Shown: in pieces, positions 1 to 63,895 of the stretch | Layout of the letters: the number at the start of each line of letters is the position of its first letter | Numbering within the stretch: position 1 is the stretch's first letter | Assembly: GCA_024408095.1 (NCBI GenBank) | Contig: JAKSVI010000005.1 | Span: forward strand, 1-63,895 | Source of the DNA: Bacilli bacterium | GTDB taxonomy: Bacteria; Bacillota_I; Bacilli_A; RFN20; CAG-826 | Reading direction: 5' to 3' | Length of the DNA: 63,895 nucleotides | Notes under the pieces: generated by a model | What the model was told of the DNA's origin: nothing | The model's input: only the letters and a program-made list of their open reading frames with translations | Databases searched by the model: none | Program-made: the position numbers and the translations under genes

Positions 1-60
1 TAGAAAGGAGAAAGTTATTCAGTCATCAAACTAGGCTTAACTGAATAATACGATTAAAAA

Positions 61-471
61 ATGAAAGTCGCATCTAAAGTTTTACTAATCATTACTGGTA
101 TTCTTGGTATTTTAGCTGCCTTAGGATTCATTATTGTCGGTATTATTTTCTTAGGTTTTGGTGCTAATACAGCAATGGTTGAGGAGATTGCTAAAGAATC
201 AGGCAACCCACAAGCTATCGAACTTGTTAGAAATATTTTAAATGGATTCGGTACAGGATTTATTATTTGGGCCGTTATTAGTATTGCTGCTGTTGTTTTA
301 TCTTTTGTTTCAGTTGGAAAAGTCAGCCAACCAGAAATTTCAAGAAAAGTAACTATCCCTCTTGGCGTATGCACACTTATCTTATCAGTTTTATCAGGAC
401 TCATTACTGGAATTATTGGTGGCATCTTCATGCTTTGCATTAAAGAAAATTCTGCCAAAGCAGCTAAATAA
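61..471 (+). CDS. hypothetical membrane protein (about 4 hydrophobic segments)
   Basis: 136-aa ORF with hydrophobic helices, followed by an intrinsic terminator. Confidence 0.75.
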   Translation: MKVASKVLLIITGILGILAALGFIIVGIIFLGFGANTAMVEEIAKESGNPQAIELVRNILNGFGTGFIIWAVISIAAVVLSFVSVGKVSQPEISRKVTIPLGVCTLILSVLSGLITGIIGGIFMLCIKENSAKAAK

Positions 472-490
472 AGACAATTAAAAATTAAAT

Positions 491-520
491 AAAAATCTCC
501 AACGTAATTGGAGATTTTTT
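491..520. terminator. bidirectional intrinsic terminator
   Basis: AAAAATCTCCAA-cgtaa-TTGGAGATTTTT inverted repeat between the convergent CDS and tRNA operon. Confidence 0.85.
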
Positions 521-529
521 GTATCATCA

Positions 530-617
530 TGGTGCCCGGGACCGGAATCGAACCGGTATGGAGTATTAATCCGCAGGATTTTAAGTCCTGTGCGTCTACC
601 TATTCCGCCACCTGGGC
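530..617 (-). tRNA. tRNA-Leu(TAA)
   Basis: Minus strand GCCCAGGTGGCGGAATAGGTAGACGC...CAGGA-CT-TAA-AA-TCCTG...GGTTCGATTCC...CACCA; long variable arm, encoded CCA. Confidence 0.97.
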
Positions 618-619
618 AC

Positions 620-695
620 TGGTGATCCATTGGAGACTCGAACTCCAGACCCCTTGATTAAAAGTCAAGTGCTCTACCGACTGAGCTAATGGATC
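620..695 (-). tRNA. tRNA-Lys(TTT)
   Basis: 76 nt; anticodon arm CTTGA-CT-TTT-AA-TCAAG; GTTCGA T-loop; CCA. Confidence 0.97.
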
Positions 696-705
696 ATGTA
701 TTTTT

Positions 706-781
706 TGGCTGGGGTGGCTGGGATCGAACCAGCGAGATGACAGAGTCAAAGTCTGTTGCCTTACCTCTTGGCTACACCCCA
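706..781 (-). tRNA. tRNA-Gln(TTG)
   Basis: 76 nt; anticodon arm ACAGA-CT-TTG-AC-TCTGT; CCA. Confidence 0.97.
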
Positions 782-784
782 AGT

Positions 785-868
785 TGGTGGAGAGGGGCAG
801 ATTCGAACCGCCGAACCCGAAGGAGCTGATTTACAGTCAGCCGCGTTTAGCCTCTTCGCTACCTCTCC
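785..868 (-). tRNA. tRNA-Tyr(GTA)
   Basis: 84 nt; anticodon arm GCTGA-CT-GTA-AA-TCAGC; variable arm; CCA. Confidence 0.97.
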
Positions 869-883
869 AAGTAAGTTGCGTTT

Positions 884-959
884 TGGTGGATGCTGAGGGG
901 CTCGAACCCCCGACCTCCGCCGTGTAAAGGCGATGCTCTCCCAGCTGAGCTAAGCATCC
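884..959 (-). tRNA. tRNA-Val(TAC)
   Basis: 76 nt; anticodon arm TCGCC-TT-TAC-AC-GGCGG; CCA. Confidence 0.97.
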
Positions 960-980
960 GCTTTAAAAATACGCTTAAAT

Positions 981-1009
981 AATATAGCATTTAGGCATTT
1001 AAATAGCAA
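981..1009 (-). promoter_or_regulatory. sigma70-type promoter of the tRNA operon
   Basis: Minus strand TTGCTA-N17-TATATT with TG extended -10, about 20 nt upstream of tRNA-Val. Confidence 0.75.
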
Positions 1010-1010
1010 T

Positions 1011-1042
1011 AAAAAAATCACCAATTTAAATGGTGACTTTTT
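1011..1042 (-). terminator. intrinsic terminator of pgi
   Basis: Minus strand AAAAAGTCACCA-tttaaat-TGGTGATTTTTTT. Confidence 0.75.
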
Positions 1043-1067
1043 CTTTTATCAAACTATATAAATATAG

Positions 1068-2348
1068 TTAGTATCCTTTTTTGCCTAAAAGATGGAACAT
1101 ATTTTTCTTATAAATTTCAACTCCAGGTTGGTTAAACGGGTTTATATTCAATAAATACGCACTCATAGCGCACGCTCTCATGAATAAATAAAGTAAATAG
1201 CCCAAATTTGCTTCATTCATTTCTGAGATATTGATTGATATACATGGAACGTTTCCTTCATTTACGTGAGCTGAAAGAGTCCCTTTATAGGCTTTGTCAT
1301 TAACATATGCCATTGTTTTGCCTTCTAAATAATTTAAACCATCAAGATTTTTATCATCATGTGGGATTTTCACATCACATAATGGTTTTTGAACATTCAA
1401 TATTGTTTCAAATAATAATGGAGTACCATCTTGGACAAATTGTCCTAACGAATGAAGATCTGTTGAGAATGTGGCGGAAGCTGGGAATAATCCGAGTTTA
1501 TTTTTACCCTCACTTTCACCAAATAGCTGTTTTAACCATTCGCTGATTTGAGACATATGTGGTTCATATGTTACATACATTTCAACGCTCTTTTTGTGAT
1601 TATACATAAAGTCTCTAGTTACAGCGTATCGATAGCAAATATTCTTTTTTAAGTCGGGATTTGCGAACTCTTTTTGTGCTTTTTTAGCACCTTCTAAAAA
1701 TTTAAGAACATCAATTCCTGCAACTGCCATTGGGAACAATCCAACAGGAGTGAAGACACTATAACGTCCACCGATATCTCTTGGTAATACATATTTAATA
1801 TAACCTTCATTTGTACTTAATTGTAATAAAGCACCTTTCTCAATATCAGTAGTGGCGATGATGGCTTTTCTTGCTTCTTTTTTGCCAACTTTCTTTTCTA
1901 ATAAAGCTTTTGCAAGACGGAAAGCAATTGAACTTTCGGTCGTAGTGCCACTTTTTGAAATAACATTAATAGCGAATCTTTTATCTTTTAAATAATCAAG
2001 CACTTGTTTTGTGTATGTGCCAGAAAATGTTTGCCCAAAGAAAATGATTTCAATATCATCTTTGTATCTTAAACCTTTTAATGCTTCAATGGCGCTTCGA
2101 GCCCCTAGATAACTGCCTCCGATGCCAATAACTAATAAGACATCATAATTTTTTCTGATTTTATGAGCGACTCTAACAATGTTACTCACTTCATCTTTAG
2201 GATAATTAGTTGGCCAATCCACCCAACCGAGAAAGTCATTACCCTCTCCAGTTTTGTCGATAATCATTTTGTTGATTAGGTTTACTTTCTTTTGATAACT
2301 GAGGATGTCTTTTTCTTTAATTGCGTTAGATAAATCAATGTTAATCAT
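1068..2348 (-). CDS. pgi: glucose-6-phosphate isomerase
   Basis: Motifs IGIGGSYLGA, VISKSGTTTE, GGRYSV, QLFGESEGK, TDLHSLGQ, PFNQPGVEIYK. Confidence 0.97.
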   Translation of the reverse strand: MINIDLSNAIKEKDILSYQKKVNLINKMIIDKTGEGNDFLGWVDWPTNYPKDEVSNIVRVAHKIRKNYDVLLVIGIGGSYLGARSAIEALKGLRYKDDIEIIFFGQTFSGTYTKQVLDYLKDKRFAINVISKSGTTTESSIAFRLAKALLEKKVGKKEARKAIIATTDIEKGALLQLSTNEGYIKYVLPRDIGGRYSVFTPVGLFPMAVAGIDVLKFLEGAKKAQKEFANPDLKKNICYRYAVTRDFMYNHKKSVEMYVTYEPHMSQISEWLKQLFGESEGKNKLGLFPASATFSTDLHSLGQFVQDGTPLLFETILNVQKPLCDVKIPHDDKNLDGLNYLEGKTMAYVNDKAYKGTLSAHVNEGNVPCISINISEMNEANLGYLLYLFMRACAMSAYLLNINPFNQPGVEIYKKNMFHLLGKKGY

Positions 2349-2715
2349 TTTTATTTTCCTTCCTTGATAACGTTTCTTCTATCCAACCATCAAGTTTTTC
2401 TTCAAGTACTTTAAATTCTTCAAGGTTAGATTTTGGCATAACACGATTATTTTTGTCATGAGTAGAAAATCTTTCATTTTCAGGAATTTGTTTAAAACTG
2501 ACTCTTAAAAAACCATCTTTTGGATCTATTGAAATTACGCGAACTTTGAGTTGGTCATCTATTGAAGCATATTTCTCAATATCCCTAATATAAGAGTCTG
2601 AGATTTCTGAAATATGTAGCAAACCCTGGGTTTTTTCATCGAATTTTAAAAAAACTGCATAAGGTTTTATATTTATTACAGTTCCAATAATATCTTCTCC
2701 AATTTGATAACTCAT
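2341..2715 (-). CDS. S1 RNA-binding domain protein (YugI/GSP13-like)
   Basis: G..V..IKPYAVF...GLLHISEISDSYIRDI S1 signature; ATG at 2715 preferred over the track's TTG at 2730. Confidence 0.88.
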   Translation of the reverse strand: MSYQIGEDIIGTVINIKPYAVFLKFDEKTQGLLHISEISDSYIRDIEKYASIDDQLKVRVISIDPKDGFLRVSFKQIPENERFSTHDKNNRVMPKSNLEEFKVLEEKLDGWIEETLSRKENKND

Positions 2716-2742
2716 GAAAATATAATACAACTATAAAAAAAT

Positions 2743-2768
2743 AAAAGGTAGTACTTTCACTACCTTTA
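2743..2768 (-). terminator. intrinsic terminator
   Basis: AAAGGTAG-tactttca-CTACCTTT inverted repeat with T-run on the minus strand. Confidence 0.7.
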
Positions 2769-2788
2769 TGGATTTAGATTTTTTAATG

Positions 2789-3619
2789 TTATTTTGCTAA
2801 TTTGATTTGAGTAGCGGTCATCTCAGTAGTGAGAGCCACAGAATCAATTACCATTCTGATAATTTTTTCTAGACTGCTTCCTTTTTCGTAATTGGCAGGA
2901 CACATAAAGTTGACGCGATTATCATCATAAATTTCACGAACTTTATCGCTGTCACCCTTTTGGTATAAAGCAATGCTCTTCCCGCCATTTTTCTTAACGA
3001 GTGTCATACATGCAATGTCTGTCATTCCGTCACCTAAATAAATAATTTGGTTAAATGGAATTCGCAAACCATTTTTTGTTTTTTCGTTAACTGATTTATC
3101 ATCGGTTACGTCAAACGCACCCTTTGCAATTCTGAAGAAAAATTGTGTTTTTTGAGTGAAATTAATTGCAAGTTTAGGCCAAACAGGTTCGCCTTTTTTG
3201 TTGTAATAATATTCGCAGCCATAAGCCTTTGTAAATTCTTTATAAATTTTGCAGCCTTCAACAATTTCTTTTGTTCCACTTGAAACAAGGTAATGTTCAA
3301 CTTTTATGCCTTTTTTAAGTCCATAAGCATTGATACGTTTGAACCATGTTTCTACACCAGGATAAAATTCAATATTCTTACCACACTTATTTAAATATTT
3401 ACGTGTTAGTTTTATGTTCTTTTTCTTTGCTTCTTCAATCATCATGTACATATAAGCAAGTATTCTTTCAACACCCGCTTCCTCTGTAAATTTTGATGTT
3501 TTTCCCCAGAATTCTTCAGGCTTTAATCCTAGATCAGGAATGAAGCTATAATTTTGCATATCAGTTGTCGATAAAGTTTTATCGAAATCATACATAATAG
3601 CGACTATTGGTTTTGCCAT
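2789..3619 (-). CDS. HAD-superfamily hydrolase
   Basis: Motif I YDFDKTL, motif II VSSG, motif IV YLGDGMTD. Confidence 0.88.
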   Translation of the reverse strand: MAKPIVAIMYDFDKTLSTTDMQNYSFIPDLGLKPEEFWGKTSKFTEEAGVERILAYMYMMIEEAKKKNIKLTRKYLNKCGKNIEFYPGVETWFKRINAYGLKKGIKVEHYLVSSGTKEIVEGCKIYKEFTKAYGCEYYYNKKGEPVWPKLAINFTQKTQFFFRIAKGAFDVTDDKSVNEKTKNGLRIPFNQIIYLGDGMTDIACMTLVKKNGGKSIALYQKGDSDKVREIYDDNRVNFMCPANYEKGSSLEKIIRMVIDSVALTTEMTATQIKLAK

Positions 3620-3831
3620 AATTTTAACCTCAAAAATATATTATCACAAACGATAATATAGTGCAAATTATTGCCGCAATGATATAGAAAATATTGATAG
3701 TAGAAAAATATGTTTTTGTCCCTTTTAGGAAACAATAAAATTTGTGTGGTTTTTTGTAATTGAATATATAAAAATAGCATTTACTTGTGAAATGCAATAT
3801 TTTTATTTAAAATACTATTTGAGGTGAAAAC

Positions 3832-5433
3832 ATGAAAAAGAAACCAATTATACTATGTATCATGGATGGTTATGGCATTAGAAAAGCTAGCATCGGGAAT
3901 GCTGTTTTAGAGGCCAAAAAACCAAACTTAGATAAATATTTCAGCACATATTCATACACTGAAATTAATGCTTCTGGTGAATATGTAGGACTTCCAGATG
4001 GACAAATGGGTAACTCAGAAGTTGGCCATATGAATATGGGAGCAGGTAGAATTGTTTATCAATCTTTATCTTTAATCAATAAAGCAATTAAAGAAAAAAC
4101 ATTCTTTGATAATCAATATTATATTGAAGCAATGAATCACGCCAAAAAAAATAACTCCAAACTTCACATTTTTGGCTTAACAAGTGATGGTGGTGTCCAC
4201 TCTCACATAAATCATATTTTGGCAATTATTGAGATGGCTAAAAAACAAGGTTTGAAAGATGTTTATATGCACTGTTTTATGGATGGCAGAGATGTTGATC
4301 CTCAAGCAGGATATAAATATGTAAAAATGATTCAAGATAAAATGGATGAATTAAATTTTGGTCACATCGCCGATATCGGAGGAAGATATTGGGGTATGGA
4401 CCGTGATAAAAACATGGACAGAGTCGATGTTGCTTATCGCTTAATGGTCGATCATGACGGACCAAGCTTTAATGACATGGAGAAATTCTTTAAAGATCAA
4501 TATGAAGAATTACCTAAATTAGGGAAAGACGCTAGTGATGAATTTATAATTCCACACTTCAATGAAAATGTTGATGGAAGAATAAGCGATAATGATGCGA
4601 TTATTTTTATGAATTATCGTCCAGATCGCGCTATTCAAATTTCAACTTTATTTACTAACCCAAATTTTTATGAAAACCCACCTAAAAAAGAGGATGGTAC
4701 TTTAGCATATAAGCCATATGTTCCTAAACATCCTTTAAAGAATATATTTTACGTATGCACAATGAAATATGCCGATAGTGTCAAAGGTAAGATTGCTTTT
4801 GAACTTCCAAAATTAACTAATATTTTAGGAGTATATCTTGCAGATCATGGATATTCTCAATTAAGAATCGCTGAAACTGAGAAATATGCACATGTTACTT
4901 TCTTCTTTGATGGCACTATGAACTTTGATGGAGTAGAAAGACCTGAATTAAAAAATTGTACTCGTGTTTTAATTAACTCTCCAAAAGTTGCCACATATGA
5001 TTTACAACCTGAAATGAGCGCATATAAAGTTCTTGATGCTTTATTAAAAGAATTAAATAAGGATTACTTAGATGTTGTAATACTAAATTTTGCAAATTGT
5101 GATATGGTTGGTCACACCGCAGTTCATAATGCGGTTGTAAAAGCTGTTGAAACTGTAGATGAATGTGTCGGTAAAATCATTGAATGGTGTAACGAAAACG
5201 ATGCAACATTAATCGTTACAGCGGATCATGGTAATGCTGAAGAAATTTTAGATGCTAATGGTAAACCATTCACCGCTCATACAACGAACCTTGTTCCGTT
5301 TTGTATAAACAAAAAGGGCTTTAAACTAAAACCAACAGAAGGCAAATTGGCGGATATTGCTCCAACAATTATTGACCTTCTTGGTGATAAAAAACCAGAA
5401 GATATGTCTGGTGAATCTTTAATAATTAAATAA
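3832..5433 (+). CDS. gpmI: 2,3-bisphosphoglycerate-independent phosphoglycerate mutase
   Basis: MDGYG, GQMGNSEVGH, DGGVHSH, AETEKYAHVTFF, NCDMVGH, TADHGNAE, AHT motifs. Confidence 0.97.
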   Translation: MKKKPIILCIMDGYGIRKASIGNAVLEAKKPNLDKYFSTYSYTEINASGEYVGLPDGQMGNSEVGHMNMGAGRIVYQSLSLINKAIKEKTFFDNQYYIEAMNHAKKNNSKLHIFGLTSDGGVHSHINHILAIIEMAKKQGLKDVYMHCFMDGRDVDPQAGYKYVKMIQDKMDELNFGHIADIGGRYWGMDRDKNMDRVDVAYRLMVDHDGPSFNDMEKFFKDQYEELPKLGKDASDEFIIPHFNENVDGRISDNDAIIFMNYRPDRAIQISTLFTNPNFYENPPKKEDGTLAYKPYVPKHPLKNIFYVCTMKYADSVKGKIAFELPKLTNILGVYLADHGYSQLRIAETEKYAHVTFFFDGTMNFDGVERPELKNCTRVLINSPKVATYDLQPEMSAYKVLDALLKELNKDYLDVVILNFANCDMVGHTAVHNAVVKAVETVDECVGKIIEWCNENDATLIVTADHGNAEEILDANGKPFTAHTTNLVPFCINKKGFKLKPTEGKLADIAPTIIDLLGDKKPEDMSGESLIIK

Positions 5434-5446
5434 GGAGTAGAAAAGA

Positions 5447-7147
5447 ATGAAAACACCTGATTTGAAATTTGAACAATATCCGTTAATTGTTCCAACTCAA
5501 AAAAGAATGGAGAACAAACTTGAAAAGTTAGTTCAAGACTTAAAAGAGTGCGGTAGTGCTAGAACTGCAGTTTTGGCTATCAAACACTGGAACAAATATA
5601 TGGAAGAATTGTCCACTCAAATGTCTGTGGTTACTGTGCTTTACACACTTGATACCACAAACAAAGCGTATAAAAACGCTCAAGCAAAAATTGATGAGCT
5701 TTCACCAATTATTTCTAATTACGCAAATCAATTTCAGAAGATTTTAACCAAAGCAAAATACCGCAAAGATTTAGAAAAACAATATGGAAAATATTTATTC
5801 CAAATGTTCGATAATTCTTTGAAATGTTTTGATCCAAAAATCATGCCAATGCTTGTCGAAGAAAACAAATTAACAAGCAAATATGATGAAGTTGTTGGCG
5901 GTGCACAAATTGATTTTAGAGGAGAAAAATTAAACCTCTCTCAAATGGGAAAATTTACTTGTGATAAAGACCCTCAAACAAGAAAAGCAGCAGCAATTGC
6001 AGTCGATAAATGGTTTGGGGATCACGAAAAAGAAATTGGTGATATTTACGATCAATTAGTCAAATTAAGAGACGGGATGGCAAAGAAGCTAGGATTCAAA
6101 AACTTTGTAGAACTCGGCTATTTGAGACTCGGAAGAACAGATTACAACGCTAATATGGTTAAAAAATATCGTAATAGAATAACCGAAAATGTTGTTCCTG
6201 TTGCCCAAAAACTTTACAAAAAGCAAATGAAAGAATTAGGAATTAAAAATCCTCAATATTATGACTACAATTTGAAATTTGCTGATGGTAACGCTGTTCC
6301 AGCAGGAGATGCAAAATATTTAGTTAATGCTGCCAAAAATATGTACAACAAATTAAGTAAAGAAAGTGGCGAATATTTTAAATTCATGATGGACCATCAT
6401 CTTCTTGATTTAGAAGCTAAAAAAGGTAAAGCTCCTGGTGGATATTGCACATACTTCCCACTTTATAAGGCACCATTTATTTTCTCAAACTTCAACGGAA
6501 CTGATGGCGATGTTAATGTCTTAACTCACGAGGGTGGACATGCTTTCCAAGCTTACTTATGCAGCGGCATCAAGATTCCTGAATATCAAAACCCAACTTT
6601 AGAAGCTTGTGAAATTCATTCAATGAGCATGGAATTCTTTGCATGGCCATATATGAATGATTTCTTCAAAAAAGATGCTGATAAATATAAATATGCGCAT
6701 TTGTGTGATGCAATTGAATTCCTCCCATATGGTATTTCTATTGATGAATTCCAACACTGGGTTTATGAAAATCCAAATGCTACACATGAACAAAGATGCA
6801 AAGCTTTTAGAGATATAGAATTAAAAAATCTTCCACATAAAAAATATGACGAATTACCAACATTTAATCATGGTGGTTGGTGGATGAAACAAAGCCATGT
6901 CTTTGGTTCACCATTCTACTATATTGACTATACTTTAGCTCAAGTAGTGGCCTTCCAATTCTTGTTAGAAGATCGCAAAAACCATGACAAAGCTTGGAAA
7001 AAATATGTCAAATATTCCAAACTCGGTGGTAAATTACCATTCCTCGGATTGTTAGAAAAAGCCCATTTAAGAAATCCGTTTGAAGAAGGCACAGTTGAAA
7101 AAGCGATGAATGGACTTAAAAAAGTTCTTAAAGAATTTGAAGATTGA
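5447..7147 (+). CDS. M3-family oligoendopeptidase (PepF-like)
   Basis: HEGGH zinc motif, EIHSMSME, PFYYIDYTLA. Confidence 0.92.
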   Translation: MKTPDLKFEQYPLIVPTQKRMENKLEKLVQDLKECGSARTAVLAIKHWNKYMEELSTQMSVVTVLYTLDTTNKAYKNAQAKIDELSPIISNYANQFQKILTKAKYRKDLEKQYGKYLFQMFDNSLKCFDPKIMPMLVEENKLTSKYDEVVGGAQIDFRGEKLNLSQMGKFTCDKDPQTRKAAAIAVDKWFGDHEKEIGDIYDQLVKLRDGMAKKLGFKNFVELGYLRLGRTDYNANMVKKYRNRITENVVPVAQKLYKKQMKELGIKNPQYYDYNLKFADGNAVPAGDAKYLVNAAKNMYNKLSKESGEYFKFMMDHHLLDLEAKKGKAPGGYCTYFPLYKAPFIFSNFNGTDGDVNVLTHEGGHAFQAYLCSGIKIPEYQNPTLEACEIHSMSMEFFAWPYMNDFFKKDADKYKYAHLCDAIEFLPYGISIDEFQHWVYENPNATHEQRCKAFRDIELKNLPHKKYDELPTFNHGGWWMKQSHVFGSPFYYIDYTLAQVVAFQFLLEDRKNHDKAWKKYVKYSKLGGKLPFLGLLEKAHLRNPFEEGTVEKAMNGLKKVLKEFED

Positions 7148-7163
7148 TTATTTTTAAGTAAAT

Positions 7164-7192
7164 AAAAACGGATGTAATCGCATCCGTTTTTT
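7164..7192. terminator. bidirectional intrinsic terminator
   Basis: AAAAACGGATG-taatcg-CATCCGTTTTT between convergent genes. Confidence 0.85.
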
Positions 7193-7209
7193 GTTTTTAA
7201 TAAAATTAA

Positions 7210-7719
7210 TTACCAATCTAGATACATTGCAAAAGCATCACATCCAAATGCTAAAATTGCAAAAATACCAGCAACAACTGTGCCGCCTTCTAATGTAACT
7301 GAGATACCGAATCTTGCTAAGTCAGGATTGACTGAATAAAATTGGTTACCAATTGTGAACACCATGATCATTCCAGCTAATAATGATAAACCTGCGAGTC
7401 CGAGAACGATCTTTTCACCTCTTGCACTTGGTTGAACAAATGGAAGAGCCATGACACCCATAATAACAGCGCCTAAAACGATGAGCATATATCCAACAAA
7501 TGATAGAATTGCGCCGTTTTGAACATTGAGATTATTAATGTCATCTAACATACGGTTTCTGACACCTTCAAGAGGCTCGTTCCAGAATAATTGAACAGCG
7601 TTTAAATTATTTCCGCCGATTTTTAAGGCAGGAGCAAACATCATTAGAACTGATAATGCGGCTAAAACAAAGCCTATAATCATAAATACTGTGCTTGGCA
7701 AATCTTTAATTTTTTTCAT
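7210..7719 (-). CDS. hypothetical membrane protein (about 4 TM)
   Basis: 169-aa ORF with hydrophobic helices and GAGGA RBS. Confidence 0.75.
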   Translation of the reverse strand: MKKIKDLPSTVFMIIGFVLAALSVLMMFAPALKIGGNNLNAVQLFWNEPLEGVRNRMLDDINNLNVQNGAILSFVGYMLIVLGAVIMGVMALPFVQPSARGEKIVLGLAGLSLLAGMIMVFTIGNQFYSVNPDLARFGISVTLEGGTVVAGIFAILAFGCDAFAMYLDW

Positions 7720-7883
7720 AATAAATTTTCCTCGCTAACTCATATATTTTAATTTATTTATTTAAAATAACAATAATAATTTTATTCAAATCTTTATCAA
7801 AATAGTGAAGAAATAATCGTAAAATAATCATCTTACATAAATAAATAAAAAAACAATACATTAATGTATTGCTTTAATCAATT

Positions 7884-7968
7884 TGGTGCGCGAGATGAGA
7901 ATCGAACTCACACAGGTTGCCCTATACGCCCCTCAAACGTACGCGTCTACCAGTTCCGCCACTTGCGC
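7884..7968 (-). tRNA. tRNA-Leu(GAG)
   Basis: GCGCAAGTGGCGGAACTGGTAGACGC...TACGT-TT-GAG-GG-GCGTA...GTTCGATTC...CACCA; 85 nt; followed by terminator hairpin CAATACA/TGTATTG. Confidence 0.96.
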
Positions 7969-8081
7969 ATTTTTGTTTGTTGCTTTGTTATTTTAAGAAA
8001 AATGAATAAAAAAGACAAGTTAATAATGTAATGTTGATGGATATTTGATAAAATATCGTTAATATTAGAGGACAAATTTAT

Positions 8082-8654
8082 ATGAAAGAAATTTTAGTTG
8101 AAACAAGCGCTCGCCATATTCACGTTAATGAAGAGCAATTTAAAATTTTATTTGGTGGTGATGCAAAGCTTGAAGTAAGAGCTATGTTATCGCAACCTGG
8201 CCAGTTTGTTTCTACAAGCAGATTAGATGTTGTTGGACCTAAAAAAACTATAAATAACGTATCAATTCTCGGCCCTTTTAGAAAAAATGCACAAGTTGAA
8301 GTATCTGCAACTGATGCAAGAACATTAGGTGTTCCTGCTGTGATTAGGGAGAGTGGAGATGTTGCTGGAAGTGCCCCTGTTAAGCTAGTTGGACCTGCTG
8401 GCGAATTAGAATTAAGTGAAGGATGTATTGTCGCAAAAAGGCATATACACATGACACCAAAAGATGCAGAAGAATTTGGTGTTAAAAATGGCGATATCGT
8501 TAAAGTAGAAATGTCCAATCCAGGAAGAAGTTTAATATTTGGTGATGTGGTTGTTAGAGTGAGAGAAGATTTTGCTCTAGCAATGCATATTGATACAGAT
8601 GAAAGCAATGCCGCTGGTTGTGCTGGCAACGTTTTTGGAAAATTAGTTAAATAA
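8082..8654 (+). CDS. pduL: PduL-type phosphate acyltransferase (phosphotransacylase)
   Basis: SARHIH, LSQPGQF, ILGPFR..QVEVS.TDA, RESGD, RHIHMTP..A, MHIDTDE.NA. Confidence 0.93.
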   Translation: MKEILVETSARHIHVNEEQFKILFGGDAKLEVRAMLSQPGQFVSTSRLDVVGPKKTINNVSILGPFRKNAQVEVSATDARTLGVPAVIRESGDVAGSAPVKLVGPAGELELSEGCIVAKRHIHMTPKDAEEFGVKNGDIVKVEMSNPGRSLIFGDVVVRVREDFALAMHIDTDESNAAGCAGNVFGKLVK

Positions 8655-8905
8655 TGGAAACCTTTATTATTCATGCTCATGGAACTTGTTCTACTGAGAT
8701 CCATGTAGATCATGAAAATGGAATAATTCAACATGTCACTTTTATTGGTGGATGTAGAGGTAATACTAAAGGTGTTGCAGCTTTATTAGTAGGAATGAAA
8801 CTTGAAGAAGCTGCTAGAAGATTAGAAGGAATTATGTGTCGAAATGGGACGAGTTGTCCTAATGAGTTAGCAAAAGGCATTAAGGAGTATTTAGCAAGAC
8901 AATGA
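8654..8905 (+). CDS. TSCPD-domain protein (TIGR03905-like)
   Basis: GTCS...GGC.GN.KG...L..GM....LEGI.C..GTSCPN.LA pattern. Confidence 0.85.
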   Translation: METFIIHAHGTCSTEIHVDHENGIIQHVTFIGGCRGNTKGVAALLVGMKLEEAARRLEGIMCRNGTSCPNELAKGIKEYLARQ

Positions 8906-16482: not shown

Positions 16483-17337
16483 ATGAATAACATTAATCAA
16501 TACATTTTCGACATCACCCACTTCTTAGCTCACGTTAGAGACACTCTTGAATATGTATTACCAAGAGAACATGATGTAAAAGTCTATGAACAACGTAAAG
16601 CCGTTATTTATAAGGGCTTAGAAAGTGATACCCCATTAGGTAGATTTTTTGCTGCTAATCAAGAAAAGACTAAAGAATTACAAGATAAATTAAAAGATTT
16701 AGCAGAAGATCTATATAACGATAATAGTGCTGTTATTTCTAAAACAGGAGATGGAAAAATAAGAGTAGATCACACTCAACATTTAAGAATTTATGAGCAC
16801 GTTAATGATGTTATGGAACAATTAAGAGATATCTTATTTTTCCATCTCTCATTAGCGAAACAAAAAAATGAATCAGATCCTGAAATAGAACAATTATTAG
16901 TGATTGATGATAGATATTATCGTTTATTCTCTACCATTCTTTTGATTCAGGATTTCCAAAAATCATTCGCTGAATTCCAAAAAGTAATGGGAGAGAGCCA
17001 AGGCAAACCAACTCCTCAATCAAATTACATTGTTCAAAATGAAATATCTAAATACGCTAATATAATTCGTAATATTAGAAGTCGTGCTCATTTTATCGAC
17101 AATGCTACACTTGATGTATTAGATAATACTATCAAGTTGATTGAGATGACCGAAGGCCGTAGAGAAAGAAGAGATAACAAACTCTTCCCAGATCTATTTA
17201 AAGAAGTAATAGACTCATTAAATAGTTCCTTTAGAGTAGTACAACCAGAATGGCAAAAACTATTCCAAAAGAAATTAGATGAAATGTTAAAACAAATAAG
17301 AGAAAATTCTAATAAAGCCTCTAATCCACAAGCTTAA
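16483..17337 (+). CDS. hypothetical helical protein
   Basis: 284-aa ORF with AAGGAG RBS, coupled to the upstream gene; no family recognised. Confidence 0.75.
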   Translation: MNNINQYIFDITHFLAHVRDTLEYVLPREHDVKVYEQRKAVIYKGLESDTPLGRFFAANQEKTKELQDKLKDLAEDLYNDNSAVISKTGDGKIRVDHTQHLRIYEHVNDVMEQLRDILFFHLSLAKQKNESDPEIEQLLVIDDRYYRLFSTILLIQDFQKSFAEFQKVMGESQGKPTPQSNYIVQNEISKYANIIRNIRSRAHFIDNATLDVLDNTIKLIEMTEGRRERRDNKLFPDLFKEVIDSLNSSFRVVQPEWQKLFQKKLDEMLKQIRENSNKASNPQA

Positions 17338-17474
17338 TATAGTAAGTTAGTTAATTAGAGAAGGCTTTATTAGAATTAGATTATTGTTATATAAATACAT
17401 AAATTGATATTACCTATTAATATATTTATATATAATAATAAGGATATAAGAATCACAAAGGAGAAAATCTAAAG

Positions 17475-17870
17475 ATGAATAAGAATGAATTAGATAATAA
17501 AAAGCAAAATAAGAAATTACCATTATCCATTCCTGAACTTGTTTGCTATGTTGTTAGCCTATTAGTGGGCATATGGGGTATTACATATATCATTATTGGT
17601 TTAATAGGAGAAAACCTTCCTTATTCAGATTCCTTATATCAGGCTAATATAAACTTCAAATCTACATTTGGTTTAGACTTCTTTGGTTGGGGATTAATTA
17701 TCCTTGCTATTGCTACTTTATTTGCAGTTATTATTTTATGTGCAGTCGCTAAAACTAAAGATCGTGCATATGAAAAAGAACAAAGAAGAGCTGCTCGCCT
17801 TGCCCAACTTAAAGAAGCAAGAAAGAACAATGATGATTCTGTTGTAGATGCAGAATTTGAAAAGAAATAA
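17475..17870 (+). CDS. hypothetical membrane protein (2 TM)
   Basis: AAGGAG RBS; two hydrophobic helices; terminator at 17891-17915. Confidence 0.75.
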   Translation: MNKNELDNKKQNKKLPLSIPELVCYVVSLLVGIWGITYIIIGLIGENLPYSDSLYQANINFKSTFGLDFFGWGLIILAIATLFAVIILCAVAKTKDRAYEKEQRRAARLAQLKEARKNNDDSVVDAEFEKK

Positions 17871-18026
17871 ACATCAAATTCAATTAAAATAAGTCCCTTT
17901 TGCTGGGGCTTTTTTCATTTTTTATTTGATCTATTAATTTTATAATTTAATATTTTTTATTTGTTTATAAGGAAACCAGTTTTATTTTCATAGAAATTTA
18001 ATATAATACCAAAAGAGGTATTTATT

Positions 18027-20618
18027 ATGAAAAATAGGATATTATTTCTTCTTTTAATGGTTTTTGTTGTTACTGGTTGTAACACACGTGGCCCTCAAGG
18101 AATTCAAGGTGAAGTTGGCCCCCAAGGTCCAGCAGGTCAAGATGGTAGAGATGGTGTTTCTGTAGTTTCTATAGAAAAAACTTCATCAGATGGACTCGTC
18201 GACACATACACAATTAGTTATTCGAATGGAACATTTGATAGTTTTACAGTAACTAATGGTGCTAATGGTTCTAATGGTATAAATGGCCAAGATGGCAAAC
18301 CTGGAGCTGATGGCAAAGATGGTGCAGATGGTCATTCACCAATTGTTACAATAGGAAATGATGGTTATTGGTATATTGATGGAGAAAAAACAGAATTTAT
18401 AGCCCAAGGCCCTAAAGGAGATACAGGCGCACAAGGTCCCCAAGGAGAACAAGGCCCCCAAGGTCCAGCAGGTCAAGATGGTAAATCAATCGTTTCTATA
18501 ACCAAAACACAAACAGATGGTCTAACAGATACTTATACTATTGTTTATTCTGACAACACGACTAGTATATTTACTGTAACTAATGGGCAACAGGGCGCAC
18601 AAGGAATTCAAGGTGTACCTGGAAAAGATGGAATAACTCCAGAAATTTATATAGGCGAAAATGGTAATTGGTTTATTAATGGAGTTGATAGCAATGTGAA
18701 AGCAGTTGGATCGGATGGAAATACTACTTGGTCAAATTTTATTGAATACAACGATAAAATTAATGTTTCATATCTTCCTAAGAAAGGAAGTTTTTTGGTA
18801 GGAGAATTCATAACTTTTACTTTTTCTATTAAAACCGAATATATAGATGATTATGAACTATCAGCTATTGTTTTAAATGAAACGATTATTAATGTGGATG
18901 AATTAAACAAAAACGGAAATGAATATTCATATCCAACAACAATGATTGAAGGAGGGTACTATGTTAAGCCGATTGTATCAAAAATTAATCATAGTAAAAC
19001 AGTGGAATTAGATGGATTTAATTTAACTATTTCTCATAAGCCAGGTGTTTATTACAATTCTTTTGATTTATCGTTTAAAGTGAATACAAATAAGGATATA
19101 AAAATCAAATATTCACTCGATTGTTCTGAAGTAAGTGAAGATTCATCAAGTTTTTTAACTCCTATTGAAATAAGAGAAGATACAAATTTTTCCAATAGTG
19201 ATTATATACTTACAAATAAAGTGATTGGCGAATATAACTTTTCAAGTGCAAAATCACAAGGATACATTGATAAAGTTATTAATACAGGCAATTATCCACA
19301 CATATCACATTCTAATGTTGTTAATTTAAAATTGTATTATCAAGGGAAAGAAATATATAAAACCACGTTAAATTATTTAGTTACAAAAAATGAAACATTA
19401 AGAAATAATCCTGTTATTTTTGTAAACATGCCAGATCAAAAATGGATAAATGATGCAGATGATGACAAGACTGGATTTGGAAATGGTTTATATAATTGTT
19501 TCAAATCTGAAAACGAAGAAAGGGCAAATATATATTTTAATGATGGGAAAGAGCAAGAATTCGAAGTTAATTCTCAAATTAAAATAGGAGGCAATTATAC
19601 AAGGGGGTATCCGCAAAAAACACTTAATTTAAATTTTAAAAAGAATGAGTATGGCGAAAAACAGTCAGCTATCAAATTAGATTTATTCAACGGTACCGCT
19701 AGAAATTATGAAAATAAAAAAATTGAAAACTTTAAGCGTTTTAGGATTTGGAATAGGGGAAATAATTTTGAGACACAATTTCTTTGTAACGATATTATTT
19801 GTCAAGATGTAGCGAGAAAGTTGAATTTAAAGGTTGCAACTTCTGGACATCGTGAATGCTTTGCTTATTATAATGGCGAATTTTGGGGTGCATATTATTT
19901 AAGAGAAAAAGTTTCATCAGAATATATTGAAAGCCATTATGGTGTGGATAAAGATGATATTGTTGTTTTTAAAAATAATCAGATAGACGATGGAGACAAT
20001 ACTGAAAAAGCCCAACAAATATATGATGAAATGATTAATTATTTAACCAACAATAGTTTGGCAATCGACAGCAACTACAATTATTTCATTGATAAGTATA
20101 TTGACATTGATTCATATGTTGACTACATTTCTTACTGTGCATATATCAACGCTCAAGATTTTATCGGAAACAACAACAACAATGTAATGTGGCTGACAAC
20201 AAAAAGTAAAAAGAAAGAATTTTATGATCAAAAATTTAGATTTGTATTATATGATTTAGATTCGTGTGTTGGAAATAAATTAACTAACCAAAATGTTTTA
20301 GACCCAGATTATAAGTATAATTGGTATAACGATTTGTTATTTTCATCTATGATAAAAAATGATAAGTTTAGAAATTCCCTTTATACAAAAGCAATTGAAT
20401 ATAGAGACATGCATTTAGCTAATATGTTTATAGATGAAATAAATGAAATTTCAAAAACGTTTTTAGAATTATATAAAATGCATATACAAAGATGGCAAAG
20501 TACATATGATTTTAATGAAGCGTCCGCCTATCTTAATTTTTATAACAACGAACAATCACCTATATTTAAAAACAGGGATGAATTATTCATTGATGTTGTT
20601 AATAAATATATTTTGTAA
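18027..20618 (+). CDS. lipoprotein with collagen-like repeats and C-terminal CotH-family kinase domain
   Basis: Lipobox VTGC; four Gly-X-Y runs; CotH-like motifs KIGGNYTR..QK.LNLNF, YYNGEFWGAYYLREK, N.QDF..NN, FVLYDLD. Confidence 0.82.
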   Translation: MKNRILFLLLMVFVVTGCNTRGPQGIQGEVGPQGPAGQDGRDGVSVVSIEKTSSDGLVDTYTISYSNGTFDSFTVTNGANGSNGINGQDGKPGADGKDGADGHSPIVTIGNDGYWYIDGEKTEFIAQGPKGDTGAQGPQGEQGPQGPAGQDGKSIVSITKTQTDGLTDTYTIVYSDNTTSIFTVTNGQQGAQGIQGVPGKDGITPEIYIGENGNWFINGVDSNVKAVGSDGNTTWSNFIEYNDKINVSYLPKKGSFLVGEFITFTFSIKTEYIDDYELSAIVLNETIINVDELNKNGNEYSYPTTMIEGGYYVKPIVSKINHSKTVELDGFNLTISHKPGVYYNSFDLSFKVNTNKDIKIKYSLDCSEVSEDSSSFLTPIEIREDTNFSNSDYILTNKVIGEYNFSSAKSQGYIDKVINTGNYPHISHSNVVNLKLYYQGKEIYKTTLNYLVTKNETLRNNPVIFVNMPDQKWINDADDDKTGFGNGLYNCFKSENEERANIYFNDGKEQEFEVNSQIKIGGNYTRGYPQKTLNLNFKKNEYGEKQSAIKLDLFNGTARNYENKKIENFKRFRIWNRGNNFETQFLCNDIICQDVARKLNLKVATSGHRECFAYYNGEFWGAYYLREKVSSEYIESHYGVDKDDIVVFKNNQIDDGDNTEKAQQIYDEMINYLTNNSLAIDSNYNYFIDKYIDIDSYVDYISYCAYINAQDFIGNNNNNVMWLTTKSKKKEFYDQKFRFVLYDLDSCVGNKLTNQNVLDPDYKYNWYNDLLFSSMIKNDKFRNSLYTKAIEYRDMHLANMFIDEINEISKTFLELYKMHIQRWQSTYDFNEASAYLNFYNNEQSPIFKNRDELFIDVVNKYIL
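18117..18483 (+). repeat. 31-bp exact direct repeat in the collagen-coding region (18117-18147 and 18453-18483)
   Basis: GGCCCCCAAGGTCCAGCAGGTCAAGATGGTA seen twice. Confidence 0.9.
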
Positions 20619-20775
20619 TCGTTATTAAATATTAATTGTATTAGATTGTAGAAAAAGATCTAACTGCTTTTATATGTAACTCTTGTTCTTAACATCATAT
20701 GGAAATTATTAGCACTTTAAAAACTGCATTGTTTGATATTTCGTAATTTATTATTCACGTATAAGTGAAATTTTA

Positions 20776-20804
20776 TTGAAAATATAAAATGAGTGAGATA
20801 ATAT
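20776..20804 (+). promoter_or_regulatory. sigma70 promoter of the polysaccharide cluster
   Basis: TTGAAA-N17-TATAAT. Confidence 0.7.
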
Positions 20805-20823
20805 TCATTACGGATTATTACAA

Positions 20824-21246
20824 ATGAAAAAGAAATATAAAATTGGTTATACTACTGGTGTATTTGACATGTTCCATATAGGACATTTAAATTTGTTGAA
20901 GCAAGCAAAAAAAATGTGTGATTACTTAATTGTGGGTGTTTCTACAGATGAAAATGTTATGAATTACAAAGGAAAAACGCCTATTATTACATTCAAGGAT
21001 AGAGCAGAAATTGTTAAATCTATTAAGTATGTGGATGAAGTGGTTCCACAACAAAACATGGATAAATTCCAAATGTGGGAAAAATTAAAATTTGATGTTT
21101 TGTTTCATGGCGATGATTGGAAAAACTCCGACATGTATAATGATTTAATCGACAAATTTAAAAGCGTTAATGTTGATGTTGTTTTCCTAAAACATACTGA
21201 TGGCATATCTTCTACTGAATTAATAAAAAAATGCCAATCCAAATAA
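20824..21246 (+). CDS. cytidylyltransferase (TagD-like)
   Basis: GVFDMFHIGH (HIGH motif), VGVSTD, HGDDW, HTDGISST. Confidence 0.92.
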   Translation: MKKKYKIGYTTGVFDMFHIGHLNLLKQAKKMCDYLIVGVSTDENVMNYKGKTPIITFKDRAEIVKSIKYVDEVVPQQNMDKFQMWEKLKFDVLFHGDDWKNSDMYNDLIDKFKSVNVDVVFLKHTDGISSTELIKKCQSK

Positions 21247-21395
21247 TAAATCATTATATTTTTAACGAAAACTTATAATATCAACCTTTTCTTTTTGTTC
21301 TACGTATTCAATTATTATATTATTGCTTAACTAATTATAAATTAGTAATATTATAACAAACTAACGAAAAAGAAAGTTTGGATTTGAGGATTATT

Positions 21396-22196
21396 ATGGA
21401 TAATTATTATGTAAATGATATTAGTTGTGAAATAATTCAAAAGAGAATATTTGATATCGCCCTTGAGATTAAACGAATTTGTGATTTGCACAACATTCAA
21501 TATGTTTTGGATGCAGGAACATTGTTAGGTGCTGTTCGACATGGTGGTTTTATACCATGGGATGATGATTTTGATATTGCGATGACTCGCGATAATTATG
21601 AAAAATTTAGAAATGCCTGTTTTAAAGATCTCGGCAAAGACTTTTTCTTGCAGGATAATACTACAGATAAAAAATATCCATTTGATTTTTTGAAAATAAA
21701 GCTGAATAACACAAAATATACAGAACCTTGTATGGTTGGATTGAATGTGAGAGACGGTGTGTATGTTGATGTTTTCCCAATTGATAATGTGACGAAACAT
21801 TCTTCTAATATTCAAGCTAAAATGATATCTTTCATACGTAATGTTAGATGGACCAAAACGCATTATAAATGCCAACCATTATATAAAAAAATTATAACAT
21901 TTGGGTTTTCTTTGTTTCCGTTGTCGTGGATTAATGGCTATGCAAATCATATTTTAATGTTAAAGAACAAAAAACAAACAAATCTAGTAAGAAAGCTTTG
22001 CCATCCCGGCAAAAGAAAACCTGCCGAGCCATTATCCCTATATATAGATACACAAGATATATCTTTTAATGGTGTTAATTTTAAATGTCCTAAAGATTAT
22101 AAAATTCTTTTAGAAAATAGATACGGTGATTTTATGAAACTACCACCAGTAGAAAAAAGACAACCCACCCACGGAATTATAGAAATAAAATTATGA
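21396..22196 (+). CDS. LicD-family phosphotransferase
   Basis: GTLLGAVRHGGFIPWDDDFDIAM, VDVFPID; GAGGA RBS. Confidence 0.93.
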   Translation: MDNYYVNDISCEIIQKRIFDIALEIKRICDLHNIQYVLDAGTLLGAVRHGGFIPWDDDFDIAMTRDNYEKFRNACFKDLGKDFFLQDNTTDKKYPFDFLKIKLNNTKYTEPCMVGLNVRDGVYVDVFPIDNVTKHSSNIQAKMISFIRNVRWTKTHYKCQPLYKKIITFGFSLFPLSWINGYANHILMLKNKKQTNLVRKLCHPGKRKPAEPLSLYIDTQDISFNGVNFKCPKDYKILLENRYGDFMKLPPVEKRQPTHGIIEIKL

Positions 22197-23743
22197 TTAA
22201 AAAAGTCGCTGGATCAAATATTTTTAGAACAATGCTTATAATGACGTTAATTGTTATAGGCGTAAAACTTATTGGTTTTGTAAGAGAGAGCGTTCTTGCA
22301 TATTGCTATGGCACATCTAATATAGCTGATGCTTTTATAATTGCGTTTTCGATACCATCTGTTTTGTTTTCTGCGCTAGGGAAAGCTGCTAGTACCACTT
22401 TTATTCCTGCATTCATGGAAACAGAAAAAAAAGAAGGTAGAGATCGAGCATTTTCCTTCCTAACTGCATTTTGTATAATTGGTCTAATAATTTGTGCAGT
22501 AATTGTTATTGTTATACTCGTATTCCCGAATTTTATCATATCAATTTTTGCTAATGGTTTTGATGCGGAAACTTCTTTAATTTGCAAAGATATTTTATTA
22601 GTTGGTTGTTCATCAATTTTCTTTATGTTGCTATCTAATATTTTTGTTTCGTTCATACAAGTTAGAAAACATTATATTTTATCTGCAATCATTAGCCTAC
22701 CTTTAAATATCATCCTCATTATTGCTATCTTTTTAAGTACAAAATTCAATTATATTGTGTTGGGTTTTGGAATTCTTCTTGCCTATGCATCTGAACTTAT
22801 TTTGTTAATACCAATTTTGCGCAAAGAAAAATTCAAAATAGCAAAGCCGACAAAATGCGGTAAATTATTAAAATCATCAGTAATTGCTGCAATTCCTGTT
22901 TTGATTGGTTCTTGTGCTGCACAAATTAATCATATGGTTGATAAATCTATTGCCTCATCTACTGGTGTTGGTGGTGTTTCGATTTTAAATTATTCCTCGC
23001 TAGTTAATGTTTCTGTACAAGAATTAATTATAACAAGCCTATTGAGTGTAATTTTTGTTGAATTTACCAAGTTGATTATCGATAACAACATTGACCAATT
23101 AAAAAATCAAACTAATAAAATGTTTGGTTTGGTTTGTGCAATTATGATTCCTGTTACTTTCGGAATAATATATTTTAGCGAACCAATCATTAAAATTCTT
23201 TTTTATAGAGGATCTTTCGATGAAAATTCATTAATTCAAACATCTTCGTGTCTAAAATGGTATGCAATTGGGATATTTTTTACCGCTACCAGAGATATTA
23301 TTGTGAAAATGTACTACTCTTATAAAAAAACATTAATACCAGCAATAAATTCAATTGTTACTATCGGGATTAATATAGGTTTAAATTTTTGGCTTGCCTC
23401 TATTATGGGTGTTTATGGTATTGCTCTTGCAACGTCAATTTCTGCCATTCTTTCTACTATATTTTTAATAATTACATTTAGTAGAAAATTCTTTCCAATT
23501 ATTAATCGAAAACTATTATATAAGTTTTTTATTTGTAGTTTAACAGGATTTTTATCTTGCTTGTGTGGCTCTAAAATATTTGAGTACACAAATCAAAATA
23601 TGCCATACTTTATTTCGCTTATAGTTGGAGCAGTAATTGCTATTGTAATTTATATGATTTCATTAAAATCTTTAAAAATTGATGATTTTGACTATTTGTT
23701 TTCTAAACTCTTTAGAAAGGTTAAACGAAATGAAACTAATTAA
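22193..23743 (+). CDS. MurJ/MviN-like flippase (MOP superfamily)
   Basis: GFVRE..LAY.YG....DAF..AF.IP and FYRGSFD motifs; about 14 TM. Confidence 0.85.
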   Translation: MIKKVAGSNIFRTMLIMTLIVIGVKLIGFVRESVLAYCYGTSNIADAFIIAFSIPSVLFSALGKAASTTFIPAFMETEKKEGRDRAFSFLTAFCIIGLIICAVIVIVILVFPNFIISIFANGFDAETSLICKDILLVGCSSIFFMLLSNIFVSFIQVRKHYILSAIISLPLNIILIIAIFLSTKFNYIVLGFGILLAYASELILLIPILRKEKFKIAKPTKCGKLLKSSVIAAIPVLIGSCAAQINHMVDKSIASSTGVGGVSILNYSSLVNVSVQELIITSLLSVIFVEFTKLIIDNNIDQLKNQTNKMFGLVCAIMIPVTFGIIYFSEPIIKILFYRGSFDENSLIQTSSCLKWYAIGIFFTATRDIIVKMYYSYKKTLIPAINSIVTIGINIGLNFWLASIMGVYGIALATSISAILSTIFLIITFSRKFFPIINRKLLYKFFICSLTGFLSCLCGSKIFEYTNQNMPYFISLIVGAVIAIVIYMISLKSLKIDDFDYLFSKLFRKVKRNETN

Positions 23744-24437
23744 TGCAGATGACTTTGGATATTCTGAAGCTGATTCTGTGGTTATTAATCAGCTTATAAA
23801 TAATAATATTATTCAGACTACAACCATTATGGTGAATGCCCCTTATTTTTATAATTCATTAAAAATTATTGATTTTGACAAAAATAAAGTTGGACTTCAT
23901 TTGTGTTTGACTGAATTTAAACCTTTATCTGATTCTATAAAAAATAACAAAAAATTTGTTATTAACGGACATTTTTACAATAATCCCAATCTTAGAGGTA
24001 TTAAAGGATTTTTTTATCTTAGTAAAAAAGATAAAAACGATTTGCAAAAAGAAATTGAATCACAAATGCTTTTATTTAGAAAGTACTTTCCTACTAGCAA
24101 CTTTTTAGATTCACATCATCACATACATACATGTTTTGGAATTTTGCAAATTGTTGTCAAATTAGCAAAAAAATATAATTTTAAAAGGCTCAGAATATCA
24201 AAAAACATCGATTCTAGCAATTTTTTAAAAAATATTTATAAAACTTTAATAAATACTTATATTAGAAGTAATTTCCCATATTCGTTCAAATATTTTGCAG
24301 ATTCATCTAATAATTCTTTAAAAATTTGTTATAATCTAAAAGATAATATTGAAATTATGGTTCATCCATTTAAAGATGAATGTGGTGTTATTAAAGATAA
24401 ACTAACTGGGACAAATATAAATGAAATTAATTTCTAA
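23730..24437 (+). CDS. ChbG/YdjC-family carbohydrate deacetylase
   Basis: INADDFG, GLHLCLTE, DSHHHIH, EIMVHP. Confidence 0.9.
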   Translation: MKLINADDFGYSEADSVVINQLINNNIIQTTTIMVNAPYFYNSLKIIDFDKNKVGLHLCLTEFKPLSDSIKNNKKFVINGHFYNNPNLRGIKGFFYLSKKDKNDLQKEIESQMLLFRKYFPTSNFLDSHHHIHTCFGILQIVVKLAKKYNFKRLRISKNIDSSNFLKNIYKTLINTYIRSNFPYSFKYFADSSNNSLKICYNLKDNIEIMVHPFKDECGVIKDKLTGTNINEINF

Positions 24438-27270
24438 TGTTAAAGACAAATTTATATATATATTTTCAGCTATTAAACCTAAAAATTATTTTTCATTTTC
24501 AAAATATAAGAAAATTTTATGGAATATAGTTTTTTTCTTAATGCTAATCACAGTCGTTTTGACTGTTTTTTTACAAACACCTATTTTCGCTTCACATAAT
24601 ATAAACAAATTTGGTGATTTGCTTTGGATTGTTGTCTTAGTTTTTTTAATTTTATTTGACTATAGAACTTTTATTAATAGGCTTATAAAGGTTGTTGTAC
24701 TTTCTTTGCCATTTTTACTCTATTTGCTTATTGCTTTTTCAACTGGCCTTCCTGCATTTAATGGGTCTTCATTGACGACATCGATATTTTTGTCGTTATT
24801 TATGTTATTACTTTTTTGGACATATTCGACAAATGTAAACGCTAAGCAATTAAAATTTTTGATGTTTTGTTATTTAGCTTCATGTTTGTTGCTTGCTGTA
24901 ATTGTATATTTTTCTGTTCTTAGAGGCGCAGATATTTCTAGTTCTGTATATGCTTATTCTTCTAAAAATTCAACCGGACCTATTTTGCTTATTGGAATCA
25001 TTTTTTCATATTTTTTGTTTAACAAAAATGGGGTTAAATATCTGTTGATTAGACTTATCATTTATTTATTTCTTTTTGTAATGATATGTCTTATGAAGTG
25101 TAGGACCGCAATTATTGCCGGAATCATTGTATTTATTATTTTGTTTAGATTTCAATATAAAAGTAATACTGCTTTTATTATTCTTTTATCATCTATTATG
25201 GTTTTTGGAATACTAATTCTTACAGTTCCATTTTTGAGAGAACATATATTAAATAATATATTATTTAATGGAAAGTCTAATCCAACATATTCAGATTTAT
25301 TTTCAGGGCGTTTTGAAATAATTGCACAACGTATTGTTCTTGTCAAAGATAATTTATTTTTAGGAACGTGCTCTACTTATTTTGATTGCATGCCTTTATT
25401 GGTTTTTGTTAATTATGGAATTATTGGGACTATTTGTTTACTACCAATACTAATCATACCGTTTTATTTATTTAGGAACGTGCTTGTGTACCACGAAAAG
25501 AAACACTTTATTAGCAGATTGAGCATTATTTTTATTGTTATGTTTGGTTTTTGTTCGTTATTTGAAGGATTAATCCCCTTTGGACCTGGTGCTGAAACAT
25601 TTATCTTTTGGTGTGTTCTAAGCATAAATTATATTGATCCAATAGTCACTAATAATAAGATTGTATATTTAACGAATAGTATTTCATATAGTGGTTCAAA
25701 AAAAATATCTTTAAAAAGTTTTACATATGGACTAATTATTTTCTCTTCAGCAACTCTAATTATTTTTACATCGATTACTCCTGTTTTTACATCATTATCT
25801 TCAACTGTTTATGGCCTCCTTCCTGCACAATCGGCATCAATACAATATGCTCCTGTAGAAGAAGTAAATATTATTGGTCCCGATGTAATGTGTGTTGGAC
25901 AAAAAATAAAGTATGAAGCTAATGTTTATCCTTTAAATGCAACCGATAAATGTGTTAGATGGGACTGTTGGGGCGCTCCTGATATTTTAACAATTGATAA
26001 GACAACTGGAGTGGCTCAAGCCAAATCGCCATCTACAGCTTTAACAATTGTTTCTACGTCCGCAAAAATAACAAGTATATATGGAAAAAAATTAATTAGT
26101 ATTGTAAGGCCTGAAGACTATGATTTTGGTAATATTGAAATCAAACTTGAAAGAAATACACCGTTTTTAATCGGAAACACCGATCAAATTTTTTACGATA
26201 TAGATAAAGTCCCTTGCAAAAATCTTATAACTTTCACTAGTTCTGATCCTGAAATAGTTCACGTTGACAGTAATGGTAAATTGACATACCTATCATCTGG
26301 TCAGGCAAATATTTGGATGAACATCAATAATAAAATGCAAAACAAATCTAATAAATTACTCATAAATGTTGACAATCATACGGCTCAAAAAGTCGTCTCT
26401 ATTGATTGTAATTTACCAAATACCATATACGAAAATACGCCTTATGAACTAGAATGTTTATTTAATGAAGGCGTATCCGACAAAGGAATCCAACTCATCT
26501 CAAACCATTTAAATTTTAATTATGTCGACAATAAAATTACATTTCTTGGTAGTGGAACAACTAATTTCATAATTAAATCATGTAACAATCAAAGCGTTTT
26601 TAAATCGATTGACTTAAATGTAATTCCGAATAAATTAATTAAATTTAGATATTCCGGCTCAACGTGGTGGCAAGTTGGTCACTTTGAAAAACTAAAAATA
26701 GATGCTGTATATGAAAATGGTTATTCACGGCCAATTACAGATAAAGATATAGTGCTAACAAACAATGATTATAATTTTAGAGCTTGGCATAATAAAAACG
26801 GTCTTTGTTCAGATGAAATTTCCGCAATTGCAATAGTTAATGGTACTTTAAAATTAACTTTTTCCAGCAAAACAGATCGTTCTATCGTTTTAGATTTGTC
26901 GATAACAACTAATAAATTTTCAAAAGAACAATTTAATCAAAATGCAAGAATTTTAGGAGGATGGATTTTCCTTATTCTATATGTTTTTGTATTCTTAATA
27001 TCTTTTTGCTATCGATCCTCAAGATATTTTACTAACAAAATTCTTTGTATGCTTCTTTTTGCTTTATATGTTCTAGTTTTCTTTCTGATTTATGGTTTTT
27101 CTCTACCAATGTTGATTGTTTCGTGTTTGTTGTTGCTGATCTATTTTATATTATCTTTGATAGTTATGTTTAAAACAAAAAAACAATCTATATGTTTAAT
27201 CAATGATTGTGAACTAAATGACAGCATAAACAAAGTCCGATATAATGAAAGAAGGAAAATTAAAATATGA
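24421..27270 (+). CDS. Wzy/O-antigen-ligase-like polymerase fused to Ig-like domains and C-terminal TM helices
   Basis: N-terminal ~410 aa multi-TM with KCRTAI and SGRFEI; Ig-like (Big_2-type) strings VYPLNATDK.V.W and FTSSDPEIVHVDSNGKLT; 3 C-terminal TM helices. Confidence 0.72.
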   Translation: MKLISNVKDKFIYIFSAIKPKNYFSFSKYKKILWNIVFFLMLITVVLTVFLQTPIFASHNINKFGDLLWIVVLVFLILFDYRTFINRLIKVVVLSLPFLLYLLIAFSTGLPAFNGSSLTTSIFLSLFMLLLFWTYSTNVNAKQLKFLMFCYLASCLLLAVIVYFSVLRGADISSSVYAYSSKNSTGPILLIGIIFSYFLFNKNGVKYLLIRLIIYLFLFVMICLMKCRTAIIAGIIVFIILFRFQYKSNTAFIILLSSIMVFGILILTVPFLREHILNNILFNGKSNPTYSDLFSGRFEIIAQRIVLVKDNLFLGTCSTYFDCMPLLVFVNYGIIGTICLLPILIIPFYLFRNVLVYHEKKHFISRLSIIFIVMFGFCSLFEGLIPFGPGAETFIFWCVLSINYIDPIVTNNKIVYLTNSISYSGSKKISLKSFTYGLIIFSSATLIIFTSITPVFTSLSSTVYGLLPAQSASIQYAPVEEVNIIGPDVMCVGQKIKYEANVYPLNATDKCVRWDCWGAPDILTIDKTTGVAQAKSPSTALTIVSTSAKITSIYGKKLISIVRPEDYDFGNIEIKLERNTPFLIGNTDQIFYDIDKVPCKNLITFTSSDPEIVHVDSNGKLTYLSSGQANIWMNINNKMQNKSNKLLINVDNHTAQKVVSIDCNLPNTIYENTPYELECLFNEGVSDKGIQLISNHLNFNYVDNKITFLGSGTTNFIIKSCNNQSVFKSIDLNVIPNKLIKFRYSGSTWWQVGHFEKLKIDAVYENGYSRPITDKDIVLTNNDYNFRAWHNKNGLCSDEISAIAIVNGTLKLTFSSKTDRSIVLDLSITTNKFSKEQFNQNARILGGWIFLILYVFVFLISFCYRSSRYFTNKILCMLLFALYVLVFFLIYGFSLPMLIVSCLLLLIYFILSLIVMFKTKKQSICLINDCELNDSINKVRYNERRKIKI

Positions 27271-27884
27271 TAACCTTAAAATATTTATTTGTTAAGTTTC
27301 TGTTTTTAATACAACCATCAGCATTATTAAATTGTAAAATTGGCAAACATTCTAAAATTGGACATAGGTCAAATCTTATAAATGTCAACATTGGGAAATA
27401 CTCATATTTAGGAAATTTTAATTCTATGTGTGACGTTCAAATTGGATCTTACTGTTCTATTGCTTCTTTTTGCAGCATTGGAGGGGGAGACCATTGTATA
27501 AATCAATTTTCTACATCCCCAATTTTCTTTGAAGGTAAAAATATTTTTAAAAAAAATTTTTCAACGTTAAAGAGAAATTTATCTAAAAAAGTAATAATTG
27601 GAAATGATGTTTGGATTGGAGAAAAGGTTTTTATAAAACCTGGAATTTCCATAGGCGATGGAGCTATTATTGGCGCACATGCTGTTGTCACTAAAAACGT
27701 TGGGCCTTATGAAATCGTTTGTGGTTGTCCTGCAAGAAAAATTAAGGATAGATTTGATAAACTTACAATTGAAAGATTGATAAAATCACAATGGTGGACT
27801 TTTGACGAACGTAAATTAATGGTCGTTTTAAAAGATAATCCCAATGTTGATGATTTCTTAAAAAGAATTGAAAAATATGAATAA
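27267..27884 (+). CDS. hexapeptide-repeat O-acetyltransferase (CatB-related)
   Basis: IGNDVWIG..V.I.PG..IGDGAIIGA.AVVTK.V.PY.IV.G.PAR.IK.RF. Confidence 0.9.
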   Translation: MITLKYLFVKFLFLIQPSALLNCKIGKHSKIGHRSNLINVNIGKYSYLGNFNSMCDVQIGSYCSIASFCSIGGGDHCINQFSTSPIFFEGKNIFKKNFSTLKRNLSKKVIIGNDVWIGEKVFIKPGISIGDGAIIGAHAVVTKNVGPYEIVCGCPARKIKDRFDKLTIERLIKSQWWTFDERKLMVVLKDNPNVDDFLKRIEKYE

Positions 27885-28959
27885 ACTTTTAATTATTTCA
27901 GTATTTGCTGCTCCTTATAGGTCAAAAATTTTTGATTATTTTAAGAGCAAATATTCTCTTGATATTTTCTACGAAAGAGATTCTGATTATGGTAGAAATA
28001 AAGATTGGTTTTTAGACTGTTCTAATGTTCTTAACAATAAAAAATATTTAAAAATTTTTAAGCGATGTATGAGAAATATAGAATGTTACAAAGCTGTAAT
28101 ACTTTATGATTTTACAAGCATACATTCTATTAAGGCTATATTGCGTTGTAAGATAAAAAAAGTCCCATATTTCATTAACTGTGACGGAGTGATCTTAACT
28201 AAAAAGAAGAATCTTTTCTTTCGACTTATAAAAAAATTTCTTTTGCATAATGTTACAGGCTGTTTTGCAAGTGGCGTTTATGCAAAAAACTATTTTGTAG
28301 ATTTAAACGTTCCCTCTGATAAAATATTTATTCACAATTTTACTACCTTAGAATCTAATGATATTTTAAAAACTGTAAACCATTCTGTTTCTAAAGATTA
28401 CCTTAGACTAAAGTTTAATATTCAAAAACAATCTTATATTTATTTGGGTGTAGGCAGATTTATTGCATTAAAAAATTATTTTTGGCTTATTAAAAACTGG
28501 CCTAATGATAATAAACATTATTTGATATTAATAGGTGGTGGAGAAGAACAAACAAAATATACTGAATACATTAAATCACACGATTTAAGAAATATTATCA
28601 TCCAAGATTATTTACCTTTTGAACAAATAAAAAAATATTATCAAGGTGCCGACTTTTTTATTCATCCAACTACATATGATTCCTGGGGCTTGGTTATTAA
28701 TGAAGCATTATCAAATGGATGCCCAGTTATTTCATCAAACAAATGCATTGCGGCCTTAGAGTTAATTAAAAATAATTACAATGGCTTTGTTGTTGACTTT
28801 GATAAAATCGATATTAATTATATTTTCAATTTATTCGAAAATTATAATCCTAGTAAAATGAAATTACTCAGAAATAATTGTCTTAACAGTATAAAGGAAT
28901 TTACAATAAAAAACATGGCGTTAACACAAATAAATGCAATTGAGAGGAGCATTAAATGA
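27877..28959 (+). CDS. glycosyltransferase family 4
   Basis: GVGRF...KN; D.WGLVINEA.S.G.PVI (EX7E variant). Confidence 0.88.
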   Translation: MNKLLIISVFAAPYRSKIFDYFKSKYSLDIFYERDSDYGRNKDWFLDCSNVLNNKKYLKIFKRCMRNIECYKAVILYDFTSIHSIKAILRCKIKKVPYFINCDGVILTKKKNLFFRLIKKFLLHNVTGCFASGVYAKNYFVDLNVPSDKIFIHNFTTLESNDILKTVNHSVSKDYLRLKFNIQKQSYIYLGVGRFIALKNYFWLIKNWPNDNKHYLILIGGGEEQTKYTEYIKSHDLRNIIIQDYLPFEQIKKYYQGADFFIHPTTYDSWGLVINEALSNGCPVISSNKCIAALELIKNNYNGFVVDFDKIDINYIFNLFENYNPSKMKLLRNNCLNSIKEFTIKNMALTQINAIERSIK

Positions 28960-29822
28960 AAACTGGAATAACCTGCATCATATTAACTAAAAATGAAGAA
29001 AACAATATTGAAAATTGTATTAAATCAATAATAAATATTGCTGAAAGAATTGTTGTTGTTGATAGTGGAAGTACAGATAAAACGATTGACATTGCCAAGA
29101 AGTATAACTGTGATATTTATTTTCATGAATTTGTGAGCTATGCACATCAACAGAATTGGGCTCTAGATAATACTTCAATTACTACCAAATGGGTTTATAG
29201 AATTGATGCAGATGAGGTTGTTACACCTGCTTTAGAAAAAGAAATTTTAGATAATATTCAGCTGCATTCAAACGATGATATTACAGGATTCGTAATGAAG
29301 TTTAAAATATTTTTTTTAGGAAAGTTGTTAAAGCATGCTGGGAATTATCCATTTTTAAATTTAGTTATTTGGAAATATGGCCATGGTAGATTTTCAGAAA
29401 GATATATGGGAGAACATGTGATTTTATCAGATGGTAAATCAATAACTTTAAAAAACTATTGTGAGCATCACGATTGTAAAAGTATAGATTCTTTCATTTC
29501 TAAACATAATTGGTACGCAACAAGAGAAGTTATCGATTTTTATGAAAGAAATGGATTAAACGAAACCAAAACCAATTTGTATGAAAATGCAAAAAAGACT
29601 CAAAAATTAAGAGATGGTTTTTACTATAAAATGCCCTATTTTTTCCGTGCAAAAATGTATTACATTTACAGATATATTATTAAACTTGGCTTTTTAGATG
29701 GAAAAGCAGGTAAGGCTTATTGCTGGCTGCAAGCCTATTGGTATAGGTTTGTTGTTGATACAAAGTTATTGGAGTGTAAAATAAATGGAACCATCTATCA
29801 GCCTCCTGGATCATTAAAGTAG
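28956..29822 (+). CDS. glycosyltransferase family 2
   Basis: ILTKNEE, VVDSGSTDKT, RIDADE. Confidence 0.92.
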   Translation: MKTGITCIILTKNEENNIENCIKSIINIAERIVVVDSGSTDKTIDIAKKYNCDIYFHEFVSYAHQQNWALDNTSITTKWVYRIDADEVVTPALEKEILDNIQLHSNDDITGFVMKFKIFFLGKLLKHAGNYPFLNLVIWKYGHGRFSERYMGEHVILSDGKSITLKNYCEHHDCKSIDSFISKHNWYATREVIDFYERNGLNETKTNLYENAKKTQKLRDGFYYKMPYFFRAKMYYIYRYIIKLGFLDGKAGKAYCWLQAYWYRFVVDTKLLECKINGTIYQPPGSLK

Positions 29823-29828
29823 ATTAAT

Positions 29829-30989
29829 ATGAATATTTGTTTTTTATGTCAATTTTTTTATCCTTCTAATCTCTCTTCAGCACGACTTCCATATGAAACA
29901 GCTTTAAGTTTTAAAAAAAATGGTCATAACGTATCTTGCATTACTGAAGCCCTTTCAAATGATTCTAAAATTGAAGAAGATGTATTCGGCATAAAAGTTT
30001 TTCATATACAAAAAAAATATAATGACCACACATTCTGGGGGAGGATAAAAAATTTTATCTCATTTAGTTTTAATGTTTATAAAAAATTAAAAAAAATGAA
30101 TTCTGTTGATATTGTATTTGTTTATTCAAATCCACCAATTTTGCCACTTGTTGCGAGCGTATTAAAGAAAAAAAAGCGTTTTAAAATTATATTTGTTAGT
30201 TATGATGTTTACCCTGAAATAGCCATTGCAACAAAGCAAATTAAAAAAGCATCCATTTATACTTTATTTATGAAAATATGCAATAAAATTATCTTTTCTA
30301 AAATTGATAAGGTTGTGGCCATATCTAATGAAATGAAGAATTTTATATCATCTAAACGCTCATTTAACAAAGAAAACATTTTGGTTATTCCAAATTGGGG
30401 AGAGAAAATTGAAAAATGTTACCCCAGTTTTAATAACTTTTGCATTTCTTATGTTGGAAATCTAGGTATTTGTCAAGATATTGATAGTCTTCTAAGACTT
30501 ATATATTATTTTGGAGATAAAAAGGGCTTTGTTTTTAATATTGCAGGGCAAGGAAAAAAATATAAAAAAATTAAAGATACCATAGAAAGCAATAAATATA
30601 GCAACATCTTTCTTTATCCGTTTGTTAGCGGGGATCAATTGCAATCCATTATGTCCAGTTCTAATTGTTACTTAATTACTTTATGTTCGAATTTAAATGG
30701 ATTATGCTTTCCGAGCAAACTTTACACATATGCTGCTTACGGAAGGCCAATTATCTTTGTCGGTGACAACGTTGATGTATCAAACGAAATACACAATAAC
30801 GGCTTAGGAAAAGCGTTTAAAAGCAATGAAATTTGCTCGTGTATCACATATATCGAAGAAATGTCATTAGTATCGTCTGATAAGCAAAAAGAATCTATTG
30901 ACAATTTATATAAAAACAACTGTGTAATTTATAACAAGGAACAATGTTTACAAAAGTACATAGAATTAGTTGAAAATATTGCAAAGTAA
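29829..30989 (+). CDS. glycosyltransferase family 4
   Basis: QFFYP, YSNPP, YDVYPE, YVGNLG..QD, FPSK.Y.Y.A.GRPII. Confidence 0.88.
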   Translation: MNICFLCQFFYPSNLSSARLPYETALSFKKNGHNVSCITEALSNDSKIEEDVFGIKVFHIQKKYNDHTFWGRIKNFISFSFNVYKKLKKMNSVDIVFVYSNPPILPLVASVLKKKKRFKIIFVSYDVYPEIAIATKQIKKASIYTLFMKICNKIIFSKIDKVVAISNEMKNFISSKRSFNKENILVIPNWGEKIEKCYPSFNNFCISYVGNLGICQDIDSLLRLIYYFGDKKGFVFNIAGQGKKYKKIKDTIESNKYSNIFLYPFVSGDQLQSIMSSSNCYLITLCSNLNGLCFPSKLYTYAAYGRPIIFVGDNVDVSNEIHNNGLGKAFKSNEICSCITYIEEMSLVSSDKQKESIDNLYKNNCVIYNKEQCLQKYIELVENIAK

Positions 30990-31019
30990 TTAGCTTTTAT
31001 ATAACATATAGTAAATTTT

Positions 31020-31832
31020 ATGGTTAGAATATTGATTGTTGGTGCAAATAGTTATATTGGTAATTATTTTATTAATTTATTTAATAAAAAGTATGTTTTT
31101 AAAACAATTGATGCACGAAAGGAACTTAAAGATGAATTCTATAATAATATAGATGTTGTTATTCATCTTGCTGCCATAGTTCATAAAAACGAAAAAAAAT
31201 CTAATTTTAATTTATATAATTTAGTTAATAATGAACTTGCTGTTAATTCTTTTTTAAAAGCAAAAAATGCTGGTGTTAAGCAGTTTATTTTTATGTCGAG
31301 TATGGCATTATTTGGTAATGAAACTAATTTATGGAAAATCGATAAGATATCTAAAACAACAAAGCCAAATCCGAAAACATATTATGGTAAAAGCAAACTT
31401 CTCGCCGAACAAAATATTAGCCAATTAAAAGACAGTATAAAAGTTGTTTTTGTTAGGGCACCTATGGTTTATGGAAATGGCTGTAAAGGCAATTATCCGA
31501 AACTACTCAAATTTGCTGAAAAAATACCTTTTGTTCCCAATATAAATAATCAAAGATCTACAATTTCTGTAGATAATTTATGCTTATTCATAAATAAAGC
31601 AATAGAAAAAGGATTTGATGGATTTTATTCTCCACAAGACCCATCTTTTGCAAACACTAAAGAAATTCTTATTAATGAAAAAATAAGATTAAATAAAAAA
31701 GTACGACTAACCAGTTTTTTTAATCCTTTAATTTATGTTATGTCATTATTTTCCTCGTCAATAAGAAAAGCTTTTGGATCTAAAATTTATGATTACGGAA
31801 GCATTGACGATGATATCAATGTAAGATATTAA
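31020..31832 (+). CDS. NAD-dependent epimerase/dehydratase
   Basis: GANSYIG Rossmann motif, HLAAIVH, YGKSK catalytic YxxxK, R.PMVYG. Confidence 0.9.
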   Translation: MVRILIVGANSYIGNYFINLFNKKYVFKTIDARKELKDEFYNNIDVVIHLAAIVHKNEKKSNFNLYNLVNNELAVNSFLKAKNAGVKQFIFMSSMALFGNETNLWKIDKISKTTKPNPKTYYGKSKLLAEQNISQLKDSIKVVFVRAPMVYGNGCKGNYPKLLKFAEKIPFVPNINNQRSTISVDNLCLFINKAIEKGFDGFYSPQDPSFANTKEILINEKIRLNKKVRLTSFFNPLIYVMSLFSSSIRKAFGSKIYDYGSIDDDINVRY

Positions 31833-31968
31833 TTTAATTTTTATTAAAGTAAAGACAAATGTTTTGGTGAATATTTTATATCAAATTTATTTTTGAAAAT
31901 AGCTAAAATTATTAAGTTTATAAAGTTTTTGTTGAAATAATATTTTAATTTTCTAAAATATACGAGAT

Positions 31969-33822
31969 ATGAAGAAATCATTTAGTCACTATTTTCATTA
32001 CTTATATATATTTGCTGATATAATTGTTGGCTTTATTATTGTTTATCTTCCGTTCTTAACTAATTTTGGGTTTGATGAAATAAATCCTGCTACAGTTCCT
32101 GCGGCGTTAATTTATACTGCCTGTAATGTTGGTTTAGTAGTAATATTTTTTGCCATTTTTAAGATTTATAAAATGCTAACAAGTGATTTTGGAATTATTG
32201 AAGCTGTCAAAATAGCGTTAATTGCACTAGGAATACAGCTTATAGGATTAATTGTTATTACATTTGTTCCTCACTTACCTAAAATTGAAAACTTTATATT
32301 TGGTTGGATTTTATCAACAATAGCTTTAATTTTCTCTTTACCTGCACTTAGAATGTTAGTTCGCCTTTCATTATTAGTTTTTGTCTACAGAAGAAAGAAA
32401 AACACTATTAGGACATTAGTTGTTGGTGCTGGCTCTGCTGGGAAAATTGTTGTTGATGAATCTAGAAGAAATGTAGATAACCACAATAAAGTAGTGGCGT
32501 TTATCGATGATGATAAAGAAAAAATTAATGGTTCATTCGCGGGCTTACCCGTTAAAGGACCAATTTCTAAAATAAACTCAGTTATTGAATATTATGATAT
32601 TGAAGAAGTAGTTATAGCTATTGCAGATTTAACTAAAGAAAGATTACGTGAAATTATTGCTGAAATAAATTCTAATAATGTGAGAATTAGAAGAATGCCA
32701 TTATTAACAGAAATGGAAGGCCCTAATGATCATAAAATTGTTGATATTGATTTAGATGAATTATTATGTAGACCACCTGTTATTCTTGATAATACTGAAG
32801 TAAATGAAATGTTATCTAACAAAATTGTTATGGTAACTGGTGCGGGTGGATCAATTGGTTCTGAATTAGTTAGACAAATATTCAAAACTCATCCAAAAAC
32901 TTTAATTCTATTCGATATATATGAAAATTCAACATATGACATTCAACAACAACTCAGAATGTTAATGAGAGAGCAAAATATTAATGATATTGAACTTGTT
33001 ACCTTAATTGGCTCAACTTATAACGAAGTTAGAGTCGAACAAATTATTAAAAAATATCGTCCAGATTATATTTATCATGCCGCGGCATACAAACATGTCC
33101 CTCTTATGGAAGATTCGCCTGCAGAGGCTATTCGTACTAATGTTATTGGAACATACAATGTTGCTCGTTTAGCAGATAAATATGGCGTTAAAAAAATGGT
33201 TCTTGTTTCTACTGACAAGGCTGTTAGACCAACTAACGTTATGGGCGCAACAAAAAGATTTGCAGAAACTATAATTCAATATTTTTCAGATAAATCCAAA
33301 AATACAGCATATGCCGCAGTTAGATTCGGTAATGTTTTAGGTAGTAATGGTTCAGTTGTTCCATTATTTAAAAAGCAAATAGAATCTGGTGGTCCAATTA
33401 CTCTTACTGATAAAGAAATTATTAGATATTTCATGACCATTCCCGAAGCTGTTTCGTTAATTCTTCAATGTGGTTTATTTGCTAATGGTGGAGAAATCTT
33501 TATTTTAGATATGGGAAAACCAGTAAAGATTATAGATTTAGCAGAGAAATTAATTAGACAATCTGGTTTAGTTCCATATAAAGACATCGATATTGTTGTT
33601 ACTGGATTAAGGCCTGGTGAAAAATTATACGAAGAGCTACTTTTAGATAAAAATACACAACAAAGAACTAAAAATGAGAAAATTTTTGTTGAAGCAAAAG
33701 GCAAAATTTTTGAAATTGAAAAAGAAATTGAAACAATATCTGTGGTATTTAATATGGATTCACAATCTGATGTTAAATCGTTATTGTCAAAAATTATAGA
33801 TACATATTGTCCGCAAAAATAA
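31969..33822 (+). CDS. CapD/PglF-type nucleotide-sugar 4,6-dehydratase
   Basis: 4 TM, VTGAGGSIGSEL, HAAAYKHVP, STDKAV.PTNVMGATK, RFGNVLGSNGSV, GLRPGEKLYEEL. Confidence 0.95.
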   Translation: MKKSFSHYFHYLYIFADIIVGFIIVYLPFLTNFGFDEINPATVPAALIYTACNVGLVVIFFAIFKIYKMLTSDFGIIEAVKIALIALGIQLIGLIVITFVPHLPKIENFIFGWILSTIALIFSLPALRMLVRLSLLVFVYRRKKNTIRTLVVGAGSAGKIVVDESRRNVDNHNKVVAFIDDDKEKINGSFAGLPVKGPISKINSVIEYYDIEEVVIAIADLTKERLREIIAEINSNNVRIRRMPLLTEMEGPNDHKIVDIDLDELLCRPPVILDNTEVNEMLSNKIVMVTGAGGSIGSELVRQIFKTHPKTLILFDIYENSTYDIQQQLRMLMREQNINDIELVTLIGSTYNEVRVEQIIKKYRPDYIYHAAAYKHVPLMEDSPAEAIRTNVIGTYNVARLADKYGVKKMVLVSTDKAVRPTNVMGATKRFAETIIQYFSDKSKNTAYAAVRFGNVLGSNGSVVPLFKKQIESGGPITLTDKEIIRYFMTIPEAVSLILQCGLFANGGEIFILDMGKPVKIIDLAEKLIRQSGLVPYKDIDIVVTGLRPGEKLYEELLLDKNTQQRTKNEKIFVEAKGKIFEIEKEIETISVVFNMDSQSDVKSLLSKIIDTYCPQK

Positions 33823-33824
33823 TT

Positions 33825-34436
33825 ATGAAGCTTTCAGTTAGACAGAAAATTTATTTACCATTTAAAAGATTCTTTGACATATTTTGCTCATTTTTAGCCA
33901 TTGTTGTTTTTTCTTGGCTTTATATAATTTTAGGTTTGCTTATTGTTATAACATCAAAAGGTGGATTGTTTTTTAAACAAAAACGTATTGGCAAAAATAA
34001 AAAGATATTTAATATTTTAAAATTTAGAACAATGAGAATAGATACTCCTCATGACACCCCGACTCATTTATTAGACAATCCTGATAAATATATTACAAAA
34101 GTGGGAAAATTTTTAAGAAAAACATCGTTAGATGAAATACCTCAAGCTTTTAATATTTTTATTGGTCAGATGAGTGTTGTTGGACCTCGTCCCGCTCTTT
34201 GGAACCAAGATGATTTGGTCGCAGAAAGAGATAAATATGGAGCCAATGATATAAAACCTGGCCTTTCTGGATGGGCACAATGTAATGGACGCGATACATT
34301 GCCGATCCCAGAAAAAGCTAAATTAGATGGCGAATACGTAAAAAAATTCAATATATGGTTTGATATTAAAATTATATTTAGAACCGCAATCCAAGCGTTT
34401 GTAGGAAAAGATGAGGAAGAGGGAAAAAAACAATAA
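33825..34436 (+). CDS. initiating sugar (phosphoglycosyl) transferase
   Basis: KRFFDI, KFRTM, FLRKTSLDEIPQ, GQMSVVGPRP, KPGLSGWAQ. Confidence 0.95.
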   Translation: MKLSVRQKIYLPFKRFFDIFCSFLAIVVFSWLYIILGLLIVITSKGGLFFKQKRIGKNKKIFNILKFRTMRIDTPHDTPTHLLDNPDKYITKVGKFLRKTSLDEIPQAFNIFIGQMSVVGPRPALWNQDDLVAERDKYGANDIKPGLSGWAQCNGRDTLPIPEKAKLDGEYVKKFNIWFDIKIIFRTAIQAFVGKDEEEGKKQ

Positions 34437-34683
34437 TATATTTATTAATAATAATTATTTTTTGCTTCTAATTAGGCATTAAAATATTCTTCTTAACAAT
34501 AGTCAAAATATTTAAAAGGGATTCAGGTGCTAGATAGGCGCATTCTTTGTAGCCAATAAAATAAAGTTTTCAAAATTGTGATTTTGGAACAATATAGTAA
34601 AAAAATGTGCATATAGGACACGACCAAAATCGTGTTTTTATATTTTCCTTTTTCTTTATGTCATCTGATGAATATTTATATAT

Positions 34684-35154
34684 TTATTCGTTAAGCAATT
34701 TTTCTATTATATTTTCAAAAGATAAAGGCTTTTCGTTTGGTTCAAAACGATATCTTATTTTGCCATTACGATCTATAAGAAATTTAGTAAAATTCCATTT
34801 AATCTTTTTGCCGTTACTTTCTTGCTTTAGAAATGTATATAAAGGATGTTCATTTTTGCCATTGACATCAATCTTAATAAATTGTGGGAATTCAACCATA
34901 AACTTTATTCGACAAGCTTCATGATATTGTTCTGATGTACCTGGTGCTTGAAATAAGAATTGATTACAAGGGAAATCAAGTATTTCAAATCCCTTATCTT
35001 TATATTTTTCATATAGTTTATCTAAATCATCATATTGATTAGTAAATCCACATTTAGTAGCAGTGTTAACCACTAAAAGAACTTTACCTTTAAAACTTTG
35101 GAAATCTATTTCCTTACCTGTATAATCTTTAATTTTGAAATCATATATTGTCAT
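34684..35154 (-). CDS. glutathione peroxidase family (Cys-type)
   Basis: VNTATKCGFT (Cys from TGT), FPCNQF..Q.PG, KWNFTKFLID. Confidence 0.93.
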   Translation of the reverse strand: MTIYDFKIKDYTGKEIDFQSFKGKVLLVVNTATKCGFTNQYDDLDKLYEKYKDKGFEILDFPCNQFLFQAPGTSEQYHEACRIKFMVEFPQFIKIDVNGKNEHPLYTFLKQESNGKKIKWNFTKFLIDRNGKIRYRFEPNEKPLSFENIIEKLLNE

Positions 35155-35412
35155 TTATTTATCCTCCTTAAGATATCATTACGACATTAACTTCATCTTT
35201 ATTATAAGTGACTATTTATTTAAATATAGAAATGATGCAACTTTCCTTTTTAATTGTTACCTATAAAAAACTAAAGGTATCTTCTTGAATATTGACATTT
35301 ATTTATATTATTTTAAATAGTAAAATTTAATTAGAATTAACCAAAGGTAACATAGAAAAAAGATTATAATTGTTAAGGTATTTTATAATATCTTTTAAAT
35401 GGAGGATTCTTT

Positions 35413-37575
35413 ATGATTAAAATTTTTAAAATAGAAAATATGTATGGTATTAAAAAATTATTGTCGCCCGAGTTAATTAAAGGCAACACAATTATTTATG
35501 CACCAAATGGTGTGATGAAAACATCATTTGCAGATGGCATGAATGACATTATTTGTGGAAAGGTTCCATATGATGCATTTTGTTTTCCAAAAATAAGTTC
35601 AACTTTTAAAATAGAAAATAATGGTAAATTAATAAGCAATTCATCCACTTCATTTACTATTGATGCATTTGTGTTTAAGCCTTCTGATTATAGCAGAGAT
35701 GTTTTTTCCGATCCTAAAATCGGATCTCTAGTGATGTCTAATTCTCTGAAAATAAAATATAAAAACACTATAGAAGAATACAAAAAAGACTTAGATAAAA
35801 TTAATGAATTGATATCTAAAATTGTGTTTGGTAAGAAAAAAATAGATATTGTAGATATTGATGTTTTGATTGATGCACTTGGTGGTGATAATTTTGAAAA
35901 TACTATATTGAGCATTCCGGATTTAAGCGTCTATAACGATGATTACTACAAAACAATTGAATATTATGAAATATTTAACGAAAAAACCTTTGCTGTTATA
36001 GAATCTCCGGATTTTGTTAAAAAGTGCAATGCTTATAATAAATATATTAATGTTGAATTGGATAAAACGGTTTTTAATAATGGCTTTGATTTCAATGGTC
36101 TTCTCAAAGTTCAAAAAGAATTAATTTCAAGCAACTATTTTGATGCTGGCAATAAAGTGCACTTAAATAGCCAAACAGAAATGGACAAGAAAGGATTACA
36201 GGAGTATGTGGATAAAGTTATAAGAGATGTTTATGTCTCTCCAGAAGCAAGATTACTTTTTGAAGATGCGCAAAAAGTGCTTAACAAAAATAAAGATACA
36301 AAAAAATTAGCTAAAATTTTATGTGATGATAATCGATGTTTGAAAGAACTATCGAACCAAGCTGATTTTAAAAAGAAAATAATTTATACAAAATTAAGAA
36401 ACTTTTCAGATGAAATAGAATTATTAAAGAAAAAAATAGAAGTATATCAAAAAGATATTAAAAGTTTAATTGATGAAGCAGAAAAAACTAAAGAAACGTG
36501 GAAGAAAATCCTTGATGAATATAATAACAGATTTATCTCAAATAAATTTAATGTGGTTATAGAAAATATTAAGGATGCCATCTTAGATATTAATCCACCA
36601 GTTTTTAAAAAGGTAATCAAGGGTACAAATAAAGAAATTACTGAGGAAGTATTTAAAAGGTTTAGTTCTGGCGAACGAAGAGCAGTAATGATTTTAAATT
36701 TATTGTTTGAGATTGAGTTAAGAAAAGGACAGAAATTTGCTTTAATATTAGATGATATTTCAGATTCCTTTGATTATAAAAATAAATATGCAATTATTGA
36801 ATGCCTCAAAGATATTGCAAAAAACACTAATATTCAACTTATAATTTTAACCCATAATTTTGATTTTTATCGATCAGTAAGATTATCTTTAGGGAATGAT
36901 TTGAACTCTAAATTATTCGCATATACTAGTGGAAACGATGTTGCACTTTTTGATGCAAAAACCAAAAATTATGAGAATTTCTCTTTTTATACCTCTTGGA
37001 AAGGAAATGGAAATGAAAAAGAGGTAATTGCGACAATTCCCTTTTTGAGAAACCTTGTTCAGCTCCAATCGGGTAACGATGATGACGACTATACAATCTT
37101 AACAAAATTTCTTCACTATAACGAAAATTTGGAATCAGCCAATATTTCTGAATTATATGATGTTCTGGATAGAAATCATGTTGTTCACTCTTTTGATGAT
37201 TTTAATTATTTACAAAAGTTAAAAGAGATTACTTATGGAATAATAACTGATGATAATATAAATGAAACGGATTTATTGGAAAAAGTAATTCTGGGAATTT
37301 TTATTAGAATTTATTCAGATAAAATTATGTTTAAAAAAAATACTGAAATATTTGGTACAAAACCCGAAATGGACAATGTTTATAACCCATCACGGGTCTT
37401 ATATGAAAAAATTAAAAATTCTTTGGATGAGAATCTATTAAAAGTTATTCAAACAGCATTAATTGTTTCTCCATCATTTATTCATGTTAATTCTTTTATG
37501 TTTGAGCCCTTGATTGATGTTGGCACTGAAAGATTGAAAGAAACAGCGAGTGAAATTATGAATCTTTTAATTTGA
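35413..37575 (+). CDS. ABC/SMC-like ATPase with long helical insert; putative defence protein
   Basis: Walker A variant APNGVMKTS, signature FSSGERR, Walker B LILDD, D-loop DSFD, LTHN H-loop; unexplained ~230-aa C-terminal domain. Confidence 0.72.
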   Translation: MIKIFKIENMYGIKKLLSPELIKGNTIIYAPNGVMKTSFADGMNDIICGKVPYDAFCFPKISSTFKIENNGKLISNSSTSFTIDAFVFKPSDYSRDVFSDPKIGSLVMSNSLKIKYKNTIEEYKKDLDKINELISKIVFGKKKIDIVDIDVLIDALGGDNFENTILSIPDLSVYNDDYYKTIEYYEIFNEKTFAVIESPDFVKKCNAYNKYINVELDKTVFNNGFDFNGLLKVQKELISSNYFDAGNKVHLNSQTEMDKKGLQEYVDKVIRDVYVSPEARLLFEDAQKVLNKNKDTKKLAKILCDDNRCLKELSNQADFKKKIIYTKLRNFSDEIELLKKKIEVYQKDIKSLIDEAEKTKETWKKILDEYNNRFISNKFNVVIENIKDAILDINPPVFKKVIKGTNKEITEEVFKRFSSGERRAVMILNLLFEIELRKGQKFALILDDISDSFDYKNKYAIIECLKDIAKNTNIQLIILTHNFDFYRSVRLSLGNDLNSKLFAYTSGNDVALFDAKTKNYENFSFYTSWKGNGNEKEVIATIPFLRNLVQLQSGNDDDDYTILTKFLHYNENLESANISELYDVLDRNHVVHSFDDFNYLQKLKEITYGIITDDNINETDLLEKVILGIFIRIYSDKIMFKKNTEIFGTKPEMDNVYNPSRVLYEKIKNSLDENLLKVIQTALIVSPSFIHVNSFMFEPLIDVGTERLKETASEIMNLLI

Positions 37576-37774
37576 ATTATAAATCTTAATATTTTCTGTT
37601 TGCGTTTAAATATATAGATGTTTGCAAGTAGCTCAAAAAGTTTAAAATAATATCAATCTTGACGTGAAAAGATTATGATCAAAACACAATACGCTATTCA
37701 TTATTGAAGTTCATAATTTTCTAATATATAATATCTATGTTCAAAATCTTTGAACTTAAATAAGGGAGATAAAA

Positions 37775-38917
37775 ATGGTCATCGTTGATTTAAAATTAAA
37801 TAAAATATTGGGTTTTGACGATATTTCTATTAATTTTACATATATTCGTAAAACAAAAAATAATCCTATTGGTGTTGAAAATTTAAAAGGAATTAAATCT
37901 TTTAATTACAAAAAAGTGAATTTAATTATGGGTTCTAACTCTTCTGGAAAAACATCATTAGGAAGAGTTTTATGGAATATTATGCGATTTTTAAAAGATA
38001 AAGAAGCGCAGAGTGTTATTTATTTAATGCCTGAACAAGTATTTGAATCTAAAATACGCATGGATTATGTTGTCCAATATAATGAAAGATATTTAATTAA
38101 TAGATTATTTATTTTAATGAACAGAGATAAAACTAATCCAGAAAAAGTAGATATCAAAGCTGACATACAATCTATTCAATTAAGAGAAGGCGATACCTAT
38201 GCAAGTGTATCTAAACTTTTACCTAATGAACCAAAATATATGGACTATATTGAATGTTTATCAAAATACGATTATGGAATTGGTTGGAATATTGCCATGC
38301 CTATAACTGAAAAAGGATTTGATAAGTTAAATTTTGCTTTAAAAGAAGATGAAGTTGAAGAATATAGGGGTGTGATGGAAAAAGTGCTCAAGACACTGGA
38401 TCCAAATATAAAAAGTGTAGGTATTAGCAACGACTCTAAAAAGGCTTTTGTCATTAAATACGATGATGGGAAAACTGTAATCGCACAAGATCAACAAGTT
38501 ATTTCTGATTTACCATATTTTTCAAGTGGAACTAAATATGGATTTAGAATAGCCCATATTCTTTATGGTATTAAAAAACATAAAAACGGTATCTATTATG
38601 TGGATGAGTTATTCTCTTATGTAAATTCAGATATAGAAGTAGTGTCATTAAGCACAATGATACAAATGCTTGGTGATGACGAACAGCTATTCTTTACTAG
38701 TCACAATTCAGAAATAATGAATTTAAATCTGCCATTACATTCCTTCAGTTTTTTAGGAAAGAAAAATATAGATGGTAAACCAACTATTACGTTTATTACT
38801 GCAAGTGAATTTGAAAAAAGAAACAATGTGGTAATTAAAAATTTATATGATAATGACATTTTTGGTATTGCTCCATCAACAAGCTTAATATTTGATTTGG
38901 GGGAAGATAATGAATAG
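37775..38917 (+). CDS. AAA_21-type ABC ATPase (AbiLi/RloA-like)
   Basis: GSNSSGKT, SSGT signature, YYVDE, FFTSHN; overlaps a TOPRIM-like partner gene. Confidence 0.8.
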   Translation: MVIVDLKLNKILGFDDISINFTYIRKTKNNPIGVENLKGIKSFNYKKVNLIMGSNSSGKTSLGRVLWNIMRFLKDKEAQSVIYLMPEQVFESKIRMDYVVQYNERYLINRLFILMNRDKTNPEKVDIKADIQSIQLREGDTYASVSKLLPNEPKYMDYIECLSKYDYGIGWNIAMPITEKGFDKLNFALKEDEVEEYRGVMEKVLKTLDPNIKSVGISNDSKKAFVIKYDDGKTVIAQDQQVISDLPYFSSGTKYGFRIAHILYGIKKHKNGIYYVDELFSYVNSDIEVVSLSTMIQMLGDDEQLFFTSHNSEIMNLNLPLHSFSFLGKKNIDGKPTITFITASEFEKRNNVVIKNLYDNDIFGIAPSTSLIFDLGEDNE

Positions 38918-39092
38918 TTACATTCAATACTTTGTAGAGGGAGAATGTGAAGAAAAACTTATTCAAGAAAGCAAAAAGCCTCCATATTTTATGTTTAAAT
39001 CAGGTAAGGTTGAAGTATTTAATATTGTCAGCAAAGAATTATCCATTGCCCGCATATTGTCAATCAAGAAAAAAACCACAATAGTATTGTGA
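38910..39092 (+). pseudogene. truncated RloB/AbiLii-like TOPRIM partner
   Basis: MNSYIQYFVEGECEEKL (VEG.xE TOPRIM start); stops after 60 aa, before the expected DxD motif. Confidence 0.62.
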
Positions 39093-39288
39093 CAACTTAA
39101 TATATGAACCAGCAAAAGATTTACTAATTAAATTATCTCAAAAGATTTAGTTGTTGCGGTTCCGTGTTAATGAAGCGTATACTTTTACGATATAAAATGG
39201 AAATGCATGATTTTTTAAATAATATGATATCAAATATATAAGAAGGAAAATTCTTGAAAAACTCCTTCTGAAATATTAAAATGAAAAC

Positions 39289-39837
39289 ATGACTTATACA
39301 TGGCAGGAAATTGTTAGAGTTGAAGGGAACATCAATAACGCTTACAAAAGTATAGAAAAAAGAAAATATAAAAAAGTTTCTCACGGAGTTTATGTAGATG
39401 GAGACGAATTCATCAGCGAGCTTGAACAGTTATTTGCTCGTTATCCTCGTGCTACATTAACTCTTCAAAGTGCATTTGATTATTATGATTTGTCAGATTA
39501 TGTTCCTGAAAAATATTCTTTAGTGACACCTTATAATTCTCACACAATAACACATGATAAAGTTTCTCAGTCGTATATGAGTGACGATATTATTGATATT
39601 GGCCGTCAAAAAATAGAAACAAAATACGGATATATTTATATTTTTGATATAGAAAGAATGCTAATCGAATTATTTCGTCTAAAGGTCAAGCTTCCAAAAG
39701 AATACTTTTTAGAAGTAGTCTCTTCTTATAGAGTTTTAAAATCACTGGGATCCATTTCATTTGGAAAAATAGCCAAGTATTGTGCAAAGATGACAAAAGG
39801 CAATAAATTATTAAAAGAAATTCAGGAGATGATATGA
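39289..39837 (+). CDS. AbiEi-like type IV antitoxin
   Basis: GVY, SAFDYYDLSD, IFDIERMLIELFR; ATGA-coupled to a nucleotidyltransferase. Confidence 0.82.
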   Translation: MTYTWQEIVRVEGNINNAYKSIEKRKYKKVSHGVYVDGDEFISELEQLFARYPRATLTLQSAFDYYDLSDYVPEKYSLVTPYNSHTITHDKVSQSYMSDDIIDIGRQKIETKYGYIYIFDIERMLIELFRLKVKLPKEYFLEVVSSYRVLKSLGSISFGKIAKYCAKMTKGNKLLKEIQEMI

Positions 39838-40637
39838 GTGAAACTATAAAAGAACTCATCGAAGACTATATTTCAAAAGGTTTTACTCTTTTTCAAGCGA
39901 GAAATTTAACTGCTCAGTTTATAATTCTTTCAAAAATAGGAAAATCTAAATATGCCGATTCGGTCCTATTAAAAGGTGGTGTAGTTATGTATAACATGAC
40001 TCACGAACAAAGAAGAACTACAAGCGACTTGGATTTTGATTTTATTCGTTATAACATTTCAAACGATAATATTAAATTATTTATTGATGCATTGAATAAT
40101 AAAAATTCCCAATACAAAATAACTATAAATGGTAAAATCGAAACATTGCACCAACAAGATTATCACGGTAAAAGAGTAAAATTATTAGTCAAAGACAAAA
40201 CAGAAACAATAAAATTTAAACTAGATATCGGTGTACACACATTATTAGCAATTAATCAAAATAAAATGTGTTTTTCATTTGACCAAGAAAATAATTTAAC
40301 CTTATTGGTAAACCCTCCTGAGCAAATGTTTTCCGAAAAATTATTTTCTTTAGCAAAAATTGGGCCAACAAGCGTAAGATTCAAAGATGTTGACGATATG
40401 TTTTATCTTATCAAAAATAAATCAATTGACATAAAAATAGTTAGAAAATGTTTAGAATTATTAGTGATAAATCCTGTAAATGATATAAAGGGCATCCAGG
40501 ATGTAATAGACAAGGCCTCAGATACTTTGCAAAACGAATTGTTTGCTGTTGGATATATCAATTCTGATAGTGCTTGGTTAAAACAAGACTATAACAAAAC
40601 AAAATCGGTTCTAATTGATTACATTTATAGAATTTAG
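39834..40637 (+). CDS. AbiEii-like nucleotidyltransferase (type IV toxin)
   Basis: LLKGG, RRTTSDLDF, EQMFSEKL, RFKDVDD. Confidence 0.88.
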   Translation: MSETIKELIEDYISKGFTLFQARNLTAQFIILSKIGKSKYADSVLLKGGVVMYNMTHEQRRTTSDLDFDFIRYNISNDNIKLFIDALNNKNSQYKITINGKIETLHQQDYHGKRVKLLVKDKTETIKFKLDIGVHTLLAINQNKMCFSFDQENNLTLLVNPPEQMFSEKLFSLAKIGPTSVRFKDVDDMFYLIKNKSIDIKIVRKCLELLVINPVNDIKGIQDVIDKASDTLQNELFAVGYINSDSAWLKQDYNKTKSVLIDYIYRI

Positions 40638-40744
40638 TTTGTCAATATTTAAGAAGGATAATTAAGTATTTTTTCCTTCCGATATTTTATGAATATATGA
40701 GAAATGAATATTATTAACGATTCTTTACGTTATTAATTTATTAG

Positions 40745-41812
40745 TTATTTTATCTTCTCGTATTTTAAGCCTTTATAGCTATGAATATTATGTGGATCAC
40801 TTCCTGGGGTTAAACCAAATCTACCTCCAGTAGTGGGATATCCATATATCTTACCATCTTTAATATTCATATCTTTTTCCCATGGTAAGTGATATTTACC
40901 ATTCGCTAAATCTTTAATATATGTTAATCCACAGTCACTTTCTCCACCTGGAAGAGCAACATATCCACGGTGTCCTAAGTTATAGATATTATTTTCTAAT
41001 CCCCATTCTCTTCTAGCAGCGTCACATAATTCTGGGAATATTTCCCCGGATACTATTTCATATGGGTTTCTTTGACCTTGGACTAATACGGTGCCATCAT
41101 AGTTGGTGATTTGACCTTCGCCGAAGTAATAGAACACTCCATCATAACCCGCTAAATTGACTGCAACAGTGTACATTAAGTTTTGCCATGCATTTGAGCG
41201 GTTAGTTAATATCCATTGTTCATTAACTTGAGTGGAATATCCTGATATACGGATATAAACATTACATCCTTTATATGCAGCCTCTCTAGCTAATTCTGGA
41301 ATCATGCCATCATGACATATACAAACAGCAAGTTTACTGCCACCTGGACCTTCACATACTGGCATACCAAGATCTCCTGGATACCAAGGCTCGATTGGGT
41401 TCCATGGGAATAACTTACGATATTTTAAAACCATCTCGCCTTTATCATTAATAATAATAGCAGTATTATATGGGTTCTTATTTGGATCTGGATTTCTCTC
41501 CATTATTGAAAAAACCCCGTAAACTCCGGCTTCTTTGCACGCTTTTGCTAATAATTCTGTTTCTTTTCCAGGTACATCACATAAGAATTCTTCTGTTAAC
41601 CATTTACTAGTATTTAATCCTTGAAGTGAATATTCTGGGAAAACAATTAGTTCCGCTCCTGGGTACCCAGCCTTAGTAGCATGTAACGTTCTTATTATTT
41701 CTTGTAATTGATCTTCTATATCTTTTCTTGAATTGATAATTGGTACTGGCATTTGTATTGCACAGACAAGTAAACCATGACTCGGTTTATTCATACTTCC
41801 TATACTTCCCAT
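40745..41812 (-). CDS. amiF: formamidase (nitrilase superfamily)
   Basis: MGSIGSM start, FPEYS (Glu), KYRKLFPW (Lys), CICHDG (Cys), [10 protein letters not shown]; closely matches Helicobacter AmiF as I recall it. Confidence 0.95.
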
Positions 41813-42195
41813 ATATTGTTTTTCTCCTTGTGTGTAATTCTATAATATTACTTGATGAATTACATTAACTTTATTTTAAATAGACGCAATTATTAGATAC
41901 AATCCACTAATAATATAATTATTAATTATTGAATTTGACACAATATAACAAATGTTACCAATGTAAATAGTATATATTAATAACATTTACGAAAAAGAAT
42001 GTAATTTAATGAGCGCATTTAAGAAATAAGTAGGAGTTATCAAATAATTTTATCGGCAAAATATGAAAAAGCATTCCTTACTAAATGTTTCATAAATTGC
42101 CAATATTTTTTATTATTTGCGTCCTAATAATTTTAGTATCATATTTTCATATTAAAATATGTTATATTATTAATGTTTTATGGAGACTTTTAAGT

Positions 42196-44415
42196 ATGAA
42201 ATATAAGGATTCAAAATATTCTATCCCCGAAAGAGTGGAAGACTTACTTTCGAGAATGACACTTGATGAAAAACTAGAACAGATGCATTGTTTTGGTTGT
42301 GTTTACACTCCTGATGAGGAGCTTGAATTTATTAAAAAAGGTGAGAATAAGATTCATAGCGAGTTTTATACATTTGTTAGTTTTACTACTGCACAATTAA
42401 ATAGAATTCAAAAATTTGCAGTAGAAGAAACACGTTTGGGCATTCCAGCATACATTGCTACTGAATGTGTGCATGGCGCCCCAACTCCATATACAACAAT
42501 TTTTCCATCAAATGGCGCGTTAGCGGCAACATTCGATTTAAGTCTTGCTGAAAGAGCGAGCCATATCGAAGGAAAAGAATTAAAAATGTTAGGTTTCAAC
42601 AGAGTTTATTCTCCAAATGTTGATTTGTTACGCGATGGAAGATGGGGAAGAAGTGGCGAAGACTATGGTGAAGATCCATATCTTGTTGGTAAGTTCGGTG
42701 CTGAAATAGTAAAAGGACTTCAAGCAGAAGGAATTGAAGCCACAATTAAACACTATATTGGTTATTCTATGCCAGAAGGCGGATTGAACCTTGGCTCTGG
42801 TCATATTGGCGAGCGAGAAATGAGGGAATATTTCCTTCCATCTTTTGCGGAATGTATTAAAGCTGGAGCAATGGGCGTTATGAACTGCTATAACGAAGTT
42901 GATGGCGTTCCTGCTGGTGTGGATCCATTTTGGATGACCAAGGTATTACGTGAGGAATTAGGATTTACAGGTGATGTTATTACTGATTATGGTCTAACTG
43001 GAATTTGTTGGCATCGTCATCAAATGGTTAATCGTAGTGAATATCAACTTGGAAAAATCTTTCTTGATGCAAATATTGATATAGAAGCGTGCGCTAGAGA
43101 TGCTTATGGACCTCAAATGAAGGAAATGGTGGAATCTGGTGAAGTGGATATTGAAAAAATCAATACCGCTGTACGACGTGTCTTAACTAATAAATTTAAA
43201 TTAGGTTTATTTGATAATCCATATGTACCTGAAGTTGATGAATTCAATATCAGAACAAAAGAAGCGCATGAGTTAACATATGAAATCGAGGCTAAAGGCG
43301 CAGTTTTACTTAAAAATAATGGAATCCTTCCTTTAAAGGAAAAGAAAAACATTTTACTTGTCGGGCCCAATTCAATGATTGCTCAATTGGGTGGTATTTG
43401 TTACTTCCCATTTGCCCAAGATGGTAAGCATGAATTTACTTGTGCCGCTGCAAAAGCCATTAAAACTCATGAAGCATTTATCAATAAATTCGGTAAAGAA
43501 AATGTTAAAGTCCTACCTTGCTGTAACTTTATGAATGTTGATGATAAACAATTAACAGAGGCTGTTGAATTAGCAAATAAATGGGCTGATGTGATTATTT
43601 TTGCAGGTGGAAATAACGCACAAGGTTATTCTGGTGGCGAAAATGGTGGTGCTAATAATCCAGTTAATCTTCCTGATGCTTGTACTTCAAATGAAGGATA
43701 TGACACTGATGATATATGCATTTGTAAAGCACAAAAAACTGTCTTTAGAACACTTAAAGAAACAAAAGCACCAATTGTTTTCTTAATATATGATGGAAAA
43801 CCATGTTCAGTTACTGAAGAATTAGATGATATTTCTGCATTAATTTATTGTTTCGGCATTGGAATGGAAGGCAATAGAGCCATTGCAGATATTATTGCTG
43901 GGGATGTTGTTCCATCTGGAAAAATGACATTTACTATTCCTCGTAGTGTTGGACAAATCCCAATATTCTACAATAGAAAACCATTAAGAGGTGCATATGA
44001 TCGCTCCGGCAACGATGAAAAAGCAGGACAAGATTATGTCTTTAGCGATAAAAAGCCATTGTTTGAATTTGGTGATGGTTTATCATATACAAAGTTTGAA
44101 TATAGCGATCTTAAAGTTGAAAAAGTTAATGAAAAATACAAAGTTAGTGTGAAAGTTTCTAATATTGGCGATTATGATGCAGATGAATCTGTTCTTGTTT
44201 ATACAGGAAGTTTGTCTAACATTATGGTTTGTCCTTGTGTTAAAAAACTTAGAGCGTTTAAACGTATTCATTTAAATAAAGGCGAATCACAAATTGTTGA
44301 ATTTATTTTAACAAAAGAAGACTGGGCATATGTCGGATATGATATGAAAACAGCTTATCCTGTTGCAGATGTCAAAGTCATGGTTAAAGATTTAGAAGTT
44401 ATATTCCATATTTAA
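42196..44415 (+). CDS. glycoside hydrolase family 3 (beta-glucosidase/xylosidase)
   Basis: TRLGIP, RDGRWGR..E.YGEDP, IKHY, VITDY, VLLKNNG.LPL, FEFGDGLSYT, C-terminal Fn3-like domain; GGAG RBS for 42196. Confidence 0.94.
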   Translation: MKYKDSKYSIPERVEDLLSRMTLDEKLEQMHCFGCVYTPDEELEFIKKGENKIHSEFYTFVSFTTAQLNRIQKFAVEETRLGIPAYIATECVHGAPTPYTTIFPSNGALAATFDLSLAERASHIEGKELKMLGFNRVYSPNVDLLRDGRWGRSGEDYGEDPYLVGKFGAEIVKGLQAEGIEATIKHYIGYSMPEGGLNLGSGHIGEREMREYFLPSFAECIKAGAMGVMNCYNEVDGVPAGVDPFWMTKVLREELGFTGDVITDYGLTGICWHRHQMVNRSEYQLGKIFLDANIDIEACARDAYGPQMKEMVESGEVDIEKINTAVRRVLTNKFKLGLFDNPYVPEVDEFNIRTKEAHELTYEIEAKGAVLLKNNGILPLKEKKNILLVGPNSMIAQLGGICYFPFAQDGKHEFTCAAAKAIKTHEAFINKFGKENVKVLPCCNFMNVDDKQLTEAVELANKWADVIIFAGGNNAQGYSGGENGGANNPVNLPDACTSNEGYDTDDICICKAQKTVFRTLKETKAPIVFLIYDGKPCSVTEELDDISALIYCFGIGMEGNRAIADIIAGDVVPSGKMTFTIPRSVGQIPIFYNRKPLRGAYDRSGNDEKAGQDYVFSDKKPLFEFGDGLSYTKFEYSDLKVEKVNEKYKVSVKVSNIGDYDADESVLVYTGSLSNIMVCPCVKKLRAFKRIHLNKGESQIVEFILTKEDWAYVGYDMKTAYPVADVKVMVKDLEVIFHI

Positions 44416-44548
44416 ATCAAAAAATGTTTAAATTTAAAAAAAATACATGAGTTTTGCAGTGTATAATGAAAAATTTGAATAATTTTAAAATCAAAAATGA
44501 TGGGGCCAATACTTTATTGTTATAACGTATTTGATGATGTATTAAGAT

Positions 44549-46300
44549 ATGAATGATGTAACTATAAAACAAAACAAATCAGGTAAGAAAGCAAATTTAC
44601 TTTTTAATAAATTTATTTCTGTTTTTGCGGTAGCTGCTTTTGGATATTTATTCTCGGTTTTCGTTTCTTTTTTTGATTCGATGGTTTCTGGAAATTTGCT
44701 ATCGAGCGAAGCACTTAACGCCGTTCAAATTATTTCGCCAATTTCCAGTTTTATTTCCTTTGTGGCAAATTTAGGTGCTGTTGGAATATCAACGCTATAT
44801 TTTACTTACTTAAATAAAAGTGAAAATAAGAAAGCTAAAAATCTCGCTGGAACTGGCTTAATTTTCACGATTATTATTGGAGCATGTACCTCCCTTTTAT
44901 TATTTTCAATAATGAATCCTTTTATAAATGCTTATGGCCTAAGCCAGGAAGCTCAAGCTTATGCTAGGGATTATTATCTTTGGTATATTGCGCTAGGATT
45001 TTTAATTCCTTTACAAAATTATTTTTATGAATTCATCTCCATGGACTATGATAACAGTCTAAAACTTATTGGAGATTTAGGCTTAGCTATTGTTAAAGTA
45101 GTTCTTTCTTTTATCCTTATTAGAATTTTAGGAATTAACGGATTAGGGCTTGCAACTGTATGCAGTTATGCTTTTTGTTTATTAATTGATTGTCTTCATT
45201 TCTTTAAAAAGAAGAATTCAATACATTTTAGTTTCACCCCCTCCTTTAAAGACTTATGGAAAGGGATACAATTAAGTTTTGGTTCTGCTATAAGTTATTT
45301 ATTATCTGCTGTAGTATCAACGCTAGTAAACTTATTTATTACATCTTTTTTTGGAAGTTCTTATTTAGTTATTATGACAATAATATCTTTTGAAATAAAA
45401 TTAGCAGGAACATTACGTAAGATTCCAACATCAATCAAACCATCAATGACCGCAGCAATAGGTACAAATAATTCTAATGATTTCGATTTATGCCTTTCTA
45501 TTATTAAAAAAACTTTTATTATTTGTACTCCTATCTTAATGGCGATAGTAATGGCTTGCTCTCCTGCAATCAATCTTTTATATCATGTAAATCCAGGTAG
45601 TGAAATTTATTTTCTATGTATCATTGCCTCTTTAGTTACACCAATAACTTTCTTCTGCACGGGTATGGTTAGAACATATTCAACTGTCTATATGACTTTA
45701 GGCAAATCTAGCATTTTTATAATTGATGATATTATTTCTGCAATATTTAAAGTAGGAGTATCGTGTTTATTTGGATATTTATTTGGAATAATTGGTTTTA
45801 TTGTCGGAATGACGGTTTCATATATTGCAACATTTGTTGCGATTACTTTATATATTTATTTTACGAATCATCCACATTGCATATTTAAAAGAATTGAAAC
45901 GGACGAATCCCAACAAAGCTTTGACTTTTATTTAAATGAAGAAAATATTGACTTCTTCATGAATGAATTTTCTCGTTTATTTAAGGACAATGGTGTAAAT
46001 GAAAATTTCACTAATGAATATATTAAGGAAATGGGTGACTTATATAACACTGCGCTTAGTTATAACAAAAATAATAGAGTTATTAATAGAGTGACCATTT
46101 GTATAGGAAATGATTATATTAGAATTTTAAATAAGAATAACGGCGTTTTTATAGCGGAATCAGAAAAAAATAAACACAAAAATAACAAAGAAAAATATCC
46201 ATTAATAAATGCCATTATGGATAAGGAGACATTAGATATGTATTTATCGTCTTCATTAAATTTTGTCGGATTGAAATTTAGAAAAGATATGGTTTATTGA
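44549..46300 (+). CDS. MATE-family efflux transporter with C-terminal soluble domain
   Basis: 12 TM; DSMVSGNLL...ALNAV, GLGLAT; ~140-aa C-terminal tail. Confidence 0.82.
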   Translation: MNDVTIKQNKSGKKANLLFNKFISVFAVAAFGYLFSVFVSFFDSMVSGNLLSSEALNAVQIISPISSFISFVANLGAVGISTLYFTYLNKSENKKAKNLAGTGLIFTIIIGACTSLLLFSIMNPFINAYGLSQEAQAYARDYYLWYIALGFLIPLQNYFYEFISMDYDNSLKLIGDLGLAIVKVVLSFILIRILGINGLGLATVCSYAFCLLIDCLHFFKKKNSIHFSFTPSFKDLWKGIQLSFGSAISYLLSAVVSTLVNLFITSFFGSSYLVIMTIISFEIKLAGTLRKIPTSIKPSMTAAIGTNNSNDFDLCLSIIKKTFIICTPILMAIVMACSPAINLLYHVNPGSEIYFLCIIASLVTPITFFCTGMVRTYSTVYMTLGKSSIFIIDDIISAIFKVGVSCLFGYLFGIIGFIVGMTVSYIATFVAITLYIYFTNHPHCIFKRIETDESQQSFDFYLNEENIDFFMNEFSRLFKDNGVNENFTNEYIKEMGDLYNTALSYNKNNRVINRVTICIGNDYIRILNKNNGVFIAESEKNKHKNNKEKYPLINAIMDKETLDMYLSSSLNFVGLKFRKDMVY

Positions 46301-46443
46301 TTAATTGATAGAACTTAATACAACATTTCATTTCTCTAGTTGCGTTAAGAATTACAATTTATGATTTTTAGAATTTTGAAAAAGGCTATGCCTTTGGGTT
46401 TTTTGTTCTACACTTTTATAATTATTTATAAGATAATAATCGT

Positions 46444-47775
46444 ATGAGATATAAATTAGTTATTTCCTTTCTTCCTTGTATCGCTCTTTCACTTGCTTCT
46501 TGTTCGTCTTATTCGGATTGGAATCAAGTTGGAACTAGTAACACAATTAATTATTGTTTATTAATTGGACAAATAGATCACACCGATTCTTCTGAAACAA
46601 CCGCCGGACTTCGAGAGGCTTTAGGAACAAGAGATCTTGTACATACCAAAATTAATCCAAATACTGAAAATCCTATTGTTAATGAAAATTTTTATACCGA
46701 TTCACATGGAGTTACATATCGACTAGTGGAAATGGAACATGCTGAACAAAAATCAATTTCAGGTGCACCATGGGATCAACAAACTGCTAATGAAACTACG
46801 ACTTTATGGATTAATAAGCATTATGCTAATTCATGGACTGATTTACAAGGCGTAAAAAGAAAAGGTCAATCTATTTCCCTTTTTGTATCTAATAACGATG
46901 GTATGGCGATGGGCGCTATCGGTAGTGTGAGATGGCTAAAGGGAATGCCAATTTTTGGTTATGGTGCTAATAGCGATGCTGTTTTAAAAGTAAAATCAGG
47001 TGAAATGTTTGGAACCCTTGATCCAGGTACAACTGGCCAAGCTGCTGGAATCTATATGGTTTTAAGAAATTTAATCGACCATCCGGAATATACAACTTTA
47101 GAGGCAACCACTCATGGTTTTGGTGAGGAAAATGCAACAAAATTTGGTTATGTAAAAAGTAAATTTGAACCACTTGATGAAGAAACAAATGCAATGCTAA
47201 CCCAAAATGTTCCTGTAACAAAAGAAAATGTCGATCAATTTTATAATAAGTCAATACTTACTAGACTAGAAGAAAATGAAAGAATTGTTAAGGGTGATCA
47301 AACTGAAGAAGCTAAGATTTATCAATCATATTATTCTGGAACGGATAATTTCTTAAATTCATCAATGAAACCACTTTTTGAGAATTTGAAAACTAAATTT
47401 AATTTTGATGTTACCTCTACTTATGGAAATGGTAATGATGAGTCGCAATCACTTGATAATTTAAATACTAACCTAGCAAAAGGAAAATATTTTAAAGCAT
47501 TTGCTATAAATATGGTTAGGACAACATCTGCGAAATTGTATTTAGACGCTATTTATAATATTTATCAAGAAAACGGAATTGTTAATGTACCGGTTATATT
47601 CTGGAATCGTCAGCCAACAAATGAAGTAAATAAGGTTGATATTAAAAGCATGCATGATAAAAGATTTAAAAACATTTTATTTGTTGGATACGCCGCAAGA
47701 CAAGGTGGAAAAATTCAAGGTGAAATGATTAGAGAATATGTAAGAAACACTATTGAGGCAAAGTATGGAAACTAG
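46444..47775 (+). CDS. MglB-like sugar-binding lipoprotein, circularly permuted
   Basis: Lipobox LASC; NNDGMAMGAI and PIFGY (MglB C-half) precede DNF, AFAINMV, VPVIFWNRQP, GKIQGEMI (MglB N-half). Confidence 0.85.
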   Translation: MRYKLVISFLPCIALSLASCSSYSDWNQVGTSNTINYCLLIGQIDHTDSSETTAGLREALGTRDLVHTKINPNTENPIVNENFYTDSHGVTYRLVEMEHAEQKSISGAPWDQQTANETTTLWINKHYANSWTDLQGVKRKGQSISLFVSNNDGMAMGAIGSVRWLKGMPIFGYGANSDAVLKVKSGEMFGTLDPGTTGQAAGIYMVLRNLIDHPEYTTLEATTHGFGEENATKFGYVKSKFEPLDEETNAMLTQNVPVTKENVDQFYNKSILTRLEENERIVKGDQTEEAKIYQSYYSGTDNFLNSSMKPLFENLKTKFNFDVTSTYGNGNDESQSLDNLNTNLAKGKYFKAFAINMVRTTSAKLYLDAIYNIYQENGIVNVPVIFWNRQPTNEVNKVDIKSMHDKRFKNILFVGYAARQGGKIQGEMIREYVRNTIEAKYGN

Positions 47776-49264
47776 TGATGAAATACTCTCGATTGAAGGA
47801 TTATCAAAATCTTTTGGAAACGTCCATGTTTTGAAAAATGTTTCTTTAAAGTTGAAAAAAGGAAGCATTTTAGGCTTGATGGGTGAAAATGGTGCTGGTA
47901 AATCAACTTTAATGAATTGTTTATTTGGTTCATTAAAAATCGATAGTGGGAAAATAATTTATAATAATCGACACGTAACTTTTAAAGGACCAAAAGATGC
48001 CTTAGAGCAAGGAATCACTATGGTTCATCAAGAATTAAATTTGTGCCTTAATCGTTCAATTATGGACAATATGTTCCTTGGAAGATATCCTTCAAAATGG
48101 GGTATTGTTGATAGCAGAACTCTTTATAACAAGTGCGAAGAAATATTTAATTCTTTGTCATTAAATTTTTCTCCTAAAACAATTATGAACACTCTTAGCA
48201 TTAGCGAATGTCAACTTGTTGAAATCGCTAAAGTTATGTCTTATGATGCAAAAGTTATCATCCTAGATGAACCAACTTCATCATTAAGTGATAAAGAAAC
48301 CAAAATACTATTTAATTTAATTAATGATTTAAAAAATAAAGGTGTTAGTTTTATTTTCATCTCTCATAAGATGGAAGAAATTTTCACTCTTTGTGATGAT
48401 ATCCTAGTTTTAAGAGATGGCTTTGTCACATTAAACAAATCAATTAAGGAAACAAATCTTGATGAAGTTGTGACCGCGATGATTGGAAGAAAACTAGAAT
48501 CACGTTTCCCAAAACTTAATAGTGATCTGAAAGAGACCATATTAGAACTTAAAAATCTAACAACCAAATATCCTCCTCAATTAGTGGATATTAATTTTAC
48601 TTTGCATAAAGGTGAAATTTTAGGAGTCTATGGTTTAGTTGGATCAGGAAGAACAAGATTATTATCGACTTTATTTGGCTTAAGAGCGGTCGCTTATGGA
48701 GAGATTATTTTTAATGGCAAAAGAGTAAAGTTTAAAAATAATAGAGATGCAATTAAAAATAATTTTGCTTTCATCAGCGAAGAAAGAAAAGCGACCGGCA
48801 TGTTTGCTAAGCAATCAATTAAATTTAATAACAGTATTACTTACCTAGATAAGTTTTCTCATTTTGGTTTTTTAAGTAATAAAGAAATGAATGAAGCTTC
48901 AGACCGAATGATTGAAGAAATGAAAGTTAAATGCATTGATAGAAATGAAATCATATCTTCATTAAGTGGTGGAAACCAACAAAAAGTAATTATTGGAAAA
49001 TGGCTTCAAAAGAATCCAGATATATTAATTATGGATGAACCAACAAGAGGCATTGATATTATATCAAAATATCAAGTATATGAATTAATTGTTGAATTAA
49101 CTAAACAAGGTAAAGCAGTTATTATTTCTTCAAGTGAAATGCCAGAAATAATGGGAATTACACATAATATTTTAGTTATGTCGAATCACAAAATAGCGGG
49201 AATACTACCCACTAAAGAGGCAAGCGAAGAAAAAATAATCAAGCTTTGTACAAAATATTTATAA
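47765..49264 (+). CDS. mglA: sugar ABC transporter ATP-binding protein (two NBDs)
   Basis: GENGAGKSTL, VHQELN, DEPTSSL, LSGGNQQKV, DEPTRGID. Confidence 0.92.
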   Translation: METSDEILSIEGLSKSFGNVHVLKNVSLKLKKGSILGLMGENGAGKSTLMNCLFGSLKIDSGKIIYNNRHVTFKGPKDALEQGITMVHQELNLCLNRSIMDNMFLGRYPSKWGIVDSRTLYNKCEEIFNSLSLNFSPKTIMNTLSISECQLVEIAKVMSYDAKVIILDEPTSSLSDKETKILFNLINDLKNKGVSFIFISHKMEEIFTLCDDILVLRDGFVTLNKSIKETNLDEVVTAMIGRKLESRFPKLNSDLKETILELKNLTTKYPPQLVDINFTLHKGEILGVYGLVGSGRTRLLSTLFGLRAVAYGEIIFNGKRVKFKNNRDAIKNNFAFISEERKATGMFAKQSIKFNNSITYLDKFSHFGFLSNKEMNEASDRMIEEMKVKCIDRNEIISSLSGGNQQKVIIGKWLQKNPDILIMDEPTRGIDIISKYQVYELIVELTKQGKAVIISSSEMPEIMGITHNILVMSNHKIAGILPTKEASEEKIIKLCTKYL

Positions 49265-49277
49265 TGGGGGTTATTTT

Positions 49278-51080
49278 ATGGACGAAAAAAAGATGGACCT
49301 AATTCAAATTAAAAAGCTAGTGGAATCAACTCATCAAAAATATATAGATGCTAGTATTAAATTTGCAAATAAAGAAATTAGTAAAGAAGAATATAATAAA
49401 GAGCTTCAAAATTTTAATCAAAACAAAAAAGAAATTTTGTCTATAACCCAAGATTTTAATAGTGAAAATTATGACCCCGCTGTTTCTTTTGCTTATGAAG
49501 TTGATATTGAAAAAAATGAAACAGTTAAAAATGAATTAATCAAATTATCTGAACTTAAAAAAGATGGTGAAGATAAGATTAACTCTATTAAAGAAAAAAT
49601 TAGAAATATTCATTTAACTAAAAACATCAAAACAAATGAAAAGAAAGAAATGATTAAACCTCTTAAGGAGGAATTAGAAGCTGCTAAGGTTGTCGCAAAA
49701 GAAAATAAAAAAGCAGTTAAGGAATTATCTACTAAATTAAGATTTATCATTAAAAAATTAGGGAAGATATCTTTCTATTATTCAAAAGTAACTAATAATC
49801 ATAATAAATTTGTGGCTAAAAATACTTTTGATAAGAAAGTAAAAGAAGAAAATGAACAATATCTTTCAAAATCAAAAACTTGTTCAACTAAAAAAGAAAA
49901 ACGTATTTTAAAAGGCGAACATAATTCGAAACTCAGTGAATATCGACGCGATTATAAAATGGTTAATGCCAACTGTCATGAAGAAATAGAAAGCGCCTTC
50001 ATGAAAGTTTATTCCTTAATTAAAAAAATAAATAATGGATATTCTTTAGAAGATAAAATAAATGTTAAATTGTTTGAATTTAAGCATAATTTTGATTTGG
50101 CTATTTTCTTAAGAAAATATTCATTATATTTTGTTATTCTTATTTTCTTTATCATCTGTGCGATTATCGCCGAATATCAAGGCAACCCCTTATTAACATT
50201 TAGAACAATTGAAACAATCTGTATTCAATCATCTACAAAAGTATTCTTTTCTTTAGGTGTTGCTGGTCTAATCCTTATTGGTGGAACAGACTTATCAATT
50301 GGTCGTATGACTGGTATGGCGGCGACATTCTCTTGTTTGTTTTTATCTCAACTCGTATTTGAAACAAATATTGGAACATTAGATATGATAATGCCCCAAG
50401 CACTCGCAATCTTTTTAGGTATGCTTGTTTGTATTTTCTCTACAACTTTATTTTCTTCTATCGCTGGATTTTTTACCGCTAAACTTAAGATCCATCCATT
50501 TATTACTACATTAGCTACTCAATTATTAATTTATGGTTTAATGATGGTTTGTTTCTCTCAAGTTCCTGCCTTTACAATGAACTCCGATATTAAAATTGGT
50601 ATTACTGGTGAATTTGGTTGGAAATTAGTTATTTATGCAGTTATCGCTATTATTCTAGTTTGGTTAATTTGGAATAAAACAAAATTTGGAAAACATATGT
50701 ACGCAGTTGGCGATAATAAACAAGCCGCTAAAGTAAGTGGAATTAATGTTTTCTGGGTGACTATGGGAGTATTTATTTTAGCTGGTGTTCTTTATGGTGT
50801 TGGTGGATTCTTAGAAGGTGCTCGTATTGGTAATGCTAATCCATCAACTGGTTTAGGTACTGAATTAGATGCTATTGCTGCCTGTGTTATTGGTGGTATT
50901 TCATTTAGTGGTGGTAAAGGAAAAGTTAGCGGTGCCGTTATTGGTACAATTGTTTTCTCTATACTATCTTATTGTTTAACATATATTGGTCTAGATATAA
51001 ATTACCAATTTATTTTTAAAGGAGTAATTATTTTAGCTGCTATTTGTTTTGATTCACTTAAATTTCTTCAAAAAGAGTAG
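49278..51080 (+). CDS. mglC: sugar ABC transporter permease with N-terminal coiled-coil extension
   Basis: GTDLSIGR, IHPFITTLATQ, TKFGKHMYAVG.N..AA..SG, ELDAIAACVIGG. Confidence 0.88.
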   Translation: MDEKKMDLIQIKKLVESTHQKYIDASIKFANKEISKEEYNKELQNFNQNKKEILSITQDFNSENYDPAVSFAYEVDIEKNETVKNELIKLSELKKDGEDKINSIKEKIRNIHLTKNIKTNEKKEMIKPLKEELEAAKVVAKENKKAVKELSTKLRFIIKKLGKISFYYSKVTNNHNKFVAKNTFDKKVKEENEQYLSKSKTCSTKKEKRILKGEHNSKLSEYRRDYKMVNANCHEEIESAFMKVYSLIKKINNGYSLEDKINVKLFEFKHNFDLAIFLRKYSLYFVILIFFIICAIIAEYQGNPLLTFRTIETICIQSSTKVFFSLGVAGLILIGGTDLSIGRMTGMAATFSCLFLSQLVFETNIGTLDMIMPQALAIFLGMLVCIFSTTLFSSIAGFFTAKLKIHPFITTLATQLLIYGLMMVCFSQVPAFTMNSDIKIGITGEFGWKLVIYAVIAIILVWLIWNKTKFGKHMYAVGDNKQAAKVSGINVFWVTMGVFILAGVLYGVGGFLEGARIGNANPSTGLGTELDAIAACVIGGISFSGGKGKVSGAVIGTIVFSILSYCLTYIGLDINYQFIFKGVIILAAICFDSLKFLQKE

Positions 51081-51256
51081 CGTTTAACTTTATAGGTACA
51101 TTAGTTTTTGTTGAATTTATCGTTATGGTTAGAAGATGATATTGCCGTGTTAAAGTGGTATTTCATACTCCGAATTCATCTACAAAGGTCAATTGCTTTA
51201 AAATAATGCAATTTTATAAAACATTTGTTGTAAAATACAATTGTAGGTAATCTATT

Positions 51257-53038
51257 ATGTCAAAGAAGAAAATATTATTTCCAATTTCATTAGTGATAGC
51301 TACTGCTGTTGGAAGTTTTTCACTAATGGGGTGTCAGAAGATTATTAGCGCTGACACAGTTATTTATGGAACCATAATGACTGCAAACACAAATAATCCT
51401 ACTGCTACAGCCATTGCCATTAAAGATGGTAAATACATTTATGTTGGCGATGAGAATGGTGTTAAACCATATATTGACTCTAATGGAACAAATATCGTTG
51501 ATCACCGTGGAAAAGGAATGGTTATGCCAGGCTGTACTGATGGTCATTCTCATTACACCATGAAATTTGGTATGGAAAAAATGAAGGGTGGCATCATGTT
51601 TGATCTCAAAGATGATAAGGCCTCTGTTTTATCAAAACTGAATGCCGCTACTCTTAAAGCTAAACAAGCAGGAAAAAAGACACTTTTTGGTTTTGGTTGG
51701 AACTATGTAGCTCTTACAAATGATCCTCCAACATTACGCGAACTTGACGATAATAGTAATGGAATATCCATAATAATTTTTGATCAAGGTGGACATCATG
51801 CCTTTTGTAATTCAGAGTGTTTAAGAAGAAGTGGAATCATCGATGGTAAGGGTGGAGTACTTATTACTAAGATTGATGGTGGATTTCTTGAGTTAGATAA
51901 AAATGGATATCCAACTGGATACGCTGAAGAACGTGTAACGGGTTATATGATGCGTAATGGTGGAATTGACTATAACGAACTTATTGATGACGAAGTCGCA
52001 GCAGCTTCAATTCTTGATACACAAAATTTATTACTTTCTACAGGATATACAATGGCGTTAGATGGATGGAGTAATATGTTTCATCCAACTAAACTATATG
52101 AGGCTGCTAATCGTTTAGATGTCGGAGGATATCTTAAGATTGTTTTCCCTATGACATATGAAGTTGAACCATGGCAAAAGAATATCAGTGATGAAATTAC
52201 TACATTAGTTAATCTAAAAAAAGATTATGCAACAAAACACGTACTTTTAGATTATTTGAAATTATTTATGGATGGCGTCGTAGAAACAAAAACTGGTGCG
52301 ATGATGATACCTTATAAAGATGGCACAGATTATAAGAGCTTTTGGTCAGTAGACCGTTTGTCAGACATAACTCGTGAATGTAACTCTAAAGGCGTTACTG
52401 TCCATGCACACGTAATGGGCGATGCCGCAATTAAAGAGACTACAGATGCTTATATACAAGGCGGAGATAAAATACATCGAAACGCTATGGTTCACTTACG
52501 TAATGTACGAGAAGAAGATTTTGAGCGTATTGCTAAAAATAATATTGCATGTAGTGCTGGTATCACATGGCATGTTGATGGCGGTGAAGGATCATATGAA
52601 TATTTTTCTAAGTTTTTAGATGATAAATATATAAACCATTCATATCCAATAAAATCTTTCTTTAATGCCGGAGTAAAGGTGTCTAGCCATTCAGATTTCC
52701 CTGCTAATAATCCTTCTCCTCAAGATCCTTTTGGAATTATATCTATTGGTGTTACAGGTCAAATGATAGATTCTAATACAGGAAAAATGCTTCCAGTATA
52801 CGATAAAGATGAATTGATTAGTGTTGAACAAGCTTTTGAAGCATTAACTATTAATGGTGCTTGGCAACTTGGATTAGAAAAAGAACGCGGCAGTATTGAA
52901 GTTGGTAAATACGCTGACTTTGTATTAGCTGATAAGGATATATTTACTTGTGAAGCTTCTGAAATAGGTAACACAAAGGTCGTTTCTACATGGTTTGAAG
53001 GCAAAAATGTATTTACCGCAAAACCTAATGTTAATTAA
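51257..53038 (+). CDS. amidohydrolase-3 (YtcJ-like) metallohydrolase, predicted lipoprotein
   Basis: Lipobox LMGC, PGCTDGHSH, KLFMDG, HAHVMGD, TINGAWQLG.....GSIEVGKYAD. Confidence 0.9.
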   Translation: MSKKKILFPISLVIATAVGSFSLMGCQKIISADTVIYGTIMTANTNNPTATAIAIKDGKYIYVGDENGVKPYIDSNGTNIVDHRGKGMVMPGCTDGHSHYTMKFGMEKMKGGIMFDLKDDKASVLSKLNAATLKAKQAGKKTLFGFGWNYVALTNDPPTLRELDDNSNGISIIIFDQGGHHAFCNSECLRRSGIIDGKGGVLITKIDGGFLELDKNGYPTGYAEERVTGYMMRNGGIDYNELIDDEVAAASILDTQNLLLSTGYTMALDGWSNMFHPTKLYEAANRLDVGGYLKIVFPMTYEVEPWQKNISDEITTLVNLKKDYATKHVLLDYLKLFMDGVVETKTGAMMIPYKDGTDYKSFWSVDRLSDITRECNSKGVTVHAHVMGDAAIKETTDAYIQGGDKIHRNAMVHLRNVREEDFERIAKNNIACSAGITWHVDGGEGSYEYFSKFLDDKYINHSYPIKSFFNAGVKVSSHSDFPANNPSPQDPFGIISIGVTGQMIDSNTGKMLPVYDKDELISVEQAFEALTINGAWQLGLEKERGSIEVGKYADFVLADKDIFTCEASEIGNTKVVSTWFEGKNVFTAKPNVN

Positions 53039-53224
53039 ATATTTTTTAGGAAGTAAGCGGGAAATTTTTAACTTCATTACAAGAACAAAATTAACAAAAT
53101 ATTCCCATTCTCGTAAATAATCACAAAGTTTATCAAGTAAATTTAAAAAGGTTTTTACACGTGCATAAGAGTATAATAAAATTAGTTTGTAAATTCATAG
53201 AATAAGCATTTGAGGAGAATTTTT

Positions 53225-53521
53225 ATGACGATTGAAAAGAAATTTAATGGTGAAAGTTTAACACTTCTTCTTATTGGTAGATTAGATACAACAACATCTC
53301 CAGATTTAGAAAGAGAGATTCAAGAATCAACAAAAGGTATTAAGAGTTTAACATTAGATTTCAAGGATCTTGAATACATTTCATCCGCAGGACTTAGAGT
53401 AGTTTTGGGCGCTCAAAAATTAATGAGCAGACAAGGTCAAATGAATTTAATTAATGTTCCAGATGCAATCAAAGACATTTTTGAAATGACTGGATTTAGT
53501 GAAATTCTTAATATTGAATAG
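53225..53521 (+). CDS. STAS-domain anti-sigma-factor antagonist
   Basis: GRLDT.TSP, LEYISSAGLRV (phosphoacceptor Ser), FEMTGF; GAGGAG RBS. Confidence 0.92.
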   Translation: MTIEKKFNGESLTLLLIGRLDTTTSPDLEREIQESTKGIKSLTLDFKDLEYISSAGLRVVLGAQKLMSRQGQMNLINVPDAIKDIFEMTGFSEILNIE

Positions 53522-53527
53522 TATAAA

Positions 53528-55366
53528 ATGACAATTAAAGAATGGATTAAGACGGATTATTCCGAAGTAGAAGATCCTTCTTATAAAAATGAACTTAAAG
53601 CAAATAAATTTTTAGGTATTACTCTATTTTTTATAGGAGTGATTAGTTTATTATGCTTAATTTTTCAATTAACAGGTGTTTTTCATATTAAAGCTGTTGC
53701 TGAAATTATTATTTTCTTTTCAGTTTTAATTTTTTTCTCACTTACTGGTTGTTTAATTGCATACTTAACTAATGGCAAAAAGCCTTATGTAAGATTTGCA
53801 TTACTTTTTGACGTTATTGTAATTGCTATTGCTGCTGATATGTTTCTATCCTTTTATGGCATTTTGTTTTTAGCAGTTCCTTTTATTTGCGTATCGCGTT
53901 ATGCAAATAGAAAACTTTCAATAAGAGTTAGCATAGCAATTTTGGTAATGGTATTAATAAATGGCTTTCTTGCGTTTTTCACTAATGTTCAATACGATTT
54001 AAATGTTTTACCAGATTCATTAATTGCTTCTTATATAGAAAATCGAAGTGCATTGAGTTATTGGGAATATACAGAACCAATTATGTTATTTAGCGTTCTA
54101 CCAAAACAATTGATTTTAGCTTTGATAGGATTATTGACTGTTGGTAATGCTTCTAGCGTTCAAAGGTTCACCAAAGAAGAAGCAAGACATCAAGTCCTTG
54201 AAAATAGAATTAATGGGGAATTAGCTTTTGCTAAATCATTGCAAGAAAGCATGCTTCCTGTATCTAAGAATGCTTTTCCAAATGTTGATTGTTTTACAAT
54301 TTGTGGAAGCATGATTCCTGCAAAAGAAATTGGTGGAGATTTATATGATTATTTCTTAATTGATGACCAACATTTAGCTATTGTTATCGGGGACGTTAGT
54401 GGAAAAGGTGTTCCCGCCAGTTTATTCATGGGAATGAGCAGGATAATTATTAAAAATATGTTATTAGAAAATATTAATCTAGAGGATGCGGTAGCAAAGA
54501 TCAACGATATGCTTTGCCGCGACAATAAGTTTGGTTTATTTGTTACTTCTTGGATTGGTGTATTAGATCTTCATAGTGGTGATTTAACTTATGTGAATGC
54601 AGGGCATAATTTCCCAATATTGTGCAAAAATAACGTTTACTCGTTCATGAAAGAAAAATCCGGTATCGCATTAGGTGTTGTCAATAAGAAAACTTATAAG
54701 CAATATAAAGTCAATTTGAAACCTAATGACAGATTACTTATTTATACTGACGGAGTAACTGAGGCTGTTAATTTAGAAAATGAACTATATTCTGAAAATC
54801 GATTAATCGATTTTGTTAAAAAACATAATTCTGATGATGAAGAATTAATTGCTGATATCTTATCCGAGATTAAAACATATCAAGAAGGTAGAGAACAATT
54901 TGATGATATCACCATTGTTTCACTTACATTTAAAAAATATTTAAATAAGAAGAATGTAAAAAAAGAATTTCCAGCGCTTGTGGAAAGTTTTACTCAGGTA
55001 AGTGAATTTATCGAAGAAACATTAACAGACTATGAAATTGATTTAAAATTTATTAACCAAATTAATATTGCTGTTGAAGAAATTTTTACCAACATTGCAA
55101 AATATGGTTTTAAAGGAATTCATAATGGCAAAGTGACTGTTGATATTACGTTTGTTAATAAAGAAGTTACTATTACCACATATGACAATTCACCAAAATT
55201 TGATCCTTTCTCCAGAAAAGATCCAGATATTACACTTACTGCTGAAGATAGGCCTATTGGTGGTCTGGGCATCTTTATGGTTAAAAAATTAATGGATGAA
55301 GTAAATTACAAGTATGAAAACGATACTAATGTCATCTCTATTAAAAAGAAGATTTATAGTAAATAA
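53528..55366 (+). CDS. membrane SpoIIE/PP2C phosphatase fused to a HATPase_c anti-sigma kinase domain
   Basis: About 6 TM; GGDLYD, DVSGKGVPA, NAGH, YTDGVTEA, DDIT; EEIFTNIAKY and GGLGIFMVKKLMD. Confidence 0.92.
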   Translation: MTIKEWIKTDYSEVEDPSYKNELKANKFLGITLFFIGVISLLCLIFQLTGVFHIKAVAEIIIFFSVLIFFSLTGCLIAYLTNGKKPYVRFALLFDVIVIAIAADMFLSFYGILFLAVPFICVSRYANRKLSIRVSIAILVMVLINGFLAFFTNVQYDLNVLPDSLIASYIENRSALSYWEYTEPIMLFSVLPKQLILALIGLLTVGNASSVQRFTKEEARHQVLENRINGELAFAKSLQESMLPVSKNAFPNVDCFTICGSMIPAKEIGGDLYDYFLIDDQHLAIVIGDVSGKGVPASLFMGMSRIIIKNMLLENINLEDAVAKINDMLCRDNKFGLFVTSWIGVLDLHSGDLTYVNAGHNFPILCKNNVYSFMKEKSGIALGVVNKKTYKQYKVNLKPNDRLLIYTDGVTEAVNLENELYSENRLIDFVKKHNSDDEELIADILSEIKTYQEGREQFDDITIVSLTFKKYLNKKNVKKEFPALVESFTQVSEFIEETLTDYEIDLKFINQINIAVEEIFTNIAKYGFKGIHNGKVTVDITFVNKEVTITTYDNSPKFDPFSRKDPDITLTAEDRPIGGLGIFMVKKLMDEVNYKYENDTNVISIKKKIYSK

Positions 55367-55518
55367 GGATTTGGTTGGGGATTCCTAGGCAAGATTATGC
55401 CGATTACAAGTCTTAAAAATTAAAAAAATTTGATTTTGTCGAACTTTTTTGTGAATGGCATTAAATGTTTGGACATGTAAAGACAAAACGGCATGAAAAT
55501 AACAACTTACACAAAGTA

Positions 55519-55547
55519 TTGAAATTCTTGCCGATTGGTGTTACCAT
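55519..55547 (+). promoter_or_regulatory. promoter of a leaderless Fic transcript
   Basis: TTGAAA-N17-TACCAT with TG extension; ATG follows after 6 nt; no SD. Confidence 0.6.
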
Positions 55548-55553
55548 TTAGTC

Positions 55554-56447
55554 ATGAAATATTTAACAGTAAAAGAGTATTCAAAGAAATGGAATATATC
55601 GGAAAGAACTGCACGTAATTATTGTTCTTCTAGGAAAATAAAAGGAGTCTATCAAAATGGAGGCTGTTGGTGTATTCCGGAAGATGCTGATTTGCCACGA
55701 AGAATTAACGAAAATAAAAATAACAATTATCTTTTAAAAGCTCTTCGTTTAGAGAAAAAAGACGGAATTAAAGGAAGAATATATCATCGCTTACAAATTG
55801 ATTTAACTTATAATTCAAATCATATAGAAGGCAGCAAATTAACACATGATGAGACACGATATATTTTTGAGACTAGAACCATTGGTATTGAAGACAAATC
55901 GAAAGTTTATAAAATTGACGATATTGTAGAAACAATCAATCACTTTGAATGCATTGATCGAGTGATAGATTTTTGCAATTATTCATTATCTGAAAGTTTC
56001 ATAAAAGAATTACATAAGATTTTAAAAACTGGCACTAGCGATGCTAAAAAATCATATTTTGCAGTCGGAGATTATAAAAAATTAGAAAACGAGGTTGGTG
56101 ATATTCAAACTACGCCTCCACAGTTGGTTGAATCAGAAATTAATAAATTATTAGAGGATTATAATGCAAAAGACAAACATACTTTTGATGAAATCTTAGA
56201 TTTTCATGTTAAATTTGAAAGAATCCACCCTTTTCAAGATGGAAACGGAAGAATAGGAAGGCTTATAATTTTTAAAGAATGCCTTAAAAACAACATTGTT
56301 CCATTTATTATTACAGAAGAACTGAAAATGTTTTATTATCGTGGTTTATCAAAGTGGAACGATGAAAAAGGATGGCTCAGAGATACATGTCTAACCGGAC
56401 AAGATATCATTAAGAGTTATCTTGATTATTTTCACATAAAGCATTAA
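55554..56447 (+). CDS. Fic-family protein with N-terminal HTH
   Basis: HPFQDGNGRIGR Fic motif; YNSNHIEG; N-terminal wHTH-like KEYSKKWNISERT. Confidence 0.93.
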   Translation: MKYLTVKEYSKKWNISERTARNYCSSRKIKGVYQNGGCWCIPEDADLPRRINENKNNNYLLKALRLEKKDGIKGRIYHRLQIDLTYNSNHIEGSKLTHDETRYIFETRTIGIEDKSKVYKIDDIVETINHFECIDRVIDFCNYSLSESFIKELHKILKTGTSDAKKSYFAVGDYKKLENEVGDIQTTPPQLVESEINKLLEDYNAKDKHTFDEILDFHVKFERIHPFQDGNGRIGRLIIFKECLKNNIVPFIITEELKMFYYRGLSKWNDEKGWLRDTCLTGQDIIKSYLDYFHIKH

Positions 56448-56470
56448 AAAAGTTTGAATTCATCGTTTTT

Positions 56471-56542
56471 TATAAATGTCCTTAAATGTTTGGACACACG
56501 AGCACTTTTGAGACCAAATGTTTGGACACGCAAGGTTCAAAA
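56471..56542 (+). repeat. ~72-bp direct repeat, copy upstream of the HTH-HipA module
   Basis: ATGTCCTTAAATGTTTGGACACACGAGCACTTTTGAGACCAAATGTTTGGACAC; near match at 57946-58017. Confidence 0.88.
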
Positions 56543-56611
56543 TGGTTAATTAGAAAAAGAAATAATATTTTATATTGCTTCTTCGCTTAGATTTTTTAAA
56601 TAATTTTATTC

Positions 56612-56640
56612 TTGATAATAGGTCGGTTTACCGATATAAT
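56612..56640 (+). promoter_or_regulatory. promoter of a leaderless HTH-HipA operon with a palindromic operator candidate
   Basis: TTGATA-N17-TATAAT; TCGGT-tt-ACCGA in the spacer; ATG follows after 6 nt. Confidence 0.75.
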
Positions 56641-56646
56641 AATTAC

Positions 56647-57030
56647 ATGACATTTCTAGATTTAGTTTCAGAAAAGCAATTGACACTTTATAAAATTAGC
56701 ATGATGTGTGGATTACCAAAAACAACACTTCATGATATTTCCTCAGGTAAAAGCGATTTGCTAAATTGTAGTGGCAAAACATTATTAGATATATCGAAAG
56801 TGTTGGGCGTATCAATTGAAGATCTATTAATGTTAGAAAAAGAAGATAAAAAAGAAGAATTTCCATTATTTTTAAACAAATCAATTGAAAATTTAAGAAA
56901 AGCAATTAGAACTAATTCAACTCTCATCGATTGTTATTATGATGAACTTGCGAGTTCAATTAATGTTGCAGAAGTTGATGGATATATAACTAAAGAAATA
57001 GCTAACAAATTAAGAATGAGGTATCTGTAA
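56647..57030 (+). CDS. XRE-type HTH protein (putative antitoxin)
   Basis: LTLYKISMMCGLPKTTLHDISSGK HTH; immediately upstream of a HipA-like kinase. Confidence 0.82.
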   Translation: MTFLDLVSEKQLTLYKISMMCGLPKTTLHDISSGKSDLLNCSGKTLLDISKVLGVSIEDLLMLEKEDKKEEFPLFLNKSIENLRKAIRTNSTLIDCYYDELASSINVAEVDGYITKEIANKLRMRYL

Positions 57031-57031
57031 T

Positions 57032-57895
57032 ATGATAGATTTTACAAATTTTGAGACAAAGAAAAAAGCATATGGTGGAGCAAACGGAAATAAAATCTCA
57101 ATTATTTATAAAAACGAAATTTATATGCTTAAACTCCCAACGCATTCATTAAAAAATAAAAGTCTTTCTTATACAAACAGCGCAATTTCAGAATATCTTG
57201 GTTGCTCTATTTTTAAGATGCTTGGTATTGATGCACAAGAGACTATTCTTGGAAAATATGTATATCATAATGTCGAAAGAATCGTTGTTGCTTGCAAGGA
57301 TTTTGTAAAAAATGGAGAGCAACTTTTCGATTTTGCAAGTGTTAAAAATCAAATCATAGATTCTAATTCAAATGGTTATGGCACCGAACTCGATGATATC
57401 TTAGAAACAATTGAAAAACAAAGTGTTATAGACACAAAACTTTTAAAAGATCGATTTTGGGATATGTTTGTAATTGATGCATTAATTGGTAACTGGGATA
57501 GACATAATGGAAACTGGGGATTTTTGTACAATCAAAAAGAAGATTCACTATCACTGGCTCCCATATATGATTGCGGTTCTTGTTTATTCCCACAAATAGA
57601 TGAAGGAACGATTGATAAAGTTCTGAAATCAAAGCAAGAGCAAAACGCACGCGTTTTCGATGTTCCAACAAGTGCAATAATAAAAAATGGTGCGAGAATA
57701 AAATACTATGAATTCTTTGCTAAACACGAGTATAAAGATTGCGACAATGCAATTAAAAGAATTTCATGTAAAGTGAATGTCGAAATGATAAACAATCTTA
57801 TAGATGGTGTTACAGTTCTTAGTGAAAAGCATAAAGAATTTCTTAAATTAATGATTAATCTAAGGTATCAAAATTTATTGCTGAAAAATAGTTAA
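57032..57895 (+). CDS. HipA-like (CtkA-type) kinase toxin
   Basis: YMLK, SEYLG, DALIGNWDRHNGNWG, LAPIYDCGS. Confidence 0.9.
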   Translation: MIDFTNFETKKKAYGGANGNKISIIYKNEIYMLKLPTHSLKNKSLSYTNSAISEYLGCSIFKMLGIDAQETILGKYVYHNVERIVVACKDFVKNGEQLFDFASVKNQIIDSNSNGYGTELDDILETIEKQSVIDTKLLKDRFWDMFVIDALIGNWDRHNGNWGFLYNQKEDSLSLAPIYDCGSCLFPQIDEGTIDKVLKSKQEQNARVFDVPTSAIIKNGARIKYYEFFAKHEYKDCDNAIKRISCKVNVEMINNLIDGVTVLSEKHKEFLKLMINLRYQNLLLKNS

Positions 57896-57945
57896 CATTA
57901 GTTTTATACAGGGAATAAAAAAAGTTCGATTTAGTCGAACTAACT

Positions 57946-63895: not shown

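Follow-up and report, generated by a model that had tools for sequence, protein, structure and literature searches.

The 443-aa lipoprotein encoded by the ORF at 46444..47775 (+ strand, start ATG) is, judged by its alignments, a naturally permuted MglB-type binding lipoprotein, the permutation being circular. It lies in the lineage of Treponema pallidum TpMglB-2 but, by the same alignments, is not collinear with TpMglB-2. Very probably it works as the substrate-binding component of a CUT2 (MglBAC-type) sugar ABC importer and has a doubly permuted chain order; an origin by duplication and an altered ligand are likely. The window analyzed here is the whole 63,895-nucleotide stretch of contig JAKSVI010000005.1 from a Bacilli bacterium, and we refer to the lipoprotein as the window protein.

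Permutants of periplasmic binding proteins are engineered for biosensors by joining the old termini and opening new ones in a surface loop, which keeps the fold and the ligand-induced closure. Those are laboratory constructs, whereas the window protein occurs in nature, is conserved, carries a lipid anchor and belongs to an operon. The original prediction took most permuted binding proteins to be engineered, which was incomplete, since it missed TpMglB-2 (Tp0684; PDB 5JX2/6BGC), a naturally permuted glucose-binding lipoprotein published in 2016 as "Type Ic/Cluster Bc" that has homologues among treponemes and Gram-positives (PMC4990184). TpMglB-2 is the only natural permutant of the family with a solved structure to date.

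Gene, operon and segment map

The features discussed below are the following.

46444..47775, +: permuted MglB-like substrate-binding lipoprotein, complete ORF, 443 aa plus stop (Pfam, HMMER, AF2 model)
46444..46503, +: putative signal peptide and lipobox L-A-S-C, aa 1-20, with Cys20 as the predicted lipidated residue (read from sequence)
46504..46542, +: tether and remnant of the former C-lobe Ca2+ (EF-like) loop, aa 21-33, the new N-terminus; family consensus WSWxxAxxDxxLNY
46543..47079, +: aa 34-212, matching canonical MglB ~141-278; remainder of the C lobe, hinge 2 and opening part of the second N-lobe segment
46597..46599, +: T52 codon, at the sugar contact E. coli R158 / Tp R95
46963..46965, +: G174 codon, at E. 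coli D236 / Tp D195
47023..47025, +: P194 codon, at E. coli N256 / Tp Q215
47080..47310, +: aa 213-289, canonical C-terminal segment and connector ("fourth hinge"), the latter linking the two old termini
47311..47565, +: aa 290-374, N-lobe strand 1 to helix 3, matching canonical MglB ~1-80 (PF18610; HMMER vs 5kws)
47566..47772, +: aa 375-443, rejoined helix 3-strand 4 linker, N-lobe strand 4, hinge 1 and first C-lobe helix (alignments)
47765..49264, +: mglA-like fused double ABC ATPase, ATG at 47765; the ORF list has an alternative upstream TTG at 47753
49278..51080, +: mglC-like permease, 600 aa, with a K/E-rich N-terminal extension of ~270 aa

The first 20 residues of the window protein (MRYKLVISFLPCIALSLASC) contain the lipobox pattern [LVI][ASTVI][GAS]C, and Cys20 is unchanged throughout a 40-sequence alignment. 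The ATG of mglA at 47765 falls inside the binding-protein gene, which gives an 11-nt overlap, and the identical overlap is found in the related locus L090. The two downstream products match the NCBIfam MglA and MglC equivalogs best, at 615 and 268 bits respectively, yet below the cut-offs. These matches directly downstream bear out the intact mglBAC-like operon of the original prediction. The source genome is a reduced ~1.1-Mb draft of 65 contigs, 83% complete, and no CUT2 sugar importer other than this operon was detected in it.

In a scan of 46200-51400, promoter-like sites were no more frequent than in shuffled sequence. The same scan shows a terminator-like hairpin at 46381-46395, 3' of the upstream MATE-like gene. 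A GH3 beta-glucosidase-like neighbor lies at 42085-44415. It was considered as a hint of a beta-glucoside ligand and set aside as weak speculation, because neither the GH3 nor the MATE flanking gene is kept beside the operon in the closest relatives (L090 and L001).

Chain order relative to canonical MglB

The two halves of E. coli MglB had been predicted to be swapped within one ORF, and HMMER, BLASTP and Pfam all agree. All the motifs quoted for that prediction were recovered in the translation: INYCLLIGQIDHTD at 35-48, PWDQQTA at 109-115, NNDGMAMGAI at 150-159, VTKENVDQF at 258-266, TDNF at 300-303, AFAINMV at 352-358, VPVIFWNRQP at 382-391 and GKIQGEMI at 422-429. Against the solved GGBP 5kws, HMMER aligns aa 139-211 with chain 204-278 (i-E 2e-6) and aa 289-432 with chain 7-131 (i-E 2.9e-6). 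BLASTP against the canonical MglB-like lipoprotein of locus L046 gives the same swap, with 141-213 matching 223-302 (E 6.8e-6) and 297-435 matching 32-148 (E 1.8e-8). These swapped-order alignments also support the claim of a natural permutant whose lipid anchor would sit at a different point on the fold.

The Pfam match to PF13407 (Peripla_BP_4; 45.3 bits, cut-off 35.1) is a single piece at aa 30-212 that covers only profile positions 119-255. PF18610 (Peripla_BP_7), a family that goes back to TpMglB-2, matches at aa 291-363 with 41.8 bits against a cut-off of 36.8. The NCBIfam MglB equivalog NF011924 reaches 73.4 bits against a cut-off of 420, split over two stretches, and gives no collinear full-length match. 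The original prediction was to be doubted if the protein aligned end to end and in order with a known family. Such alignments exist with uncharacterized metagenomic homologues, and with no characterized or solved protein.

Within the segment map, aa 34-212 hold H46, D48, W110 and N150/N151, and HMMER against GGBP chains places this segment on chain 200-278. D301 and F303 lie in aa 290-374. Strand 4 in aa 375-443 reads VPVIFWNRQ and includes N388. The junction originally proposed at 47270-47320 falls at the end of the aa 213-289 segment.

The AlphaFold2 model agrees with this map. It has a pLDDT of 90.9 and a pTM of 0.87, is confident through both junctions (pLDDT 84-97 across aa 213-289) and falls below pLDDT 50 for aa 1-23. 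The model predicts a two-lobed alpha/beta "Venus fly-trap" fold, and its Foldseek matches include TpMglB-2, GGBP and numerous further CUT2 binding proteins. TpMglB-2 is the best match (E 3e-20, TM 0.72, 356 columns), and canonical GGBP aligns across only ~241 columns. The fifth match, PDB 5ER3, a solute-binding protein of Rhodopirellula baltica (E 7e-9), shows just 13% identity and comes from another CUT2 subfamily.

The window protein shares with canonical MglB/GGBP (E. coli, Salmonella and Yersinia; 2FVY, 2GBP, 3GBP and 5KWS) the two-lobed fold, the mglBAC logic and the kind of sugar pocket. It differs in its swapped halves, in an extra connector of ~60-75 aa, in being lipid-anchored rather than free, in the absence of the Ca2+ loop, and in the replaced equivalents of R158, D236 and N256.

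A second permutation relative to TpMglB-2

The nearest solved relatives are the TpMglB-2 structures 5jx2, 6bgc and 6bgd (HMMER, E 6.5e-39). Residues 22-369 align with Tp 77-384 of 5jx2, unbroken through the aa 213-289 connector that the two proteins have in common, while residues 381-435 align with Tp 21-74. The ~55-aa block that opens TpMglB-2 therefore closes the window protein. The swap is repeated against the T. bryantii protein (383-440 aligned with 35-91) and against the L041 protein (377-439 aligned with 33-95, 51% identity).

Because the window protein aligns to TpMglB-2 in two swapped blocks, homology to 5JX2, together with the succession of secondary-structure elements, indicates that both termini should be on the C lobe, directly ahead of the former Ca2+ loop. 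TpMglB-2 itself starts at N-lobe strand 4 and ends in N-lobe helix 3; the termini of the window protein are ~60 residues further round the circle, starting before the former Ca2+ loop and ending with the first C-lobe helix. The window protein lacks the EF-loop motif D-x-[DNS]-x-[DN]-G-x-[IVLM], which is found in 46/46 proteins of the Tp type, in 9/164 of the window type and in 0/7 of a third group, the bridge clade described below. Overall identity to TpMglB-2 is only ~27-32%.

On the proposed working of the protein, the lipidated Cys20 would tether it to the membrane, and the two-lobed protein would hand its ligand to the MglC/MglA pair encoded directly downstream. The canonical N- and C-termini are joined by the same connector as in TpMglB-2. 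The new termini would lie on the C lobe, between the first C-lobe helix and the former Ca2+ loop, and not on the N lobe at helix 3/strand 4 as in TpMglB-2. The block "strand 4 - hinge - first C-lobe helix" (~55-60 aa) would have shifted from the front of the chain to its back, with the lipid anchor hanging off the C-lobe tip and four chain crossings between the lobes.

The bridge clade and the direction of change

A small set of uncharacterized lipoproteins from Bacilli MAGs (L041 / P0109 and P0121-P0127) links the two orders, and we call it the bridge clade. These proteins keep the TpMglB-2 order, unlike the window type, and align in unbroken order with the T. bryantii protein across 38-422. 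They are nonetheless 49-57% identical to window-type proteins, form one clade with them at 100% support and are their closest relatives with a differing order. They share the degenerate Ca2+ loop, the W-rich motif and the operon. One of them comes from the taxonomic order of the window genome, in a genus that also has window-type proteins.

By the most likely route from the one order to the other, a TpMglB-2-type gene would have been duplicated in tandem and the copies fused in frame, with both ends then trimmed. The bridge clade would then be a group that keeps the Tp order with a sequence already of the window type and the Ca2+ loop already lost. The rejoined helix 3-strand 4 link is ~9 aa longer than the canonical one, and its sequence is given as YLDKIYTIEG-GTGTVSK-PVIF. 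It resembles a Tp-order C-terminus (...YLNQIYNIEG, the end of the chain) followed by a lipoprotein tether (C-GGG...QS-PVIF), which fits a fusion of Tp-order copies.

The change may have run otherwise: the window order could be the older one, with the bridge clade a reversion, or both orders could have been trimmed separately from a double-length ancestor. Unconstrained trees nest the bridge clade among the window-type proteins. A constraint that keeps it outside worsens the fit by only 0.9-1.5 lnL units (AU p 0.49; IQ-TREE, 48 rows), so window-type monophyly is not rejected, and a single switch is more parsimonious. Tandem window-type paralogues, which could serve as substrate for a reversion, occur in L001, L037, L038 and L040, and topology has switched repeatedly elsewhere in the family; the basal branches of the permuted lineage, however, are mostly of Tp order with the Ca2+ loop kept. 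Among 321 sequences there was no partly duplicated intermediate in the permuted lineage. The double-length proteins found, P0190 and P0235, are both canonical-type. P0190, a 671-aa fused double MglB lipoprotein, shows that such fusions exist, but it is distant and sits on one 4-kb contig. We regard either alternative direction as possible, if somewhat unlikely, and retain duplication of a Tp-order gene as our reading.

The sugar pocket

The glucose-contact residues of E. coli MglB and TpMglB-2 have been tabulated (PMC4990184). Ten contacts were compared: D14, F16, N91, H152, D154, R158, W183, N211, D236 and N256. Seven of the ten (N91, H152, D154, W183, N211, D14 and F16) have kept equivalents in the window protein, including both stacking aromatics, and these seven are identical in TpMglB-2; the full set of ten is not present. 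The other three are replaced by T52, G174 and P194. The replacements are confined to the window protein and eight close relatives, with R, D and Q(N) in 217 others; R stands at the T52 position in 217/226 other sequences.

One of the lost residues is the Asp needed by TpMglB-2 for glucose, whose D195A mutant gave no binding heat, glucose binding being abolished (PMC4990184). With T, G and P in place of R, D and Q, and with a standard-pocket paralogue adjoining the altered one in L001, the window protein might be read as a decaying or non-transport paralogue. We think this improbable. The gene has a dN/dS of 0.10-0.20 against orthologues, and the three replacements are kept in nine sequences down to 79% identity. 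The gene appears translationally coupled to mglA, its product keeps seven contacts with the stacking aromatics, and it is the sole Peripla_BP_4-type binding protein in the 83%-complete genome. Binding of D-glucose with ligand-induced closure is a feature of the TpMglB-2 class, and the replacements speak against the same specificity in the window protein. Since the gene is under purifying selection and three contacts are replaced, the ligand of the window sub-lineage is probably neither plain glucose nor galactose, as far as residue identity can tell.

A distinct and genuine chain order

A further alternative is that the window protein is an ordinary Type Ic member with the topology of TpMglB-2 and adds nothing to the 2016 description. 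TpMglB-2 is its best match in sequence and in fold, and the two share the Pfam pair PF13407 + PF18610. As in Tp-type loci, a lipoprotein gene is followed by mglA and then by an mglC with an N-terminal extension. The PF18610 region follows the C-lobe part, which joins the canonical C- and N-termini as in Type Ic, and both chains cross four times between the lobes. All this places the window protein in the same lineage, but it does not give the same topology. In the Type Ic arrangement the strand 4 block (..PLVFFNRQ..) comes first and the chain closes in helix 3, and in the window protein that block lies at aa 381-435. The profile map puts its termini at reference position ~65 and those of the Tp type at ~1, and the alignments to 5jx2, T. 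bryantii and L041 all come in two swapped pieces. The 2016 survey kept only hits with >90% coverage and N-termini matching TpMglB-2 (PMC4990184). Identity of topology with TpMglB-2 is therefore highly improbable in our view. A search of openly accessible literature gave only the 2016 TpMglB-2 paper and its citations, and no description of a second MglB topology.

That faulty assembly or gene calling in the 65-contig, 83%-complete MAG produced the order is barely conceivable, and mis-assembly in particular is very unlikely, because more than 130 full-length homologues from independent gut Bacilli assemblies share it, a 93%-identical gene on another contig lies within the same three-gene operon, the lipobox stands directly at the new N-terminus, the gene end overlaps mglA, the model is confident through both junctions, and dN/dS is low. 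Collinear homologues number in the hundreds and stem from independent samples and assemblers. The homologue search gave 539 clusters, the top ~100 of which are collinear over 96-100% of the protein; the window order was found in 42 species-representative genomes.

A likely permutation series in the MglB family

Natural circular permutations are rare and generally amount to one event per family. When the termini of relatives from a wider search were placed on one circular map, they fell at five or more permuted positions besides the canonical one, and from the sequences several of these positions appear to have arisen more than once. P0155 and TpMglB-2, for instance, are close relatives (E 1e-133) that differ only in chain order. 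P0152 (365 aa) was examined as a further topology lacking one beta-alpha unit and rejected: its 90% cluster has 413-aa members, so its start is probably mis-called.

We think it likely that the MglB/TpMglB-2 lineage forms a natural series of circular permutations with six or more sites for the termini (canonical, Tp, window and three rarer ones, the last represented by P0168, P0211 and P0155/P0287), several of them reached repeatedly and independently, in which a permuted protein often sits beside a canonical paralogue for the same permease. The window type is probably the most diverse of these topologies, with its termini on the lobe opposite to those of TpMglB-2.

Such a series, on a fold whose structures, ligand contacts and mechanics are already known, would be a natural experiment on which loops take chain ends, on how duplication, fusion and trimming proceed in genomes, and on tether position in relation to permease docking. 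The orders found show that the 2016 "Type Ic" subclass is not one topology, and collinear HMM annotation (Pfam, NCBIfam) under-describes permuted MglB proteins. For biosensor engineering the series may offer permutation sites already validated by evolution. In the window genome, the binding pocket appears to have been remodeled in the sole CUT2 importer detected in a reduced genome.

Gene and operon

The lipoprotein is encoded by the first gene of a three-gene transporter operon. The operon and its flanks are as follows.

42085-44415, GH3 glycosidase (N, C and Fn3-like domains), upstream flank
44549-46300, MATE-like membrane protein of 583 aa, upstream flank
46444-47775 (+), permuted MglB-like lipoprotein, uninterrupted ORF of 443 aa
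ATG at 47765, mglA-like double ATPase, overlapping the 3' end of the permuted gene by 11 nt
49278-51080, mglC-like permease, downstream of mglA
51257-53038, Amidohydro_3 lipoprotein, downstream flank

The translation opens with a signal peptide and a lipobox (L-A-S-C), and Cys20 is unchanged throughout a 40-sequence alignment. The best NCBIfam matches of the two downstream products are MglA (615 bits) and MglC (268 bits), neither of which reaches its equivalog cut-off. The 11-nt overlap recurs at L090, the locus of a relative with 93% identity. Since neither L090 nor the horse-gut MAG L001 keeps the GH3, MATE-like and Amidohydro_3 neighbourhood, the three transporter genes behave like a cassette that can move. 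The source genome is a 65-contig draft of 1.11 Mb and about 30% G+C, whose nearest relatives are gut MAGs labelled 'Bacilli bacterium' and 'uncultured Mollicutes'. The window protein is the sole Peripla_BP_4-type binding protein detected in it, and the gene is patchy in its taxonomic order (13 of 121 genomes).

Permutation relative to canonical MglB

The original prediction read the protein as a circular permutant of E. coli MglB; the observation behind it is confirmed, and this interpretation is supported in substance. All the motifs it quoted are found in the translation of the ORF. Solved canonical galactose/glucose-binding proteins (GGBPs) match it as two segments whose order is exchanged; in 5kws, chain 7-131 corresponds to aa 289-432 and chain 204-278 to aa 139-211 (i-E about 2e-6 each). 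Likewise, Peripla_BP_4 positions 119-255 fall on aa 30-212 and PF18610 (Peripla_BP_7) on aa 291-363, and BLASTP against the canonical MglB-like lipoprotein of locus L046 gave the identical swap. By these sequence matches, its chain order is a circular permutation of that of E. coli MglB.

The permuted order is not an artefact. Homologues were found in 539 clusters at 90% identity, roughly the first hundred of them collinear over 96-100% of the protein, and the same order occurs in 42 of 80 fetched species-representative loci, all from Bacilli-type gut MAGs. The inspected homologues share both their start (lipobox, then WSW..LNYxLLIGQIDH) and their end (..VPVIFWNRQ..YYVGFDAxQGGxLQGxMI), and dN/dS against orthologues is 0.10-0.20.

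A second permuted topology

Among solved structures, the best-matching relatives (E 6.5e-39) are all of TpMglB-2 (Tp0684) from T. pallidum: 5JX2, 6BGC and 6BGD. TpMglB-2 is a glucose-binding lipoprotein and a natural circular permutant, with same-topology homologues reported in treponemes and Gram-positives and the proposed subclass name 'Type Ic / Cluster Bc' (Brautigam et al. 2016, PMC4990184). Natural permutation of MglB has therefore been known since 2016, and the view that permuted binding proteins are mostly engineered leaves TpMglB-2 out of account; the phenomenon is of a known kind.

The window protein is nevertheless permuted relative to TpMglB-2 as well: aa 22-369 correspond to Tp chain 77-384, and aa 381-435 to Tp chain 21-74. 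The swap is identical against a Treponema bryantii protein of the TpMglB-2 order ("Tp-type"), with 34-370 matching 99-398 and 383-440 matching 35-91. In mature TpMglB-2 a block made up of N-lobe strand 4 (PLVFFNRQ), hinge and first C-lobe helix leads the chain, ahead of the Ca2+ loop (DRNGDG). In the window protein this block is C-terminal instead, the mature N-terminus lies immediately ahead of the Ca2+ loop position, and the N-lobe helix 3-strand 4 connection, where TpMglB-2 has its termini, is unbroken. An AF2 model built with 40 homologues (pLDDT 90.9, pTM 0.87) is confident at both junction regions too, and its secondary-structure order agrees with a second permutation. Searched with Foldseek, the model ranked TpMglB-2 first (E 3e-20, TM 0.72, 356 columns), whereas canonical GGBPs cover only about 240 columns. 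No collinear match was found among solved proteins. The protein represents a second topology of permuted MglB, beyond that of TpMglB-2, for which no description was found in the literature searched.

Sugar pocket

The pocket was compared using a published residue table (PMC4990184) and the family alignment. Of the ten glucose contacts, seven are retained (D301, F303, N388, H46, D48, W110, N151) and three are replaced.

46597-46599, codon of T52, at the position of E. coli R158
46963-46965, codon of G174, at the position of E. coli D236
47023-47025, codon of P194, at the position of E. coli N256

Apart from the window protein, just eight sequences, all close relatives, carry these replacements; R, D and Q/N occupy the positions in the remaining 217. 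In GGBP, the sugar hydroxyls at C2 and C3 form bonds with R158 and D236 (PMC5101532), and D195A in TpMglB-2 abolished glucose binding (PMC4990184). We infer from the residues that specificity has changed, possibly towards a glycoside or a hexose that carries a C2/C3 modification. The horse-gut MAG L001 carries standard-pocket (R/D/Q) and altered-pocket paralogues in tandem ahead of mglA; the window genome has the altered-pocket paralogue alone.

Partner genes

E. coli MglC has 336 aa. The window MglC has a K/E-rich N-terminal extension of about 270 aa (aa 1-270) in which no Pfam match was found. Extensions of 180-390 aa occur at every fetched permuted-MglB locus, whether Tp-type or window-type (L001, L003, L041, L064 and others), and are weakly alike among loci (BLASTP 1e-4 to 1e-10).

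At eight loci a canonical-order MglB-like lipoprotein gene adjoins the permuted gene upstream, before a single mglA-mglC pair: window-type L002, L003, L005, L006, L010 and L011, Tp-type L046, and L085, which has a rarer order (E-type). There, one permease is apparently served by two binding proteins of differing topology. Ahead of the E-type locus at L085 (637-3784) lie genes for a response regulator of the AraC type and a dCache histidine kinase, then the canonical gene; the arrangement resembles a two-component system that senses sugar and is coupled to the transporter.

Origin of the window-type order

A bridge clade (P0109 of L041, and P0121-P0127) has the Tp order, collinear with the T. 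bryantii protein, yet it shares 49-57% identity with the window type, against only about 35% with Tp-type proteins. One genus (g39) in the window's taxonomic order holds window-, bridge- and Tp-type proteins, each in different species (G070, the genome of L041; G081; G090; G120). Trees were built after rotating every sequence to a common start and rooted on canonical proteins. Tp-order proteins were basal, and the bridge clade and window type formed one clade with 100% support. The EF-loop motif is kept in 46/46 Tp-type proteins and lost in that clade.

Two apparent scars of chain reordering are legible in these sequences. The bridge-clade internal loop (...DYLAAQEEANTDWWQHAIEDGKLTY) equals the window-type C-terminus (..DFLAAQEKLAK-stop) joined to the window-type mature N-terminus (C-GGSTAWDAKKAFSDKELNY). 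The window-type helix 3-strand 4 link (YLDKIYTIEG-GTGTVSK-PVIFYNRQ) equals the bridge-clade C-terminus (YLNQIYNIEG-stop) plus the bridge tether and first strand. This link is T-, A- and G-rich and about nine residues longer than the canonical one, which fits a model in which tandem Tp-order copies would have fused in frame to give the window-type order. Tandem paralogues, a possible substrate for fusions of this kind, occur at L001, L037, L038 and L040. The direction of change is not proven: unconstrained trees nest the bridge clade within the window type, but forcing the window type to be monophyletic costs just 0.9-1.5 lnL (AU p 0.49).

In the lipoprotein P0190 (L088, 256-2271; 671 aa), one complete canonical MglB copy is fused head to tail to another, as the duplication model of circular permutation predicts. 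It shows that the duplication-fusion state exists, on one short contig (4.2 kb). Part of the fold is likewise repeated in P0235 (631 aa).

Chain termini across the family

When 1.84 billion representative proteins were searched exhaustively, 172 matches were obtained; these were placed on a profile of the rotated family with 397 positions.

Chain termini by reference position, with 50%-identity clusters
Tp-type, position ~1, 15 clusters
Window-type, ~65, 17 clusters
C-type, ~143, 2 clusters (P0168, P0176)
D-type, ~168, 1 cluster (P0211 = NCBI MCL1944805.1)
E-type, ~212, 2 clusters (P0155, P0160), start GTVSQN, end past FGYDAN..
Canonical, ~300, 21 clusters (nearest canonical clusters only)

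A lipobox-like Cys lies near the N-terminus of all full-length representatives except three (one window-type, two canonical). The rare C, D and E types were seen repeatedly on many long contigs, in normal binding-protein/ATPase/permease operons. P0155 is very near TpMglB-2 (E 1e-133), though permuted relative to it, and the window-type order is also found in Tp-like sequence backgrounds (P0145, P0161, P0183, P0198). AU tests rejected a single clade of all window-order proteins (dlnL 239, p 0.0002), of E-type (p 0.03) and of C-type (p 0.01). The count of independent switches is provisional, since the tested groups were chosen after tree inspection and the trees were quick searches. Altogether, these sequences argue that the family of the window protein has changed its chain order repeatedly.
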